From Actinomycetota bacterium (GTDB taxonomy: Bacteria > Actinomycetota > Acidimicrobiia > Acidimicrobiales > SZUA-35), in contig JBCCRO010000001.1 of the NCBI GenBank assembly GCA_039201605.1, positions 162,173 to 226,172 on the forward strand: a DNA stretch of 64,000 nucleotides, given 5' to 3'. Positions 1 through 64,000 of this stretch are shown piece after piece. The notes under the pieces were generated by a model. The model worked only from the letters and a program-made list of their open reading frames with translations. It did no database searches and was not told the DNA's origin. How positions within the stretch are numbered: the first letter of the stretch is position 1; the number at the start of each line of letters is the position of its first letter. A program made the position numbers and the translations under genes.

Positions 1-430
1 CGAGCCCGAAGCTCGTGTTCAGGATCTCGGTGTCGGGGTCGAGGAGGTCGGCCTGCCACGGCGACACGCCGCCTTCGGCCAGGGGGTCGCCGGAGCTGGC
101 GACCATCGGCAGGTCCAGGGCCAGCAGCACGTCGGTCCACTGGAGGTCGAGCGACACGATCCGCTCCGGGCGTCCCTCGATCGTGGTCGAGCCGTAGCGG
201 TGTTCGATGACGACCGGCTCCGCCGTGTCGGCCTCGTCGTCGTCTCCATCGCCGGCCCCGTCGTCGGCCTCGGCGTCGGGCGTCGTCTCGGGGGAGGCGG
301 TGTCCTCGTCGGTGGCTGCGGGTTCGCTCGCCGTCGAGTCGGCGTCGCCGGCTCCGTCCTCACCACCGCAGGCGGCGAGGAGGATGGCGGCGAGCAGCAG
401 GGCGCACAGCGGGCGGGAGATGTTAGGCAA
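1..430 (-). CDS. iron-siderophore ABC transporter substrate-binding lipoprotein (N-terminal part; gene continues past the left edge)
   Basis: Absent from the ORF track because the window edge truncates it. Manual reverse translation from TTG at 430 gives MPNISRPLCALLLAAILLAACGGED (signal peptide plus lipobox LAAC). An acidic linker follows, then VVIEHRYGSTTIEGRPERIVSLDLQWTDVLLALDLPMVA, typical of FecB/FepB-type binding proteins. It lies on the same strand, 78 nt downstream of the aryl-AMP ligase. Confidence 0.7.
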   Translation of the reverse strand, partial: MPNISRPLCALLLAAILLAACGGEDGAGDADSTASEPAATDEDTASPETTPDAEADDGAGDGDDDEADTAEPVVIEHRYGSTTIEGRPERIVSLDLQWTDVLLALDLPMVASSGDPLAEGGVSPWQADLLDPDTEILNTSFGL

Positions 431-508
431 GCTTATCATTCGGCGGATGCTAGTCCCTTGGTCGGTGATCGATGGGCCGCCCCGGAGTCGATGGGGCGTC
501 TCGTGGGG

Positions 509-2164
509 TCAGGGGCGGGCCTCGGCGGCCACGGTGTCGGCCAGAGCCGCCTTGTCGAGCTTCCCGAAAGCGGTGACCGGCAGCGATCGGGCGATGTGGA
601 TCGAGTCGGGAAGCTTGAACGGCGCCAGTCCCCGGCCGGTGAGAAAGGTGCGGACATCGGCGAGATCGACCGTGGCCCCCGCCGGTTGGGTGGGGGAGAG
701 GACGAGTGCGGCCAAGATCCGCTCGCCCAGCATGTCGTCGGGCACCCCGATGACGGCGCTCTGGAAGACCGACGGGTGGGCGACGAGGTGCTCCTCGATC
801 TCGTCGGCGGCGACGTTCTCCCCGGCTCGGATGATGGTGTCCTTGATCCGACCCGTGACGACGAGCGAACCGTCGGGCTCCCGACGGACCCGGTCGCCCG
901 ACCGGTAGTAGCCGTCGGGGGTGAAGGCCGTGGCGTTGTGCTCCTCGGCGCGGTAGTAGCCGGCGATGGTGTACGGCCCACGGACCAGGAGCTCGCCGTC
1001 GGACCCGTCGGGCACGTCGACATCGTGCTCGTCCACGATCCGCACGTCGTCGTGGCCGCTGATCGGCCGTCCCTGCACCACCTGGACCCGGTCGCGGGGA
1101 TCGTCGGGTCGGGTGTGGCAGATCAGGCCCTCGGCCATGCCGAACACCTGGTGGACCGCCCCCGGAAGGACCTCCTCGAGGGCGGCGGCATCGGCGGGCG
1201 CGAGCTTCGATCCCCCGACCTGCAGCATCCGGAGCGAGGAGATGTCGGCCGGCTCCCATTCGGTGGCCGCACACCAGAGCTGGGCCAGCGCCGGCACGAG
1301 GGCGGACACCGTCACCCCGTGCGCCTCGATGAGGTCGAAGGCGTTGTCGGGGCTGGGGTCGTCGGTGAAGACCGTGTGGCCGCCGACGGCGAGCATGCCG
1401 AGGAGGCCCGGGCAGCACAGGGGGAAGTTGTGTCCGGCGGGCAGGGTGACCAGGTAGACGTCGTCGCCGTCGAGCCCGATCGTCCGAGCACAGTGGCGGG
1501 CGTTGAAGTCGTAGTCGTTGTGGGTCCGGGGGATGAGCTTCGGGAGCCCCGTCGTCCCGCCCGAGATCAGGAACAGGCACGGGTCGTCGGGGTCGATCCC
1601 GGTGGGGAACAGATCCCGGCTCGGGTCGCGCTCGGGGAGCGGGGCCCAGTCGCCGGCCTCACCGGAGACCAGCACCAGACGCAGGGAGTCGACGGCGGGC
1701 ATGATCTCGGCCGCCGTCCGGCGATGATCGAACCCGCGGCGACCGTCCTCGGTGATGTAGGCGGCGGCGCCGGACCGTTCGGCCAGATGGCCGATCTCGG
1801 CGGTCCGGTGGGCGGGCAGGGCCATGACGGGGACGAGGCCGGCCCGGAGGAGGCCGATCAGCGTGACGGCGAATTCGTTGGAGTTGCCGAGCTGGAGGAC
1901 GACCCGCTCGCCGGGTTCCAACCCGGCCGCGAGCAGACCGGCGGCCCGACGCTCGGCGGCGGCGAACAGGGCGGCGTAGGTCAGGGTTGACGGGCCGTCG
2001 ATCGAGGCGTCGGTGACGGCGGGGGCATCGGCGTGCGCCGCCGCCGAGTCGTGGAGCGACCGCCACAGGGTCCGCTGGCGGTAGAGCCCCGCCGAGCGGT
2101 ACGCCTCGACGGCCTCGGCCGGTCGGGGGACGAAGCCGCTAAGGAGTTGGGTTGTGGCCGCCAC
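509..2164 (-). CDS. mbtA: stand-alone aryl-acid adenylating enzyme (salicylate/2,3-DHB-AMP ligase, MbtA/EntE/DhbE family)
   Basis: 551-aa ORF with a GTG start and GAGGAG about 10 nt upstream. Adenylation cores are FLISGGTTGLPKLIPRTH, QVFGMAEG, YRSGDRV, GRIKDTIIRAGENVAADEIE and AFGKLDK. The binding-pocket stretch HNFPLCCPG (1406-1432) has Phe and Cys where DHB-specific enzymes have Tyr and Ser. Confidence 0.9.
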   Translation of the reverse strand: MAATTQLLSGFVPRPAEAVEAYRSAGLYRQRTLWRSLHDSAAAHADAPAVTDASIDGPSTLTYAALFAAAERRAAGLLAAGLEPGERVVLQLGNSNEFAVTLIGLLRAGLVPVMALPAHRTAEIGHLAERSGAAAYITEDGRRGFDHRRTAAEIMPAVDSLRLVLVSGEAGDWAPLPERDPSRDLFPTGIDPDDPCLFLISGGTTGLPKLIPRTHNDYDFNARHCARTIGLDGDDVYLVTLPAGHNFPLCCPGLLGMLAVGGHTVFTDDPSPDNAFDLIEAHGVTVSALVPALAQLWCAATEWEPADISSLRMLQVGGSKLAPADAAALEEVLPGAVHQVFGMAEGLICHTRPDDPRDRVQVVQGRPISGHDDVRIVDEHDVDVPDGSDGELLVRGPYTIAGYYRAEEHNATAFTPDGYYRSGDRVRREPDGSLVVTGRIKDTIIRAGENVAADEIEEHLVAHPSVFQSAVIGVPDDMLGERILAALVLSPTQPAGATVDLADVRTFLTGRGLAPFKLPDSIHIARSLPVTAFGKLDKAALADTVAAEARP

Positions 2165-2213
2165 GTCGATCGGGACTCCTCATGAGAGACATCTGCGGCG
2201 AAGATGCTGGACA

Positions 2214-2229
2214 TTTAGGACCACCTAAA
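2214..2229. promoter_or_regulatory. perfect palindrome TTTAGG-ACCA-CCTAAA in the AT-rich divergent promoter region 2165-2487 (candidate metalloregulator operator)
   Basis: Read directly from the DNA. The arms resemble IdeR/DtxR half-sites (TTAGG / CCTAA), but the spacing is shorter than the 19-bp consensus. It lies between divergently transcribed mbtA-like and mbtI-like genes. A 6-bp-arm palindrome in about 320 bp is only weakly significant. Confidence 0.3.
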
Positions 2230-2487
2230 CAAAAGTGACGCGCGCCACATTTTGTCTCAACAACCTTGCCACATTCAGTATGTTAAGAGTGCCTAGCACA
2301 GCGCTATCGCGATTAAAAGAGACAAAAAGCCATAGCGAGCTATTCACACAATTCGGCTTGCGAACTATGGTTCCAACCACGCCTTCCCCGCCGCTGGCGG
2401 TCCCGTGCGGCCCTTCTTCGGGCGGAGGTCAAAGCCGCCGCGGCCGGTTCTCCTGGCCTGATTAGGCGAGATAGGAGAGTTGGCACG

Positions 2488-3810
2488 ATGTCATTTACGG
2501 CCGATGTGCAGGCCGCCGCAATTCCTGCTGTCACCGGTGTCCAGGCGGCCAAGATCTGCGCCGCCTGGGCCGGATCGGGCCGATTCGGTGACCATGTGGT
2601 CTACGAGCACGCCGACCGTTGGAGCTTCGGAGGCGGCCGCAAGGCGTCGGTCCGACTCACGACCTCCGAGCTCGTGGTCGAGCGCGACGGGGTCGAGGTG
2701 CGGACGCCGTGGGACGGGGATCCGTCAGCCGCCCTGGGCGCCGCCCTCGACGCCATCGACGAGGACGGATGGCGGCTGTACGGCTGGGTGGGTTTCGACT
2801 TCGCCGCCGCCCAGCACGGCCTCCTCGACCGCGTGCCACCGGGGACGACGCTCGCCCATCTGGTGATCCCCGAGTTCGAGGCCACGGTCGGTGTCGCCGG
2901 CATCGACGTCGGCACCGCACCCCCGGAGACCGCAGCCCTGCTCCGGACGCTGGCCGACGAGGTGGAGCCGCTGGCCACCCCCTGCCCGATCTCGGTTCAC
3001 CTCGATCCCTACGGCTACGAGGACATGGTGGCCACCGCCGTCGGGGAGATCGAGCGGGGCGACTACCGGAAGGTGATTCTCTCCCGGGTGGTGGAGGTGC
3101 CCTTCGCCGTCGACCTCCCTCGGACGTACGCCCTCGGTCGCGCCAGGAACAACCCGGCCCGGTCCTACCTCTTCCAGCTGGACGATCTCAGCGCCGTCGG
3201 GTTCAGCCCCGAGCTGGTGCTGGCCGTCGACGCCGACCGCATCGTGCAGACCGAGCCGCTGGCCGGCACCCGGGCCCTCGGCATCGGGGCCGCCGCCGAC
3301 GCCGAAGCCCGACGAGAGCTGCAATCCGACGTCAAGGAGATCGCCGAACACGCCATGTCGGTGCGGGCCTGTTGGGAAGAGGTCGAGTCCGTCTCCCGGC
3401 CCGGCACCACGGCCGTCAGCGAGTACATGGTGGTGAAGGACCGCGGCAGCGTGCAGCATCTGGCGTCGACGGTCCGCGGCCGATTGGCCGACGACCTCAA
3501 CCCGTGGCACTCGTTCGCCGTCGCCTTCCCGTCGATCACCGCCTCGGGAATCCCCAAGACCGAGGCCCTGGAGGCGATCTACCGGTTGGAGCCCCTGCGG
3601 CGGAACCTCTACTCGGGTGCCGTGGTGACGGCGTCGTCCGCCGGCGATCTGGAGGCGGCACTGGTGCTGCGCACCGTCTTCTCCAGCGGCGGCCGAACCT
3701 GGCTGCGGGCCGGGGCCGGGATCGTCGAACAGTCCCGTCCGAGCCGCGAGTTCGACGAGACGTGCGAGAAGCTCGGGAGCATCGCGCCCTTCCTCGTGCC
3801 CGCCCGATGA
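2488..3810 (+). CDS. mbtI: salicylate synthase / isochorismate synthase family enzyme (MbtI-like chorismate-utilising enzyme)
   Basis: 440-aa ORF with GGAGAG upstream of the ATG. Motifs: SPELVLAVDADRIVQTEPLAGTRALG, KEIAEHAMSV, FPSITASGIPK, RNLYSGAVV, GAGIVEQSRPSREFDET. No isochorismatase (EntB-type), EntA-type dehydrogenase or PchB-like lyase is present in the window. Confidence 0.85.
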   Translation: MSFTADVQAAAIPAVTGVQAAKICAAWAGSGRFGDHVVYEHADRWSFGGGRKASVRLTTSELVVERDGVEVRTPWDGDPSAALGAALDAIDEDGWRLYGWVGFDFAAAQHGLLDRVPPGTTLAHLVIPEFEATVGVAGIDVGTAPPETAALLRTLADEVEPLATPCPISVHLDPYGYEDMVATAVGEIERGDYRKVILSRVVEVPFAVDLPRTYALGRARNNPARSYLFQLDDLSAVGFSPELVLAVDADRIVQTEPLAGTRALGIGAAADAEARRELQSDVKEIAEHAMSVRACWEEVESVSRPGTTAVSEYMVVKDRGSVQHLASTVRGRLADDLNPWHSFAVAFPSITASGIPKTEALEAIYRLEPLRRNLYSGAVVTASSAGDLEAALVLRTVFSSGGRTWLRAGAGIVEQSRPSREFDETCEKLGSIAPFLVPAR

Positions 3811-3850
3811 GCCTGGGCGATCCCCGGTCCGACGTCGTCCCCAACCCGCC

Positions 3851-6800
3851 GTGCCGATCCGATCGACGAGCGACCGCACCGGGCCCGATGCCGAGGGTCG
3901 TTCGACCGCTTGCGGGCCGGGCGAACGGGCGGCATCCGTGACCTGGTCGGTCTCCGACGCCGCTGTCGGTGCGGCCGCCGAGCACGGTCCTTCGCTGTCG
4001 GACCAGCAGGAGCGGATCTGGTACCTGTCACGACTGGACCCCGAAGGACCCGGGCTCAACGTCGGTCTGGCCCTGCACCTGGACGGCCCGCTCGATCTCG
4101 ACCGGCTCGATGGCGCCGTGCGGCTCGTCGCCCGCCGCCATCCGCGTCTGACGGCGGTGTTCGGAGTCGACGACCGGGGCGAGCCCCGCTTGCGGAGCAC
4201 CGGCGAGGGCGCAGGCCTGATCGTGTTGGATGAGCTCGACATCGACGCCCCGGCGTGCGGGTCCGTGACCGACGACGCCCTCCAGGTGGTGCTGCGACGC
4301 CGATTCGATCAGAGCTTCGACCTGGCCGGGGAGCCGCCCCTGCGGACAGCCGTCGTGCCGCTAGGCCCGACCGGTCACGTCCTCATCGTGGTCGGCCACC
4401 GCATCGCCATCGATCCCCAGCTCTGGCCCGCTTACCTCGACGAGGTGGCCGTCGCCTACCGGGCCCAGGACCCCGAGCCGGCGGTGGCCGCCGAGACCGG
4501 CCCCGGCTCCTCGTCCGGGACGGTTTCGCCCTCGCCGTCACCGTCGACGAACGGGCAGGCCGCGCCGGCCCCGGCGCCGATCTCACCCCCGCCGTCGGCG
4601 GTCGCGAACGGGCACGCCGCGCCGGCGCCGATCTCACCCCCGCCGTCGGCGGTCGCGAACGGGCACGCCGCGCCCGCGGTGGTGTCGAGGCTTCGACCGG
4701 TCGAGGCCGAGGTACCGCCGCTCGAGTTCCCCGGCGAGTCGCGGAGCCGTCGGCTGCCCGGGTCGGCGGCGGCGATGCTCACTATCGAGCTTGGAGCCGA
4801 TCGACTGGCGACCCTTCGTGACGTGGCGGGCGAGGCCGGGGTCGGTCCGTCGGAGGTGTTCGTCGCCCTGTTCCAGCTCGTCCTGGCCCGGACGTGTTCG
4901 GCCCCCGACCATCTGTTGGAGCTGGCGTCGGCGCCCGGTGCCGATGCCCGCCGCGAGCTGCTGGACGCTCCGGTCGACCGCAGCGTCGTGATCCGGTCCC
5001 TGATCGACGAGGACCGACCGCTGTCCGAGCTGCTCCGGCTGGTGAAGGCCGAGACCTCCCGCGCCCGGGTCACCGGCCCGGGCGGGACGAACGGCGCCCC
5101 GGCCGCCGACGATGAGCTGCTGCCCGATCGCCGGGCCCTCACCCGCGTCCGGTTCGCCGAGCACACCTCCCCGGCCGCCGCCTTCGACCTGCCGGGTGTG
5201 TCGGCCACGGTGCTGGCCGCCGGGACCGGACACGCCTTGGTCCCGCTGACCCTCACCGTCGAGTCCGAGCCGTCGGGCGGCGTCACGCTGCGGCTGGAGT
5301 ACCAGATCGACGTCGTGTCGGACGTGGTGGCCACCGCCGTCGAGTGGCAGCTGCGCGGCGCCGTCGAAGCGCTGTCGCCCGAGCTGCTCGACGAACCGCT
5401 GTCCCGGCTGCCGTCGGTGGCTCCGTCCCGGCGGGACCTCCTCCTCGACTTCGCCCGCGGCGCCCGGTCGCCGGACGGCCCGGCCACCCTGCCCGAGCTG
5501 GTCTCCGCCGCGGCGGCCGAGCGGCCGAACGAGGTGGCGGTGGTGGCCCCGGACGGTGTGCTGCGCTTCGGCCCCCTGCTCGACGATGCCGACCGGCTGG
5601 CCGCCGTACTGGCCGACCAGGGCGTGCGAGCCGGCGACGTGGTGGCCACCCTGCTGGCCCCCTCGGCCGAGCTCGTGGTGACCGCGGTCGCCATCGTCCG
5701 CCTCGGCGCCGTCTACCTCCCCCTCGACCCCGATCTGCCCTCCGGCGAGATCGATCGGCTCCTGGCCGAGACCCGGCCGGTCGGGCTGATCGGCCCGGGC
5801 GCCGCAGGGCGGGCCGATGTGACGGGGCTGTCGACGAAGCGATTGACGGCGACCCCCAACCCGGCCCACCCCGTCGTACCTCGCCACCCCGTCCCCTCGC
5901 CCGAGGATCCCGCCTTCATCGTGGGCTGCGGCGTCGGCGACGAGCTGCGGGGCGTGGTGGTGAGCCACCAGGCGATCTCCGGCTACCTCCGGTGGATCGT
6001 ACGGCTGGGCGACCTGGGTCCGGCCGACTCGGTGCTGCAGGTGGCGCCACCCGGCTTCGACGCCAGCGTGGGTGAGATCTTCGGCTGCCTCATCAGCGGC
6101 GCCCGGCTCGTCATCCCCCGGTCGGGTGGTCTGGCCGACGTCGGCTACCTGGGGTCGCTCCTCGACGAGCAGCACATCACGTCGCTGCACATGGTGCCGT
6201 CGCTCCTCGGGGCCTTCCTCGCCCTCCCCGGAGTCGAGCGGTGGACGACGCTGCGGCGCGTCCCCGTCGGCGGCGAGCCGCTGTCCGGTGATCTGGCCGA
6301 TCGCTTCAACGCCACCTTCGACGCCGAACTGCACAACTTCTACGGCTCGGCCGAGGTCACGCTCGCCGCCTGCCATCAGCAGGTCGGGTTCGGGCAGGGT
6401 CCGGGGGTGGTGCCGATCGGGCGGCCGAAGGCCGACGCCGACGTCCACGTGCTCGACGAACGCCTGCGGCTCGTCGAGGTCGGCGTGGTGGGGGAGATCT
6501 ACGTCGGGGGGTCACAGCTGGCATCGGGCTACCACCGGCGGACGGGCGACACCGCCGCCCGCTTCGTCGCCGACCCCTTCACCGACGGCGGTCGTCTGTT
6601 CCGGACGGGCGACCTCGGTCGATGGTCGGCGGATGGGACCCTCGACTACGTCCGTCGGGCCGATCGGGAGCTGCGCGTCCGCGGTCATCGCCTCGACGCC
6701 GCCGAGGTGGAGGCGGCGGTGGCCAGCGCCGCCGGTTCGACCCAGTGCGTGGTCGACGTCAGCGGGGGCGACGCCGAGGCCCGACTGCTCGCCTATGTGG

Positions 6801-8569
6801 TGCTGCCCGGGGGTGCGACGCTGGCCCCGGAGGTCGAACAGCGGATACGGCAGACGGTGTCGTCCCGACTCCCCGCCCACCTCGTTCCCGAACGCGTCGT
6901 GGCCATAGCGGCGCTGCCCCTCACGACGACGGGGAAGCTCGACCGGTCCCGACTGCGGGCACCGGCCGAGCCGTTCTCCGAGCCGATCCGGGAGGCGGCG
7001 ACCGAGTCCGAGGCCCGGCTGTGCACGATCTTCGGCGATGTCGTCGGCCGTCCGTCGGTGGGGGCAAACGAGTCGTTCTTCGATCTCGGGGGCACGGCGC
7101 TGCTCGCCGCCCGCCTGGCCGGGCGGATCGGCGCTGCGTTCGGCGTCGAACTCTCGATTCCGGTGGTCTTCGAGCGACCGACCCCCGCCGCCCTGGCCGA
7201 GTACCTCGACCTCCACGTGATCGACCTCGGGTCGACGTCCGAGGCGCCTGCGGTCGACAACCGCCCGGGACCGGTCGACCCCCCGATCCCGTCGTCGGCC
7301 GATCCGTCCGGGGCGCCGTCGCCGCTGTCGGCGACCCAGACGCAGCTGCTCGATCGGCTGGCGTCCGGGGGCGTCGCCGACGCCGACCAGGTCGTCTTCG
7401 GGTTCGAGGTCGACGGACCGATCGACGCCGATGTACTGCAGGCGGCGTTGGTCGACGTGGTCGCCCGCCACGAGCTGTTGCACACCGCGTTCCCATCGGT
7501 GGGCGGGGCCGTCGAGCCTCGGAGCGTCGACGAGCCCGACCTGCGGGTGGTCTACGACACGACCGGCGCCGGAGCGGACTCGCTGTTGTGGCGGTCGTGG
7601 CGGGAGGCGCCCCCGGAGCCCGACCTCCGCCCGGTGGCGACCGACCTGATCGTGCGGTCGCCGCAGTGCTCGGTGCTCGTGCTCCGGATCCATGCGTTGT
7701 CGGCCGACCACTGGTCGCTCCCGACCCTCATGGCCGACCTGGCCGTCGCCTACCGGGCCCGGCGCCGCCGGCTGCTCCCCGACTGGCCACCCCGCTACCT
7801 CCAGTACGCCGACGTCGTCGCCTGGCAGCGCGTGAAGGGCGGGCCGCCGACCGATCCCGCCGTCTCCACCGCCTCCGCCTCCGCCGACCCTCGACCGGCC
7901 ACCGACCTGCAGGTGCTCGCCGCCGTCGGCCTCGTCCCGGCGCTCGACCGGCTGGCCGGCATGGCCCGGACCGATCGTCGGGCGGCAGCCGCCGCCGTGG
8001 TCGGTGCCGCCGTCCTCGAGGGCCGCGACACCGACCGGATCGAGGTGTGGGTCCCCGTTCCCGAGGCGGTGCCGGTCGGCATGGACGGCGTGGTCGGACC
8101 CCTCGTCCACGAGCTTCCCGTCACGGTGTCGGGCGCCGCCCTGGCCGACGATCCGGTCGCCGCCGTGGCCGCCGTCGCCGCCGACCTCGACGGTCGGATC
8201 CCCGCCCTCGACCTGCCGGTGCCGACCCCGCACGGCCGCCTCGTGGTCAACGCCGACCTCCCCGAGGTGTTGCCCGTCAGACTCGCCGACGACGCCGGTT
8301 CGCCGGCCACCACGATGCGCGCCCTGGCGCCCCTCCGCCCCGTCCTCTCGGCCGATCTCGCCATCGACCTCGTCTCCGCCGCCGACGGCCCCGCCGTCCG
8401 GGTGACCCAGGGTGCGGGTCACGCCGAGGTGGTTGCCGCCCGGCCTCTGGTCGACCGACTGTCGGCCGTCGCCACCGCCCTGGTGACGCCGCGACGGCCG
8501 GGGTCGGACCCGGCCCAGCCCTCGCCCTCGCCCTCGTCGTCGGCTGCGCCCGACCCGATCCGGAGATGA
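3851..8569 (+). CDS. NRPS-like protein, domain order C-A-T-C, all four domains with degenerate catalytic motifs
   Basis: 1572-aa ORF; the GTG start is uncertain. Recognisable cores are LSDQQERIWYL, FDASVGEIF, NFYGSAEVT, FRTGDLGRW, RADRELRVRGHRLDAAEVE, PLTTTGKLDR, FFDLGG and LSATQTQLLD. The degenerate motifs are:
- HRIAID (4397-4414) in place of HHxxxDG
- VGCGVGDELRG (5912-5953) in place of the TSGSTGxPKG loop
- GGTA (Ala at 7097-7099) in place of GGxS
- HALSAD (7691-7708) in place of HHxxxD. Confidence 0.85.
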   Translation: MPIRSTSDRTGPDAEGRSTACGPGERAASVTWSVSDAAVGAAAEHGPSLSDQQERIWYLSRLDPEGPGLNVGLALHLDGPLDLDRLDGAVRLVARRHPRLTAVFGVDDRGEPRLRSTGEGAGLIVLDELDIDAPACGSVTDDALQVVLRRRFDQSFDLAGEPPLRTAVVPLGPTGHVLIVVGHRIAIDPQLWPAYLDEVAVAYRAQDPEPAVAAETGPGSSSGTVSPSPSPSTNGQAAPAPAPISPPPSAVANGHAAPAPISPPPSAVANGHAAPAVVSRLRPVEAEVPPLEFPGESRSRRLPGSAAAMLTIELGADRLATLRDVAGEAGVGPSEVFVALFQLVLARTCSAPDHLLELASAPGADARRELLDAPVDRSVVIRSLIDEDRPLSELLRLVKAETSRARVTGPGGTNGAPAADDELLPDRRALTRVRFAEHTSPAAAFDLPGVSATVLAAGTGHALVPLTLTVESEPSGGVTLRLEYQIDVVSDVVATAVEWQLRGAVEALSPELLDEPLSRLPSVAPSRRDLLLDFARGARSPDGPATLPELVSAAAAERPNEVAVVAPDGVLRFGPLLDDADRLAAVLADQGVRAGDVVATLLAPSAELVVTAVAIVRLGAVYLPLDPDLPSGEIDRLLAETRPVGLIGPGAAGRADVTGLSTKRLTATPNPAHPVVPRHPVPSPEDPAFIVGCGVGDELRGVVVSHQAISGYLRWIVRLGDLGPADSVLQVAPPGFDASVGEIFGCLISGARLVIPRSGGLADVGYLGSLLDEQHITSLHMVPSLLGAFLALPGVERWTTLRRVPVGGEPLSGDLADRFNATFDAELHNFYGSAEVTLAACHQQVGFGQGPGVVPIGRPKADADVHVLDERLRLVEVGVVGEIYVGGSQLASGYHRRTGDTAARFVADPFTDGGRLFRTGDLGRWSADGTLDYVRRADRELRVRGHRLDAAEVEAAVASAAGSTQCVVDVSGGDAEARLLAYVVLPGGATLAPEVEQRIRQTVSSRLPAHLVPERVVAIAALPLTTTGKLDRSRLRAPAEPFSEPIREAATESEARLCTIFGDVVGRPSVGANESFFDLGGTALLAARLAGRIGAAFGVELSIPVVFERPTPAALAEYLDLHVIDLGSTSEAPAVDNRPGPVDPPIPSSADPSGAPSPLSATQTQLLDRLASGGVADADQVVFGFEVDGPIDADVLQAALVDVVARHELLHTAFPSVGGAVEPRSVDEPDLRVVYDTTGAGADSLLWRSWREAPPEPDLRPVATDLIVRSPQCSVLVLRIHALSADHWSLPTLMADLAVAYRARRRRLLPDWPPRYLQYADVVAWQRVKGGPPTDPAVSTASASADPRPATDLQVLAAVGLVPALDRLAGMARTDRRAAAAAVVGAAVLEGRDTDRIEVWVPVPEAVPVGMDGVVGPLVHELPVTVSGAALADDPVAAVAAVAADLDGRIPALDLPVPTPHGRLVVNADLPEVLPVRLADDAGSPATTMRALAPLRPVLSADLAIDLVSAADGPAVRVTQGAGHAEVVAARPLVDRLSAVATALVTPRRPGSDPAQPSPSPSSSAAPDPIRR
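4571..4672 (+). repeat. perfect 51-bp in-frame tandem duplication (2 copies, plus a diverged partial copy upstream)
   Basis: 4571-4621 and 4622-4672 are identical when compared base by base. Each copy encodes the same 17 residues, which in the protein appear as ISPPPSAVANGHAAPAP repeated twice. The duplication sits in a Pro/Ala/Ser-rich insertion inside the first C-like domain. Confidence 0.95.
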
Positions 8570-9951
8570 CCGTGAGCGATCAGCCCGTACTCGTCTGTAT
8601 CGGCGGCGGCCCCAAGGCCCTCGCCGTGGCCGCCAAGGCCAAGGTCCTCCGTCGGCTCGGCCTTCCCGCACCCCGGGTGGTGATCATCGAGCGCCACTCG
8701 ATCGGCGCCAACTGGACGGCGGCCGGCGGTTGGACCGACGGCACCCACCGGCTCGGGACGAGCCCCGAGAAGGACCTCGGTTTCCCGTATCGCTCGGCCG
8801 AGTTCCGGGGCCACAACCGCCACGTCGATCACGCCATGCTCGCCTTCTCGTGGAACGCCTACCTGGTGGCCGCCGGTGGGCTCGGCGAGTGGGTCGACCG
8901 CGGTCGCCCGGCGCCTCGCCATCGCGAGTGGGCCAGGTACCTCCAGTGGGCGGCCGGCGAGGCCCAGCCGGAGCTGGTGATCGCCGAGGCCCGGACGGCG
9001 ACGATCGCGGGGGAGCGGTGGCGGGTCGAGGCGGTCGGCGACGATGGGCAGCCGCAGTCGATCGAGGCCGACGCCCTGCTGGTGACCGGGCCCGGATCGG
9101 CCACGAGCGAGTGGGAGTCGTCGAGCCCACGGGTGTTCGGACCGGCGCGTTTCTGGCGGGCGGTCACCGAGCGCCGCCTGCCGGTGGTCGAGCGGGCCGC
9201 CGTCATCGGCGCCGGCGAGACCACCGGGGCCATCCTCCACGAGATGTGCGGACACGACGCGCTCGGCGTGTCGATCATCGCCCCGCAGGCCAGCATCTTC
9301 ACCCGGGGCGAGGGGTACTTCGAGAATCGGGCCTTCACCGACAGCGGCCGTTGGCAGGCCCTGTCGCTGGCCCAGCGCCGGGAGCTGATCAGCCGGGCCG
9401 ATCGGGGTGTCATCTCCCAGACCGCCATGGACGAGATCCGTCTCGACAGCCGCTTCGCCCACGTCGAGGGCAAGGTCACCGGGGTGCAGGCCGAGGGCGA
9501 GGAGGTGGTCCTCGGGATCGAGACCGCCACCGGGTTCGTCAGCCGGCGCTATGACCTGGTCATCGACGCCCGCGGCACCCAGGACCTGTGGTTGCTGCGC
9601 TTGCTCGGCGATGTGGCCCGCAGTCGGCTCGAACTCGCCGTCGGTGGTGCGCCGACGCTGGAGCGGGCCCAGATGTCGATCGACCGCACGCTGGCCATCT
9701 CGGGGATGACGCCGCGGCTGTTCGTCCCCGGCCTGGCCGCCCTCCGCCAGGGCCCGGGCTTCCCCAATCTGAGCTGCCTCGGCTCGACCAGCGATCGGAT
9801 CTGCGCCGGGCTGATGCAGGCGACGGTCGACACCCGGGACCCCCACCTCGTTACGGCGGCCTCCGGCCCCACCGCCGGCCGGAGCCGGGCCGTCGAACCG
9901 GCCCCCGGGCGCCGCCCGGCCGCCACCGAACACCAACCAGGAAGCGCATGA
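8566..9951 (+). CDS. mbtG: L-lysine N6-hydroxylase / L-ornithine N5-oxygenase family flavoprotein (MbtG-like)
   Basis: Only the last 461 aa of the 6622-9951 ORF are used. The ATG at 8566 overlaps the upstream stop (ATGA). Motifs: VCIGGGPKALAVAAKA, GANWTAAGGWTDGTHRLGTSPEKDLGFPYRS, VIGAGETTGAIL, QGPGFPNLSCLG. Confidence 0.9.
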   Translation: MTVSDQPVLVCIGGGPKALAVAAKAKVLRRLGLPAPRVVIIERHSIGANWTAAGGWTDGTHRLGTSPEKDLGFPYRSAEFRGHNRHVDHAMLAFSWNAYLVAAGGLGEWVDRGRPAPRHREWARYLQWAAGEAQPELVIAEARTATIAGERWRVEAVGDDGQPQSIEADALLVTGPGSATSEWESSSPRVFGPARFWRAVTERRLPVVERAAVIGAGETTGAILHEMCGHDALGVSIIAPQASIFTRGEGYFENRAFTDSGRWQALSLAQRRELISRADRGVISQTAMDEIRLDSRFAHVEGKVTGVQAEGEEVVLGIETATGFVSRRYDLVIDARGTQDLWLLRLLGDVARSRLELAVGGAPTLERAQMSIDRTLAISGMTPRLFVPGLAALRQGPGFPNLSCLGSTSDRICAGLMQATVDTRDPHLVTAASGPTAGRSRAVEPAPGRRPAATEHQPGSA

Positions 9952-12900
9952 TGACCACCAGAGACGACATCCGGAAGCTGCTGGCCACCGAGCTGGATAT
10001 CGCCGTCGATCAGCTCGAGGACGGGGCCGACCTCTTCACCCAGGGCATCCACTCGCTGCTCCTGATGAAGACGGCCGGTTGGTTGCGTCGCTCCGGTCAC
10101 CGCATCCGCTACGCCGACCTGGTCGAGGTGCCGACGATCGACGCCTGGGTCGCCCTGCTCGACGGCGCAGCCGAGACCGGCACCGCCTCCGACGGCGGCG
10201 CCGACGGTGAGGTCGCCGCCGACGGGTCGGCACCCGAGCCCGACGAGGCCGTGATCGACCTGACCGAGACCGACGATCCCGACTTCGGGCTGGCCACGAT
10301 GCAGCACGCCCTGTGGATCGGTCGCCAGGAGGGCCAGCGCCTGGGCGGCGTGGCCGCCCACCTGTACGTCGAGTTCGACGGGGCGGGGATAGACCCCGAC
10401 CGGCTGCGCCGGGCCCTCGACCGGACGATCGCCCGTCACGACATGCTGCGGGCCGCCTTCGGCGACAACGCCACCCAACGGATCCTGGCCGAGGCACCGG
10501 ATGCGGTGTGGTCGGTGACGGACCTGCGGGACGAGCCGCCCGCCGTCGTCGCCGAGCGCCTGGAGGCGACCCGCCACCAGAAGAGCCACCAGCAGATGGC
10601 GGTCGGCCTGGGCCAGGTGATCGACGTCTCGACCACGCTGTTGCCCGACGGTGCCCACCGCATCCACATCGACGTCGACATGCTGGCCGCCGACGCCATG
10701 AGCTACCGGCGCATCCTCAACGACCTCGCCGTCTACTACAACGAGGACCGCGACGACGCGCTGGCCCCCATCGGCTGCAGCTACCGGCAGTACCTGTCGG
10801 CCCGGGCTCGGCACCGGGACCGGGCGACGGCGGAGATCGAGACCCACCGGCAGTGGTGGGCCGACCGGCTCGCCGATCTGCCCGAGATCCCCGAGCTGCC
10901 GACGATCGGTGAGGCCGAGCGGGCCGACCCCACCGCCAGCGTCCGGCTCCACCACCACCTCGGGGTGACGCAGCGCCGAGGGCTGGAGGAGGCGGCTCGG
11001 ACCCTCGGCCTGACGCCGGCGGCCCTGCTCGCCGCCCTCTTCTCCGAGGTGATCGCCACCTGGTCGGCCTCGCAGCGGTTGCTGCTCAACATCCCGCTGT
11101 TCAACCGGGAGCCGCTGTTCCCCGACGTCGAGCTGCTGGTCGGCGACTTCACCAACTCGGTCCTGGTCGACGTCGACCTGTCGCAGCCGGTGTCGGTGGC
11201 CGAGCGGGCCCGAGGGCTGCAGCGGTCGCTCCACGAGGCGACGGCTCACAGCGCCTACGAGGGCCTCGACGTGCTGCGCGACCTCGGTCGGCTGCGGGGC
11301 AACGCCGTCACCCCCTCGGTGGTGTTCACCTCCGGCCTGAATCTGGGGGAGCTGTTCTCGGCCTCGGTCACCGAGACGCTCGGACGACCGGGCTGGATCC
11401 TGTCCCAGGGCCCTCAGGTCGATCTCGACGCTCAGGTGGTCGAACTCGACGGCGGCATGTTGGTCAACTGGGACCTGCGGCGCGACGCGCTGCCGGCCGG
11501 GATGGGCGAGGCGATGTTCGCCGCATTCACCGAGCTGCTGACCGCAGCCGGGAACGGCGATCTCGACTGGAGCGGCGTGACCTCGGTGGAGCTCGACGAG
11601 GACCAGCGCCGGGGTCGCACGCTGGCCAACCGGGCCCTCGACCGGCGTCCCCCGGTGCGGAACCTGCTCGACCCGTTCTTCGAGTACGTCGGCGCCACCC
11701 CCGACGCCGTGGCCCTGGAGTGGCCGGGTGGCGGCTCGCTGTCGTACCGCCGACTGGCGGACGAGGCCCTGCGTCTCACCGCCGCACTGCGGGCGGCCGG
11801 TGTGGCGCCGGGCGACGACGTGGCCCTGCTCGTGCCCCGAGGCCCGCAGCAGGTGGTGGCCGTGCTCGGGGTCCTGGCCGCCGGAGGCGTGTACGTCCCG
11901 GTCGGCACCGACCTGCCGGTCGCCCGGCAGGCGGCGATCCTCCGACGCTCGGGCGCCTCCGTCCTGGTCACGTCGGGCGGTTCCGGTGGCGAGGAGCTGC
12001 CGAACGACGTCGTCACCGTCGATCTGATGTCGCTCGATGGGGTGGAGCCCGCCGTTCCGTACTCACCCGACCCGGAGTCGCCGGCCTACGTGCTGTTCAC
12101 CTCGGGCTCGACCGGTGAGCCGAAGGGGGTGGAGATCATCCACCAGGCGGCGGCGTCGACCATCGACGCGCTGGCCGGCCACTACGAGCTCAGCGCCGAC
12201 GATCGGGCCATCGGCCTGGCCCCGCTCGGCTTCGACATCTCCGTGCTCGACATCTTCGGAGCCCTGAATTTCGGCGGCTCGCTGGTCTGTCTCGACGAGG
12301 ACACCGCCCGCGATCCCGTGGCCTGGACCCGCCTCATCGCCGCCCACGGGGTGACGGTGGTGGGAGCGGCGCCCGGTCTCATCGCCGCCCTCGACTCGGT
12401 GAGCACCGCCGACGACATCGCCTCGATCCGGCTGATCATGACCGGCGGCGACCGGGTCGATCACGCACTGGGCCGCAGACTGCGGGAGAAGGTGCCGGCG
12501 CTGCGGTTCATCGCCCTCGGCGGCGCCACCGAGGCCGCCATCCACACCACGATCTTCGAGCTCGCCGACACCACTCCGGTCGAGTGGGCCAACCTGCCCT
12601 ACGGCTATCCGATGGACGGTGCCGGGCTACGGGTGGTCAACCAGCGGGGCGAGGACTGCCCCGAGCTGGTGCCGGGCGAGATCTGGATCGGCGGGGCCGG
12701 TGTCGTCGGCTCCGGCTACCGGGGCGACCCGGAGCGCACGGCCGAGAAGTTCCTCGACCTCGACGACGGACGCTGGTACCGGACGGGGGACATCGGGCGG
12801 TACCTGCCCGGCGGGATCCTCGACATCCTCGGACGTCGCGACCACCAGGTGAAGATCCGGGGTCACCGGGTCGAGCTCGGCGAGGTGGAGTCGGCGCTCG

Positions 12901-13475
12901 TCCGCCAGCCCGGCGTCGACGGGGCGTTGGCCACGCTGTTGGGCACCGGCGAGCCGATCCTGGGGGCGGCCGTCGCCGGTCGGGGTCTCGACCCGGAGGC
13001 CTTACGTGAGGGGTTGGCCGCTCTGCTCCCGGCCTACATGGTGCCGACGATCGTGTTGGTCACCGAGACGATGCCGACCACCCGGAACGGCAAACGCGAC
13101 CGGCGGGCGATCGAACAGGCGCTGACCGACGAGCTGGCTCAACGCCAGACGGCACCGGCCTCGCCGGCCAGCGACCTGGAGGCGGCGTTGGCCTTCGTCA
13201 TGGCCGCCATCCTGGAGCGGGACGAGGTGGGGGTCACCGCCGACTTCTTCGAGCTCGGCGGCAACTCGATACACGCCACGCTGTTCGTGGGCCGGGCCCG
13301 ATCCCTGCTGGGGGTGGGCGACCTCGCCGTCGCCGATCTGTTCGAGCTGCGGACACCGCAACGGCTGGCTCCCCGGCTCCTCGAACTCGGCGATGCGCCG
13401 ACGGTCGAGCGCATCGCCACCCTGCTGCTCGACGTCGCCCGGGAGGGCGAGACGTCGGTGCCGGAGCCGGCATGA
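9948..13475 (+). CDS. mbtB: NRPS ArCP-Cy-A-PCP (aryl carrier plus heterocyclisation module, MbtB-like, no C-terminal TE)
   Basis: The ATG at 9948 overlaps the mbtG-like stop (ATGA). The N-terminal carrier motif is FTQGIHSLLLMK. Cy motifs are FGLATMQHALWIGRQ and DVDMLAADAMS (DxxxxDxxS). The A domain is intact (LFTSGSTGEPKG, FDISVLDIFG, LGGATEAAI, YRTGDIGRY, GRRDHQVKIRGHRVELGEVE, NGKRDR). The PCP motif is FFELGGNSIHA. Confidence 0.9.
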   Translation: MMTTRDDIRKLLATELDIAVDQLEDGADLFTQGIHSLLLMKTAGWLRRSGHRIRYADLVEVPTIDAWVALLDGAAETGTASDGGADGEVAADGSAPEPDEAVIDLTETDDPDFGLATMQHALWIGRQEGQRLGGVAAHLYVEFDGAGIDPDRLRRALDRTIARHDMLRAAFGDNATQRILAEAPDAVWSVTDLRDEPPAVVAERLEATRHQKSHQQMAVGLGQVIDVSTTLLPDGAHRIHIDVDMLAADAMSYRRILNDLAVYYNEDRDDALAPIGCSYRQYLSARARHRDRATAEIETHRQWWADRLADLPEIPELPTIGEAERADPTASVRLHHHLGVTQRRGLEEAARTLGLTPAALLAALFSEVIATWSASQRLLLNIPLFNREPLFPDVELLVGDFTNSVLVDVDLSQPVSVAERARGLQRSLHEATAHSAYEGLDVLRDLGRLRGNAVTPSVVFTSGLNLGELFSASVTETLGRPGWILSQGPQVDLDAQVVELDGGMLVNWDLRRDALPAGMGEAMFAAFTELLTAAGNGDLDWSGVTSVELDEDQRRGRTLANRALDRRPPVRNLLDPFFEYVGATPDAVALEWPGGGSLSYRRLADEALRLTAALRAAGVAPGDDVALLVPRGPQQVVAVLGVLAAGGVYVPVGTDLPVARQAAILRRSGASVLVTSGGSGGEELPNDVVTVDLMSLDGVEPAVPYSPDPESPAYVLFTSGSTGEPKGVEIIHQAAASTIDALAGHYELSADDRAIGLAPLGFDISVLDIFGALNFGGSLVCLDEDTARDPVAWTRLIAAHGVTVVGAAPGLIAALDSVSTADDIASIRLIMTGGDRVDHALGRRLREKVPALRFIALGGATEAAIHTTIFELADTTPVEWANLPYGYPMDGAGLRVVNQRGEDCPELVPGEIWIGGAGVVGSGYRGDPERTAEKFLDLDDGRWYRTGDIGRYLPGGILDILGRRDHQVKIRGHRVELGEVESALVRQPGVDGALATLLGTGEPILGAAVAGRGLDPEALREGLAALLPAYMVPTIVLVTETMPTTRNGKRDRRAIEQALTDELAQRQTAPASPASDLEAALAFVMAAILERDEVGVTADFFELGGNSIHATLFVGRARSLLGVGDLAVADLFELRTPQRLAPRLLELGDAPTVERIATLLLDVAREGETSVPEPA

Positions 13476-13592
13476 TGGCATCCGCTCCACCTTCGCCGCC
13501 GACGTCGCCTTCGCCCCCGACGTCGATGCGGCCCCGGTTGCGGCCGCAGGCCGAGGTCGGCCCGTGCGGCGGCGGTCGACGGAGGTCGTTCG

Positions 13593-16500
13593 ATGGCTGA
13601 GTCGAGCATCGCCCGACTGTCGCGTCGGCTGGGCAAGCCGGTGCCGGACTCCTCCACCGACGACGAGCAGGTCCCGGTCACGTTGGCCCAGCAGCTCGTC
13701 GTGCGCCAACACCGAGCCGGGCCGCTCGACGGGCGGGCCGTGGCCGTCGCCGCCTGGTCGATCACTCCCGCCCCGGAACCCGACGCCCTCGCTTCCGCCG
13801 TCGGCCGACTGATGACCGAGTGCGCCGTGCTGCGCACGATCCACCCCGCCGATCGCCCGGTTGTCGAGGGCCGGCTCCTCGATCCCGACGCCGTCGCGGT
13901 CGAGGACGTCCCGCCCGTGCTCGACCACATCGACGCAGTGCTGGCGTACGGGGCTCGCCCGATCGACATCGCCTCGGACGCCCCGTTCCGGGTCGCGGCC
14001 CGCACCGAGGGCGAGCACACGCTCGTGGTGCTGTCGCTCCACGCCGTGGCCGGGGACGAGCTGCTGTTGCGGGCGCTGATCAATCGGCTGGCCGTGCTCC
14101 TCGACGACCCGGGCGCGCCGCATGCCCGCTTCGACGAGGCACACCGGGCTCTGGCCGAGGCGGAGCTGGAGGCGGCCGGCGCCGCCGGCTCCGACCCCGA
14201 CCTGGCGTACTGGCTCGCCGAGCTCGACGGCCTGCCGCCCACCTCGCTCCGGCCGCTGGCCTGGCGGCCCGCCGCCGGAGCCGGTGCCGAAGCGCCGGGA
14301 GGAGCGGCAGGTCCGGGCCGGACAGGGGCCGTGGCCTCCCTCGCGCCCGACCTCGGCGGCGAGGCGGTGGACGTTGCCGCCGTCGTGTCGGCGATCGCCG
14401 CCGCCCTCTACGACGAGTGGGCCCTCGACGATCTGGTGATCGCCGTCGGCGACACCGCCACGTCCGGCGACGAGCCGGCACCCCACGTCAACCGTCTGCT
14501 GTGCCGGATCCGACCCGACGCCGGCTCCACCGCCCGCCGGCTCCGGGTCGAGGTGGAGCGGACGTTGGAGCGGGGACGGGTCCACCGGTCGACCCGCTTC
14601 GAGCAGATCATGTTGCACCCCGCCACCGGGCGGCCGCCGTCGGTCCCGCCCCAGGTGGCCACACTGGCCGCAGTCGGTCCGGATCGGATCGCCGTCGGGC
14701 GCCACCGGCTGGCCTCGGTCGGGCACCTCGACGCACTCCTCCCCGGCGTCGACCTCGGCCTCACCGTCATCGACGGCGCCGACGGCCCGGCTCTGCGGGT
14801 GACGATGGCCGATGAGGTGGCGGCACTGCACGACGTGTCGGCCTGGGCCGGGCGGATCGCAGCCCGAGCCGCGGCACTGGTGACCGCCCCGGAGAACCCG
14901 CTCGGCCAGCACCCCCTGGTGCCCGAGCCCGAGCCCGAGCCCGGTGCCGATGGCGACGAGGGCGAGGCGAGCGCCGCCGCCATCAGCCTTGACGCCGCCG
15001 ACCCCGACCCCGGTACCGCCGACCCTGGCGCAGCCGAGGGCGATGGGGAGTCGATCGTGATGTGGGGCGTGTCGACGACGCCGACCGAGGTTGCGAGCAC
15101 CACCGCAGCCCTGTTCTCGTCCTTGGAGGCCGCCGGTTGGGGGGAGGGCTCCGTCATCGCCTGTCCGGCGGCGGCCCCGTACGCACCGGCGGCGATGGGC
15201 GCCGCTCATCGGCTGGGGGCCGTGATCGCCCTGGTGCCTGACGTCGCCGAGGGAGCGCCCGATCCGCTGCCGGCCGCGCTGGGTGCCGACGTCGCCCTCA
15301 CCGCAGGCCCCTCGCTCGACCCCGCAGCCGATCTCGACGCCACCTTCGACTCCCGCCTTCGGGCCACCGGGGCCGCGATGCTCGACATCGGCGCCGCCGT
15401 CGGGGCCCCGCAGCCCACGCCCTCGTCGACGACGTCGTCCACGGTGTCGGCGGCGATCCCGCCGATCTCCGCCGTAGCGCCCGATCGGACGGCGCTGCTG
15501 GTGCCTGCCGCCGACGGTCGGACCTGGGTCGGCCATTCGTACCGGTCGGTGGCCCGGTATGTCGCCACCGAGCAGGGGCACGATCCGGTGCTGATCGTCA
15601 GCGCCGACCTGGCCGCCGGGCAGACCGCCGTCCGGGTGATCGCCGCCCTGGCGGCGCGACGGCCGCTGCGACTGGTGACCCCCACTGCGGTGACCGAGCG
15701 GGAGACGGCCCTGGTCGTCGCCGCCCACACCGGCGAGCTGGTGGTGGGGTGGCTGGCCCTCGTCGTCGTCGCCGCCTCGGCCGACGCCGCCGACCGATCG
15801 ATATCGGCTCGGCGGATCACCGTCGACGCCGCCACCATCCTCGATCGCCACGTGGTGCCGCCGCCGGCCGTACCGCCGTCGTCGGAGGTGGCGGTGAGCT
15901 TCGCCCCCGACTCGTGCGGCCCGATCGCCGTCGCCCGGCGATCGTCGATCGACGACCTCGGGGACGGCCCCGGTCTCGGCATCGGGTCGGCCGTGGCCGA
16001 CGCTGAGATCCGTGTCGCGCACCCCGACGGCCGCCCGTTGCCCGACGGCATGATCGGCCGGGTCGACGTCGGGCGACGTGACGAGGTCGACCTGCGGCCG
16101 ACCGGGTTCACCGGGTTCCGCGCCGCCGACGGCACCGTCCGTCTGGCGCCCCCGACGCCTCGCCGTCGGCTCCTCCCGAACGGCGAGCAGCTCGATCTCG
16201 ATCGCCTGGAGGAGCGCCTCACCCGCCACCCCGACGTTCTCGTCGCCACCGTGCAGGCCGATGACGACGAGGCGAAGCCGACCCTCGACGTCCACGTGGT
16301 CCCCAACCCGGGCGCCGACGGGGCGATCCTCGAGATCGTGGCCACCGACGAGCTCGGTCTCGCCCTCGGCGACCCGTCGGTGGCCCGAACGGTGACGGTC
16401 GTGGCCGAGGTGCCGCTGACCGCCGTCGGCACGCTCGACGTCGACGCCCTGCCCGACCCCGCCTCCGCCCGGCTCTCGGGCTTCGGTGGCCCGCCCCGCA

Positions 16501-16907
16501 CGCCGACCGAGGAGGCTGTCGTCGAGGCCGTTCGGGCCGCCCTGCTCACCGCCGCCGCCGGTCCCGACATCGCAGGCCTCGACCGACGGACCTCACTCGA
16601 CGAGCTGGCGGCCACCTCGACCGAGATCGGTCGGGAGGACAGCTTCTTCGGGCTCGGGGGCGACAGCCTCGCCGCCCTCCAGGTGATCACCATCCTGCAG
16701 GACGCCGGTCACCCGGCCGAGGTGGAGACGCTCTTCCTCCACCCGATGCTGTCGGCCTTCGCCCGGGAGATCGACGACGCCCGGGCCGCCGGGGTCGGCG
16801 TCGACACCGGGCCGACCGAAGCGGCTCCGCCGATGTCGGCATCGGGTCTCGACGCCGACGGACTGGCCGATCTGCTGGCCAGCCTCAACGCCGAGGCCGA
16901 CGAGTGA
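13593..16907 (+). CDS. NRPS-like protein C-A-PCP with degenerate C and A domains and an intact carrier domain
   Basis: 1104-aa ORF with GGAGG 8 nt upstream of the ATG. The C-like motif is HAVAGD (14040-14057), lacking the second His. The A-like region has VPAADGRTWVG (15501-15533) in place of the TSGSTGxPKG loop and PLTAVGTLDV with no A10 Lys. The PCP motif FFGLGGDSLAAL retains the Ser. Confidence 0.8.
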   Translation: MAESSIARLSRRLGKPVPDSSTDDEQVPVTLAQQLVVRQHRAGPLDGRAVAVAAWSITPAPEPDALASAVGRLMTECAVLRTIHPADRPVVEGRLLDPDAVAVEDVPPVLDHIDAVLAYGARPIDIASDAPFRVAARTEGEHTLVVLSLHAVAGDELLLRALINRLAVLLDDPGAPHARFDEAHRALAEAELEAAGAAGSDPDLAYWLAELDGLPPTSLRPLAWRPAAGAGAEAPGGAAGPGRTGAVASLAPDLGGEAVDVAAVVSAIAAALYDEWALDDLVIAVGDTATSGDEPAPHVNRLLCRIRPDAGSTARRLRVEVERTLERGRVHRSTRFEQIMLHPATGRPPSVPPQVATLAAVGPDRIAVGRHRLASVGHLDALLPGVDLGLTVIDGADGPALRVTMADEVAALHDVSAWAGRIAARAAALVTAPENPLGQHPLVPEPEPEPGADGDEGEASAAAISLDAADPDPGTADPGAAEGDGESIVMWGVSTTPTEVASTTAALFSSLEAAGWGEGSVIACPAAAPYAPAAMGAAHRLGAVIALVPDVAEGAPDPLPAALGADVALTAGPSLDPAADLDATFDSRLRATGAAMLDIGAAVGAPQPTPSSTTSSTVSAAIPPISAVAPDRTALLVPAADGRTWVGHSYRSVARYVATEQGHDPVLIVSADLAAGQTAVRVIAALAARRPLRLVTPTAVTERETALVVAAHTGELVVGWLALVVVAASADAADRSISARRITVDAATILDRHVVPPPAVPPSSEVAVSFAPDSCGPIAVARRSSIDDLGDGPGLGIGSAVADAEIRVAHPDGRPLPDGMIGRVDVGRRDEVDLRPTGFTGFRAADGTVRLAPPTPRRRLLPNGEQLDLDRLEERLTRHPDVLVATVQADDDEAKPTLDVHVVPNPGADGAILEIVATDELGLALGDPSVARTVTVVAEVPLTAVGTLDVDALPDPASARLSGFGGPPRTPTEEAVVEAVRAALLTAAAGPDIAGLDRRTSLDELAATSTEIGREDSFFGLGGDSLAALQVITILQDAGHPAEVETLFLHPMLSAFAREIDDARAAGVGVDTGPTEAAPPMSASGLDADGLADLLASLNAEADE

Positions 16908-18865
16908 GCGGCGCCTCGACGCCGATCGCCGGGACCGGGACCGGAACCGGGGCGGACGACGCCCGTCGGACCGGGGCTGCGTCGACCGCCCACGTGGGTG
17001 CCGCCGCTGGGGTGGGCGGGGGAGCGGACCGGTCGGCGGCCCCGCCGCCCGACCGAATCGCGCTCAAGCGTCAGGCCCAGCGGGACAAGGCGGCGGCCAG
17101 GGAACTGCTCGAACCGGTCGACGGTGCCGTCACGGCCGCCTCGGCCCTGATCGCCTTGGCCGGGGTGGCGGCGGTCGCACCCTTCGTCCTCGTGGCCGAA
17201 CTGTGCCGTCGGGCGCTCCAGGGATCGGTCGACGACGTCGAGGTGCTGGTGATCGCCGCCTTCGTCGTCCTCGTGGGTCGGGGCGTGCTCCAGCTGATCG
17301 CCTTCGCCTGGACCCACACCCTCGACGGACGGTTGCAGCTCGACCTCCGTCGTCGACTGGCGACCAAGCTGTCTCGGATCCCGCTCGGCTGGTTCAGCGA
17401 CCGACGTGCCACCGAGGTTCGACGGTTGCTGGCCGACGACGTCGGCGCCCTCCACTACCTGGTGGCCCACGCCCGCCTGGAGTTCGTCCAGGCCCTCGTC
17501 GTGCCGTTGGTCACGATCGGCTACCTCCTCATCGTCGACTGGCGCCTGACCCTGGCCCTGTTCGTACCGCTGGTGGCCTATGCCGTGGCGCTCGGCCGGA
17601 TGACCGGACCGGCGCACGACGCCCGCCTCCGGGTGTTCAACCAACGACAGCAGGTCGCCGACGACGTCGCCCAGGAGTACATCGACGGGATCGCCGAGGT
17701 CCGGGCCTTCGGCCAGACCGGGCGCTCGTCGGCGGCGTTCGAGGAGGCGGTCGACGCCTATGCCGCGGCTCTCGACGCCTGGAAGTCACCGATCACCCGG
17801 ATCCAGGCCGCGTCGCAGGTGCTGCTCCGCCCGGTCTTCCTGCTGCTGGTGGTGACGACGGCCGCGGTCGGCCTGGCATCGGTCGACCGCCTCGACCCGG
17901 CGGATCTGGTGCCCTTCCTTCTCGTCGGGGTGAGCGTGGGATCAAGCCTCCTCGGTCTGGCCTTCGGATCGGAGGCCATCCGGCAGGCGACGGCGGCCGG
18001 GGGCCGCATCGTCGGCGTCCTCGGGACCGACGAGCTCGCCACCCGGGCCGTCGATGAGGCGTCGTTCGGCGGGGCCCGGCCCGATCCGCAGGCGGCTCGG
18101 GGTGCGGTGCGCTTCATCGACGTCGCCTTCGGCCACGACGACACGCTCGTGCTCGACGGCATCGACGCCGAGCTGGCGCCCGGCACCGTCACCGCCCTCG
18201 TCGGGACCAGCGGGTCGGGGAAGACGACCCTGGCCCGGCTTCTGGCCCGGTTCGACGATGTCGACCGGGGCTCGATCACCGTCGGCGGACGCGACGTCCG
18301 CACCCTGGAACCGACCGAGCTCTACCGGCGGGTGGCGTTCGTGTTCCAGGACGTGCACCTCATCAGGGGCTCGGTGGCTGACAACCTGCGGCTGGCCCGG
18401 CCCGACGCCACGGCGGCGGAGCTGGAGTTCGCCGCCCGCACCGCCCGCATCCACGATCACGTCTCGGCGCTGCCCCGGGGCTATGAGTCCGAGATCGGGG
18501 TCGACGCCTCGTTCTCCGGGGGCGAGGCCCAGCGCCTGGCCATCGCCCGGGTGCTCCTGGCCGACGCCCCGGTGCTCGTCCTCGACGAGGCCACCGCCTT
18601 CGCCGATCCCCACTCGGAGGCGGCCGTCCAGGATGCCTTGGCCGCCCTCCTTCGGGATCGAACCACCCTGGTCATCGCCCATCGCCTCCACACGATCACC
18701 GCGGTCGACCAGATCCTCGTCCTGTCCGAGGGCCGGATCGTCGAGCGGGGCGACCACCGATCGCTGGTGGCGGCCGACGGCCACTACGCCGAGCTGTGGC
18801 GGGCCGACGAGCGGGCCCTCGTCCGGCTCGGCTCGCCGACATCGGAGCCGGAGGTGCAGCAGTGA
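16904..18865 (+). CDS. ABC transporter, fused permease-ATPase half transporter (IrtA/YbtP-type siderophore transporter subunit)
   Basis: The GTG at 16904 overlaps the upstream stop (GTGA); the start is uncertain. A Gly/Ala/Thr-rich N-terminus of about 60 aa is followed by a 6-TM-like region. NBD motifs: GTSGSGKTT, FSGGEAQRLAIAR, VLVLDEAT. Confidence 0.85.
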   Translation: MSGASTPIAGTGTGTGADDARRTGAASTAHVGAAAGVGGGADRSAAPPPDRIALKRQAQRDKAAARELLEPVDGAVTAASALIALAGVAAVAPFVLVAELCRRALQGSVDDVEVLVIAAFVVLVGRGVLQLIAFAWTHTLDGRLQLDLRRRLATKLSRIPLGWFSDRRATEVRRLLADDVGALHYLVAHARLEFVQALVVPLVTIGYLLIVDWRLTLALFVPLVAYAVALGRMTGPAHDARLRVFNQRQQVADDVAQEYIDGIAEVRAFGQTGRSSAAFEEAVDAYAAALDAWKSPITRIQAASQVLLRPVFLLLVVTTAAVGLASVDRLDPADLVPFLLVGVSVGSSLLGLAFGSEAIRQATAAGGRIVGVLGTDELATRAVDEASFGGARPDPQAARGAVRFIDVAFGHDDTLVLDGIDAELAPGTVTALVGTSGSGKTTLARLLARFDDVDRGSITVGGRDVRTLEPTELYRRVAFVFQDVHLIRGSVADNLRLARPDATAAELEFAARTARIHDHVSALPRGYESEIGVDASFSGGEAQRLAIARVLLADAPVLVLDEATAFADPHSEAAVQDALAALLRDRTTLVIAHRLHTITAVDQILVLSEGRIVERGDHRSLVAADGHYAELWRADERALVRLGSPTSEPEVQQ

Positions 18866-20670
18866 TCCTCGCCCGCACCCTGGCGCTGGTACCGGCCGAG
18901 CAACGACCGCTCCTGCCCCGCTTCGGCGCCGCCATGGTGGCCGCCGCCGTGGCCGAGGCGGCCGCCTACGTGCTGTTGGTCCCGCTGCTGCGGGCGCTGC
19001 TGGTGGGCGACAACGGCACGGCGGCGTGGTGGCTGTCGGCGATGACCGTCGCCGTCGCCGTCGCCGCCGTGGCCTCCTACGCCCAGTCGCTGCTCGGGTT
19101 GCGGATCGGGGTGGGCATGCTGCGCGGCCTGTCCCGACGGGTGGGCGAGCACCTCAATGCCCTACCCCTCGGCTGGTTCGATCGTCGCCCGACCACCTCG
19201 GTGGCCGGCGTCCTCGTGGGCGACGTGCGCGAGGTGCTCGGCGTCTTCGCCCACCTGGCCACGGTGTTCGTCGGTTCGCTGCTGGTGCCGATGGCCACTG
19301 CGGTGGGGATCCTGCTGGTCGATTGGCGTCTCGGCCTGGCCTTCGTCGTAGCGTTCCCCGTCCTGTTCGGCGTTCACCTGGCCGCCGGCCGTTCGTACCG
19401 GGCGGCCGACCGGGCCGTGCACGAGGCGGCGGACGAGGCCAACGGTCGTCTGGTCGAGTTCGCCGTGGCCCAGCCGACGTTGCGATCCTTCGGCGCCGTC
19501 GGGTCGACCACCCGCACCCTGGACGAGTCCCTCCGGGGCCTGCTCGGCGCCTCGGCCCGTCGGCTCGCCGCCGGCATCCCCGGCCTCGTCGCCTTCGCCT
19601 TCGCCGTGCAGCTCGGGTTCCTGGCCCTCGTCTACCTGTTGACGGTTCGCTTCACCGACGGGCAGCTCTCGGCGGCGTCGATGGTGGCCCTGATCGTGGT
19701 GGTCGCCCGCTTTGTCGACCCGCTCGATCAGCTCGGCCAGGTCGGCGCCACCGTCCGCTCTGCCGGCGATGCCGTCGACCGCATCGTCGACCTCCTGGCC
19801 GAGCCCGCGATCGTCGATCCCGAGGTCGCCGACGCCCCCGCCGACTGGACCCTCGAATTCGACGGCGTCGGTTTCGCCTACGACCGTGATCCGACAGCGG
19901 GCGATCCCACGGCGGGCCAACCCACCGCGGGCCAACCCCCAGCGGGCGATCCCACGGCGGGGGCGGGATCGGTGCTGCACGACGTGTCCTTCACGGCCCG
20001 GGCGGCGACGATCACGGCCATCGTGGGGCCGAGCGGTGCCGGGAAGACGACCCTGCTCCAGCTGGCGGCCCGGTTCCGCGATCCGACCAGCGGCACCATC
20101 CGGCTCGGGGGCTGCGATCTCCGCCGCCTCGATCTCGATCGGGTGATGGCGGCCATGTCACCGGTGTTCCAGGACGTGTACCTGTTCGACACCTCGATCG
20201 CCGAGAACGTGCGCTTCGGTCGGCCGGGCGCCACCGCGGCCGAGGTGGCCGAGGCCGCCCGACTGTCCGCCCTCGACGAGGTCGTCGAGCGGCTGCCCGA
20301 GGGCTGGGCGACGCGGGTGGGCGATCGCGGCTCCCGGCTCTCGGGCGGGGAACGGCAGCGGGTCGCCATCGCCCGGGCCCTGCTGAAGGACGCACCGATC
20401 GTGCTCCTCGACGAGGTGACCAGCGCCCTCGACCCCCACAACGAGGGCGTGGTGGTCGACGGCATCCGACGGCTGACGAGGGACAAGACGGTGCTGGTGG
20501 TGGCCCACAAGCTGTCGACCGTCGTCGACGCCGACCAGATCCTGGTCCTCGACGGCGGGACGATCGCCGAACGCGGTGATCACGAGGAGCTGGCCGTCGG
20601 CGGCGGGCGGTACGAGGAGTTCGTCGAGCAGCGAAGGAGCGCGGGCGGATGGCGCGTCGTCAGCGGCTGA
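18862..20670 (+). CDS. ABC transporter, fused permease-ATPase half transporter (IrtB/YbtQ-type partner)
   Basis: The GTG at 18862 overlaps the upstream stop (GTGA). A TM region is followed by an NBD with GPSGAGKTT, LSGGERQRVAIAR and IVLLDEVT. Confidence 0.85.
   Translation: MILARTLALVPAEQRPLLPRFGAAMVAAAVAEAAAYVLLVPLLRALLVGDNGTAAWWLSAMTVAVAVAAVASYAQSLLGLRIGVGMLRGLSRRVGEHLNALPLGWFDRRPTTSVAGVLVGDVREVLGVFAHLATVFVGSLLVPMATAVGILLVDWRLGLAFVVAFPVLFGVHLAAGRSYRAADRAVHEAADEANGRLVEFAVAQPTLRSFGAVGSTTRTLDESLRGLLGASARRLAAGIPGLVAFAFAVQLGFLALVYLLTVRFTDGQLSAASMVALIVVVARFVDPLDQLGQVGATVRSAGDAVDRIVDLLAEPAIVDPEVADAPADWTLEFDGVGFAYDRDPTAGDPTAGQPTAGQPPAGDPTAGAGSVLHDVSFTARAATITAIVGPSGAGKTTLLQLAARFRDPTSGTIRLGGCDLRRLDLDRVMAAMSPVFQDVYLFDTSIAENVRFGRPGATAAEVAEAARLSALDEVVERLPEGWATRVGDRGSRLSGGERQRVAIARALLKDAPIVLLDEVTSALDPHNEGVVVDGIRRLTRDKTVLVVAHKLSTVVDADQILVLDGGTIAERGDHEELAVGGGRYEEFVEQRRSAGGWRVVSG
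19888..19962 (+). repeat. five tandem 15-bp in-frame repeats encoding (D/Q)P(T/P)AG x5
   Basis: The units are gatccgacagcgggc, gatcccacggcgggc, caacccaccgcgggc, caacccccagcgggc and gatcccacggcgggg. Together they encode DPTAGDPTAGQPTAGQPPAGDPTAG, inserted between the first NBD strands (VGFAYDR ... SVLHDVSF). Confidence 0.9.
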
Positions 20671-20744
20671 TCACGCGGCTCGTCCGCCGGATGCCGACCC
20701 CGTCTCCGAGGGTGGTGGGGGCCGCAAGGACGGCAGCCCCGAGC

Positions 20745-20767
20745 GTGGCGGCCGCGAGAGCCGCCAC
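20745..20767. terminator. candidate bidirectional terminator hairpin between convergent genes
   Basis: GTGGCGGC-cgcgaga-GCCGCCAC forms a perfect 8-bp stem with a 7-nt loop. It lies between the ABC stop (20670) and the SIP stop (20784). There is no U-tract. Confidence 0.35.
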
Positions 20768-20783
20768 CGGGCGTCGGCCTCGG

Positions 20784-21488
20784 TCAGCGCCAATAGCCCT
20801 TGGCCACCATCCGCGACTTGGGCACGCCGTTGTTGTCGCGCACGCTGCGGCCCATGGCCCGGGTCGAGAGGGCGTCGCAGGCGATCCACACGTAGGCCTC
20901 GGCGTCGCACCGCACCTCGGCCGCCGCCTCCCGCATGAGCTGGCCGTCGTTGGTCCGCTCGAGCCAGGTGACCGGGGTCGAGGCGTTGGCCCGGACGGGC
21001 AGCTCCTGGTCGGTCTCGAACTGCCACTCGAGCCAGATCCGGGTGGGTGTGTCGCCGATGGCGTCGAGCAGGGTGTTGATCGCCGGCAGCGACGCCGTGT
21101 CGCCGAAGAGCAGGAACTCGGGCGGCGTCGGGTCGGGCATCTTGAACTTCGACCCCAGCATCGTGGCCTCGATCTCGTCGCCCGGCTCGGCCCCGGTCGC
21201 CCACTGCGAGGCCGGGCCACCGTGGAGGGCGAACTCGATGTCGAAGGCGTCGTCGTCTGGCCGCTGATTGAGCAGCGTGTAGGCCCGCTGCTGCAGCTTG
21301 CCGTCGCCGCGGGGAAACCACAGGCGCACCCACTGGGTGGGATGGACGGGGTGGTCGGCGAGCAGGCCGCCGGCCTCGAAGCCGAGCCGGAGGTAGCGGT
21401 CGGTCACCTCCTGTTTCGACCGCAGCCGCAGCCGGTAATCCCGACCGCCGAAGGTCTTGGTCAGCAGGCCGTTCACACCTCGGGACAT
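20784..21488 (-). CDS. siderophore-interacting protein (FAD-binding ferric-siderophore reductase, ViuB/YqjH family)
   Basis: The start is taken at the internal ATG 21488 (MSRGVNGLL), which has GGAGAG upstream. Motifs: VTDRYLRLGF, QQRAYTLL (RxYT FAD motif), LLFGDTASLPAINTLL, and a KGYWR C-terminus. Confidence 0.85.
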   Translation of the reverse strand: MSRGVNGLLTKTFGGRDYRLRLRSKQEVTDRYLRLGFEAGGLLADHPVHPTQWVRLWFPRGDGKLQQRAYTLLNQRPDDDAFDIEFALHGGPASQWATGAEPGDEIEATMLGSKFKMPDPTPPEFLLFGDTASLPAINTLLDAIGDTPTRIWLEWQFETDQELPVRANASTPVTWLERTNDGQLMREAAAEVRCDAEAYVWIACDALSTRAMGRSVRDNNGVPKSRMVAKGYWR

Positions 21489-21630
21489 CGTCTCTCCACC
21501 TGTTGCGACGAACGATCGATGGTAGTGGCCGGGTCGGCGAACACTACATGGTAGGTGACACTCACATGCAGCAGAAGGTACTCGTAGCACCCCGGTCCCG
21601 GGCCGGGCTCCACCCGAGCGAGGGGGGCCG

Positions 21631-24600
21631 ATGACCGAGGCACACGCCATGCGGACCTTGGACGACATCGAGGCCGCCCTCCAGGACCGGCTGGCGGCCG
21701 AGGGGATCGAGGTCGTCGGCGCCGTGCCCGAGCGTCGGGCCCGGGATCGAGCTCCGCTGTCCCCCGGGCAACGGGGCGTCTGGACCTACCAGGAGCTGGC
21801 CCCGACGAGCGTGGTCTACAACGTCGGGCTCTGGCTCGATGTCACGGGCCCGGTCGACGTCGAGGCGATGACCGAGGCCTTCCACCGCCTGCAGCGACGG
21901 CATGAGGTGTTGCGCACCACGTATCACGTCGACGACTCGGGATCGCCCTACCAGCGGATCCACGACGAGCTTTCGCTCCCGATCGACCACGTCGGCCTCG
22001 ATCCCGGGCTCGCCCCCGACGGACGACCCGACGACCTCCTCGCCGAGCTGATCGCCGAGCCGTTCGACCTGGCGGCCACCTCGTCGCTCCGGGTGACGCT
22101 GGGTCGGATCGGGTCCGACCGGCTCGGCATCATCCTGGTGATCCACCACATCGCCTGGGACGCCGTGGCCTTCGCCGCCCTGTCCCGCGACCTCGAACGG
22201 TTCTACGACCAGGCGGTCACCGGGGTCGACGGGTCGGAGATCGCCCCGCTCACCCGCCAGGTGGCCGACTTCGCCGAGTGGGAGGTCGATCGGTTGGAGG
22301 CGGCCGACCACGGCGAGGTCGACGGCTACTGGCAGGCGATGTTCGCCGACCTCGATGCCCTCGACCTGCCCTACGATCGACGCCCCAGCCTGGCGTCGGA
22401 GTCGGCGTCCCGTCTCGACCGCGAGCTGTCGGCTCCGGCCGCCGACAATCTGCGGACGTTGGCCGAGGCGCTCGGGGCGACGCGGTTCGAGGTGTTCATG
22501 GCCGCCTACCTGATCGTGCTGCGTCGGATCACCGGGCAGGACGACGCCGTCGTCGGCACGACGGTGGTCAACCGCGAGCAGGCCGGTCAGGAACTCCTCG
22601 TCGGCAACCTCATGAACATGGTCTCGCTGCGGTATCACCCGGCGGCCGACCTCACCTTCGCCCACCTGACCGACCACGTACGTCGGGTCAACGCCGCCAC
22701 CTTCCGGCACAAGTCCCACCCCTACGAGATGGCCGCCCGCGCCGCCCGCCGGGTCAACCCCGATCTCGGGATGGGCCTGTTCGACACCGTTGCCATCTTC
22801 ATCGACGCCGAGATCGACGGCCCCTCGTTCGCCGGGTGCTCCACCCGCTGGGAGCTGATCGACACCCCGGCCGCCCTGGTACCCCTGGCCGTCGAGGGCT
22901 TCGGTCGGGGCGAGCGGGTGGACGTCCACCTCACCTACCAGGAGGATTTCTTCGACCCTGAGACCGTCGAACGGATCCACGAGTACCTCGACCAGGTGCT
23001 GGTGCACGCCTCCGCCACCACCACGGTGGACGACCTGCTCGTGCTGACCCCGGGCGACCGGGAGCGGGTGGCGTCGTGGACCAGTGGTCCCGACATGGAG
23101 ATCACGCCGCCCACCCTCGACGCCATGGCCCGGGAGATCGCCGCCCGATACCCGGATCGGGTGGCCGTGATCTTCGAGGACACCGAGCTCACCTATGCCG
23201 AGGTCGACCGACGGGTCAACCGGTGCGCCCGCCTGCTGCTCGGGGCCGGTCTCCAACCCGGTGATCTCGTCGCCGTCCACGCCGATCGCAGCGAGTGGTT
23301 GCCGATCATGGTGCTGGCGGCGGTGCGGGCCGGCGGCGTCTACGTCCCCGTCGATCCCGACCTCCCCCAGGACCGGGTCGACTTCGTGATCGACGACGCC
23401 CGGCCCGCCGCCGTGCTCCGGGGGCTCACCCCCGATCGGTCCTTCACCGAACCGTCGGTGCCGATGTTCGACTTCGCCCAGCCGGCCACCCTCGACCTGC
23501 TGGCGGCACAGGCCGACGGGCCGATCGGCGACGACGAACTGGTGCGACCGGTCCATCCCGACGACCCGGCCTATCTCGTCTACACCTCGGGTACGAGCGG
23601 GTGGCCCAAGGGCGTGGTGGTCAGCCACCGGGCGGTGGCCAACCACGTGCAATGGCTCACCAACCACTTCGGCCTGATCGAGACCGAGCGGGCCCTGCAG
23701 AAGACCCCGATCGGGTTCGACGTGTCGGTGGCCGAGATCATGGCCGCCCTCTCGTCGGGGGCCGCCGTCGTCATGGGACAGCCCGGCTGGTGGTGGATGG
23801 ACGCCCACGCCCTGGCCGACTGCATCGAGCAGTACGAGATCACCGTCCTGTCGTTCGTCCCCACCCTGCTGCGGGCCTTCCTCGACGCCGGGATCAGCGA
23901 CGAGCGACTGCGGTCGGTGCGCATCGTGGTCTGCGGTGGTGAGTCGGTGTCGCCGTGGCTGGCCGAGGAGGCGGGCAAGGCATTCGACTGCCCCGTCATC
24001 GGCCTCTACGGGCCGAGCGAGGCCACGATGGACATCACCTACGAGGACTTCAGCGACGTCCGCCATCCCTCGGAGTACCGCAGCGCCCTGATCGGAGTGC
24101 CCGAGGCCAATTCGAGCGTGTGGGTGCTGGACGAAAAGCTGCGGCCCTGCCCCCAGGGGGTCACGGGTGAGCTCTACGTGGGCGGGGTGCAACTCGCCCT
24201 CGGCTACCACCAGCGTCCCGGCCTCACGGCGGCCGCCTTCGTCGCCTGCCCGTTCCCCGAACGGCAGGGCGAGCGCATGTACCGCACCGGCGACCTGGCC
24301 CGCTGGAATCGGCGGGGCCGGTTGGAGTTCCTCGGCCGGGCCGACGAGCAGGTCAAGATCCGGGGTCACCGGGTCGAGCTGGGCGAGGTCGGCACCGTGC
24401 TGCGGCAGGTGCCGGGCGTGACCTCGGCCGCCGTCGCCGCCCTGGAGCACGCCGATAATAAGGTGCTGGTCGGGTACTACATCCCCGACCCCGCCGACGA
24501 GCGGAGCGACGACGAACAGGCGGACCTGATCTCGACCTACCTCGGCGAGCGGCTGCCGGGCTACATGGTGCCGCCGTTCCTGATCCGGGTCGGGATGCTC

Positions 24601-27600
24601 CCGACCAACGCCAACGGCAAGCTCGACATCAAGGCCCTGCCCCAACCGGACTTCGACGGCCGGACCGGTGAGGGCCGACCGCTTGCCGGGGAGCGGGAGC
24701 ACCTGGTGGCCCAGGTCCTCAGCACCATCCTCGACCTCCCCGAGGACACCACCCTGGCCGCCGACGACGACTTCCTCCGCCTCGGTGGCGACTCGATCAG
24801 CGCCATCCGCATGGCGGCGGCGCTGAGGAAGCACGGCCTCGAGCTCAGCACCCGCGAGCTGTTCGAAGCCCGCACCATCGCCGCCATGGCCAAGGCGGCG
24901 TCGACGGCTGCGCCGTCGGTGGTCCCCGTGCTCACGGAGGTCGACGGGCCCTACGGCGAGGTTCCCCTCGCCCGAGAGGTGGTCGCCGACCTGACCAGCG
25001 GCCCGCTGCGACCGGCGCCCGCACTGTCGTTGTCGCTGGTCACCCCGCCCGAGGTCACGCCCGCCGCACTCCAGCAGGCGCTCGACCGGGCGGTTCGTCG
25101 CCATCCGGCGCTCTGCGCCCGGCTGGACGACGACGGTGGCGGGAGGCCGACGCTGCGGGCCGACGGCGACAACGCCGCCACGGCGATGGTCTTCACCACC
25201 CGGGTGATCGAGCCCCGGCCGGGCCCGGTTGGCAACGGCGGTAGCGAGGCGGGCGCGGCCGACTCGATCGAGGACGAGCGCCGGACCGAGAGCGAGCGAC
25301 TGGCCGCCCTGCTCGATCCGACCGACGGCCCCCTCGTCGCCGCCTCACTGTTGCAGCGGGCCGACGGCGGCGACGGTCGTCTGGTGCTCGTCGCCGGCGG
25401 GCTCGTGGCCGACCCGCCGTCGCTGGCCCTCCTCGCCGCCGACGTGGCCGAGGCGTGGCGGACCGGTGCCGATCTGCCGCCTTCGACGGCCACCTCCTAT
25501 CGGGCCTGGCAGGTCAGCCGGGCCGAGCGCGAGGGTGACGAACCGGCACCGCCACCTTCCGGGCCCGACACCTCGACCGGCCCTGCGGTGGGAAGGCGGG
25601 CGCCGGATCCAACCGTCGACACCCAGGCCACCCGTCGGGAGGTGAGGGTCTGCCTCGACGGACCTCATGCCGCCCATCTGGCGTCGACCGCCCTCGACGC
25701 CCTGCGGGCCGACGCCGCAACGGTGCAACTCTCCGCCCTCCTACTCGCCCTGTCGAGACAGGGATCGGTGGCTCCGTCGGCCTCGATCGACATCGAGCTG
25801 GTTCGCCACATCCGCGACGGCTCGCCCTTCGCCGACGCCGACGTCGCCGCCACCGTCGGGCGGTTCACCTCGATCGACACCCTGGAGGTTGCGGCATCGG
25901 CGCTGGTACAGGGCAACAGCACCGCCGTGCCCGACGCCGTCGCCGCCGCCAGGGCGGTGAAGACGGCGGAGCTGGCCTCGTTCCCCGCAACCCCGGGCCG
26001 GATCGCCGCCGTGCGGTTCAACGACCTCGGCCGCCTCGAACGGGCCGGGACCGACGAGGGCGCCCGCTGGCGTCCGGCCCCGGACGGGGCCTTCTCCTCG
26101 CCGATCGTCGACCCCGCCGGGCCCATCCCGGCGGTGATCGAGGTGGAGTCCGCCACCTTCGTCGACGGTGACGACGTGACCATCGAGGCCACGTTCCGCT
26201 TCGCCGACGGGTTGATCGACGCCGACACCGCATCGGCGGTGGCGGGCCGATGGGTGCAGGCGATGACCGAGCTGGGTTCGGTGGTCAGCGAGGATCCCGG
26301 GCCCTATCTCACCACCGACGACGTGCTCGCCGGCGGTGTCGATCAGATCGATCTCGACGGGTGGCGGGTGCGCCATGGCCGGGTGGTCGACGTCCACCCG
26401 TTGGCGCCGATGCAGGAGGCCATCTACCTCGCCGGGCTGGCCTCGGCCGGCGGCGACGTCTACAACGCCCAGGTCCTGATCGGGGTGCGGGGCGAGCTCG
26501 ACGCCGCCCGCCTCGACCGCTCGATGCAGCTCGTGGCCAACCGCTACCCCAATCTGCGGGCCTCGATCGGGTTCTCCCGCACCGGGGTGCCGTGTGCCGT
26601 GATCCCGGCGGCCGTCGAGTTCCCCCTGACCGAACTCGATCTGTCCGGCGCCGAGGGTGAGCTCACCGACCAGCTGGCCGAGCTGATCGAGGCCGACCTG
26701 GCCACCCCGTTCGACTACGGCAACGGCCCGCTGCTGCGGGGTCACGTCATCCACCTGCCCGGCGACGAGCACCTGCTCGTGCTCACGGCCCACCACGTGA
26801 TCTCCGACGGCTGGTCCGGCAACCTCATGCCCGGAGAGGTGTTCGCCCACTACGCCGCCGGGGAGGCCACGGCGCCGTTGGTGGAGTCGGACACCTTCGC
26901 CCACTTCCTGGCCGATATCGACGCCCGTCGGCCGTCGGCCCACACCGCCTGGGAGCGGTATCTCGACCGCATCGACGGGGCGACTCTGGTCGCTCCCGAG
27001 CACGAGAGCGGGGTGGACAACCTCCAGGTCGACCACGAGTTCGTCCTCGACGTCGACCTCGTCCGTCGCCTGCACGACGTGGCCGCCGACGCCGGCACCA
27101 CCCTGAGCTCGGTCGTGCAACTGGCCTGGGCCAACGTCCTGCGGACGATCGTGGGTGAGGACGCCGTGGTGTTCGGGGAGGTCGTCGCCGGACGGCCGAC
27201 GTCGATCGAAGGCATCGAGTACGCCGTCGGAGCCTTTGCCAACACCGTGCCCCGGGTGGTGGAACTCGGCCCCGACCGGTCGTGGCGATCGCACCTCGAC
27301 GTCATGCAGGAGGACCGGGTGGCCCTGATGGACTTCGATCAGTATCCGCTGATCGCCGCCCACCGCAGCGCCCAGGTGCGCCGACTGTTCGACACCCTCG
27401 TCGTCTTCCAGTCGGCGCCGTCGGGGGAGTCCGCCTTCGCAGAGCTCCTGGCCACCATGGATCTCGAACTGCTGGCCTTCGACGCCCGCAGCCCGTCCGA
27501 ACACGCCCTGGTGTTGTACGTGTACCCGCAGGACGGCTTCCGGGCCCTGCTGTCGTTCGCGCCGGCCTCGTTCGACGAGGCCGCCATCGCCGTGATCGAG

Positions 27601-27723
27601 AAGGCCTTCGTCGAGAGCCTGCGGGCAATCGGCACCGACCCCGAGGGCCTCCTCGGCGACAGCAGCCCGCTCACCGCGGCCGAGCAGGGCCGACTCGCCG
27701 TTCGACGGCTGTGGCACGGATGA
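21631..27723 (+). CDS. NRPS C-A-PCP-E(degenerate)-C
   Basis: 2030 aa.
- First C domain: LSPGQRGVW, HHIAWDA.
- A domain: LVYTSGTSGWPKG, FDVSVAEIM, LYGPSEAT, YRTGDLARW, GRADEQVKIRGHRVELGEV, NGKLDIK.
- PCP: FLRLGGDSISA.
- E-like domain: the TVGRFTS core is present, but AGGLVAD (25393-25413) replaces HHxxxDG and ELVRHIRDG replaces EGHGRE.
- Terminal C domain: canonical HHVISDGWS (26791-). Confidence 0.9.
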   Translation: MTEAHAMRTLDDIEAALQDRLAAEGIEVVGAVPERRARDRAPLSPGQRGVWTYQELAPTSVVYNVGLWLDVTGPVDVEAMTEAFHRLQRRHEVLRTTYHVDDSGSPYQRIHDELSLPIDHVGLDPGLAPDGRPDDLLAELIAEPFDLAATSSLRVTLGRIGSDRLGIILVIHHIAWDAVAFAALSRDLERFYDQAVTGVDGSEIAPLTRQVADFAEWEVDRLEAADHGEVDGYWQAMFADLDALDLPYDRRPSLASESASRLDRELSAPAADNLRTLAEALGATRFEVFMAAYLIVLRRITGQDDAVVGTTVVNREQAGQELLVGNLMNMVSLRYHPAADLTFAHLTDHVRRVNAATFRHKSHPYEMAARAARRVNPDLGMGLFDTVAIFIDAEIDGPSFAGCSTRWELIDTPAALVPLAVEGFGRGERVDVHLTYQEDFFDPETVERIHEYLDQVLVHASATTTVDDLLVLTPGDRERVASWTSGPDMEITPPTLDAMAREIAARYPDRVAVIFEDTELTYAEVDRRVNRCARLLLGAGLQPGDLVAVHADRSEWLPIMVLAAVRAGGVYVPVDPDLPQDRVDFVIDDARPAAVLRGLTPDRSFTEPSVPMFDFAQPATLDLLAAQADGPIGDDELVRPVHPDDPAYLVYTSGTSGWPKGVVVSHRAVANHVQWLTNHFGLIETERALQKTPIGFDVSVAEIMAALSSGAAVVMGQPGWWWMDAHALADCIEQYEITVLSFVPTLLRAFLDAGISDERLRSVRIVVCGGESVSPWLAEEAGKAFDCPVIGLYGPSEATMDITYEDFSDVRHPSEYRSALIGVPEANSSVWVLDEKLRPCPQGVTGELYVGGVQLALGYHQRPGLTAAAFVACPFPERQGERMYRTGDLARWNRRGRLEFLGRADEQVKIRGHRVELGEVGTVLRQVPGVTSAAVAALEHADNKVLVGYYIPDPADERSDDEQADLISTYLGERLPGYMVPPFLIRVGMLPTNANGKLDIKALPQPDFDGRTGEGRPLAGEREHLVAQVLSTILDLPEDTTLAADDDFLRLGGDSISAIRMAAALRKHGLELSTRELFEARTIAAMAKAASTAAPSVVPVLTEVDGPYGEVPLAREVVADLTSGPLRPAPALSLSLVTPPEVTPAALQQALDRAVRRHPALCARLDDDGGGRPTLRADGDNAATAMVFTTRVIEPRPGPVGNGGSEAGAADSIEDERRTESERLAALLDPTDGPLVAASLLQRADGGDGRLVLVAGGLVADPPSLALLAADVAEAWRTGADLPPSTATSYRAWQVSRAEREGDEPAPPPSGPDTSTGPAVGRRAPDPTVDTQATRREVRVCLDGPHAAHLASTALDALRADAATVQLSALLLALSRQGSVAPSASIDIELVRHIRDGSPFADADVAATVGRFTSIDTLEVAASALVQGNSTAVPDAVAAARAVKTAELASFPATPGRIAAVRFNDLGRLERAGTDEGARWRPAPDGAFSSPIVDPAGPIPAVIEVESATFVDGDDVTIEATFRFADGLIDADTASAVAGRWVQAMTELGSVVSEDPGPYLTTDDVLAGGVDQIDLDGWRVRHGRVVDVHPLAPMQEAIYLAGLASAGGDVYNAQVLIGVRGELDAARLDRSMQLVANRYPNLRASIGFSRTGVPCAVIPAAVEFPLTELDLSGAEGELTDQLAELIEADLATPFDYGNGPLLRGHVIHLPGDEHLLVLTAHHVISDGWSGNLMPGEVFAHYAAGEATAPLVESDTFAHFLADIDARRPSAHTAWERYLDRIDGATLVAPEHESGVDNLQVDHEFVLDVDLVRRLHDVAADAGTTLSSVVQLAWANVLRTIVGEDAVVFGEVVAGRPTSIEGIEYAVGAFANTVPRVVELGPDRSWRSHLDVMQEDRVALMDFDQYPLIAAHRSAQVRRLFDTLVVFQSAPSGESAFAELLATMDLELLAFDARSPSEHALVLYVYPQDGFRALLSFAPASFDEAAIAVIEKAFVESLRAIGTDPEGLLGDSSPLTAAEQGRLAVRRLWHG

Positions 27724-27771
27724 CGACCGCTGAGAAAGGAACGCACATGACGACAGCAAAGGCAGGAAACG

Positions 27772-28011
27772 ATGGCTAGTTCGATCAGCACCGAATTCGA
27801 CGAGATCCTCCGGGAGGAGCTGGCGATCGACACCTCCCGGTTGACCAGGGAGTCGCACCTCATCGACGACGTCGGGCTCGACTCGGTCGCCTTCGCCGTC
27901 GGCATGGTCGCCATCGAGGACAAGCTCGGGGTGGCCCTCACCGAGAGCGAGCTGATGGAGTGCTCGACCGTCGCCGACCTCGAAGACATGGTCTTCGCCA
28001 AGCGGGGTTGA
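27772..28011 (+). CDS. mbtL: acyl carrier protein (MbtL-like)
   Basis: 79 aa with DDVGLDSVAF (DSx phosphopantetheine site). It lies directly upstream of, and overlaps, the FAAL start. Confidence 0.85.
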   Translation: MASSISTEFDEILREELAIDTSRLTRESHLIDDVGLDSVAFAVGMVAIEDKLGVALTESELMECSTVADLEDMVFAKRG

Positions 28012-29672
28012 TGATGGTCGCATCGCCGACGACGCTCCCGCTCAGCGTGCTGGCCGAGGTCACCAGGGACCGGATGACCGCCTCGACCCGGAATCTCGTC
28101 ATCCTCGACCCGGACACCGGGGAGTGGGGCCACGTGTCGTGGCCCGAGGTGCACCGTCGGGCGGAGGAGATCGCGGCCACGCTGCTGGCCGAGGCCGTCG
28201 ACGACACCCCACCGGTGGTCGCCCTGTTCGGCCACCCCACCGTCGACCTGGCCGCCGCCGTCCAGGGCACCTGGCTCGCCGGCGGTGCGATCAGCATCCT
28301 CCCCGGACCGGTCCGCGGCGCCAACGAGGACCGCTGGAGCGAGACCACGATCCGGCGGCTGGCCGAACTGGGTACCACCCGGGTGCTGGCCAACGGCGAA
28401 CAGCTGGCGCTGTTGGCCGATAGCGACGGTTGTCCGGCGCTGGCGCCGCTGGCGACCTACGGCGTCGGCGCCATCGTCGACGGGCCCGTCGGGCGCCGCG
28501 TCGACGATCGGGCGCCGGCCGTCCTCCAGGGCACCGCCGGGTCCACCGGCGAACCGAAGACGGCGGTGTTGTCGACCCGGGCCGTGCTCAACAACTCCCG
28601 CCACCTGGCCCAGAAGTTCGACGCCCGGGAGGAGCGCGACGTCGTCTTCAGCTGGCTGCCGATGTACCACGACATGGGCCTGGCCTTCCTGGTGGCCACG
28701 ATGGTCACCGGCGTCGAATTCTGGGTGGTGCCGAACTCGACGTTCGCCGCCCAACCCTTCAAGTGGCTGACCTGGCTCACCGAGTCGAAGGCGACGTTCA
28801 CCGGGGCGCCCGACTTCGCCTACGCCCTGGTCGGCCGGTTCGGCCACGTGTTCAAGAGCGCCGACCTGTCCCACCTCCGGGTGGCGATCAGCGGCGGGGA
28901 ACCGATCGATCCCGACGGCTACGACCGCTTCATCGACGGCATGGACCGTTTCGACTTCGCCCCGGCGGCGGCGGCGCCGGCCTACGGCATGGCCGAGGCG
29001 ACCTGTGCGGTGACGATGCCCGACGGAGGCGAGGGCGTCCGCTACGACGAGGTCACCGTGACCCCGCCCGAGCCCGGGGCCGAGCCGCGGGTGCGACGCT
29101 ATCCACTGCTCGGCACCCCGCTAGAGGGGATGGAGGTCCGCATTGTGCCCGCCCCCGACCACGCCCCCGTCATCGACGACCGCCGGGTCGGCCTGGTCGA
29201 GATCCGGGGAACGTCGATGATGAACGGGTACCTGGGTCAGGAGCCGCTGGCCCCCGACGAGTGGTTCCCAACCGGCGACATCGGGTACCTGGTCGACGGT
29301 CGACTCGTGGTCTGCGGGCGGGCCAAGGAGCTGGTGATCGTTGCCGGCCGCAACCTGTTCCCGGTCGAGATCGAACGGGCGGTGGCCACCGTGCCCGGTG
29401 TTCGGGGCGGCCGGGTGGCGGCCATGGGGTGCGGCGAGGGTTCGAACCGACCCGGCCTGGCCATCGTGGCCGAGTACAAGGGTCGCAAGCCCGACGCCGC
29501 CCGATCGGCGATCATGTCGGCCGTGGCCTCCGAGACCGGGGTCGTGCCCAGCGACGTGGTGCTCGTCGGGTCGGGCTCGCTTCCGATCACCACCTCGGGC
29601 AAGCTGCGGCGGCTCGCCATCCGGGATCTGCTGGAATCGGGCTCGCTCGACGAGGTGGGGGTGGCGACATGA
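28011..29672 (+). CDS. mbtM: fatty acyl-AMP ligase (MbtM-like FAAL)
   Basis: The ATG at 28011 overlaps the ACP stop. Motifs: [56 protein letters not shown]. Confidence 0.85.
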
Positions 29673-30826
29673 CCGACACCACCGACCTCGACGCCTATCG
29701 GGCGCTGCTCGACGATCTGTTCGACGACAAGGTGCGGGCCTGGACGGCCGAAGCCGAGCAGACCGAGAAGTTCCCCCGGCCCCTGCTGGAGCACCTGGGA
29801 CGGGGCGGGGCCTTCGCCCACAAGTGGTCGGATCGGTCGATGCCCGACATCGCCAAGATGTGCGAGCTGTCCTTCGCCCTCGGTCGGCTGGGTTCGGGCG
29901 GCATCAGCGTCGGGGTGAGCCTGCACGACTCCGGCATCGCCCTGCTGCGCCGCTTCGGTCGCAGCGACGTGCTCAAGGACCTGGCCGACCGGGCCATCGC
30001 CTGCGACGCCGTGCTGTGCCTGGCCGCCTCGGAATCGAGCGGTGGGTCCGATCTGCAGCTGGTGGGCACCGAGATGCGCGAGAGCGACGACGGCTATGCG
30101 GTCACCGGCCGCAAGAAGTACGTGTCGCTGTCGCCGATCGCCGACTACATCCTCGTCGTGGCCCGCAGCGTCGACCGCGACACGACGAGCGCCCACGGCA
30201 ACGTGGCCATGGTCGCCGTGCCGACGTCGCAGGTGACCGTCCTGCCGTCCTACAACAAGGCCGCCGCCGGTCCGCTCGACACCGCGCCGGTGGAGATCGA
30301 CACCTGGGTGCCGGCCGACCACCTGATCGCCCGGGCCGGCACTGGTCTGGCCGCCGTCAGCTGGGCCCTGGCCCACGAGCGGCTCTCGATCGCGGCCCAG
30401 GTGGCGGCGTCGTGCGACAAGGTGCTCGCCATCACGGTGGCCCGCATGCACGACCGTTCCCAGTTCGGCAAGACCCTGTTCGAGCACCAGGCGCTCCGGT
30501 TGCGGGTCGCCGATCTGCAGGCCCGGGTCGACATGCTCCGGCACGCCCTGACCGGGATCGCCGTGGGGGGCCGGCTCGATCTCCGTACCGCGGCGGCGAT
30601 GAAGGTGTCGGCCGCTCGCCTCGGTGAGGAGGTGATCGGGGAGTGCATGCACATCTTCGGCGGCTCGGGCTTCCTCATCGACGAGACGCCCCTGTCACGG
30701 TGGTGGCGCGACATGAAGCTGGGCCGGGTCGGCGGCGGCACCGACGAGGTGCTGTGGGAGCTGGTGGCGGCCTCGATGGTGCCCGACGAGGACGGCTACC
30801 GCCAGTTCGCCGACGCCATCAGCTGA
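29669..30826 (+). CDS. mbtN: acyl-ACP/acyl-CoA dehydrogenase (MbtN-like)
   Basis: The ATG at 29669 overlaps the FAAL stop (ATGA). 385 aa with an ACAD fold pattern ([27 protein letters not shown]). Confidence 0.85.
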
Positions 30827-30939
30827 TGGGCCACCGGTCGCACCACGGCACCGCCCTCAGGACGACGCCATCGCCATCGCCATCGCCATCGCCGGCCCGG
30901 CCCCGGCCGCAGCCCGGGGCCGGAGCCGGGACCGGCGGA

Positions 30940-31575
30940 TCAGACCGGCGGGGGATAGGCCGGCAGGTCGTCGGGCGTGCGGGGCACGACGTAGAGCGCC
31001 ACCTTGCGGTCGGGGCGCATCCAGTGCTCGCCCAGGAAGATGCCACCGCCGAAGGCCGACAGACGACGCATCACGGTGTTGCGGTAGTCGGGCTCGAAGA
31101 TGATGCGTCGGCACTGCGGATCGAGTCGCCAGATGCTCTCGATCAGGCGGGGGAGGAGGCGGGCCCCGGCGCCCTTGTTGACCGCGGACAGTTCGCCGAT
31201 GGCGGCGTGCATGCCGATGTCGTGGGGGTGGGTCTCGTAGGAGCCGGCGATCTGGTCCCGGGCGGCCCGGTAGATCTCGAGGTAGCCCATCGGCTGGTCG
31301 TTGTACTCGCCGATCAAGGGTCGGGAGTAGGCGCCATCGACCTGAGCCCGCAGGTAGGCGCCCCAGCGTTGCTCGGGCCAGGCGTACTCCCAGGTCTCGG
31401 CCAGGTGCGGCTGGTTCATCCACTCGGTGATCAGCGCCGTGTCGTCGCTGTCGGGGTCGGCCACCCGCAGACCGTAGGGCGCCTCGACCTCCGGGATCGG
31501 GGGAGGGGGCACCGCTCGGATCTCGTCGGGGAGGTCGGTGAGTTCTCGCGCCAGGATCGGCTGGTCGGTTGGCAT
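30940..31575 (-). CDS. mbtK: N-hydroxy-lysine N-acyltransferase (MbtK/IucB family GNAT-like)
   Basis: Only the last 211 aa of the 701-aa ORF 30940-33045 are used, starting at ATG 31575 (MPTDQPIL). Motifs: ITEWMNQPHLAETWEYAWP, GYLEIYRAARD, RRIIFEPDYRN. Confidence 0.85.
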   Translation of the reverse strand: MPTDQPILARELTDLPDEIRAVPPPPIPEVEAPYGLRVADPDSDDTALITEWMNQPHLAETWEYAWPEQRWGAYLRAQVDGAYSRPLIGEYNDQPMGYLEIYRAARDQIAGSYETHPHDIGMHAAIGELSAVNKGAGARLLPRLIESIWRLDPQCRRIIFEPDYRNTVMRRLSAFGGGIFLGEHWMRPDRKVALYVVPRTPDDLPAYPPPV

Positions 31576-31676
31576 CGGCGTCCGTTCGGGGTTCGGAAGG
31601 CTCGACGCCGCCAGCCGTGGCCCGGACACGCAGCGTGACCCGGGAAGCGTGGGATAACGCAAGCCTTGTGTCACTT

Positions 31677-31704
31677 GTAGGTGGCAATACCTGCTGGCGT
31701 TAGC
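31677..31704. promoter_or_regulatory. AT-rich promoter island motif GTAGGTGGCAATACCTGC...GTTAGC between mbtK-like and mbtH-like genes
   Basis: An imperfect 6-6-6 inverted repeat, GTAGGT-GGCAAT-ACCTGC. The 9-mer GCAATACCT (31684-31692) and hexamer GTTAGC (31699-31704) recur at 36813-36841. The decamer GTAGGTG(G/A)CA recurs at 21551-21560. A TAATAT -10-like hexamer sits at 31711-31716. Confidence 0.3.
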
Positions 31705-31739
31705 ATATCTTAATATCGGAAGTAAGGAAGGCTGTAACC

Positions 31740-31964
31740 ATGAATCCGTTCGATGATGAGGACGCTCGATTTCTCGTCCTGCGGAACGTCCAGGGCCAGT
31801 ACTCGTTGTGGCCGGTGTTCGCCGACGTCCCGGGCGGCTGGGACGTCGTTTTGGCCGAGACCGACCGGGCGACGTGCCTGGCCTACGTGGACGAGCACTG
31901 GACCGATCTGCGCCCAGCCCAACTGGCCTCGGCCGAGACCGCACCCGATCACGCCGCACCGTGA
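31740..31964 (+). CDS. mbtH: MbtH-like protein
   Basis: 74 aa: MNPFDDEDARFLVLRNVQGQYSLWPVFADVPGGW...YVDEHWTDLRP. An AAGGAAGG RBS lies upstream. Confidence 0.95.
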   Translation: MNPFDDEDARFLVLRNVQGQYSLWPVFADVPGGWDVVLAETDRATCLAYVDEHWTDLRPAQLASAETAPDHAAP

Positions 31965-32040
31965 CGGGGGCGAACACCGGGCCTGCGGCTGCCGGACCCG
32001 GGCCGTGCGAGGGCGTCGGCGACGGCCCCGGTGGCGGCTG

Positions 32041-32808
32041 ATGGAGGGATCGCTTCGGATCGGTCACCGGCCCGGCGGGCTTGAGAGCCGCCCCGGCACC
32101 GTCGACCTGCTCTGTGTGACCGAGGGCCGCCCCGGCACCGTCGACCTTCTCTGTGTGACCGAGCGGTGTCTGGCGGTCGAGCCGGGTCCCGACGCCTACG
32201 CCCTGCTCGACGAGTCCGAGCGCCTCCGGGCCCGGCGGTACCACCGGGTGGCCGATCGGGCCCGGTTCGTGGCCGCCGCAGGCCTGGTGCGACGGGTGGC
32301 TGCCCGATTGGCGGGCTGCGCTCCGCACGAGATCGCGCTCGATCGCCGCTGCGACTCCTGCGGTCGGCCGCACGGCAAGCCCCGCCTGAGAGACCGGTCG
32401 ATCGAGGTGTCGATCTCCCACGCCGGTGACCATGTGGCCGCCGCCGCCAGCGCCGTCGGCCCGGTCGGGGTGGACGTGGAGCAGGTCGGCGGGGTGGGCG
32501 ACGACCGGGCGGGCCTGCTCGACCTCGTCTGCGGGCCCGGCGAGCGCACCGTGGCCGAGACCCCGCTGGGGTTCTACCGGCTCTGGACCGACAAGGAAGC
32601 CGTGCTGAAGGCGACCGGCGACGGGCTTCGGGTGCCGATGAGCGAGGTCGTGGTAGCCGGGCCCCGCTCGGAGCCGGGCTGGGTCACGGTCGAGGGATCC
32701 CGCCACCCGCTCGTCCTGCAGACCTTCACCCCGGGGCCGGACCACGTCGGGAGTATCGCCGTGCTGGCCCCGGGGCCGGTCCACACCAGGGTGGAGGTCA
32801 GAGGGTGA
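32041..32808 (+). CDS. Sfp-type 4'-phosphopantetheinyl transferase
   Basis: Motifs: CGRPHGKPRL, VSISHAGD, GVDVE, FYRLWTDKEAVLKATG. The start is uncertain (ATG 32041 or GTG about 32003). Confidence 0.85.
   Translation: MEGSLRIGHRPGGLESRPGTVDLLCVTEGRPGTVDLLCVTERCLAVEPGPDAYALLDESERLRARRYHRVADRARFVAAAGLVRRVAARLAGCAPHEIALDRRCDSCGRPHGKPRLRDRSIEVSISHAGDHVAAAASAVGPVGVDVEQVGGVGDDRAGLLDLVCGPGERTVAETPLGFYRLWTDKEAVLKATGDGLRVPMSEVVVAGPRSEPGWVTVEGSRHPLVLQTFTPGPDHVGSIAVLAPGPVHTRVEVRG
32087..32164 (+). repeat. 39-bp in-frame tandem duplication (2 copies, 2 mismatches) at the PPTase N-terminus
   Basis: 32087-32125 and 32126-32164 encode (S)RPGTVDLLCVTE(G)RPGTVDLLCVTE. Confidence 0.9.
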
Positions 32809-33545
32809 TGACGACGAAGTCGCTCGACGCCTCGTGGTTCCGGCCGGCGGCGACCGGGTCCGGCCGCCGGACGGTGGTGCTGTTCCCACCGGCCGGGGGC
32901 GGGTCCTCCGGGTTTCGTCGGTGGGCCGACGTCGGCACCGACAACGACGTCGACATCTACGTCGTGACGGCACCCGGTCGCGAACACCGGGTGCGGGAGA
33001 CCCCCTACCACCACGTCGACTCCGTCCTGCGGGTGGTCGTCCCACAGCTCGAAGCCCTCCCGACCCCGCTGGTGCTGTTCGGCCACAGCATGGGGGGTCT
33101 ACTGGCGGCCGAGACCGCGGCCCGCCTCAGTCGCAGCGTGGACCATGTGGTCGTGGCCGCCAGTCCCGCCCCGGCCCAGGTCGTCCCCACCCTGGTCAAC
33201 GCCTCCGACGCCGACCTGGTGGCCGCCATGCGCTCGTGGGGAGGCACCCCCGATGCCGTGCTCGACGACGAGGAGATGCTGGCCCTGCTGCTGCCCTGCC
33301 TCCGGGGCGACATCGCCGTCGGCTATTCGTGCCTGCAGGCCATGGTCCACCGTCGGCTGCCGGTCCCGTTCACGGCGCTGGCCGGCCGCAACGACGCCAC
33401 CGTCCCGGTGGCGAGCATGCGGGGCTGGGAGGAGCACACCTCGGCCGGTTTCCGCTTCACCGAGGTCAGTGGCGGGCACTTCTTCCCCTTCGCCGCATCG
33501 ACCCCGGTGGTCGACGTCGTGCTCGACGCCTTCACCTCCGCCTGA
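32805..33545 (+). CDS. type II thioesterase
   Basis: 246 aa with LFPPAGGG and GHSMGG, and a conserved His near the C-terminus (SGGHFF). The start overlaps the PPTase stop. Confidence 0.9.
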   Translation: MMTTKSLDASWFRPAATGSGRRTVVLFPPAGGGSSGFRRWADVGTDNDVDIYVVTAPGREHRVRETPYHHVDSVLRVVVPQLEALPTPLVLFGHSMGGLLAAETAARLSRSVDHVVVAASPAPAQVVPTLVNASDADLVAAMRSWGGTPDAVLDDEEMLALLLPCLRGDIAVGYSCLQAMVHRRLPVPFTALAGRNDATVPVASMRGWEEHTSAGFRFTEVSGGHFFPFAASTPVVDVVLDAFTSA

Positions 33546-33551
33546 CGTCCG

Positions 33552-33567
33552 GCCCCGACGACGGGGC
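33552..33567. terminator. small GC hairpin between convergent TEII and NRPS genes
   Basis: GCCCCG-acga-CGGGGC; 6-bp stem, 4-nt loop, no U-tract. Confidence 0.25.
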
Positions 33568-33593
33568 GTCCCCGGCCGGCGGCGCGGACCGGC

Positions 33594-36500
33594 TCAATCG
33601 GCGAGTACGGCGGTGTCGGCCCGGGCGCTGTCGAGCAGGTGGGCGAGCTCCCGCAGGTCGGCGGCGCTCATCACGTCGGCCGGGCCCACCGTCCACGACA
33701 GCGTGCGCAGCCGGGCGACCAGATCCATGGTGGCGAGGCTGTCGAGCCCGGCCTCGACCAGCGGGGCGTCGAGGGCGATGCCGGTCAGCTCGGCCAGGAG
33801 GGCCTCGGTGGGCGACGCCGGCTGCGGCCCGGCGCCGGAGGGGCGGGCGGCGTCGAGCAGGGCTCGGGCCGCCGGCGCGTCGAGCTTGTCGTTGCGGTTG
33901 AGGGGGATGGCCTCGACCTCGGCGATCAAGGCCGGAATCATGAAGTGGGGCAGGCGGTCGGCGAGGAGGGACCGGATCCGGGCGGCCGAGATGTCGGCCA
34001 CGACGAGGGCGGCCAGGCGGGTGCGGCCCTTCCGAACATCGACCAGCACCTCGGCCCGATGGACCCCGGGCAGCAGGCCGATGGCCGAAGCCACCTCGCT
34101 CGGCTCCACCCGGTAGCCGTTGATCTTGGTCTGGTCGTCGGCCCGGCCGCAGAACTCGACCCCGCTGTCCGCCACCGAGCAGACGAGGTCGCCGGTGCGG
34201 TAGCGGCGCCCGCCGTCGGGGCCGGCGACGAACGACGAGGCGGTCAGGCCCGCCTGGCCGACGTATCCCGTCGCCAGCTGGGGGCCCGACAGGTAGAGCT
34301 CGCCGATCCCGCCGCCGGGCACCGGACGGAGGCGATGGTCGAGTATCTCGGCCCCGCTGCGCAGCGTCGGCTGGCCGATCGAGGCCCGGTCGTGGTCGGC
34401 CACGTCGGCCATGAAGGCCTCGACGGTCGCCTCGGTCGGGCCGTAGAAGTTGAGCACCCGGGTGCCGTCGAGGGCCTGGAGGCGCTGCCAGACGTCGTCG
34501 TGGATGGCCTCGCCGCCGAGGGCCTGGATCGGTAGCAGGCAGCGTTCGTCCTCGGGCGGCCCGTGCAACAGGCCGGCGTCGGCCAGTCTCAGGAACATCG
34601 ATGGCGAGGTGTCGAGCATGTCGACGTCGTTGTCGGCCATGAACGCCACCAACCGCCCGGGGTCGACCCGCACGTCGTCGGGCACCACGACCAGGGTGTG
34701 TCCGCTCAGCAGCGCCACCGTCGGCTGCCAGGCGGCGTCGAACCCGGTCGACCAGGCGTGGGCCACCCGCAGGCTGCGGCCGAGCTGGTCGACGGCGGGC
34801 GACAGGACCTGTCGTTCGTGGTGGGCCCACAGGGCGAGCAGGGCTCGATGGGAGACGATCACGCCCTTGGGTTGGCCGGTGGTGCCGGAGGTGAACACCC
34901 CGTAGAGGGGCCGGTCGGGGTCGGCGGCCCCCGGTGCGGACCCGTGACCGGCCTCGGTCTCGGCGCCGGTCGCCGGGGGCAGGCCGCCGTCGTCGGCCGG
35001 GGTCAGCGCTCGCAGCGATCGACCGGCGGCGCCTGCCGCCTCGACGACGGCCACCTCCGAGAGATCGGCCAGGACGAGGTCGATCTCGGCGCCGGCGGCG
35101 ATCGTGGCCAGGCGCCCGGCCGGGGTGTCGGGATCGAGGTGGATGCAGATCGCACCCGCTTCGGCCACGGCGAACGGGGCCTGGATCACCCGCCGGTCCC
35201 GGCGCAGCATCACCCCGACGCGATCGCCGGGGCGGACGCCGTGGGCGGTGAGGCCGGCCGCCAGCCGGGATACCGCAGCCCGGAACGCCGCCATGGTCTG
35301 GCTGCCGGTCTGGTCGACGACGGCGTCGGCGTCGCCACGATCGTCGGCGATGGCGTCGAGCCGCTCGGCCAGCGTCGTCGGGGCGGTGGCGTCGGAGCCG
35401 GCGGCTCGATGGTGGGTGACCGCCCGCTCCTCGGGCAGGAGCACGTCGACGTCGGCCAGGGAGTCGGCGTCGACCAGGCGGCGGACGACGGCGAGGAAGC
35501 GGCGGGCCAGGTCGACGGGCGGGAAGCGGGCGGCGAGGTCGGGTCGGACCTCGGTGCGGGTCAGGAGCCGATCGCCGTCCACCACCGGCACCACCGCCAT
35601 GGGAAAGTGGGTGAGGGAACCGATGCGCTGGGTCACCACCGACCCGCCCGTCGGCAGTTCCACCTCGATGTCGGCGCCGATGGCGGGACTGTGTTCGACG
35701 ACGAGGAGGGTGTCGAACAGCGGGTCGACGCCGCAGGCGGTGGCGATCTCGTTGATGCCGATGTGCTCGAAGGGCCGCAGTTGCGACCCCGCCTGCTGCA
35801 GAGGTGTGCCGATGGCGGCCGGGGCCTCGTCGGTGACGACGACCCGCACCGGGGCGGTGGCGATCAGGGCCCCGACCAGTCGCTCGACGTCGGGGATGCT
35901 CGGGTGGCGGCCGGTGGTGGTCTGCCCGAACACCACGTCGTCGCTCGACAGCAGACCCGACAGGATGCGGGCCCACGCCAGCTGGAAGACCGTGCTCATG
36001 GTGAGACCGTTGCGGCGGGCCCACTCGATCACCGGAGCCGATTCCTCGGCGGTGAGGGCGGCATCACCCTCGATCGGCAGGTCGACCTCGGGCGGCGGCG
36101 GGGGAGCGACCGTGGCGCCCTCGGCCACGCCGTCCAGGGCCGCCCGCCACGCTTCGAGGGCATCGTCGATCGGCCGCTTGGCGAGCCACTCGGCGTGGAT
36201 CCGGATCGGGGTGGGGGAGGGCAACCCCTCCGGCCCGGCGGTGAGGATGGTGAGGAGATCGCCGAAGAGCACCGGGAACGACGCGCCGTCGATAACGATG
36301 TGGTGCATGGTGAAGACGAGCTGATACTCGGTGTCGCTGATGCGCCCGGCCACCACCCGGGACAGGGGCCCGGCGTGCACGTCGAGCGGGCGCCGCAACT
36401 CCTCCTCGTACAGTTCGTCGGCCCGCTGTTCGGCGTCTCCGGGCCGGTCTCGACGGTCGATCTCCTCCCAGTGGAGCGTCGGCTCGCCCGGCACCAGCAG

Positions 36501-36725
36501 GACCGGGTGCGGCACCCCGTCGGTGTGGACCCGCCCGGCGAGGTGGGGATGGCGGCGGAGGGCGGCGGCCACGGCGGAGCGGATCGCGCCCAGGTCCGGA
36601 ACGGCGCGGAGGCGGAGCGAAGCGGTGACGTTGTAGGGGTCGATACCGAGCCGACTGGCGCTGACGAGGTACATGCTCCGCTGGATGGGGGAGAGCGCAA
36701 CGATGTCGACGATGTCTGCGGGCAT
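33594..36725 (-). CDS. NRPS C-A-PCP (canonical module)
   Basis: C domain: LSPIQRSMYL, HHIVIDGAS. A domain: VFTSGTTGQPKG, FDAAWQPT, NFYGPTEAT, YRTGDLV, GRADDQTKINGYRVEPSEV, NDKLD. PCP: EAGLDSLATM. The start is taken at ATG 36725 (alternative GTG 36773). Confidence 0.9.
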   Translation of the reverse strand: MPADIVDIVALSPIQRSMYLVSASRLGIDPYNVTASLRLRAVPDLGAIRSAVAAALRRHPHLAGRVHTDGVPHPVLLVPGEPTLHWEEIDRRDRPGDAEQRADELYEEELRRPLDVHAGPLSRVVAGRISDTEYQLVFTMHHIVIDGASFPVLFGDLLTILTAGPEGLPSPTPIRIHAEWLAKRPIDDALEAWRAALDGVAEGATVAPPPPPEVDLPIEGDAALTAEESAPVIEWARRNGLTMSTVFQLAWARILSGLLSSDDVVFGQTTTGRHPSIPDVERLVGALIATAPVRVVVTDEAPAAIGTPLQQAGSQLRPFEHIGINEIATACGVDPLFDTLLVVEHSPAIGADIEVELPTGGSVVTQRIGSLTHFPMAVVPVVDGDRLLTRTEVRPDLAARFPPVDLARRFLAVVRRLVDADSLADVDVLLPEERAVTHHRAAGSDATAPTTLAERLDAIADDRGDADAVVDQTGSQTMAAFRAAVSRLAAGLTAHGVRPGDRVGVMLRRDRRVIQAPFAVAEAGAICIHLDPDTPAGRLATIAAGAEIDLVLADLSEVAVVEAAGAAGRSLRALTPADDGGLPPATGAETEAGHGSAPGAADPDRPLYGVFTSGTTGQPKGVIVSHRALLALWAHHERQVLSPAVDQLGRSLRVAHAWSTGFDAAWQPTVALLSGHTLVVVPDDVRVDPGRLVAFMADNDVDMLDTSPSMFLRLADAGLLHGPPEDERCLLPIQALGGEAIHDDVWQRLQALDGTRVLNFYGPTEATVEAFMADVADHDRASIGQPTLRSGAEILDHRLRPVPGGGIGELYLSGPQLATGYVGQAGLTASSFVAGPDGGRRYRTGDLVCSVADSGVEFCGRADDQTKINGYRVEPSEVASAIGLLPGVHRAEVLVDVRKGRTRLAALVVADISAARIRSLLADRLPHFMIPALIAEVEAIPLNRNDKLDAPAARALLDAARPSGAGPQPASPTEALLAELTGIALDAPLVEAGLDSLATMDLVARLRTLSWTVGPADVMSAADLRELAHLLDSARADTAVLAD

Positions 36726-36812
36726 GGGGGTCCGTTCTCTGCTCAGGAGGCCGGCGCCAGCGGAGCCGAACACTTCACGGCCCGACAGGTGTCAAGGAGG
36801 TACCAAGAAGGT

Positions 36813-36841
36813 GTTAGCAATACCTACAGAGCAATGTTAGC
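36813..36841. promoter_or_regulatory. AT-rich promoter island motif GTTAGCAATACCTAC...GTTAGC between the NRPS (-) and ABC exporter (+)
   Basis: Shares GCAATACCT (36817-36825) and GTTAGC (36813, 36836) with the island at 31677-31704. The 19-mer AGGTGTTAGCAATACCTAC matches an IdeR/DtxR-type consensus at only about 11 of 19 positions by my hand alignment. Confidence 0.3.
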
Positions 36842-36980
36842 TACTGTTATCACTACCGTGGCAAGGGCTGATCGAGCGATAAAGGTCACGTCCCCGGAGG
36901 CGGGGAGGCGGCCCGTCGGCGCCGGGGGAAACCCGACACCGGTTGGCTGGATTGTCGGAGGCCCGTGGTAGACACCCGGA

Positions 36981-37940
36981 ATGGGGTCACCGATCGCAGC
37001 AGAGGGCTTGCAACGACACTTCGGCGAGGTCGAGGCCGTCCGTCGAGTCGATCTCGAGGTGTCCCAGGGCGAGATCTACGGCTTCCTCGGGCCCAACGGC
37101 GCCGGTAAGTCCACCACCGTGCGCATGCTCACCACGCTGCTCAAACCGACGGCGGGCCGGGCCACCGTCGCCGGGTTCGACGTCGCCACCTCGGCCCACC
37201 AGGTGCGGCGACGGATCGGGGTCGCCCTGCAGGACGCCGCCATCGACCCGCTGATGACGGGCAACGAGCTGCTCCGCCTCCAGGCCACCCTGCACGGCAT
37301 CGGCAGGCGGGCGGGCCGTGTCCGAGGGGCGGAGCTGTTGGAGCGTGTCGGGCTCACCGAGGCCGGTGACCGTCGGGTCGGCACCTACTCCGGCGGCATG
37401 CGCCGCCGTCTCGATCTCGCCCTGTCGCTGATCCACGAGCCTGAGGTGCTCTTCCTCGACGAGCCGACCACCGGCCTCGATCCCAGCAGCCGGCAGAACC
37501 TGTGGTCGGAGGTTCGGCGGCTCAACGCCGAGGGCACCACCGTCTTCCTCACAACCCAGTACCTGGAGGAGGCCGACGAGCTGGCCCACCGGGTGGGGAT
37601 CATCGACGGCGGCCTCATCGTGCGCGAGGGCACGCCGATCGCCCTGAAGGAGGCCGTCGGTTCGCCGACCCTCCGCCTCGATGTGCTCGCCACCGACCTC
37701 GACGAGGCCCGGACGGTGATGGCCGCCTTCGGTGAGGCCCGCCCGGCTCGGGAGGGGCGCATCGCCATCGGCCTGGAGAACGGGGCCAACCGGCTGGCCG
37801 AGGTGGTCAGAGCCCTCGACGAGCGGAACATCGAGGTGTTGACGATGGAGCTCGACGCCCCCTCGCTCGACGACGTGTTCGCCGATGCCACCGGCCGTCG
37901 CCTCGAGGGCGCCGACGAGCAGGGCGAGGCCGGCCCATGA
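36981..37940 (+). CDS. ABC transporter ATP-binding protein (DrrA-like, ABC-2 exporter)
   Basis: GPNGAGKST, YSGGMRRRLDLA, LFLDEPTTGLD. Confidence 0.9.
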   Translation: MGSPIAAEGLQRHFGEVEAVRRVDLEVSQGEIYGFLGPNGAGKSTTVRMLTTLLKPTAGRATVAGFDVATSAHQVRRRIGVALQDAAIDPLMTGNELLRLQATLHGIGRRAGRVRGAELLERVGLTEAGDRRVGTYSGGMRRRLDLALSLIHEPEVLFLDEPTTGLDPSSRQNLWSEVRRLNAEGTTVFLTTQYLEEADELAHRVGIIDGGLIVREGTPIALKEAVGSPTLRLDVLATDLDEARTVMAAFGEARPAREGRIAIGLENGANRLAEVVRALDERNIEVLTMELDAPSLDDVFADATGRRLEGADEQGEAGP

Positions 37941-38764
37941 CCGTCGGGATCGAGCCCCACCGGACGGCGTCCGCCGATCTGCACCCGGTCAGGCACCTCG
38001 ACGCCTTCGTGGTCATGGCCCGCAGGTCGGTCATCGGGTTCTTCCGTCAGCCGGCCAGCTGGATCTTCGGCGCCGCCTTCCCCCTGCTGATCGCCGCCGT
38101 GTCGGCGTCGGCTTTCGCCCGGGCCACCTCGCTGCAGGACTTCCCCGACTCCAGGAGCTTCCTGCAGTTCCTGCTGGCCGGCACCATCCTGCAGGGCACG
38201 CTGTTCGGCTCGATCAACGCCTCCACCGACCTCGCCCTCGACATCGAGAACGGTTTCATGGACCGCCTGCTCGCCTCGCCGGTGTCCCGGGTGTCGATCC
38301 TGGTCTCGAGGCTGGCCGGCGCCGCAACCTACGGCGCCGGGGTCACCCTCTTCTACGTCGTGGTCTTCCGACTGTTCGGCGCCCCGGTCGAGGGCGGCAT
38401 CCCCGGCATCGTGGTGATGGTCGTGCTGGCGATGGTGATGGCGATCGGCGTCGGGGGTTACGGCGCAGCCGTCGGCCTGCGCACCGGGTCGGCCGAGGCC
38501 GTCGGCAACTCGTTCCCGCTGCTGTTCATCCTGCTCTTCATCTCCAGCGCTTTCTTCCCCGTCGAGCTGATGTCGGGCGCCTACCGGCGGGTGGCCGAAC
38601 TCAACCCGATCACCTACGTGATCGACGCCTGCCGCCACCAGGTGCTCGAAGGCTTCAGCCTCGGTGAGGCCGTCGTCGGCCTACTGGTCGCCGTCGCCTT
38701 CGCCGCCTCCACGATCGCCTTCGCCCTGCTCCAGTTGCGCAGGAAACTGGCGGACGTGTCATGA
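37937..38764 (+). CDS. ABC-2 type transporter permease
   Basis: The ATG overlaps the upstream stop (ATGA). 275 aa with a multi-TM hydrophobic profile. Confidence 0.85.
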   Translation: MTVGIEPHRTASADLHPVRHLDAFVVMARRSVIGFFRQPASWIFGAAFPLLIAAVSASAFARATSLQDFPDSRSFLQFLLAGTILQGTLFGSINASTDLALDIENGFMDRLLASPVSRVSILVSRLAGAATYGAGVTLFYVVVFRLFGAPVEGGIPGIVVMVVLAMVMAIGVGGYGAAVGLRTGSAEAVGNSFPLLFILLFISSAFFPVELMSGAYRRVAELNPITYVIDACRHQVLEGFSLGEAVVGLLVAVAFAASTIAFALLQLRRKLADVS

Positions 38765-39576
38765 CCGCCACACCGGTGACGGCGTCGACCGAGCGGGCCG
38801 CGCCCCGGTCGGTGCCCCTGTTTCCGGTGATCGTCGAGCTGGTGCAGCGCAACATGCTGGCGATCACCCGGGTGCCGGCCGCCGTCGGCCCCATCCTGGT
38901 CATGCCGATCTTCTTCATGATCGCCTTCGCCGGCTCCTACTCGGCCATCACGGCGATCCCGGGGTTCCCGACCGACAACATCTACAACTGGTTCGTCCCC
39001 TACGCCTGTATCCAGGGGGCGGCGTTCGGAGGGATCGGCATCGGGTTCGGTACCGCACGCGATCTGGAGAACGGCTTCTACGACCGGCTCCTGCTCGCCC
39101 CGGCCGGACGTCGGGCCCTGGTGCTCGGCCCACTCGGCACCTCGCTGGTCCGCTCGACGTTCCCCCTCGTCACCGTGCTGCCCCTGGGCATCGTCCTCGG
39201 GGCCGACTGGCCGGGCTTCACCGGGCTGGCGATGCTGATCCTCACCGGTGGCATCTTCGCCTGCTGCACCGGCCTGTGGGCGCTCGGCGTGGTGTATCGA
39301 CTGCGGAACCAGCGATCGTTGGGCCTGGTCCAGGTCGGCATCTTCGCCACCCTCTTCCTGTCGATCGGTCAGGTGCCCCTGGCCGTCATGGAGGGGTGGT
39401 TGCACGGTGCGGCCCGGTTCAACCCGACCACCAACCTGCTGCGCATGGCCCGACAGGGCTTCCTCGACGACGGTGTGACATGGACGCTCACCTGGCCCGG
39501 CCTGGTGGCGTCGGCCGCGATGCTGGCCGGTCTCGGGCTGTTCGCCCTGACGGGGCTTCGCCGCCTCGACGACTGA
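38761..39576 (+). CDS. ABC-2 type transporter permease (second subunit)
   Basis: The ATG overlaps the upstream stop (ATGA). 271 aa, multi-TM. Confidence 0.85.
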   Translation: MTATPVTASTERAAPRSVPLFPVIVELVQRNMLAITRVPAAVGPILVMPIFFMIAFAGSYSAITAIPGFPTDNIYNWFVPYACIQGAAFGGIGIGFGTARDLENGFYDRLLLAPAGRRALVLGPLGTSLVRSTFPLVTVLPLGIVLGADWPGFTGLAMLILTGGIFACCTGLWALGVVYRLRNQRSLGLVQVGIFATLFLSIGQVPLAVMEGWLHGAARFNPTTNLLRMARQGFLDDGVTWTLTWPGLVASAAMLAGLGLFALTGLRRLDD

Positions 39577-39654
39577 CCAGGGCACAACGGGAAGGAGCCG
39601 AGGACGCCGTTCGGCGTGCCCCGGCCCCTGCGGTGGAGAGTCTCGGGTTGGCGG

Positions 39655-40251
39655 CTAGGCCAGTTCGGCCTCGCCGAAGCCGACGCCGAAGCGCACGCAC
39701 CAGATCTCGACGGTGTTGAACCGCTCGAGGTCGACGTCGACCGGGATCTCGTAGTTCTGGTCGCCGATGTTGCCCTTGAGGTCACCCAGGTCGATGAACT
39801 CGCCGTCCTCGGCCCGTAGGTACACGTTGAGGTCGGGGCCGTTCGTCGACTCGAAGCCCTCGAGGCGCAGGAAGCGCTGCTCGGTGCCGTCGTTGAGCAC
39901 GGTGGCCGTGCCGGTCACGTTGTAGCGGGAGAGGCTGGTGAAGCTGCCCTCGGCCAGGCTGATGATCTCGTTGGCCGCCTCAGCCTCCTCGGCCTCGGCG
40001 GTCGGCTCCTCGGTGGCGGCGTCGGCGTCCGCCGCCGCAGCGCCGTCATCGGCGGCATCGGCGGTGGCGCCATCGCCGTCGTCGCTCACGGTGGCGGTCT
40101 CGCCGGAGGCGAAGACCGGGCCGCCCTCGTCGACGGTGGTGTTGGTGAAGAGGGTCTGGATGCCGAACACGCCGAAGGCCAGGAAGGCGGCGAGGGCGGC
40201 CGCCACGGCGCCCACGCCGATGACGACAGGTTTGTTCTGGAGAAGACTCAT
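39655..40251 (-). CDS. DM13 domain-containing membrane-anchored protein
   Basis: The start is taken at ATG 40251 (MSLLQNKPVVIGVGAVAAALAAFLAF, a TM anchor). An acidic linker follows, then the C-terminal pattern GSFTSLSRYNVTGTATVL...FLRLEGFESTNGPDLNVYL...IWCVRF, typical of DM13. Confidence 0.7.
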   Translation of the reverse strand: MSLLQNKPVVIGVGAVAAALAAFLAFGVFGIQTLFTNTTVDEGGPVFASGETATVSDDGDGATADAADDGAAAADADAATEEPTAEAEEAEAANEIISLAEGSFTSLSRYNVTGTATVLNDGTEQRFLRLEGFESTNGPDLNVYLRAEDGEFIDLGDLKGNIGDQNYEIPVDVDLERFNTVEIWCVRFGVGFGEAELA

Positions 40252-40402
40252 AGCTCTGCACCCTAGATGGGCTGGACGAAAGCCGCCGTCAACCAGATGT
40301 GTCCGACTCCTGAACGGCGCAGGTCCGGCCGATGCGGGGGCCGAGGCCGGTGGGTGGGTACAGAATCGCTTCAGGTCCCGCCTCCGATCTACGTTGGAGG
40401 CC

Positions 40403-41662
40403 ATGCAACCGACCTATCCGGCCGAGACCGACGCCTATCGCCTGAAGATCAACGCCTTTCTCGATGAGCACCTCCCGGATGGGTGGTCCGGTATCGGCGC
40501 GCTGGAGGGCGACGAGCGGACACGGTTCCACGACGAGTGGCGGACGACGCTCCACGACGCCAAGCTGCTCGCCCCCAACTGGCCGGCCGAGTACGGCGGT
40601 GGCGGTCTCTCGCACCTGGAGCAGGTGGTGCTCAACGAGGAGTTCGCCAAGCGGGGCGTCCCCACCTCGGGCCCCAACGACGGCTTCTCCATCGGCATGG
40701 TGGGCAACACGATCCTGCACTGGGGCTCCGAGGAGCAGAAGCAACACCTGATCCCCCGGATCCTGTCGGGTAAGGACGTGTGGTGCCAGGGCTACTCGGA
40801 GCCCAACTCCGGCTCCGATCTGGCCAACCTCGGCTGCAAGGCCGAGCTCGACGGCGACGAGTGGGTGATCAACGGTCAGAAGATCTGGACCTCGAGCGGC
40901 CACACCGCCAACATGATCTTCACCCTGGCCCGCACCGAGCCCGACGTGCCGAAGCACAAGGGCATCTCGTTCCTGTTGGTGCCGATGGACCAGCCCGGTG
41001 TCGAGCTGCGGCCGATCACCAACATCGCCCGGCACGACCACTTCAACGAGGTGTTCTTCACCGACGCCCGGTGCCCCAAGGACAACGTCCTCGGCGGGCT
41101 CAACAACGGCTGGGCCGTCGGCAACACCCTCCTCGGCTTCGAGCGGGGGGTGGGCGCCACCACCACCGCCCTCGGCTTTGGGGCCGAGTACGAGAGCTTC
41201 GTCGATCTGGCCCGCCGCTACGACAAGCTCGACGACCCCCTGGTCCGCCAGGACATCGCCCGGTTCTACACCAAGATCCAGATCATGAGGTACCGCGGGA
41301 TGCAGGCCCTCACCCGCTACCTCGCCGGTCAGCAGCCGGGCCCCGAGTCGTCGATCGGCAAGCTGTTCTGGAGCCACTACCACCAGGAGGTGACCGAGGC
41401 GGCCATGAACATGGTGGGGCCCGACGGCATGGTCGGCTTCGGCGAGGAGACCCGCTCGGGCCTCAGCGCCCCCGCCGTCGGCGTGGAGAACTCGGTGGCC
41501 AACTGGATGTGCAGTTTCTTCATCGCCCGCCCGGGCACGATCTACGCCGGCACCTCCGAGGTGCAGCGCAACATCGTGGGGGAGCGGGTGCTCGGTCTGC
41601 CCAAGGAACCTCGGGCCGACACCGGTAGCTGGCGGGAGAGCCAGGCCGCCTACAAGAGCTAG
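40403..41662 (+). CDS. acyl-CoA dehydrogenase family protein
   Basis: ATG at 40403 with GGAGG 3-7 nt upstream; the longer ORF starting at 39938 is rejected. Motifs: WPAEYGGGGL, CQGYSEPNSGSDLA, GQKIWTS, YAGTSEVQRNI. Confidence 0.85.
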   Translation: MQPTYPAETDAYRLKINAFLDEHLPDGWSGIGALEGDERTRFHDEWRTTLHDAKLLAPNWPAEYGGGGLSHLEQVVLNEEFAKRGVPTSGPNDGFSIGMVGNTILHWGSEEQKQHLIPRILSGKDVWCQGYSEPNSGSDLANLGCKAELDGDEWVINGQKIWTSSGHTANMIFTLARTEPDVPKHKGISFLLVPMDQPGVELRPITNIARHDHFNEVFFTDARCPKDNVLGGLNNGWAVGNTLLGFERGVGATTTALGFGAEYESFVDLARRYDKLDDPLVRQDIARFYTKIQIMRYRGMQALTRYLAGQQPGPESSIGKLFWSHYHQEVTEAAMNMVGPDGMVGFGEETRSGLSAPAVGVENSVANWMCSFFIARPGTIYAGTSEVQRNIVGERVLGLPKEPRADTGSWRESQAAYKS

Positions 41663-41716
41663 CCGGCGCTCAGGGCCGCCGGCCCCGTGCCGCCGCCGGG
41701 AATCGGTGATCTCGTG

Positions 41717-41730
41717 ACCCCGGCCGGGGT
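41717..41730. terminator. palindrome ACCCCGG/CCGGGGT between convergent genes
   Basis: Perfect 14-nt palindrome between stops at 41662 (+) and 41746 (-). There is no U-tract and the loop would be very short. Confidence 0.2.
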
Positions 41731-41745
41731 TCCTCGATCGGTGGG

Positions 41746-43248
41746 CTAAAGCGCCTGGCTCTGGGGGAAGTCCGGCTCGTCGTCATCGACGGCGGCGTCG
41801 AGGGCCGGTGTCTCGGCGCGCTCGGGGCCGGTGGTCATGGCCACGGGCGGGGTGAAGACGTCGACCCCGCCCAGCTCCAGACCGGAGTTGTCTCCGTCGA
41901 CGGTGCCCCCGGCGGCCAGGATCTTGCGCAGCTCGCTCGAGGTGAAGGCCACGTAGACCATCGTCCGCACGTCGCGATCGGTGATCGGCCCCTCGGTGGT
42001 GAGCATGCCCTGCTCGATCAGCGAGGCGATCACGCCGTACTCGCCGGAGCGGATGGCGCTCTCGATCCCGGTGGTGGGGGCGGTCGAGGCCGGACGCAGA
42101 TCGATGATGGGGGCGATACCGGCGGAGGTGTAGGTGTCGGCCCCGGTGGCGGCCGGGAGGGTGGGCAGCTCGGCGGTGAGACGGGCCAGGGCGCCGACGT
42201 CGCTCTCGTCGTCGGCCGCTAGGGCCGGCTCGGCCGTCGACGGCCCGGTGGGCGCCAGCTCGGCCCGTGGGGCCGACTCGGCCGGGGTCATGGCCATGGT
42301 CGATGTCGACTCGTCGGCAACCGGAACCCCACCATTGGTGATGGCGTCAACACCTTCCGTGGACATCTCCATTTCGGTGGTCACGTCGTCACCCTTTGTG
42401 GGCAATTCGGCCTCATCGTCTTCGACGTTCTCGACCCGATCCTCTTCGGCCATCTCGACCTCGTCATCGCCACCGCCGGCGCCGAAGTCGGTGTCGTAGG
42501 ACGACGGCGCATCGCCGCTCCGACCTGCGCCGACGGTGTGGCCGGCCAGGGTCAGGGTCTTGTTCTCCGACAGCTGCTGCTCGGTCTGCTTGGCGAACAT
42601 GGCGACCAGGCCGTCGACGTCATCGAGTTCGGCCAGGTCCGACTTGGAGGGCTCCATCTCGGCATCGTTGAAGGGCCACAGGGTGGCCTCGTCGTCACCG
42701 TCGTCGTAGGGGGAGGCCGGGGCCTCCATGGTGGCGTCGGGGTCGAGATCGGCGGTGCCGAGCGACGACAGCGAACCGATGGCGATGACGTTGCGCTCGG
42801 CCGGCTCCGGGCGGACCGGCGTGGCCGCTGCGGCGGTGTGCAGGGCGACCTCGGGCTCGATGGAGAGGGCGGCCGGTGCGGGCTCGGGGGTGGACCTCTG
42901 GCGGGCGCTGGAGAGGGAGATCGCATCCACCGTCTTGGATTTCTTGCCGGTCACGGTGGCCATGAAGGCGGCGGTGCTGTTCGGCGGGTGCTCCTCGCCG
43001 GTGGTGATCCGGGGGGCGGGGACCGTGGCCCGGGCGGTGGCGGCGGCCGCCGCCTCGTCGCTGGCCTGCAGCCGCAAATCGCTGATCACGTAGAGTGCCA
43101 GCGCCGCCACAATGATTGCGGTCAAGAACCGCACCACCAGCTGCTCCCCGCTGGTGAGGGCGCCGGCGATGATTACGCCAAGAACGCCGAGTGCGATGAG
43201 TAGGAATACACCTGAAACAATACGACGGGTCATTGCTGAGGCCTCCAT
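41746..43248 (-). CDS. hypothetical membrane-anchored acidic low-complexity protein
   Basis: 500-aa ORF. Two N-terminal hydrophobic helices are followed by a long D/E/A/T-rich, probably disordered region and a more ordered C-terminal part of about 110 aa. I recognise no family. An AT-rich promoter-like region lies upstream (43249-43338). Confidence 0.5.
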   Translation of the reverse strand: MEASAMTRRIVSGVFLLIALGVLGVIIAGALTSGEQLVVRFLTAIIVAALALYVISDLRLQASDEAAAAATARATVPAPRITTGEEHPPNSTAAFMATVTGKKSKTVDAISLSSARQRSTPEPAPAALSIEPEVALHTAAAATPVRPEPAERNVIAIGSLSSLGTADLDPDATMEAPASPYDDGDDEATLWPFNDAEMEPSKSDLAELDDVDGLVAMFAKQTEQQLSENKTLTLAGHTVGAGRSGDAPSSYDTDFGAGGGDDEVEMAEEDRVENVEDDEAELPTKGDDVTTEMEMSTEGVDAITNGGVPVADESTSTMAMTPAESAPRAELAPTGPSTAEPALAADDESDVGALARLTAELPTLPAATGADTYTSAGIAPIIDLRPASTAPTTGIESAIRSGEYGVIASLIEQGMLTTEGPITDRDVRTMVYVAFTSSELRKILAAGGTVDGDNSGLELGGVDVFTPPVAMTTGPERAETPALDAAVDDDEPDFPQSQAL

Positions 43249-43338
43249 TCAAACAACAATAGATGGAATAGCCCGAATGCGCATCCCCCAATTTAGAGTT
43301 ATCGATACATCCTTGTTGAAGGAATTCAGGTATTTGGC

Positions 43339-43842
43339 TCAGGCAGTGGTCTTCGGCTCGAGGATCGGGGGCTCTGTTGACCAGGGAAAATTGATCCAGA
43401 GGTCGGTCTTCTTCCAAACAAAGTCGCACTTGACAAGTGAGTGAGACTTCTCATACAGCACCGCGGTTTGGGATTCTGCTACGACATCTTGGCAGAACTC
43501 ATGGACTACCTTGAGGGTGTGCCCGGTATCGGCCACATCATCAACGATCAAGATCCGTGCATCTGTGAGATCAACCTTGTCCAGGTAGGGCGGCAGCATC
43601 ACCGGTACGTCGAGTCGCTCGCCAACCCCGGTGTAGAACTCGAGGTTCATCACGTAGAGGTTCTTCACCGACAGGGCGTAGCCGAGCGAGCCGGCGGCGA
43701 AGAGCCCGCCCCGGGCGATGGCGAGGATGATGTCGGGATCGAACCCGCTGTCGGCCACCTGCTGGGCCAACTCCCGGGCGGCCCGTCCGTAGCCGTCCCA
43801 GGTCAGGGTTTCCCGGTTCGGGTCGGTCGTCGCTTCGCTCAT
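43339..43842 (-). CDS. purine phosphoribosyltransferase (Gpt/XGPRT-like)
   Basis: 167 aa with LAIARGGL and the PRPP loop ILIVDDVADTGHT. The C-terminus is WINFPWS. Confidence 0.8.
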   Translation of the reverse strand: MSEATTDPNRETLTWDGYGRAARELAQQVADSGFDPDIILAIARGGLFAAGSLGYALSVKNLYVMNLEFYTGVGERLDVPVMLPPYLDKVDLTDARILIVDDVADTGHTLKVVHEFCQDVVAESQTAVLYEKSHSLVKCDFVWKKTDLWINFPWSTEPPILEPKTTA

Positions 43843-44042
43843 GGTCGTTCCTCGCTGGATGTCTGTCGCTGGGTGGTGTTCCTTCGGCCCGCCCCATGGG
43901 TTAGAGTTCCCTGTCGAGTTGCCACGCCTTGGCGGACTCGATGGGGCAAGCTCGTTCAGAACATCTCGGCGGAGAATACGTGCAAATTCGAGACGCCCGA
44001 CCCTTTGACGACGATTCCCCGCGATCCGATGCCGACCGACCG

Positions 44043-45314
44043 ATGAGACGACTGGGACGAGTCGCCGTCGGCCTCGCAGCCGTCGGGGCTCTTGCGCTCA
44101 CCGGTCTGCCCGCAGGCGCGGTCGAGGAGTCGTCGACGACCACAGTCGCCCCAACCACGACCACGGCGGCGCCGACGACCACCACGCCGAGCACCACGGC
44201 CGCCCCGACGACGGCACCCGGTTCGACCGCCTCCACGGCCTCGCCACCGACCACCGCCGCCACCAGCACGACGCTGAGCGCCGAGCAGGAGGCGGAGAAG
44301 CAGCAGGCCGCAGGCAACCTGAACGCGGCCAAGGCGGCCGACGCCGACATCCAGCGGGCGTTGAGCTCGATCAACACCGAGACCCAGGCCACCCAGTCCA
44401 AGATCGACAAGGTGCAGGCGCAGCTCGAGGCGGCCCGTAACAGCATGGAGACGGCCCGCACCGAGATGGTCGAGTCCTCCAGCGAGCAGACCCAGGTCGA
44501 GGAGCAGCTGCGCAACAAGGCCATCGAGGGCTTCAAGTCGGGGCTCAACGATCCGGGGCCGTTCTTCAGCGACCGCAACATCAACCAGTCGCTGCGCCAG
44601 ACCCAGCTGCTCCAGCAGGCCAACAAGAGCACGGCCGAGCTGCTCGAGGAGCTCCGCATCATCCGCGAGGATCAGGAGGTGGCGGAGGCCGAGGCCAGCC
44701 AGGCGGTCGAGGACGCCGAGGCCCTGGAGCTGGCGCTGGTCGAGGAGCTGGACAAGCTGCAGGCCCAGCAGACCATCCAGCTCGGGCTCAAGGCCGAGGC
44801 CGAGTCCCGCATCGCCCGCTGGGCCGCCGACCTCACCGCCTACGCCGCCGAGGACGACAGTATTCGCGACCTGATCGCCGGCTCGGCGCCGGCCCCGATC
44901 TCGATCCCGGAACCCTCCGAGCCGTCGGCCCTGGGCTATCAGTGGCCGCTACCGGGCACGGTGACCAGCCCCTACGGCTACCGCATCCACCCGGTGTTCG
45001 GCACCCGCAAGCTCCACGCCGGCATCGACGTCGGCGCCGGTCGGGGCACGCCGATCGCCGCCACCAGCGGCGGCGTGGTCATCTACACCGGCTACCGAGG
45101 CGGCTACGGCAACACCGTCATCGTCGATCACGGGGGCGGCTTCACCAGCCTCTACGCCCACATGTCGGAGATCGGTGTGAACAACGGACAGGGCGTCGAC
45201 CGGGGCGACATCGTCGGCCTCGTCGGTGCCACCGGCACCGCCACCGGCAACCACCTCCACTTCGAGATTCGGCTCAACGGCACCGCCGTCGACCCCGCTC
45301 CCTACCTGCCGTAG
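44043..45314 (+). CDS. secreted M23 family metallopeptidase with coiled-coil N-terminal region
   Basis: The start is taken at ATG 44043 (MRRLGRVAVGLAAVGALALTGLPAGA, a signal peptide). A Thr/Pro linker and a coiled-coil region precede the M23 core HAGIDV...GNTVIVDHGGGF...GNHLHFE. Confidence 0.85.
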   Translation: MRRLGRVAVGLAAVGALALTGLPAGAVEESSTTTVAPTTTTAAPTTTTPSTTAAPTTAPGSTASTASPPTTAATSTTLSAEQEAEKQQAAGNLNAAKAADADIQRALSSINTETQATQSKIDKVQAQLEAARNSMETARTEMVESSSEQTQVEEQLRNKAIEGFKSGLNDPGPFFSDRNINQSLRQTQLLQQANKSTAELLEELRIIREDQEVAEAEASQAVEDAEALELALVEELDKLQAQQTIQLGLKAEAESRIARWAADLTAYAAEDDSIRDLIAGSAPAPISIPEPSEPSALGYQWPLPGTVTSPYGYRIHPVFGTRKLHAGIDVGAGRGTPIAATSGGVVIYTGYRGGYGNTVIVDHGGGFTSLYAHMSEIGVNNGQGVDRGDIVGLVGATGTATGNHLHFEIRLNGTAVDPAPYLP

Positions 45315-45406
45315 CCGACACCGGCCCCGGCAGGGCATCCACCGTCGGCCGGGCACCCCCGCGGCGTCGGTGCGTCGGTGGGCGTCGGTGGCGTGATGGC
45401 GGGCGC

Positions 45407-46324
45407 TCAGCGACCCCGCAGCGCCTCGACGACCGGTGCGAACCCCTCGGCGTCCCGCACGACGTAGTGCGAGATGCCGAGCATGGTTCGGAGACGCTCC
45501 AGCTTGTCGACCACCTCCTCGACCGAGCCGAACAGGGCGAAGGGGCAGTCGACGAGATCCTCCGCCGTCAGCCCCCACCGCTCGACCAACTCGTCGCGGG
45601 CGGCGTCGGCCGCCGGACCGAGCGCCGTCCGCTGGGCCAGGGCCGAGCGTTCGATGGTGGCGAGACGATCGCCGGCGCCGTCCTCCAACCACGATGCCCG
45701 TAGCCGGAGGTCGGCCAGGCGGAACCCGCCGGGGCTGAGCGCACCACCGGGGCCATGGGTGAGACCGGTGAACTGGTAGATGTCGGCGTGTCGGGCGGCC
45801 AGGCCGACCACCCGCCGGCCGTGACCGCCGATCAGGAACGGCACCCGCTCCTGGACCGGGCGGATACCGAGATCGTCGACGGCCACCCGTCGGTGGTCGC
45901 CGTCGAGCCGGGAGGCGCCGTCGTCGAGGAGCTGTCGCAGCACCTGCAGCGACTCGGCGAACTGCGCCACCCTCGGGCCCGGCGGGGGCAGGTCGATGTC
46001 GGCGGCGTCGTGCTCGGCCTGGGCGTAGCCGGTGCCGAGGCCGAGCACGAGGCGGCCGTCGGTCAGGCGATCGACGGTGGCCGCCGTGCGAGCCAGGAGG
46101 ACGGGATTGTGGAGGGCGTTGTTGATCACCAGCGGCCCGACCCGGACCTCGGGCGCCTCGGCCGCCGCCACCAGAAGCGGAGCGAACGGGTCGGCGGCCC
46201 CCAGGTGGTCGGCGGTGAAGAACTCGTCGTACCCGTGCTCGGCGCAGGCCCGGGCGGTGGTGCGCACGGTCTCCGGGTCGCCGAAGCCGAAGCACTGCAC
46301 GCCGAAGCGGAACGGTCGGTTCAT
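45407..46324 (-). CDS. LLM-class (luciferase-like) F420-dependent oxidoreductase
   Basis: 305 aa: MNRPFRFGVQ...DEFFTADHLG...GRLVLGLGTGY. Confidence 0.8.
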   Translation of the reverse strand: MNRPFRFGVQCFGFGDPETVRTTARACAEHGYDEFFTADHLGAADPFAPLLVAAAEAPEVRVGPLVINNALHNPVLLARTAATVDRLTDGRLVLGLGTGYAQAEHDAADIDLPPPGPRVAQFAESLQVLRQLLDDGASRLDGDHRRVAVDDLGIRPVQERVPFLIGGHGRRVVGLAARHADIYQFTGLTHGPGGALSPGGFRLADLRLRASWLEDGAGDRLATIERSALAQRTALGPAADAARDELVERWGLTAEDLVDCPFALFGSVEEVVDKLERLRTMLGISHYVVRDAEGFAPVVEALRGR

Positions 46325-46456
46325 GGGTCCGACGCTAGCGACGCAGGCCGCCCGAGAGGGGGCGGCCGACGATGGCCCGGCGATCGCCGTCGGCGACGGC
46401 CGCCGGGCCGAGGGTGGCGGAGAGGTGGCGCAGGGTCGGCCGCCCGTGGGGTGCCG

Positions 46457-48118
46457 CTAGGCGGTGACGATGACCTCGTGCCAGCCCGAGGCGCCGTTGG
46501 GGGCGGGCGGAGCCATGACCGAGGTCTGCGTCTCACCCGAGCCGTCGGTGGCCCGCACCTTGATCGTGTGGCGGCCCTCGGTCGGTGACCAGACAACCCG
46601 CCACTGGCGCCAGGCGTTGATACCGAGCGAATCGCCCAGCTCGGCCTCGACCCACTCGTCCTCGTCGAACTGCACCTCGACCTTGTCGATACCGAGGTTC
46701 GGGGCCCACGCGACCCCGGCCACCGCCACATCGACGCCGGCCGCCAGGGTGGTGCCCCGGCGCGGGGTGTCGATACGGGACTGGGTCTTGACCGGACCGT
46801 TCTTCGACCAGCCGCGGGGGATCCAGTAGCCGTCGAAGTCCTCCAGGGTGGTCAGCTCGATCTCGGACAGCCACTTGGTGGCCGACACGTAGCCGTAGAG
46901 GCCGGAGACGACGAGGCGGGCGGGGAAGCCGTGGCGGAGGGGGAGGGGCTCGTCGTTCATGGCGATGGCCACCATCGCCGTCCGGCCGTCGTAGGCGACG
47001 TCGGTGGGGAAGCCGCACGACCAGCCGTCGACCGATCGGCTGGCGATCTGGGTTGCGCCCTCCTGTACCCCGGCCTCGTCGAGGAGCTCGGTGAGGGCGA
47101 TGCCCTGCCACACGGCGTTGCCGACCAGGTTGCCGCCGACCTCGTTCGACACGCACGAGAGGGTGACCGGCTCGATCATGTCGGCCCGGTCGAGCAGCTC
47201 GTCGTAGGTGATGACGAGCTCGTTGTCGACCATGCCCTTGATCGTGAGCTGCCAGTTGGTCGGGTCGACCTGGGGGGTGAGGATGGCGGTGTCGATCAGG
47301 TAGAACTCGTCGTTGGGGACGACCAGCGGGCTGATTCCGGGGGTGGAGCCGATGTCGCCCAGGTCGGCGGCCGTGATCCGGGCCTCCAGCTCGGTCTCCG
47401 ACAGGGCGGAGTCGAGCTGCACGGCGTCGCGGGCGTCGTTGGCCGACGAGCGGGAGCGCAGCAGGCTGGCGGAGGCGGTGGCCACGGCGGCCGAGGCCCC
47501 GATGGCGCCGGCGGTGTTGAGAAAGGCCCGGCGCGAGTAGTTGGGATCGACGGGGGAGTCGATGACGACGGCCCGGCCCCCCTCGCCCTCGGTGGAGATG
47601 GTCTGCCTGGTGGCTCCGGTCCCGACGAGGGAGAAGCCGGCCTGGTTGCGGAGCCACATCAGCACGCCGACCCCGGCGACGACGGCGATCAACGACACCG
47701 GGATTCCCACGGCGACGCCGCCCTGGCTGTCGGTGATGATGGCGACGAGGCCGATGAACCCGAAGGCGGCGATGCCGGCGACGCCGGGCATCGGGTTGCG
47801 GCGGGAGGCGATACCGAGCCCGGCGGCGATCAGCAGCGAGATGATCACCGTGCCGATCACGAGGGCGGTCTTGTCGGAGAGTCCGAACACCGCCTTGCCG
47901 AAATCGACGAACCAGCCCGGGGCCAGATCGATAACCCGGTTGGCCACGGCGATCACCGGGCCGGGCCGGGGTGCGGCGAAGGCGGCGCTCAGCTCGCCGG
48001 CGGCCAGCGCCGCCGCACCGGCGAGCACACCGACGAGGGCGGCGCGGGCGATCCCGCCGACATCGCGGTCGTTGGCGGGCCCGGGGGTGGCGCTGGTGAT
48101 CGTCGTTGCGTCGTTCAT
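46457..48118 (-). CDS. membrane-anchored molybdopterin-dependent oxidoreductase (sulfite oxidase/SUOX family)
   Basis: The start is taken at ATG 48118, with AAGGAG about 10 nt upstream. The N-terminal part has multiple TM helices. The catalytic part contains LSCVSNEVGGN (Moco Cys), GFPARLVVSGLYGYVSATKW and an Ig-like dimerisation C-terminus. Confidence 0.85.
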   Translation of the reverse strand: MNDATTITSATPGPANDRDVGGIARAALVGVLAGAAALAAGELSAAFAAPRPGPVIAVANRVIDLAPGWFVDFGKAVFGLSDKTALVIGTVIISLLIAAGLGIASRRNPMPGVAGIAAFGFIGLVAIITDSQGGVAVGIPVSLIAVVAGVGVLMWLRNQAGFSLVGTGATRQTISTEGEGGRAVVIDSPVDPNYSRRAFLNTAGAIGASAAVATASASLLRSRSSANDARDAVQLDSALSETELEARITAADLGDIGSTPGISPLVVPNDEFYLIDTAILTPQVDPTNWQLTIKGMVDNELVITYDELLDRADMIEPVTLSCVSNEVGGNLVGNAVWQGIALTELLDEAGVQEGATQIASRSVDGWSCGFPTDVAYDGRTAMVAIAMNDEPLPLRHGFPARLVVSGLYGYVSATKWLSEIELTTLEDFDGYWIPRGWSKNGPVKTQSRIDTPRRGTTLAAGVDVAVAGVAWAPNLGIDKVEVQFDEDEWVEAELGDSLGINAWRQWRVVWSPTEGRHTIKVRATDGSGETQTSVMAPPAPNGASGWHEVIVTA

Positions 48119-48201
48119 TGCCTCGCTGCTCCTTTGACGGTTACCCACTCAACCAGCACCGGTCGGCAGGTCTTCGCCCCCGGAGCCGATATCGGCCCGG
48201 T

Positions 48202-48227
48202 TTCAGCAGATGTTCAGATGATTTCAG
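48202..48227. promoter_or_regulatory. three phased TTCAG direct repeats in a divergent promoter region
   Basis: tTTCAGcagatgTTCAGatgatTTCAGcc, with repeat starts at 48202, 48213 and 48223 (11- and 10-bp spacing), flanked by CCCGG(G)TTT on both sides. It lies between the Mo-oxidoreductase (-) and the thioredoxin-like gene (+). Confidence 0.25.
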
Positions 48228-48293
48228 CCCGGGTTTGGGCATGGTCTACCGATGGAAGGAATGCCAACCCCTGGCGGCCGGTTGACGTCTGCC

Positions 48294-48920
48294 ATGCCCA
48301 TGAGACTACGCCCCCGGCGCGTCCCGACCCTGGTCGGGGTCATGGCGGCCCTGGCCCTGGCGGTCGCCGCGTGCGGATCGGGTGCCACCGACGACGCCGA
48401 CACCGCCGCCGAGGCCACCACCGCCCCCGCCAACACACCGTCGGCGGCCGATACCACCGACGAGGCGGCCGAACCGGTCGGCCCCGAGGTGCCCGCACCG
48501 GCCGAGAACCTGTTCGCCCCCGTCGACGTGGTGAACATCGCCGACGGCAGCACCCTCAACCTGGCCGAGGAGCTGGCGGGCGACGATCGCCCCGTGCTGC
48601 TCTGGTTCTGGGCACCTCATTGACCCTTCTGTCGGGCCGAGGGCCCGGCCGTTGAGCAGTTCGCTCAGCAGAACGCAGACGTGATCCGTGTCGTCGGTAT
48701 GGGGGCTCAGGACTCGCTGGCCCAGGCTCAGGAGTTCGTCCAGAGCACCGGGACGGCCACGCCGCTCATGATCTGGGACGAGAGCTTCGCCAGTTGGGAC
48801 TACTACGGCGTACGTGGCCAGCCCACCGCCATCCTCGTCGACGCCACCGGCAACCCCATCCAGGGATGGTCCGGGCCGTTCGACCAGCAGGAGGTTCTCG
48901 ACCTCGCCGCTGCGGCCTGA
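48294..48920 (+). CDS. TlpA/ResA-family thioredoxin-fold lipoprotein with one in-frame TGA at the first Cys of CxxC (candidate selenocysteine codon; otherwise a pseudogene)
   Basis: Track ORFs 48252-48623 and 48681-48920 are in the same frame, and the only stop between them is TGA 48621-48623. Read-through gives ...RPVLLWFWAPH[TGA]PFCRAEGPAVEQF...VRGQPTAILVDATGNPI..., a WxxW-CxxC-type redoxin with the cis-Pro motif intact. The signal/lipobox is MPMRLRPRRVPTLVGVMAALALAVAAC. Confidence 0.6.
48631..48649 (+). other. GC hairpin 8 nt downstream of the in-frame TGA (possible bacterial SECIS-like element)
   Basis: gtCGGGCC-gag-GGCCCGgc: six perfect G:C pairs, plus a U:G pair and a G:C pair extending the stem. 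The loop is GAG. Hairpins are common in GC-rich DNA, so this is not diagnostic. Confidence 0.3.
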
Positions 48921-49024
48921 TCGGCGGCCTCTGACTAAGCTGCGGCGCACGCCGATCGAGCGACGGAGCCGGGCGATGCGGCCCGGCCGCCGGGCTCGAT
49001 GCGGACGAACCGTAGGAGAAGGTC

Positions 49025-49219
49025 ATGAAGATTGTCGTCGATTTCGATCTCTGTGAGAGCAACGCCGTCTGCATGGGGATCGCCCCCGACGTGTTCGAAG
49101 TGCGCGACGACGACTTCCTCTACGTCCTGAACGAGACACCACCCGACGAACTGCACGAGATGGTGCGGGAGTCGGCCGAGCGCTGCCCCAAGCAGGCGAT
49201 CACGTTCGAGGACGCCTGA
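49025..49219 (+). CDS. small ferredoxin (3Fe-4S type, P450-partner-like)
   Basis: 64 aa: VDFDLCESNAVCMGIAPDVF...AERCPKQAI (CxxxxxC...CP pattern). Confidence 0.85.
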   Translation: MKIVVDFDLCESNAVCMGIAPDVFEVRDDDFLYVLNETPPDELHEMVRESAERCPKQAITFEDA

Positions 49220-49256
49220 GCCGGACCGACCGACGAGCATCGGAGAGGACCACGAC

Positions 49257-50480
49257 ATGACCCGATTGGTCGTCGTCGGCGCGTCGCTGGCCGGGTTGCA
49301 CGCCGCCGTCGCCGCCCGCAGGGCCGGCTTCGAGGGCGACATCTCCCTGGTGGGCGACGAGCCGCACTATCCCTACGACCGGCCCCCGTTGTCGAAGAAC
49401 TACCTGGCCGGCACCATCGAGGCCGAGGCCCTCCGGCTCCGGCCGGCGGCCGACCCGGCCGAGACCGGCGTCGACTGGGAGCTGGGGCGTACGGCCACCG
49501 GCTTCGAGCCGTCGCCCGACGGCGGCGGCACGGTCACCCTGGACGACGGTCGCCGGTTGGCGGGCGACGGCGTGGTGATCGCCACCGGATGTCGGGTCCG
49601 CACCCTGCCCGGGACCGATCGGCTGGCCGGGGTACACGTGATCCGCACCCTCGACAACGCCACCGCCCTGCGTGCCGCCCTGGCCGACGGCCCCCGTCGG
49701 GTCGTCGTGATCGGCTGCGGGTTCATCGGGGGCGAGGTGGCGGCCACCGCCCGCCAGGCCGGTCACGACGTCACCATCGTGGAGGCCGCATCGGCTCCGC
49801 TGCAGCGGGTGCTCGACACCGAGTCGGGGCTGGCCGTGGCCGAGCTGCACCGGTCCCACGGGGTCGAGGTCCACCTCGGCGTCGGCGTGGCCCGACTCGA
49901 CGACGCCGATGGTGTCGTGCGGACGGTCGTGCTCGACGACGGCACCGAGTTGGCGGCCGACGTGGTGGTGATCGGTATCGGCGTGGTGCCCAACACCGAG
50001 TGGCTGGCCGACTCCGGCCTCCTGCTCGACGACGGCGTGGTCACCGATGCGTACTGCGTGGCCGCCCCCGGCGTCGTGGCCGCCGGCGACGTGGCCCGGT
50101 GGCCCCATCGGGGCTCGGGCGAGGCCCTGACGCGGATCGAGCAGTGGGACAACGCGGTGGAGATGGGGCGCTACGTCGGCACCCGCCTGGTCCACCTGCT
50201 GACCGGGGACGGCGCCGAGGAGGCCGAGCCGTTCGATCCGGTGCCCTGGTTCTGGTCGGACCAGTACGACCGCAAGATCCAGCTCGCCGGCGCGGCGGCC
50301 GACGGCCACGAGACGGTCCAGGGCACGGTCGCCGAGCAACGGTTCGTGCGGCTGTTCCTCGACGACGGCGGCCGGGTGACCGGCACCCTGTGCTGGAACC
50401 GACCTCGTCAGGCCATTCTGGCCCGCAGGCTCCTGGCCACCGGGGCCGACGCCGACGAGTTCCGCCAGAAGCTGGCCTGA
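49257..50480 (+). CDS. FAD-dependent ferredoxin reductase (pyridine nucleotide-disulfide oxidoreductase)
   Basis: 407 aa with VVVGASLAGL and VVVIGCGFIGGEVA, and a C-terminal reductase dimerisation region (PWFWSDQYD). Confidence 0.85.
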   Translation: MTRLVVVGASLAGLHAAVAARRAGFEGDISLVGDEPHYPYDRPPLSKNYLAGTIEAEALRLRPAADPAETGVDWELGRTATGFEPSPDGGGTVTLDDGRRLAGDGVVIATGCRVRTLPGTDRLAGVHVIRTLDNATALRAALADGPRRVVVIGCGFIGGEVAATARQAGHDVTIVEAASAPLQRVLDTESGLAVAELHRSHGVEVHLGVGVARLDDADGVVRTVVLDDGTELAADVVVIGIGVVPNTEWLADSGLLLDDGVVTDAYCVAAPGVVAAGDVARWPHRGSGEALTRIEQWDNAVEMGRYVGTRLVHLLTGDGAEEAEPFDPVPWFWSDQYDRKIQLAGAAADGHETVQGTVAEQRFVRLFLDDGGRVTGTLCWNRPRQAILARRLLATGADADEFRQKLA

Positions 50481-50483
50481 ACC

Positions 50484-51059
50484 GTGGGCCCGACCGACCC
50501 GACCGCCGTCTCCCCGAGCGACCCGGCCGCCGAGTTGGTGGAGTGGGTGGATGCGGATGGCTCGGTGATCGACGTGGTCACCCGGGAACGGGTCCGGGCC
50601 GAGACCCTTCGCCACCGCTGCACGTACGTGGCCGTGCTGACCACCGACGACGACCTGATCGTCCATCAACGGGCCGACTGGAAGGACGTGTACCCCTCGT
50701 ACTGGGACCTGGCCTTCGGCGGGATCACCGGGGTGGGGGAGCCGTGGGACGAGGCCGCCCGGCGGGAGTTGGCCGAGGAGGCCGGGGTGGAGGGGACCGA
50801 GCTCGTGCCGCTCGGCCCGGTGCGCTACGACGCCGACGACGGTCACATCGTGGGCCGGGTGTACCTCACCCGCCACGACGGCCCGCTCAGCTGCCCCGAC
50901 GGCGAGGTGGTGGCCACCGGCCGGGTGCCCCTGGCCGGGATCGACCGCTGGCTGGAGGGTCGCAGGGTCTGCCTCGACTCCCTCCAGCTGGTGTTGCCCC
51001 TGGTCAGGGCGGCGGTGGAAGGCGCAGGGAATGGCGCCGACGAGGCCCCGGGTTCGTAA
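50484..51059 (+). CDS. Nudix hydrolase
   Basis: GTG start. The Nudix box is GGITGVGEPWDEAARRELAEEAGV. Confidence 0.8.
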   Translation: MGPTDPTAVSPSDPAAELVEWVDADGSVIDVVTRERVRAETLRHRCTYVAVLTTDDDLIVHQRADWKDVYPSYWDLAFGGITGVGEPWDEAARRELAEEAGVEGTELVPLGPVRYDADDGHIVGRVYLTRHDGPLSCPDGEVVATGRVPLAGIDRWLEGRRVCLDSLQLVLPLVRAAVEGAGNGADEAPGS

Positions 51060-51118
51060 CAGGTGATGAACTTCGCCGCCATCGACACGGTCGACCCCCT
51101 CTCTGTGGTTCGGTGGTC

Positions 51119-51862
51119 ATGATGAACGGCTCCGCTATCAACGGGATCGACGACACCCCGGGCCGGTCCCCGTCGCCGACCACCTACGACGTCCTCGTGG
51201 TCGACGACGAACCCCAGGTCCGCGAGGTGGTGGCCACCTACCTCCAGCGGGAGGGCTTCGACGTGCGGGTGGCGGCCGACGGCCGGGAGGCCATGGCCGA
51301 GATCGCCCGAAAACGGCCCGACGCCGTTGTCCTCGACCTGATGTTGCCCGAGCTCAGCGGGATCGAGGTGCTGCAGCGGCTGCGCCAGACGGGCGACGAG
51401 GTGCCGGTGATCGTCCTCAGCGCCCGAGGGGCCGAGCCCGACCGGGTGGCCGGCCTGGAGCTGGGGGCCGACGACTACGTCGGCAAGCCCGCCTCGCCCC
51501 GCGAGGTGGCGGCCCGGGTGCGGGCCGTGCTCCGTCGGGCCAAGACCACGGGCCCCACCACGATCACCTTCGCCGAGGTGGTGGTCGACGTCGCCGCCCG
51601 CACCGTCGAGCGGGCGGGGGCCACCGTCGAGCTGCGGCCCAAGGAGTTCGACCTCCTGGTCCGACTCGCCTCCTCGCCCGGCGAGGTGCTCAGCCGCCAG
51701 GACCTCCTGCGGGAGGTGTGGGGTTCGAGCGCCGAATGGCAGGATCCGGGCACGGTCACCGTGCACGTGCGCCGCCTCCGTCGGGCCATCGAGGACGACC
51801 CGGCCCGCCCCCGACACGTGGTCACCGTGTACGGCATCGGCTACCGATTCGATCCGGACTGA
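51119..51862 (+). CDS. OmpR-family response regulator
   Basis: Only the last 247 aa of ORF 49589-51862 are used. Motifs: VLVVDDEP, VVLDLMLP, and the winged-helix end TVYGIGYRF. Confidence 0.9.
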   Translation: MMNGSAINGIDDTPGRSPSPTTYDVLVVDDEPQVREVVATYLQREGFDVRVAADGREAMAEIARKRPDAVVLDLMLPELSGIEVLQRLRQTGDEVPVIVLSARGAEPDRVAGLELGADDYVGKPASPREVAARVRAVLRRAKTTGPTTITFAEVVVDVAARTVERAGATVELRPKEFDLLVRLASSPGEVLSRQDLLREVWGSSAEWQDPGTVTVHVRRLRRAIEDDPARPRHVVTVYGIGYRFDPD

Positions 51863-53052
51863 TGGACGTGCTCCTGCCCTTCCTGCCGCTGGTCGGCGAC
51901 AGCGACGGGTCGCTGGAGAGCGCCATGATGGACGACGGTCCATCGGCGGTTCTCTTCGTCAGCCTCATCGCCGTGGTGTCGGTGGTCGCCGTCCTGCTCG
52001 CCCATCCGCTGCTGGCCCGTCTGCCCTTGCGGCGGGCGGTGCCGGCCCTGGCCCTGGTCGGGCCCTCCCTCGCCATCCTCGGGGGCCTCATCGGCACCGC
52101 GGCGATGACGCTGTCGGGTCGGGACATGTGGTACGCCCTCCTCGTCGCGGTGTGTACGGGGACGGCGGCCATCGTCGTCGGGCTCCGCCTGGCCCGCCCG
52201 GTCGCCCGCGATCTCGACGCCGTGGCCTCGACGGTGGAGGCGGTGGCCGCCGGCGATCGCCAGACCCGCACCGGGATCGAACGGACCGACGAGATCGGCC
52301 AGTTGGCCGCCGCCGTCGACGAGCTGAGCCGCAACCTGGCCCGGGCCGAAGCCGAGCGGTCGGCGGCCGACGCCGAGCGCCGCAGCGTCGTCAGCGCCCT
52401 CAGCCACGACCTCCGCACACCGCTGGCTTCGTTGCTGGTCTCGGTCGACGCCCTGCAGGACGGCGTCGGCGACGCCGACGACCACCTGCGGGCCATGCGG
52501 GGCAACGTGCTCGCCCTCGAATCGCTGGTCGGCGACCTGTTCCTCCTGGCCCGGGCCGATTCGGGCTCGCTCAGCCTGTGCTCGGAGGACCTCGACCTGG
52601 CCGAGCTGATCGACGAGGCCTTGGAGGCGGTCCAGCCGGTGGCCGACGCCGCCGGGGTCAGCCTGGTGGCCGACGTCGCCGGACCGGTGCCGATCCAGGG
52701 CGACGACCGGGCCCTGGGCCGGGTTCTGCGCAACCTGCTCGACAATGCGATCCGCTACTCGCCGATCCAGGGCACCGTGCGGGTGGCCGACGTCTCGGCC
52801 TGCGATCGGCTGGTCCGCATCGAGGTGACCGACGAGGGTCCGGGCTTCGCCACGTCGTTCCTGCCCCGGGCCTTCGACCGCTTCACCCAGGCCGACGGGG
52901 CCCGCAGCCAGCAGGGCGGCGCCGGGTTGGGGCTCGCCATCTCCCGGACCCTCCTGGCCGCCCACGACGGTGCGGTGACGGCCGAGGCCGGGCCGGGGGG
53001 ACTGGTGCGGGTCGAGCTGCCGGCCGCTGGCGTCAGCCGGGTGCTCGAGTAG
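51862..53052 (+). CDS. sensor histidine kinase
   Basis: The ATG at 51862 overlaps the RR stop (TGATG). Two TM segments and a HAMP-like region precede the H-box SHDLRTPL, N-box DNAIRYS and G-box GAGLGLAI. Confidence 0.9.
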   Translation: MDVLLPFLPLVGDSDGSLESAMMDDGPSAVLFVSLIAVVSVVAVLLAHPLLARLPLRRAVPALALVGPSLAILGGLIGTAAMTLSGRDMWYALLVAVCTGTAAIVVGLRLARPVARDLDAVASTVEAVAAGDRQTRTGIERTDEIGQLAAAVDELSRNLARAEAERSAADAERRSVVSALSHDLRTPLASLLVSVDALQDGVGDADDHLRAMRGNVLALESLVGDLFLLARADSGSLSLCSEDLDLAELIDEALEAVQPVADAAGVSLVADVAGPVPIQGDDRALGRVLRNLLDNAIRYSPIQGTVRVADVSACDRLVRIEVTDEGPGFATSFLPRAFDRFTQADGARSQQGGAGLGLAISRTLLAAHDGAVTAEAGPGGLVRVELPAAGVSRVLE

Positions 53053-53094
53053 CCGATCGGCGGGGCCGGTGAGGCCACCGTCGGCGTCGGCGGG

Positions 53095-53832
53095 TCAGCC
53101 GGCGAGCAGTGCGGGCTCCAGCCAGTCGGCGTTGGGCAGGGGGATGACCTCGCTGAGCATGTCGGTCGGCTCGTGGCCCAGGGCCGAGCGCAGCATCTGC
53201 TGGTACACGTCGAGCTGGCGCTGGGCTTCGATCCGATTGCCGGCGGCGAGGTGGGCGTCGATCACGAGGCGGTGCGAGCTCTCCCGGATCGGCTCGATGG
53301 CGACCGCGGCCAACGCCAGCTGGACGGCGGCGTTGTGGTGGCCCTCGACCAGGGCGTGACGGGCGGCGTCCTCCAGGGTGCCGAGCCGGAACTGCCGCAG
53401 CCGCTCCCGCTCGATGGTCAGCCAGTCGTCGTACCAGTCGGGCAGCAGGTCGTGGTCGAGAGCCTGCATCGGGCGGACGGTCTCCAGCGTGGTCTGGGGC
53501 TCGGCCTCGGTCAGCTCGTCGAGCCCGTGGCGCACGTCGATCCACACGCCGTCGGCCAGTCGGAGCCGCGACTTGGTGGCCTCGATCAGCACGGCGTCGA
53601 CCTTGCCCAGACGCCACAGGGCGGAGCGAAGGTTGGCCTTGGCCCGGCGCTCGTCGTGCTCCGGCCAGAGCTGGAAGGCGGTGTAGGACCGCTCGGCCCC
53701 ACGCGGCGTCAGCGCCACGAAGGCCAGGAGTCGTTGGGCGGCCGGAGTGACGTCTACCGTCTGGCCTCCCACCTGCAATCCGAAGCCGCCAAGCAGCCGT
53801 AGTTCAACCTGCTGGGTGTGCACGCTCGTCAT
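53095..53832 (-). CDS. SARP-family (AfsR/DnrI/RedD-like) transcriptional regulator, winged helix plus BTAD
   Basis: The start is taken at ATG 53832 with GAGGGGA upstream. Sequence: VELRLLGGFGLQVGGQTV...AQRLLAFVAL...LRSALWRL, followed by a BTAD-like helical repeat (EGHHNAAVQLALAAVAIEPIRESSHRLVIDAHLAAGN). Confidence 0.75.
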   Translation of the reverse strand: MTSVHTQQVELRLLGGFGLQVGGQTVDVTPAAQRLLAFVALTPRGAERSYTAFQLWPEHDERRAKANLRSALWRLGKVDAVLIEATKSRLRLADGVWIDVRHGLDELTEAEPQTTLETVRPMQALDHDLLPDWYDDWLTIERERLRQFRLGTLEDAARHALVEGHHNAAVQLALAAVAIEPIRESSHRLVIDAHLAAGNRIEAQRQLDVYQQMLRSALGHEPTDMLSEVIPLPNADWLEPALLAG

Positions 53833-53876
53833 CGATGTCCCCTCAATTTCGGTGTCGGTCTCTCGGTGGCGGTCGG

Positions 53877-53910
53877 CGGCCCTCCGTACCCACATGAGTC
53901 GGGAGGGCCG
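53877..53910 (-). terminator. hairpin downstream of the lipoprotein gene
   Basis: CGGCCCTCC-16 nt-GGAGGGCCG forms a perfect 9-bp stem. It lies 41 nt after the stop of the 53951-55099 gene on the minus strand. There is no U-tract. Confidence 0.35.
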
Positions 53911-53950
53911 ACGGAAATACGCCGAATTTCGAATGTCGTCCTTTTGGCGA

Positions 53951-55099
53951 TCAGCTCAGCTCGATCCGGTACACCAGCCCCTGGACCGCCTCCGACGACT
54001 CGCCGTCGGGCAGTTCCTGGGCCAGGCCGCCGACGAGCCACAGGGCGCCGTCGTCGGCCTCGGTGAGGTCGTTGAACCAGAGGATGTCGAGGCCGACCAG
54101 CTCCTGCAGGTCGACCAGCCCCAGCTGCGAGCCGTCGGCGGGGTCGAGGATGTGCATCTCCCGGAAGTTCGAGTCGACGACGCAGGCGAAGCCGCCGCAG
54201 GGGGCGATGGCGCTGATCGTGCCGAAGCCGGTGTCGGCGTCGAGGGCGCTCCCGCCCACCTGCCAGCTCTCGCCGCCGGACCGGTCGAGGCGGGTGACCC
54301 CGGCCCCTTCCTCCAGGAAGCCACCGATGATGTAGGTGCCATCGTCGATCCAGCCACCCGCCGTCGGGTTGCCCTGGGTGGCGAGGGCCACGGCGTCGGG
54401 GGTGCCGGTGCAGGCGCCCTCCGCGATGTCGAAGCGGTCGATCTCGTTGGAGCCGGGGAAGTGGTCCCAGGCCACGGTGCCATCGGGCGACAGATCGATC
54501 CGGTTGCCGCCGCTGCCGCAGTCGATCGACTCGCCGCTCTCGGCGTCGACCAGCCAGGTGCCGAAGATCTCGTTGCTCGCCATCACCAGACCGGTGTCGC
54601 TGGCGGTCACGTACTCGATGCCGTCCTCGAAGCCGAGGACTCCTCCCGAGCCGAAGGTGGCGTCGGGGGTGAGGGTGCAGCCGTCGGCCCCGTCGAACTG
54701 GAACTTCAACAGGTCGGCGGCCTCGTCGCCCTCCTGGCCGGCGAGGAAGACGCCGGTGCCGACGACGGCGACGGAGTGGAAGTGCTCGGGGGAGTCCTCG
54801 CCGATGAACTCACCCTCGGGGAAGGCGCACTGGGTGGCGGTCCAGGTGATGCCGGCGGCGCCGGCCGTACCCCCGGTGCCCTCGTAGGGGATGGGGGCGG
54901 CGGCGTCGACGGTCGACTCGGTGGTCGTCGGCGCCTCGGTCGTCGTGGTGGTCGGGGCGGCCGTGGTGGTCGTCTCCTCGGCGGTCTCCTCGATCGTGGT
55001 CTCGGCCGACGTGTCGTCGCCCGATCCGCACCCGGCGGCGAACAGGCACAACACGACGGCGGCGGCCAGGCGGGGTAGCGCGCGTGATCCAAATGACAT
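53951..55099 (-). CDS. hypothetical secreted lipoprotein (Thr-rich linker, Gly/Asp-rich beta-rich body)
   Basis: 382 aa. The signal/lipobox is MSFGSRALPRLAAAVVLCLFAAGCGS, followed by a TTTT linker. I recognise no family. Confidence 0.6.
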   Translation of the reverse strand: MSFGSRALPRLAAAVVLCLFAAGCGSGDDTSAETTIEETAEETTTTAAPTTTTTEAPTTTESTVDAAAPIPYEGTGGTAGAAGITWTATQCAFPEGEFIGEDSPEHFHSVAVVGTGVFLAGQEGDEAADLLKFQFDGADGCTLTPDATFGSGGVLGFEDGIEYVTASDTGLVMASNEIFGTWLVDAESGESIDCGSGGNRIDLSPDGTVAWDHFPGSNEIDRFDIAEGACTGTPDAVALATQGNPTAGGWIDDGTYIIGGFLEEGAGVTRLDRSGGESWQVGGSALDADTGFGTISAIAPCGGFACVVDSNFREMHILDPADGSQLGLVDLQELVGLDILWFNDLTEADDGALWLVGGLAQELPDGESSEAVQGLVYRIELS

Positions 55100-55245
55100 C
55101 AGGTGAGTTCCCTCCAGAGTGCTGGTGGTATCGAACCAGAACGAGGTTGCACCGATGTTGCGTTCGTACCGGCCGGTACTGGGCGGTTGTGCTCACGGCG
55201 CCCCGTCGGCCCGATGCCCGGGGCCGGAGCGGGCGGTGTCGGCCC

Positions 55246-55884
55246 TCAGTCGGTGGCGGTGAAGACGTGACGCCGACTCATCTCGGCGAAGCTGGCCACG
55301 ATGGCGTCGGCCTCCTCGTCGTCGACGAGCGACACCAGGCGGATCACGCTCTCCAGCAGCTCGATCACGACGAGCAGCCGGAGTTCGAGATCGGGTCCGA
55401 AGGCGTCGCCGTCGGCGGCGCGCAGGTGGTCGGCCAACGTCTTGGCGTTGAGACGGCTGTCGGCGAGGTCGAGGTGGGCCAGCTCGGGGTCGGCGCGGAT
55501 GGCGGATCGCAACTGCACCCGATAGGGCTCCGAGCGATGCAGCTCGACGTAGGCCGCGAGGAGCTCCTCTTGGGCCCTCTCGACGTCGTCGGTGGAGGCC
55601 AGCTTGTCGGCGATCAGGGTCCGGTACTCCTCGAGCACCCGCAGGGCGAGCTCGCGCAACACCGCCGCCTTGGTCGGGAAGTAGCGGTAGACGGCCGCCT
55701 TGGACAGACCGGCCTCGGCGGCGATGGCGGTCATCGTGAGCTGGTCGACCCCGATGTCGTTGAGCAGGGTGGCGGTGGCATCGAGGATGGCGTGCACACC
55801 GGCCCTGCTGCGCTCCTGCTCGGGGGATCGGCGGCGTTCGACGGAACGGCCATCGGGCATGGCCTTGACACTACCGGGAGACAT
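55246..55884 (-). CDS. TetR family transcriptional regulator
   Basis: The HTH region is ILDATATLLNDIGVDQLTMTAIAAEAGLSKAAVYRYFPTK. An alternative start at ATG 55860 would leave the TTGACA box at 55865 intergenic. Confidence 0.85.
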   Translation of the reverse strand: MSPGSVKAMPDGRSVERRRSPEQERSRAGVHAILDATATLLNDIGVDQLTMTAIAAEAGLSKAAVYRYFPTKAAVLRELALRVLEEYRTLIADKLASTDDVERAQEELLAAYVELHRSEPYRVQLRSAIRADPELAHLDLADSRLNAKTLADHLRAADGDAFGPDLELRLLVVIELLESVIRLVSLVDDEEADAIVASFAEMSRRHVFTATD

Positions 55885-55894
55885 GACGCATAGT
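55865..55894 (+). promoter_or_regulatory. candidate promoter of the FMO-SDR operon (TTGACA - 18 nt - CATAGT)
   Basis: TTGACA at 55865-55870 and CATAGT at 55889-55894. The -10 overlaps the first operator-like inverted repeat. Confidence 0.3.
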
Positions 55895-55956
55895 CACGTC
55901 ATTAACGTGACGACCAGTCACGTTCACGAGGTGACCAGTCACGTTCACGAGGTGAC
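55893..55956. promoter_or_regulatory. operator array: three 19-bp inverted repeats including a perfect 21-bp tandem duplication (probable TetR binding sites)
   Basis: The three inverted repeats are GTCACGTCATTAACGTGAC (55893-55911), GTCACGTTCACGAGGTGAC (55917-55935) and an identical copy at 55938-55956. The 21-bp unit ACCAGTCACGTTCACGAGGTG is repeated exactly at 55913-55933 and 55934-55954. Confidence 0.55.
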
Positions 55957-55976
55957 GACGAGCGGAAGGGGCCCCG

Positions 55977-57323
55977 ATGGGCCGAAGAGCAGCGGACATC
56001 GACACCGGAGCCGAGGCGTCGACCCTCGATGTGGCCGTCATCGGCGCCGGACCGGCCGGCTTGCTGCTGGCTCGGCGGCTCGCCGCGTCGGGGGCGAACT
56101 TCCGCCTGTTCGAACGCCACAGCGACGTCGGTGGCATCTGGGACATCGACGCCCCCGGCTCGCCGATGTACGAGTCGGCCCATTTCATCTCGTCGCGCAC
56201 GCTGTCCGGATTCCCCGACTTCCCGATGCCGAGCGACTACCCGGACTACCCGAACCACCGGCAGCTGCTGGCCTACATCCGATCCTTCGCCGACGAGTTC
56301 GACCTCCGCCGCCACATCACCTTCGACACCGCGGTCGACCACGCCCGGTGGACACCCGAGGGTGACTGGCTCATCGAGCTCGGCGACGGCTCGCAGCGAC
56401 GGGCTCGCTACCTGATCTGCGCCAACGGCGTCACCTGGGTGCCCAACATCGTGACCTGGCCCGGCGACTTCGACGGTGAGGTGCGCCACTCGGTCACCTA
56501 CCGGTCGCCCGAGGAGTTCCGGGGCAAGCGGGTGCTGGTCGTCGGGGCCGGCAACTCCGGCGTCGACATCGCCTGCGATGCGGCCTTCGCCGCCGACCAG
56601 GCCTTCCTCAGCGTGCGCCGCGGCTACCACTTCATCCCCAAGCACATCATGGGCAAACCGGCCGACGTGTTCGCCACCGAGGGGCCGCACCTGCCCTTCA
56701 AGGTGGCCCAGCGGGTGTTCGGCGGTCTCCTCCGGCTGATCAACGGCGATCTGCGCCGCTACGGACTCCCCAAGCCCGACCATCGGGTCTTCGAGTCGCA
56801 TCCGATCATGAACACCCAGATCCTCCACTACCTCGGTCACGGCGACGCCATCGCCAAGGGCGACGTCGACCGCCTCGACGGTGACGAGGTGGTCTTCGCC
56901 GACGGGACCCGGGAGAAGGTCGATCTCGTCATCACCGCCACCGGCTACCAGCACGCCAGCCCCTTCCTCGACGACGGCGTGATCGAGACCAGGGGCGGTC
57001 GACCCGACCTCTACCTCGGACTCTTCCCCCGCAACCAGCCGAATCTCGCCGTGCTCGGCTTCATCGAGTTCGCCAGCGCCGCCTACGCCAACTTCGATTC
57101 GATGGCCGAGCTGATCGTGGCCGACGCCACCGGTGACGACGCCGTGGTCACCGCACTCGCCGATCGGAAACAGCACCACCGTCCCGACCTGACCGCCGGC
57201 CACGCCTACGTCGACTCGGAGCGGATGGCCAACTACGTCGACGTCGACACGTATCTTCCGGTGCTGGCCGAGGTCAAGGACGAGATCGGCCTCGACCGGG
57301 CGCGGGAGCGGGTCGGCCGATGA
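55977..57323 (+). CDS. class B flavin-containing monooxygenase (FMO-type)
   Basis: The FAD motif is VAVIGAGPAGL...GGIWD. The FMO fingerprint is FDGEVRHSVTY (FxGxxxHxxxY). The NADPH motif is VLVVGAGNSGVDIA. Confidence 0.85.
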   Translation: MGRRAADIDTGAEASTLDVAVIGAGPAGLLLARRLAASGANFRLFERHSDVGGIWDIDAPGSPMYESAHFISSRTLSGFPDFPMPSDYPDYPNHRQLLAYIRSFADEFDLRRHITFDTAVDHARWTPEGDWLIELGDGSQRRARYLICANGVTWVPNIVTWPGDFDGEVRHSVTYRSPEEFRGKRVLVVGAGNSGVDIACDAAFAADQAFLSVRRGYHFIPKHIMGKPADVFATEGPHLPFKVAQRVFGGLLRLINGDLRRYGLPKPDHRVFESHPIMNTQILHYLGHGDAIAKGDVDRLDGDEVVFADGTREKVDLVITATGYQHASPFLDDGVIETRGGRPDLYLGLFPRNQPNLAVLGFIEFASAAYANFDSMAELIVADATGDDAVVTALADRKQHHRPDLTAGHAYVDSERMANYVDVDTYLPVLAEVKDEIGLDRARERVGR

Positions 57324-58147
57324 GCGCCGGTTCGACCACCGAGCCGATCGCGCTGGTGACCGGTGCGGCATCGGGGATCGGCGCCGAGGTGGCGCAGCGA
57401 CTTCGGCGCCGCGGGTACGCCGTCGTCGCCGTCGACCGGACCGAGGAACTCGCCGCCGTCGCCGCAGCGGCCGTCGACGGCGAGTCGGTGGCCTGCGACC
57501 TGGCCGACCGGGCGGCGTTGGCCGAGCTGTGCGAACGGATCGAGGGTGGATGGGGTCGTCGGCTCGAGGTGGTGGTGGCCAACGCCGGTGTGGTGTCGAT
57601 CGGGACGGTGGAGGAGGGGAGCGGGCAGGAGCTCGATCTCACCATCGAGGTGAACCTGCGAGCCGCCACCCACGTGATCCGCTCCGCCGTGCGGGCCTTC
57701 TCGCCGGGCGGCCGGGGGCACGCACTGGCGACGGTGTCGATGGGGGGCATCCTCGCCATGCCGGGTTCGGCCGCCTACGCCGCATCCAAGGCCGGTCTCC
57801 GAGCGTTCCTCGCCTCCCTCAACGCCGAGCTCGGGGGCACCGACATCCGGGTGAGCGGCATCTACCCCAGCGCCGTCGACACGCCGATGCTGCGACACGA
57901 GGCCCGCAACGGCGGCAGCCCGCTCAACTTCGTGGGCGACGTGCTTACCGTCGACGCCATCGCCGACGCCTACGAGAAGGCCCTCGACACCGGTCGGCTC
58001 GAGGTCTACGCCCCGTACTCCGACAGCGTCCTCAGCCGTCTGGCGATGCTGCGGCCCGCCGTTCTCCCCCGACTGCTCGGTCCGCTCAACCGCATCGGCG
58101 AGCGGGGTCGACGCGCCTTCCTGGCCGAGATCGGCGACGGCGCCTGA
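57320..58147 (+). CDS. short-chain dehydrogenase/reductase
   Basis: The ATG overlaps the FMO stop (ATGA). Motifs: TGAASGIG, NAGV, SAAYAASKAG (YxxxK). Confidence 0.85.
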   Translation: MSAGSTTEPIALVTGAASGIGAEVAQRLRRRGYAVVAVDRTEELAAVAAAAVDGESVACDLADRAALAELCERIEGGWGRRLEVVVANAGVVSIGTVEEGSGQELDLTIEVNLRAATHVIRSAVRAFSPGGRGHALATVSMGGILAMPGSAAYAASKAGLRAFLASLNAELGGTDIRVSGIYPSAVDTPMLRHEARNGGSPLNFVGDVLTVDAIADAYEKALDTGRLEVYAPYSDSVLSRLAMLRPAVLPRLLGPLNRIGERGRRAFLAEIGDGA

Positions 58148-58224
58148 CGCCGGGCGGAGGCCGCGGTCGTCGCCAGGTGCGCAGCCGATGGCCGGAGCGG
58201 CCGACCGGGCCGACGGCTGGGGCC

Positions 58225-58276
58225 AGCGGCTCAGACGAGCGGCTCAGATGAGCGGCTCAGATGAGCGGCTCAGAAG
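58225..58276. repeat. four tandem copies of a 13-bp unit (AGCGGCTCAGAYG)
   Basis: The four copies are agcggctcagacg, agcggctcagatg, agcggctcagatg and agcggctcagaag. The last copy contains the stop codon of the minus-strand yqeY-like gene. Confidence 0.9.
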
Positions 58277-58716
58277 AGCTTGGACTTGACCAGGTCGGCC
58301 ACGGTCCGCCCGTCGGCCCGACCCGCCACCTCGGCGTTGATCGCCTTCATCGCCTTGCCCATGTCGGCCTTGGCCGCCCAGCCGTTGGCGGCCAGCGTCT
58401 CGTCGACCAGCGCCTCCAGCTCCTCGGGGGTGAGGGCGGCGGGGAGGTAGGTCTCGAGCACGGCCTGCTCCTCCCGCTCCGCCTCGGCCCGCTCCGGGCG
58501 GCCGCCGGCCTCGAAGGCCTCGGCCGCCTCCACCCGGCGCTTGACCTGGGAGGTGATCACGGCCTGGACCTCGTCGTCGGAGAGGGTGGTAGCGGCATCG
58601 CCGGCCACCTCGGCCTCCTTCACCGCGGCCAGTATGGCGCGCAGGGAGCGGAGGCGGACGGCGTCCTTGGCCTTCATGGCCGCCGTCAGGTCTTCACGGA
58701 TGGTGTCGATCAGCAT
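58270..58716 (-). CDS. GatB/YqeY domain-containing protein
   Basis: 148 aa: MLIDTIREDLTAAMKAKD...LRAILAAVKEAEV...YLPAALTPEELEALV. Confidence 0.85.
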   Translation of the reverse strand: MLIDTIREDLTAAMKAKDAVRLRSLRAILAAVKEAEVAGDAATTLSDDEVQAVITSQVKRRVEAAEAFEAGGRPERAEAEREEQAVLETYLPAALTPEELEALVDETLAANGWAAKADMGKAMKAINAEVAGRADGRTVADLVKSKLF

Positions 58717-58776
58717 GGGTCGTCCTCGCCTGCGGGTGGTGGCGGTCGTCGTGCGGTGGTGCGGGCCCGGCCGGAC

Positions 58777-59601
58777 TCAGCTCGGGTAGATCCAGGCAAG
58801 GTAGAACGAGGCGATCAAGATCGCCAGGGAGAATAGGGCGATGACGCCACCCCAGAACCAGTACGGCAGCAGGAGCACGTTGGCGATGGTCTGGGTGTCG
58901 GAGTCGGTCAGGGTGCCGTCGCTGCGGATGAAGTTCTTGGTGAACATGTAGTTGAGGCTGCCCCAACTGGCCACGCAGAACTGGATGCCGACCAGCTGGG
59001 CCACGAACACCTTGATCAGCACCGGGGCCTGCCAGGCCAGCGGCACCAGGGCCAGGCCGATCAGGCCGAGCACGACCCACCCGAACGTGTTGCGGACGAA
59101 GAGCACCACCGACAGCAGCACCGCCGCCGCCAGACCGGTGAGGATCCACGGGGCCGTGGCCTCCCGGGAGCCGAGCACGATGAACAGTCCGCCGACGACG
59201 GCGGGGGCCAGGAGGCCGCCGGCGGCCACGATGGCCCGACCCAGCCCGCCGAGGCCGCTGGAGAAGGCGAGACCGTCGAGGTTGCGATGGACCTCCAGCC
59301 GCTTGAAGCGGCCGCCGACGGCGATGGCGGTGAGCCCGTGGCCCAGCTCGTGGACCCAGGTGCCCAGCAGGGCGAAGGGGTAGAGCAGCATCCGCCCGTA
59401 CGGCAGGCGGGGCAGGATCAGGCTGACGGCGACGGCGGCCCAGAACAGCTGGATCAGCTGGCCGTCGGCCATGTCGGAGAATTCGGGGAGGCGGTCGAGC
59501 ACACCGCTCTGGAAGCCCTCGGGCAACCCGATCGGCAACGGCTGCAGCCCGCCGAAGGTCGCAGCCACTTGTCGTCCCGCCCACTCGGTCACGGTGCCCA
59601 C
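58777..59601 (-). CDS. M50-like membrane metallopeptidase
   Basis: 274 aa, multi-TM, with the HExxH motif WVHELGHGLTA. Confidence 0.7.
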   Translation of the reverse strand: MGTVTEWAGRQVAATFGGLQPLPIGLPEGFQSGVLDRLPEFSDMADGQLIQLFWAAVAVSLILPRLPYGRMLLYPFALLGTWVHELGHGLTAIAVGGRFKRLEVHRNLDGLAFSSGLGGLGRAIVAAGGLLAPAVVGGLFIVLGSREATAPWILTGLAAAVLLSVVLFVRNTFGWVVLGLIGLALVPLAWQAPVLIKVFVAQLVGIQFCVASWGSLNYMFTKNFIRSDGTLTDSDTQTIANVLLLPYWFWGGVIALFSLAILIASFYLAWIYPS

Positions 59602-59660
59602 CGTAGTGCGCGCCGGACCGCCGTTGGTTCCGGTCGGGGGCGCTGTCCTACGATGCGCCC

Positions 59661-60437
59661 GTGGAGGAGATCTGCCGAGACCTGCAGGGGGAGCACGACG
59701 CCCTCGATGCCGTCGTCGCCGACCTGACCGAGGAGGAGTGGTCGGGGCCGACCCTGGCCGAGGGGTGGGACGTCAAGGAGACGATCGTCCATCTCATCCA
59801 GGCCGACCATGCCGCCTTCCTGTCCGCCACCGACCCCGACGCCTTCGCCGCCGCCCTCGAGGCGGCCATGCGGGGGGAGGGGCTCGAGGTGTTCGGGAGC
59901 TCCGAGGGAAAGTCCGGCGCCGACGTGTTGGCCTGGTGGCGACAGCAGCGGACCGACATGGTGGACGCCCTGGCCGCCCGGGGCCCGAAGGATCGCCTGC
60001 CGTGGTTCGGGCCCGACATGGGCGCCAAGTCGTTCGCCACCGCCCGCCTCATGGAGACCTGGGCCCACGGCCGGGACATCGCCGATGCCGTCGGAGCCGA
60101 CATCCCCCCGTCGGACCGGCTGCGCCACGTGGCCGACATCGGGGTCCGCACCCGGGGCTGGAGCTACATCAACCGTCGGCTGACTCCGCCCGAGGCCGAG
60201 GTCCGGGTCGAGCTGGCGGCACCGTCTGGCGACCGCTGGGACTGGGGCCCGGCCGAGGCCGCCGATCGGGTGACCGGCACCGCCCTCGACTTCTGCCTCG
60301 TCGTCACTCAGCGCCGCCACGTCGACGACACGGCGCTGGTCGCCAGCGGGCCCGCCGCCACCGAATGGCTGGAGCTGGCCCAGGCTTTCGCCGGTCCGCC
60401 GACCGACGTCGACACCGCCCGACGACAGGCCGATTGA
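59661..60437 (+). CDS. DinB/MDMPI-type (mycothiol-dependent maleylpyruvate isomerase N-terminal domain) family protein
   Basis: 258 aa with a GTG start. Sequence: DLTEEEWSGPTLAEGWDVKETIVHL...METWAHGRDIADA. Confidence 0.7.
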   Translation: MEEICRDLQGEHDALDAVVADLTEEEWSGPTLAEGWDVKETIVHLIQADHAAFLSATDPDAFAAALEAAMRGEGLEVFGSSEGKSGADVLAWWRQQRTDMVDALAARGPKDRLPWFGPDMGAKSFATARLMETWAHGRDIADAVGADIPPSDRLRHVADIGVRTRGWSYINRRLTPPEAEVRVELAAPSGDRWDWGPAEAADRVTGTALDFCLVVTQRRHVDDTALVASGPAATEWLELAQAFAGPPTDVDTARRQAD

Positions 60438-60562
60438 CGGCTCTCGAGGCCCCACCGGACCCGCTGCGATACGGGCGGTGAGGCTCGACCGCGGGCCGTG
60501 GTTACGACCTCGGGAAACTTCACCCGTCGAGTGGCGCGGGACTGTCGAGCGGTCCAGATTGG

Positions 60563-62428
60563 TTGGTGGGGCAAACGCCGGCGGACTTCCGTCGGCGGTG
60601 GCGAACAGGAGAGCGGAGCGGTTCGGTGACGGACGAGAGCGGGCGTAGAGATCTTCCGATCTGGACGCGTGCCTATGCGGCCGAGGTGTTTCCCGGCCCC
60701 GTCATGCCCCTCGACGCCGACCTGCTCCTGCACCGCATCGCCGGTCCCGCCTGGCGGGCCGAGCTGATCGGCCGCCTCGGGTTCCGCCCCGACGAGCTGC
60801 CCCCGTCGGCCCCGCCCGTGATCGCCGTGATCGACGGCTACGCCTACCTCAACGCCTCGCTACTCCGGGTGTGGGCCCACCGCACCCCGGTGCTGGCCGC
60901 CAACCACATCGACGCCGCCTACCTCGGCCCCGGGCTGCCCGCCCACCAGGTCATGGGGTGGCACGACCACCCGGCGGCCACCGGGGGCTCGCTGCACCAG
61001 TGGCTCCGACGGCTCCTGGTCGAGGGCGACCTGGGCGACGTCGACGAGCTGTGGGCCGAGGCCCGCCGCCTGCAGAACGAGCGGCCCGACATCGCCACCC
61101 TGCTCGACACCGAGGTCCACCGTCGCATCGCCGATCTGGCCCCGCTCCTGGCCCGGGTGCTCGCTCGCCAGCTCCACATCATGTTGGCCGCCTCGATCGG
61201 ACCCGGGATCCTGTCGGCGATCTGCGTCGAGCGGGGCCTGCCCACCGAGGCCGTCCACCTCATCGCCGGCCTCGGCGGGGTGCCGACCGCAGCGCCGGTA
61301 CCGGCGCTGTGGACGCTGTCGCGTCTGGCCGCCCACTCCGCCACCGCCGCCGACGCTTTCAACCTCGGTCCCGCCGGGCTCGAGGGCCGCCTCCGGGCCT
61401 CGGGCGCCGGCGATGTGCGAGGTCTCATCGCCGGCGTCGACGCCCTGGCCGCCGAGGTGGGTGCGCTCGGCGCTGGCACGTGGGAGTTGACGGCGCCGAG
61501 CGACGCCGGGGTCACCGGCGCCGTGCTGGCCGCCGTCGACCGCCTCCGCCGCCTCCCCGACACCCTCGATCCGGCGCCGGCCATGGCCGCCGTCGCCGCC
61601 AACCGGGCCGAGCTCGTCACCGAGTTCGACGACACCCTCGACACCGAGCGCGATGTCGAGGAACGCGCCGCCCGCAACCAGTTCCTGGTGGCGGTCCGGG
61701 CCACCGAGTCGGTGGTGCGGGCCCGGGAGCGGATCAGCCTCGCCCTCGGTCTGGTGCTCGACGAGATGCGAGTCGCCGTCCGGGAGCTCGGGCTCCGGGC
61801 CACCGCCCGCAACGACGTGTCGCACCCCGACGACCTCCGCCTGCTCAACGCCGACGAGTTCGCCTACTACGCCGATGGCGGCCTGGCCGACGTCGGCGCC
61901 ATCGTGTCGGCCCGACGGATCGCCCTGGCCGAGCGGCGGCGGACACCGCCGCCCGTCGTCGACGTCGAGACCGGGGCCGGCCGCACGATCCGACCGGCCA
62001 CCGACGCCGACGCCGCCTCGCCGATGCCGCTGGAGGCCGGTGGCATCGTGATGGGCTGGCCGGTGGCGTCGGCCGTCGGCCGCGGTCGGGCCCGGATCGT
62101 CACCGATCTCACCGCCGGCCCGCCCGCCGACCTGGAGCCGGGCGAGGTGCTGGTGGCCTCCACCATCCCCACCTCGTGGTTGCCGTACCTGATCGGTATC
62201 GGCGGCGTGGTGACCGAGGCCGGCAGCCTGTTGAGCCACCTGTCGGTGCTCTGCCGAGAGCTGTCGGTGCCCCTGGTGGCCGGTATCGAGCACGCCACCG
62301 GGGTGTTCGTCGAGGGGTCGGTGCTGTCGGTCGACGGACTCACCGGGATCGTGTCGGTGATGGAGGACCCGCCGGTCGAGACCGCATCCGAGGCCGTGAT
62401 GATCCTCGACCCGTGGGGCGTGTCCTGA
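60563..62428 (+). CDS. PEP-utilising enzyme mobile-domain protein
   Basis: The C-terminal swivel domain is GRGRARIV...PGEVLVASTIPTSWLPYLIGIGGVVTEAGSLLSHLSVLCRELSVPLVAG. The N-terminal 450 aa are unassigned. The start is uncertain (TTG 60563 or GTG about 60626). Confidence 0.6.
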   Translation: MVGQTPADFRRRWRTGERSGSVTDESGRRDLPIWTRAYAAEVFPGPVMPLDADLLLHRIAGPAWRAELIGRLGFRPDELPPSAPPVIAVIDGYAYLNASLLRVWAHRTPVLAANHIDAAYLGPGLPAHQVMGWHDHPAATGGSLHQWLRRLLVEGDLGDVDELWAEARRLQNERPDIATLLDTEVHRRIADLAPLLARVLARQLHIMLAASIGPGILSAICVERGLPTEAVHLIAGLGGVPTAAPVPALWTLSRLAAHSATAADAFNLGPAGLEGRLRASGAGDVRGLIAGVDALAAEVGALGAGTWELTAPSDAGVTGAVLAAVDRLRRLPDTLDPAPAMAAVAANRAELVTEFDDTLDTERDVEERAARNQFLVAVRATESVVRARERISLALGLVLDEMRVAVRELGLRATARNDVSHPDDLRLLNADEFAYYADGGLADVGAIVSARRIALAERRRTPPPVVDVETGAGRTIRPATDADAASPMPLEAGGIVMGWPVASAVGRGRARIVTDLTAGPPADLEPGEVLVASTIPTSWLPYLIGIGGVVTEAGSLLSHLSVLCRELSVPLVAGIEHATGVFVEGSVLSVDGLTGIVSVMEDPPVETASEAVMILDPWGVS

Positions 62429-62455
62429 GAGACGGCGTCCCGTCGGCGGCGACGC

Positions 62456-63964
62456 TCAGTCGCCGGCGCTCGGGCGGGTGGCGATCGTCGGCGCCGTCGA
62501 CTGCGCGGCGATGCGGGGGAACAGCAGCCCGAAGATGACGACCTGCCCGGCGAAGAGCACGGCGCACACCAGCCACACCTGACGCAGCGCCGCGAGATGG
62601 TCGGCCGGTCCGTCGGGTCGGCCCACGATCGCCACGCCGACGGCGATGGCCAGAGCGATGGCGAGCTGGAACACGGTCGTGCGGCCGGCGCCGGCCATGG
62701 CGAACCGGGCCGGTGGGATGTCGCGCATCGTGGCCCCGACCAGCATGGCGAAGCTGCAGCCGGCGGCGATGCCGACGAAGAGGCCGGGGAGGATCACGCC
62801 GAGGAAGGGCTCGGGGTCGGTCGAGGTGGTGATCCGGTGGATGATCATCGCCAGCAGGCCCGACAACCCGCCGACGGTCAGGATCGGGGCCGTCCCGATC
62901 CGGTCGGCCAGGCGACCGACCGGTGGCGAGGTGAGCGCCGCCAGCAGCGGTCCGGGGACGAGCACGAGGCCGGTGCGCACCGCCGACCAGCCCCACACCT
63001 CCTGGATGTAGGTGGGCAGGGGAACGAAGTAGGCGAAGAAGGCGACGACGAAGAAGATCGAGCCCACGTTGCCCAGGCTGAAGCTGGGGATGGCGAACAG
63101 ATCGAGATCGAACAGCGGACGGGGGTGGCGACGGGAGCGGAAGACGAAGGCCAGGATCAGCACGACGGCCACGGCGAAGGTGGTGAGGGCGGCGGTCGAG
63201 GTCCAGCCCCACTCCTCGGCCCGGACGATGGCGGCAACGATGGCGCCGACCCCGATGGTGCCCAGCGGGATCGAGATCAGGTCGACCCGCCCGTCCGGCA
63301 CGTCACCCCGACTCTCGTGGATCCACAGCACGGTGCCGACGGCGGCCAGGGCGGCGACCGGCACGTTGATCAGGAACACCGATGGCCAGCCGAACAGCCC
63401 GACCAGGAACCCGCCGATCGGGGGACCGACGGCGGCGGCCAGGCCACCCATGGCCCCCCACACCCCGATGGCCATCTGTCGGCGTTGCGGGGGGAAGGCG
63501 GTGAGCAGCAGGGCCAGGCCGCTGGGGAACTGCATCGCGCCACCGATCGACTGGAGGATGCGGGCCGCGATCAGGGTCTCGATCGAGGGGGCCAGTCCGG
63601 CGAGGAGCGAACCGACGGCGAAGACGATCAGGCCGGTGGTGAACACCCGGCGGCGGCCGTATCGGTCGGCGGCCCAGCCCGCCACCAGCAGGAGTGACGC
63701 CAGGCCGATGTTGTAGGCGGTGATGATCCACGAGATCGTCGACTCGGCGGCGTCGTCGAACGAGGCGCGGATCTCGGGCAGGGCGAGCGAGATCACCGTG
63801 ATCTCCAGGCTGACCATGAACCCGACGACGGCGGTCATCGCCAACGTCAGCCAGGCGGTGCGGTCGATGATCGGTGGCGCCTCGGCTGCCTCCGAGGTGG
63901 TCACGTGTCCCACCGGTGGCTGAAGCAGCGCTGATCGATCGGGCCGACCGACCACCACCCCCAC
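62456..63964 (-). CDS. MFS transporter (14-TM drug:H+ antiporter DHA2-like)
   Basis: 502-aa ORF with about 14 hydrophobic segments. An MFS motif-A-like sequence is WAADRYGRRRVF. The start is uncertain. Confidence 0.85.
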   Translation of the reverse strand: MGVVVGRPDRSALLQPPVGHVTTSEAAEAPPIIDRTAWLTLAMTAVVGFMVSLEITVISLALPEIRASFDDAAESTISWIITAYNIGLASLLLVAGWAADRYGRRRVFTTGLIVFAVGSLLAGLAPSIETLIAARILQSIGGAMQFPSGLALLLTAFPPQRRQMAIGVWGAMGGLAAAVGPPIGGFLVGLFGWPSVFLINVPVAALAAVGTVLWIHESRGDVPDGRVDLISIPLGTIGVGAIVAAIVRAEEWGWTSTAALTTFAVAVVLILAFVFRSRRHPRPLFDLDLFAIPSFSLGNVGSIFFVVAFFAYFVPLPTYIQEVWGWSAVRTGLVLVPGPLLAALTSPPVGRLADRIGTAPILTVGGLSGLLAMIIHRITTSTDPEPFLGVILPGLFVGIAAGCSFAMLVGATMRDIPPARFAMAGAGRTTVFQLAIALAIAVGVAIVGRPDGPADHLAALRQVWLVCAVLFAGQVVIFGLLFPRIAAQSTAPTIATRPSAGD

Positions 63965-64000
63965 AGGCCGAGGAGGGCCCGTCGGCTGTACTCGTGCCAG

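What the first reader, a model, noticed from the sequence alone, without database searches (positions are those of the whole stretch)
48252..48920. In-frame TGA exactly at the first Cys of the CxxC motif of a thioredoxin-fold lipoprotein: candidate selenoprotein (UxxC) or very recent pseudogene
Seen in sequence: track ORFs 48252-48623 and 48681-48920 are in the same frame. The single stop between them is TGA 48621-48623.

Reading through gives LLWFWAPH-[TGA]-PFCRAEGPAVEQFAQQNADVIRVVGMGAQDS...YGVRGQPTAILVDATGNPIQGW. This is a complete TlpA/ResA-type redoxin in which the TGA occupies the position of the N-terminal active-site Cys (W-x-x-x-C-x-x-C). The downstream 99 codons keep coding-like G/C third positions and the conserved cis-Pro motif (GQPT).

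Eight nucleotides after the TGA is a GC hairpin (48631-48649: 6 G:C pairs plus 2 extending pairs, loop GAG).

Established knowledge: bacterial Sec insertion needs a stem-loop just 3' of UGA. Sec typically replaces the redox Cys in thioredoxin-fold selenoproteins, which have Cys-containing homologues.

Alternative explanations are a single-base TGC/TGT to TGA nonsense mutation or a sequencing error. A random nonsense hit would fall on this particular codon in roughly 1 of 200 codons.

Caveats: TGA is the ordinary stop codon of most genes here, hairpins are frequent in GC-rich DNA, and Sec use is patchy in Actinobacteria.
Basis: partly seen in the sequence, partly recalled or inferred. Interest (0 to 1): 0.8.

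Follow-up and report, generated by a model that had tools for sequence, protein, structure and literature searches.

The report
Selenocysteine redoxin lipoprotein of Acidimicrobiia
The in-frame TGA is almost certainly a real selenocysteine codon in a cell-surface thiol-disulfide oxidoreductase: over 150 related Acidimicrobiia sequences keep the TGA, the reading frame and a nearby RNA hairpin, so this is an unannotated subfamily of a known kind of selenoprotein.

Summary
ORFs 48252-48623 and 48681-48920 are one gene, interrupted only by TGA 48621-48623. That codon aligns with the first Cys of the CxxC motif of a DsbE/DsbF/ResA/TlpA-type redoxin.

It is not a recent pseudogene:
- 155 of 166 motif hits across the window and 163 related loci (almost all Acidimicrobiia MAGs or metagenome contigs) carry TGA at this codon. 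Eleven carry TGC, and none carry TAA or TAG.
- The ORF after the TGA is intact (93-104 codons) in 147 of 151 cases.

It is the adjacent one, 48651-48669 (GUUGAGC-AGUUC-GCUCAGC):
- It has near-invariant synonymous sites and compensatory pairs.
- Its N-G-U-Y-Y loop meets all four constraints of the published bacterial SECIS consensus.
- The Cys-form homologues lack it.

No sel genes or tRNA-Sec lie in the window. However, one related Acidimicrobiales contig also carries a formate dehydrogenase gene with TGA at the canonical Sec position.

Verdict: a genuine UxxC selenoprotein, a new member of a known kind. It matches no selenoprotein-specific NCBIfam model, and one NCBI MAG record names its truncated form a hypothetical protein.

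The parts
48252..48923 (+). Complete selenoprotein gene: lipoprotein-type DsbE/DsbF/ResA/TlpA-like redoxin with a UxxC active site. The start is ATG 48252 or, more likely, ATG 48294 (MPMRLRPRR...). The true stop is TGA 48921-48923.
   Evidence: sequence and frame; Pfam; PDB homologues; conserved read-through architecture in 150+ loci.
48294..48374 (+). Signal peptide with a lipobox (..LAVAA-C). The lipidated Cys codon is TGC 48372-48374. This implies export and membrane tethering on the outer face of the cell membrane.
   Evidence: Read directly from the sequence. In alignment A1 the Cys (C27) is conserved in at least 90% of sequences, within an AACGSG consensus. Localisation is inferred, not predicted with a dedicated tool.
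48621..48623 (+). In-frame TGA read as selenocysteine. It takes the place of the N-terminal (nucleophilic) Cys of the CxxC motif, in the motif W-A-P-H-U-P-F-C.
   Evidence: TGA in 155 of 166 motif hits (window included), TGC in 11, never TAA or TAG; it aligns to the first Cys of CPTC in DsbF; the genes' real terminal stops are mixed (TGA 79, TAG 61, TAA 11).
48630..48632 (+). TGT, the resolving Cys of UxxC. It lies between the TGA and the internal GTG, and is invariant as TGY in all Sec forms.
   Evidence: columns +9 and +10 are 100% conserved, and +11 is C or T only.
48631..48649 (+). It is GC-rich with 8 bp and loop GAG. It fills the spacer between the UGA and hairpin 2. Its register varies among homologues, but it is more stable in Sec forms.
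   Evidence: -14.3 kcal/mol. Sec forms average -11.6 kcal/mol, Cys forms -6.3, and the synonymous-permutation control -8.6 (z -16.8); only 65% of cells pair in a fixed register; it is not part of the RNAalifold consensus.
48651..48669 (+). Hairpin 2, the candidate SelB-binding SECIS core: GUUGAGC-AGUUC-GCUCAGC. The loop is 48658-48662, and the near-invariant inner stem is 48653-48657 paired with 48663-48667. It overlaps the codons V-E-Q-F-A-Q.
   Evidence: the five inner pairs are 98.5-100% paired in 134-135 distinct sequences; pair +32/+46 is C-G 103 and U-A 27; pair +34/+44 is A-U 130 and G-C 3; synonymous sites are fixed (GAG 100%, CAG 100%, GCU 97%). It is the only helix in the RNAalifold consensus.: -8.9 kcal/mol, z -3.9; the motif occurs 155 times in 1.67 Mb of loci searched on both strands, and 154 of those lie exactly 33 nt after the in-frame TGA.
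48822..48824 (+). CCC, the conserved cis-proline of the thioredoxin fold (in GQPT).
   Evidence: aligned to QP in DsbF and MPT53; Q176 and P177 are invariant.
46457..48148 (-). Context only: a divergently transcribed sulfite-oxidase-family molybdopterin oxidoreductase whose N-terminal ~250 residues precede the Mo domain and look hydrophobic. It is a frequent but not universal neighbour.
   Evidence: Oxidored_molyb; SorA-like, below cutoff; present divergently upstream in 50 of 103 Sec-form loci with enough flank.

Best explanation
Window 48252/48294-48923 (+) is one gene for an exported, lipid-anchored thioredoxin-fold thiol-disulfide oxidoreductase. It belongs to the actinobacterial DsbE/DsbF (MPT53) / ResA / TlpA type. 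UGA 48621-48623 encodes selenocysteine at the nucleophilic position of the active site (W-A-P-H-U-P-F-C).

Proposed mechanism, in steps:
1. Shown comparatively: the UGA, the reading frame on both sides of it, and an RNA structure just downstream are conserved across a large Acidimicrobiia family.
2. Inferred: when the ribosome reaches the UGA, a SelB·GTP·Sec-tRNA(Sec) complex is recruited by hairpin 2 (48651-48669). This hairpin has a 5-7 bp stem closed by C-G and a 5-nt loop A-G-U-U-Y, and its G-U resembles the SelB-contacting G23/U24 of E. coli fdhF (from my own knowledge).
3. Inferred, more speculative: hairpin 1 (48631-48649) folds the 27-nt spacer back on itself. The conserved mini-hairpin then sits at roughly the canonical short distance from the UGA. 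This arrangement would exist because the codons right after U (PxC-R-x-E-x-P) are constrained by the active site.
4. Inferred from homology and gene neighbourhood: the mature protein sits on the outer face of the membrane. It cycles between selenolate/thiol and selenenylsulfide, and is kept reduced by a CcdA/DsbD-type membrane electron transporter. It reduces or isomerises disulfides (or sulfenates) in exported proteins. Its substrate is unknown.

Confidence by step: about 0.93 that the UGA is a genuine Sec codon; about 0.65 that hairpin 2 is the SelB-binding element; about 0.35 for the spacer-collapsing role of hairpin 1.
For: Codon conservation
- The codon after ...LLWF[WF]APH is TGA in 155 of 166 motif hits across the window and 163 loci, TGC in 11, and never TAA or TAG.
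- Ten independently called database proteins all end exactly at ...APH, while three Cys forms read WAPHCP[SA]C.

Translation past the TGA
- The downstream ORF is 93-104 codons in 147 of 151 Sec loci, matching the Cys forms (98-102).
- The genes' true stops are mixed (TGA 79, TAG 61, TAA 11).
- Third codon positions differ more than first and second (0.54 vs 0.39 and 0.33).
- The invariant C, E and P codons lie between the TGA and any possible downstream restart.

RNA-level selection on hairpin 2
- Synonymous sites are fixed: GAG 100%, CAG 100%, GCU 97%.
- The Val third base covaries with the second base of the Gln/Arg codon (C-G 103, U-A 27-28, 4 exceptions).
- A-U changes to G-C in 3 sequences.
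- It is the only helix RNAalifold predicts.
- It fits the bSECIS model: 5-nt loop with G at position 2 followed by U, 34-nt spacing, -8.9 kcal/mol (model constraints from PMC13188914).
- Cys forms lack both the VEQFA sequence and the hairpin.
- The motif is specific: 154 of its 155 occurrences sit exactly 33 nt after the in-frame TGA.

Hairpin 1
- Sec forms average -11.6 kcal/mol, Cys forms -6.3, and the permutation control -8.6.

Sec use in the lineage
- L079, an Acidimicrobiales MAG contig with the Sec-form redoxin, also has an FdhF-like gene (38% identity over 632 aa). Its TGA aligns to E. coli U140, and a GUCGUC-GGUCU-GGCGAC hairpin follows it.
- Actinomarina, also class Acidimicrobiia, is reported to carry selA, selB, selC and selD (bioRxiv 10.64898/2026.04.03.716425).

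Fold and family
- Pfam; DsbF 3IOS and MPT53 1LU4.

Electron-donor partner
- A CcdA (DsbD_TM) gene is immediately adjacent in 8 of the 10 Cys-form loci and 12 Sec-form loci.
Against: - No selA, selB, selD or tRNA-Sec was found in the window or in 1.67 Mb of related loci. The Sec machinery of this particular genome is therefore unverified.
- Taken alone, the window's whole TGA-proximal fold is only modestly better than shuffles (z -1.5 to -2.3).
- Hairpin 2 begins 27-29 nt after the UGA, compared with 11 nt in E. coli fdhF (from my own knowledge). Its loop is AGUUY rather than GGUC.
- In some homologues hairpin 1 itself satisfies the bSECIS model (loop GGC at +20). Which hairpin binds SelB is therefore not settled.
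- The permutation and shuffle controls do not remove phylogenetic relatedness.
- No CcdA gene is near the gene in this window, and M. tuberculosis DsbE and DsbF, from my own recollection of published biochemistry, act as oxidants. The redox direction is uncertain.
- There is no experimental evidence of Se incorporation.
Confidence: 0.87

Rival explanations
1. Recent pseudogene, nonsense mutation or sequencing error: a TGC/TGT to TGA change inactivated a Cys-type redoxin, and only the N-terminal 123-aa fragment (or nothing) is made.
For: - TGA is the commonest ordinary stop in this window.
- Gene callers, and one NCBI MAG annotation, treat the homologues as truncated hypothetical proteins.
- No sel genes lie in the window.
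Against: - The same TGA is present in 154 other loci from independent assemblies whose proteins average about 51% identity.
- The downstream frame is intact in 147 of 151.
- Residues between the TGA and the next possible start codon are invariant at the protein level.
- A covarying hairpin is tied to the TGA forms only.
Confidence: 0.02
2. The UGA is recoded, but not as selenocysteine. Either a tRNA(Sec)-like tRNA(Cys) delivered by SelB inserts Cys, or the downstream hairpins stimulate near-cognate read-through (Trp, Cys or Arg).
For: - The comparative data show that the UGA is translated and that an RNA structure is needed. They do not show which amino acid is inserted.
- The Sec machinery was not seen directly.
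- From my own knowledge, tRNA(Sec)-like tRNA(Cys) species have been proposed in some bacteria.
Against: - The position is the redox-active nucleophile of a thioredoxin-fold CxxC, which is the classic site of Sec/Cys exchange (families listed in PMC13188914).
- The hairpin fits the SelB-type bSECIS model.
- A canonical selenoprotein gene (FDH with TGA at U140) co-occurs on one related contig.
- If Cys were wanted, TGC would do, as it does in the 11 Cys forms.
Confidence: 0.05
3. It is a selenoprotein, but the functional SECIS is hairpin 1, the reader's hairpin at 48631-48649. Its loop lies at +18 to +22, close to the E. coli and FDH spacing. Under this reading hairpin 2 is conserved for another reason, such as an mRNA stability or pausing element, or a protein-level need for VEQFA.
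For: - Hairpin 1 is much more stable in Sec forms than in Cys forms, and than in permuted controls.
- In one frequent register its loop is GGC at +20 with 17-nt spacing, which satisfies the bSECIS constraints.
- The FDH hairpin in L079 has its loop at +22.
Against: - The loop sequence and register of hairpin 1 are not conserved: GAG, GAA, GGC and 5-9 nt loops all occur. Only 65% of cells pair in a fixed register, and it is absent from the RNAalifold consensus.
- In the window its loop GAG lacks G[G/U], and the spacing is 15 nt, below 16.
- Hairpin 2 has the near-invariant loop N-G-U-Y-Y closed by C-G, like the GGUCU loop of the L079 FDH hairpin, and its synonymous sites are fixed.
- VEQFA is not needed by the fold, since the Cys forms lack it.
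Confidence: 0.2

Closest known systems
[quoted passage not shown] All are tabulated in PMC13188914 and PMC9312934.
   Same: - Same fold and Pfam families (Redoxin, AhpC-TSA, Thioredoxin_2, Thioredoxin_8).
- Same UxxC arrangement, with Sec at the N-terminal position.
- Cys homologues exist.
- Found mostly in marine or environmental metagenomes.
- Identified only by bioinformatics.
   Different: I could not compare sequences with the listed accessions, so identity with one of these families is neither shown nor excluded.
- This subfamily is defined by W-A-P-H-U-P-x-C, a lipoprotein signal, the VEQFA-encoded hairpin, and near-exclusive occurrence in Acidimicrobiia.
- It hits no selenoprotein-specific NCBIfam model.
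- One NCBI MAG record names its truncated homologue a hypothetical protein.
Mycobacterium tuberculosis DsbF (Rv1677, PDB 3IOS) and DsbE/MPT53 (Rv2878c, PDB 1LU4).
   Same: - These are the best matches among solved structures (E 5.6e-15 and 9.4e-12).
- The active-site context is the same (LWFWAPWCPTC and LWFWTPWCPFC against LWFWAPHUPFC).
- The cis-Pro is conserved.
- All are exported actinobacterial redoxins.
   Different: - They have Cys, not Sec, at the first position, and Trp rather than His before it.
- From my own recollection of published biochemistry, the mycobacterial proteins behave as oxidants.
- Their genes have no recoding signal.
ResA (Bacillus), CcmG/DsbE (Gram-negatives) and TlpA (Bradyrhizobium): extracytoplasmic reductases fed by CcdA/DsbD.
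   Same: - They share weak matches to the same NCBIfam models, all below cutoff (TIGR00385 dsbE, ResA, TlpA).
- They are membrane-tethered and extracytoplasmic.
- A CcdA (DsbD_TM) gene is directly adjacent in 8 of the 10 Cys-form and 12 Sec-form loci.
   Different: - All scores are below the curated cutoffs, so this is not an equivalog of any of them.
- No cytochrome c maturation genes were seen beside it.
- In the window's clade the neighbour is a sulfite-oxidase-family molybdoenzyme together with a ferredoxin and a ferredoxin reductase.
E. coli fdhF-type bacterial SECIS and the bSECISearch consensus model.
   Same: - A stem-loop lies inside the coding region 3' of the UGA.
- The apical loop is small, with G followed by U.
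- All four constraints of the consensus model are met by hairpin 2.
   Different: - The conserved mini-hairpin starts 27-29 nt after the UGA, against 11 nt in fdhF (from my own knowledge).
- The loop is AGUUY rather than GGUC, and no bulged U is evident.
- A second, covarying but non-conserved hairpin occupies the spacer.

Membership tests
Bacterial selenoprotein gene (SelB/SECIS-dependent UGA recoding) | In-frame UGA at a position occupied by Cys in homologues (a Sec/Cys pair) | tested here: met
   TGA in 155 of 166 motif hits, TGC in 11; it aligns to the first Cys of the CxxC motif of DsbF.
Bacterial selenoprotein gene (SelB/SECIS-dependent UGA recoding) | Coding conservation on both sides of the UGA, with the downstream frame intact and under purifying selection | tested here: met
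   147 of 151 downstream ORFs are 93-104 codons; differences by codon position are 0.39, 0.33 and 0.54; invariant C, E and P codons lie just after the TGA.
Bacterial selenoprotein gene (SelB/SECIS-dependent UGA recoding) | bSECIS stem-loop: 3-9 nt apical loop, upper stem of at least 4 bp, G in the first two loop positions, 16-37 nt between the UGA and the loop, MFE <= -7.5 kcal/mol (PMC13188914) | tested here: met
   Hairpin 2 (48651-48669) has a 5-nt loop AGUUC, a 5-7 bp stem, 34-nt spacing and -8.9 kcal/mol. It is conserved with compensatory changes. bSECISearch itself was not run.
Bacterial selenoprotein gene (SelB/SECIS-dependent UGA recoding) | selA, selB, selC (tRNA-Sec) and selD present in the same genome | not testable with these tools
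   None were found in the 64-kb window or in 1.67 Mb of related loci. Indirect evidence only: an FDH gene with TGA at U140 on the related contig L079, and Actinomarina sel genes reported in the literature.
Bacterial selenoprotein gene (SelB/SECIS-dependent UGA recoding) | Selenium demonstrated in the polypeptide (75Se labelling or mass spectrometry) | not testable with these tools
   This is an experimental test.
TlpA/ResA/DsbE-like thioredoxin-fold oxidoreductases (Pfam Redoxin / AhpC-TSA; cd02966) | Domain match above the curated threshold | tested here: met
   Redoxin 36.9 bits (cutoff 26.6), AhpC-TSA 35.1 (26), Thioredoxin 30.1 (23.5).
TlpA/ResA/DsbE-like thioredoxin-fold oxidoreductases (Pfam Redoxin / AhpC-TSA; cd02966) | W-x-x-x-C-x-x-C active site and a conserved cis-Pro | tested here: met
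   WAPH[U]PFC aligns to WAPWCPTC, and QP aligns to the cis-Pro. Sec replaces the first Cys.
TlpA/ResA/DsbE-like thioredoxin-fold oxidoreductases (Pfam Redoxin / AhpC-TSA; cd02966) | Extracytoplasmic location (signal peptide or membrane anchor) | tested here: met
   Judged by sequence inspection only. An N-terminal basic and hydrophobic segment precedes a lipobox Cys (C27), which is conserved in at least 90% of the sequences in alignment A1. No dedicated signal-peptide predictor was available.
TlpA/ResA/DsbE-like thioredoxin-fold oxidoreductases (Pfam Redoxin / AhpC-TSA; cd02966) | Genetic linkage to a CcdA/DsbD electron transporter | tested here: inconclusive
   a CcdA gene is adjacent in 8 of the 10 Cys-form loci and 12 Sec-form loci, but not in the window or its closest relatives. 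Those instead have a divergent molybdoenzyme gene.
Named equivalogs: DsbE/CcmG (TIGR00385, NF011941), ResA (NF002854), TlpA (NF047696) | Score at or above the NCBIfam curated cutoff | tested here: not met
   45.5 vs 123 bits, 41.6 vs 359, 37.7 vs 170 and 28.7 vs 230. It is related to these families but is not a member of any of them.
Curated NCBIfam selenoprotein families (e.g. [quoted passage not shown] | A match to the family HMM | tested here: not met
   (max E 0.01): no selenoprotein-specific model is listed, apart from a faint SelL-related hit at 17 bits against a cutoff of 120.
E. coli fdhF-type SECIS | Mini-hairpin about 11 nt after the UGA, with a GGUC loop (G23, U24) and a bulged U | tested here: not met
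   The conserved hairpin starts at +30 with loop AGUUY, and only the G-U dinucleotide is shared. The fdhF features are recalled from my own knowledge.

The most novel reading that the evidence does not exclude
The family uses a distinct, bipartite class of bacterial SECIS. A near-invariant SelB-binding mini-hairpin (C-closed N-G-U-Y-Y loop) sits about 30 nt past the UGA. An obligatory spacer hairpin, which covaries but is free in sequence, brings it into register. In addition, Acidimicrobiia, an abundant actinobacterial class in marine, sediment and soil samples, overwhelmingly (>90% of fetched loci) use selenocysteine rather than cysteine in a surface-exposed DsbE/DsbF-like lipoprotein. That would imply an unrecognised selenium dependence of their envelope redox homeostasis.
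Probability: 0.3. Interest if true: 0.6.

Novelty: new member of a known kind. Interest (0 to 1): 0.45.

Why it matters
- Annotation. At least 78 GTDB species-representative genomes among the loci fetched here, and many metagenome contigs, carry a gene of this family that gene callers split into a truncated 'hypothetical protein' and an orphan fragment. Recognising the Sec codon restores a complete, conserved envelope redox enzyme.
- Biology. It gives direct sequence evidence that many Acidimicrobiia decode UGA as Sec, a trait barely documented for this class. It also suggests that their extracytoplasmic thiol-disulfide chemistry depends on selenium.
- Mechanism. The two-hairpin arrangement has a sharply conserved distal loop and offers a clean natural test case. 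It could show how far a bacterial SECIS can sit from the UGA, and how protein and RNA constraints are reconciled within the same codons.
- Limits. None of this overturns current understanding. UxxC thioredoxin-fold selenoproteins are an established category.

Tried and rejected
- tRNA and Rfam searches. ARAGORN and Rfam (gathering threshold) on the whole window found nothing, so there is no tRNA-Sec. Rfam at E<=10 on 48560-48740 gave only chance hits, and Rfam has no usable bacterial SECIS model.
- tRNA-Sec in the loci. ARAGORN on all 164 sequences (1.67 Mb) found 9 tRNAs, none tRNA-Sec.
- Sel proteins.
- Window genes. A Pfam scan of 25 window ORFs found no sel genes. The neighbours are NRPS/siderophore-type genes, ABC transporters, acyl-CoA dehydrogenase, M23 peptidase, luciferase-like monooxygenase, a molybdoenzyme, ferredoxin with its reductase, and NUDIX.
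- Structure prediction. I relied on sequence homology to solved structures instead.
- Phylogeny. A midpoint-rooted NJ tree, made to test whether Sec forms are monophyletic, was uninformative.
- Other same-frame ORF pairs. The pairs separated by a single TGA at 13473-13475 and 58777-58779 are ordinary gene ends followed by intergenic sequence.
- Fixed-register hairpin 1 as the conserved SECIS. Rejected as the consensus element, although it is probably still functional.
- Identity with published families. I could not tell whether the published 'thiol-disulfide isomerase-like' or 'Redoxin family' UxxC selenoproteins are the same family, because their sequences were not retrievable.
Full report
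**1. The observation**

- An ORF starting at ATG 48252 runs to TGA 48621-48623. A second in-frame ATG at 48294 gives a more typical signal peptide, MPMRLRPRR...LAVAAC.
- The same frame stays open for 99 more codons, to TGA 48921-48923.
- The ORF listed at 48681-48920 is only the mechanical ORF from an internal GTG.
- Read-through gives ...RPVLLWFWAPH*PFCRAEGPAVEQFAQQNADVIRVVGMGAQDS...YYGVRGQPTAILVD....

With Cys substituted at the stop, the protein behaves as a thioredoxin-fold redoxin.
- It passes the Pfam gathering scores of Redoxin, AhpC-TSA, Thioredoxin, Thioredoxin_8 and Thioredoxin_2.
- Its best matches among solved structures are M. tuberculosis DsbF (3IOS, E 5.6e-15) and MPT53/DsbE (1LU4, E 9.4e-12).
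- In those alignments the stop lies opposite the first Cys of WAPWCPTC, and QP lies opposite the cis-proline.

The hairpin at 48631-48649 is real. It has 8 bp, loop GAG, -14.3 kcal/mol, and z -3.3 against shuffles.

**2. Is it a pseudogene?**

The first protein search was already telling. Of the 13 homologues found, ten are database proteins of 121-152 aa. Their identities are 41-68%, and every one ends exactly at ...LLWF[WFY]APH. The other three are full-length Cys forms (WAPHCPSC or WAPHCPAC).

I then fetched 80 loci from GTDB species-representative genomes and 80 from metagenomes, using the family alignment. Nearly all named records are Acidimicrobiia or Acidimicrobiales MAGs.

Results for the active-site codon:
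- Counting the window with these loci and three fetched earlier, the codon after ...APH is TGA in 155 of 166 motif hits and TGC in 11.
- It is never TAA or TAG.
- After the TGA the frame continues as U-x-x-C-[RN]-x-E-x-P-x-V-E-Q-F-A-[QR]....

Results for the region downstream of the TGA:
- The downstream ORF is 93-104 codons in 147 of 151 complete Sec-form loci, the same as in the Cys forms (98-102).
- The genes' real terminal stops are a mixture (TGA 79, TAG 61, TAA 11).
- Third codon positions differ more than first and second (0.54 vs 0.39 and 0.33).

The Sec forms average only about 51% identity with one another, so this is an old and maintained state. A recent nonsense mutation or a sequencing error is excluded for practical purposes.

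**3. The RNA element**

I aligned 134 distinct 66-nt segments, from -9 to +56 relative to the T of TGA. The alignment has no gaps.

*Hairpin 2 is the conserved element.* It spans +30 to +48 (window 48651-48669), GUUGAGC-AGUUC-GCUCAGC.
- It is conserved at synonymous sites: GAG 100%, CAG 100%, GCU 97%. By contrast the Ala codon just before the TGA is only 22% GCU, and the Glu codon at +18 to +20 is 56% GAG and 44% GAA.
- Its five inner pairs form in 98.5-100% of sequences.
- Pair +32/+46 is C-G in 103 sequences and U-A in 27. This links a synonymous Val site to the base that decides Arg versus Gln, a link that protein-level selection cannot explain.
- Pair +34/+44 changes from A-U to G-C in three sequences.
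- RNAalifold, run independently, predicts this helix and nothing else as the consensus.
- The loop is AGUUY in 130 of 135 sequences.
- The Cys forms encode different residues here (VLEFAK, LLAFQK, VVEFSA, MREFAE) and do not form the hairpin. The VEQFA conservation is therefore imposed by the RNA, not by the fold.
- The motif GAGC[AG]GTT[CTG]GCTC occurs 155 times in the 1.67 Mb of loci, searched on both strands. In 154 of those it lies exactly 33 nt after the in-frame TGA.

Hairpin 2 satisfies all four constraints of the published bacterial SECIS model (PMC13188914):
- a 3-9 nt loop;
- a stem of at least 4 bp;
- G in the first two loop positions, usually followed by G or U;
- 16-37 nt between the UGA and the loop (here 34 nt), with MFE <= -7.5 kcal/mol (here -8.9).

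- It does not hold a fixed register. Only 65% of cells pair in the window's register, and it is absent from the consensus fold.
- Even so, almost every Sec-form sequence folds some 6-9 bp hairpin in this spacer. The mean is -11.6 kcal/mol. The Cys forms average -6.3, and a control that permutes synonymous codons within columns averages -8.6 (z -16.8).
- Relatedness inflates such controls, but the register shifts accompanied by full re-pairing argue for selection.
- I therefore read the element as bipartite: a spacer hairpin that is free in sequence, abutting a sequence-specific distal mini-hairpin.
- In the window, hairpin 1 narrowly misses the bSECIS model (15-nt spacing, loop GAG). In some homologues (loop GGC at +20) it would pass. 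Which hairpin contacts SelB is therefore not settled by computation.

**4. Is Sec decoding plausible in these organisms?**

The window has no tRNA and no Rfam hit. The ORFs I scanned include no SelA, SelB or SelD. The related loci also have no tRNA-Sec and no sel genes.

Two indirect lines of evidence support Sec decoding.
- Locus L079 is an Acidimicrobiales MAG contig with the Sec-form redoxin. It also carries an FdhF-like formate dehydrogenase gene, 38% identical over 632 aa.
  - Its TGA (L079 19648-19650, minus strand) aligns exactly with U140 of E. coli FdhF (CNRT*HAPSV against CARVUHGPSV).
  - A GUCGUC-GGUCU-GGCGAC hairpin follows, with its loop at +22.
  - That loop, closed by C-G and reading N-G-U-Y-U, resembles the loop of hairpin 2. 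This is my main reason for favouring hairpin 2 as the SelB site.
- A 2026 preprint reports selA, selB, selC and selD in all Actinomarina genomes it assembled (class Acidimicrobiia). Otherwise the searchable literature says almost nothing about Sec in Acidimicrobiales.

**5. What the protein does**

*Location.* The N-terminus is a signal peptide ending in a lipobox. The Cys codon is 48372-48374, and this Cys is conserved in at least 90% of the aligned homologues. The protein is therefore predicted to be a lipoprotein on the outer face of the membrane. No dedicated predictor was run.

*Chemistry.* Sec occupies the exposed nucleophilic position of the CxxC motif, and the resolving Cys (48630-48632) is invariant.

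*Electron donor.* A CcdA/DsbD_TM gene is immediately adjacent in 8 of the 10 Cys-form loci and in 12 Sec-form loci, among them L058, L148, L141, L054, L117 and L123. This is the classical electron donor of ResA/CcmG/TlpA-type reductases.

*Local context.* In the window's own clade the neighbours differ.
- A sulfite-oxidase-family molybdoenzyme is transcribed divergently (46457-48148). It is present in 50 of 103 Sec-form loci with enough flank.
- A ferredoxin, a ferredoxin reductase and a NUDIX gene lie downstream.

*Conclusion.* I commit to an extracytoplasmic selenol/thiol-disulfide oxidoreductase kept reduced by CcdA. The substrate is unknown. The redox direction is uncertain, because from my own recollection of published biochemistry the mycobacterial homologues act as oxidants.

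**6. Comparison with what is known**

Thioredoxin-fold UxxC selenoproteins are an established, mostly bioinformatic category. [quoted passage not shown] This gene belongs to that category.

Whether it is literally one of the listed families I could not determine, because the accessions were not retrievable. What I can say:
- It matches no selenoprotein-specific NCBIfam model.
- It falls below the cutoffs of DsbE, ResA and TlpA.
- One NCBI MAG record names its truncated homologue a hypothetical protein.

Its SECIS-like element fits the consensus model. It differs from the fdhF archetype in spacing (27-29 nt against 11 nt), in its loop, and in having a structured spacer.

**7. Verdict**

The pseudogene alternative is rejected.
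- Novelty: a new member of a known kind. It is a large, apparently uncurated, Acidimicrobiia-specific subfamily in which the Sec form predominates.
- Interest is moderate. It is useful for annotation and for SECIS biology, but it would not surprise a selenoprotein specialist.

Noticed in passing
L079 18007-19878 (minus strand); TGA at 19648-19650: An FdhF-like formate dehydrogenase gene in an Acidimicrobiales MAG contig. Its in-frame TGA aligns with E. coli Sec140, and a GUCGUC-GGUCU-GGCGAC hairpin follows 16 nt downstream. This is an independent selenoprotein gene on the same contig as a Sec-form redoxin.
   Followed up: partly
L077 Sec codons at 10229 and 11311; also L070 (two TGC copies at 9327 and 10181): Tandem paralogous copies of the redoxin gene. 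L077 (Ca. Hopanoidivoransaceae) has two Sec-form copies, each with its own TGA and VEQFA hairpin. L070 (Sporichthya) has two Cys-form copies.
   Followed up: no
L058 6275-7150, with equivalents in L148/L150, L141, L054, L117, L123, L070, L074, L124, L128, L130, L131: A CcdA-type (DsbD_TM) membrane electron-transporter gene lies directly adjacent to the redoxin gene, overlapping or within a few nt of it. This holds in 8 of the 10 Cys-form loci and in 12 Sec-form loci. It is absent from the window's clade.
   Followed up: partly
window 46457-48148 (minus strand): A 563-aa sulfite-oxidase-family molybdoenzyme (Oxidored_molyb plus a Big_7-like C-terminus). About 250 N-terminal residues precede the Mo domain and look hydrophobic. 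It is SorA/SoxC-like but far below the equivalog cutoffs. It is divergently paired with the selenoprotein gene in about half of the Sec-form loci, and a functional link is possible but untested.
   Followed up: partly
window 3629-29672: A run of very large ORFs (1647, 1307, 1144 and 2055 codons, not themselves scanned). It includes AMP-binding enzymes, a siderophore-interacting protein (SIP/FAD_binding_9) and ABC transporters, with a chorismate-binding enzyme (2317-3810) just upstream. It looks like an NRPS-type siderophore cluster.
   Followed up: no
L051 (labelled Gammaproteobacteria MAG) and L072 (labelled Acidobacteria MAG): Two Sec-form loci come from bins named outside Actinomycetota, although their sequences are typical of the Acidimicrobiia family. 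This is probably mis-binning rather than horizontal transfer.
   Followed up: no
window 13473-13475 and 58777-58779: Two other places where stop-to-stop ORFs abut in the same frame across a single TGA. Translation shows ordinary gene ends followed by intergenic sequence and a new start. There is no recoding.
   Followed up: yes
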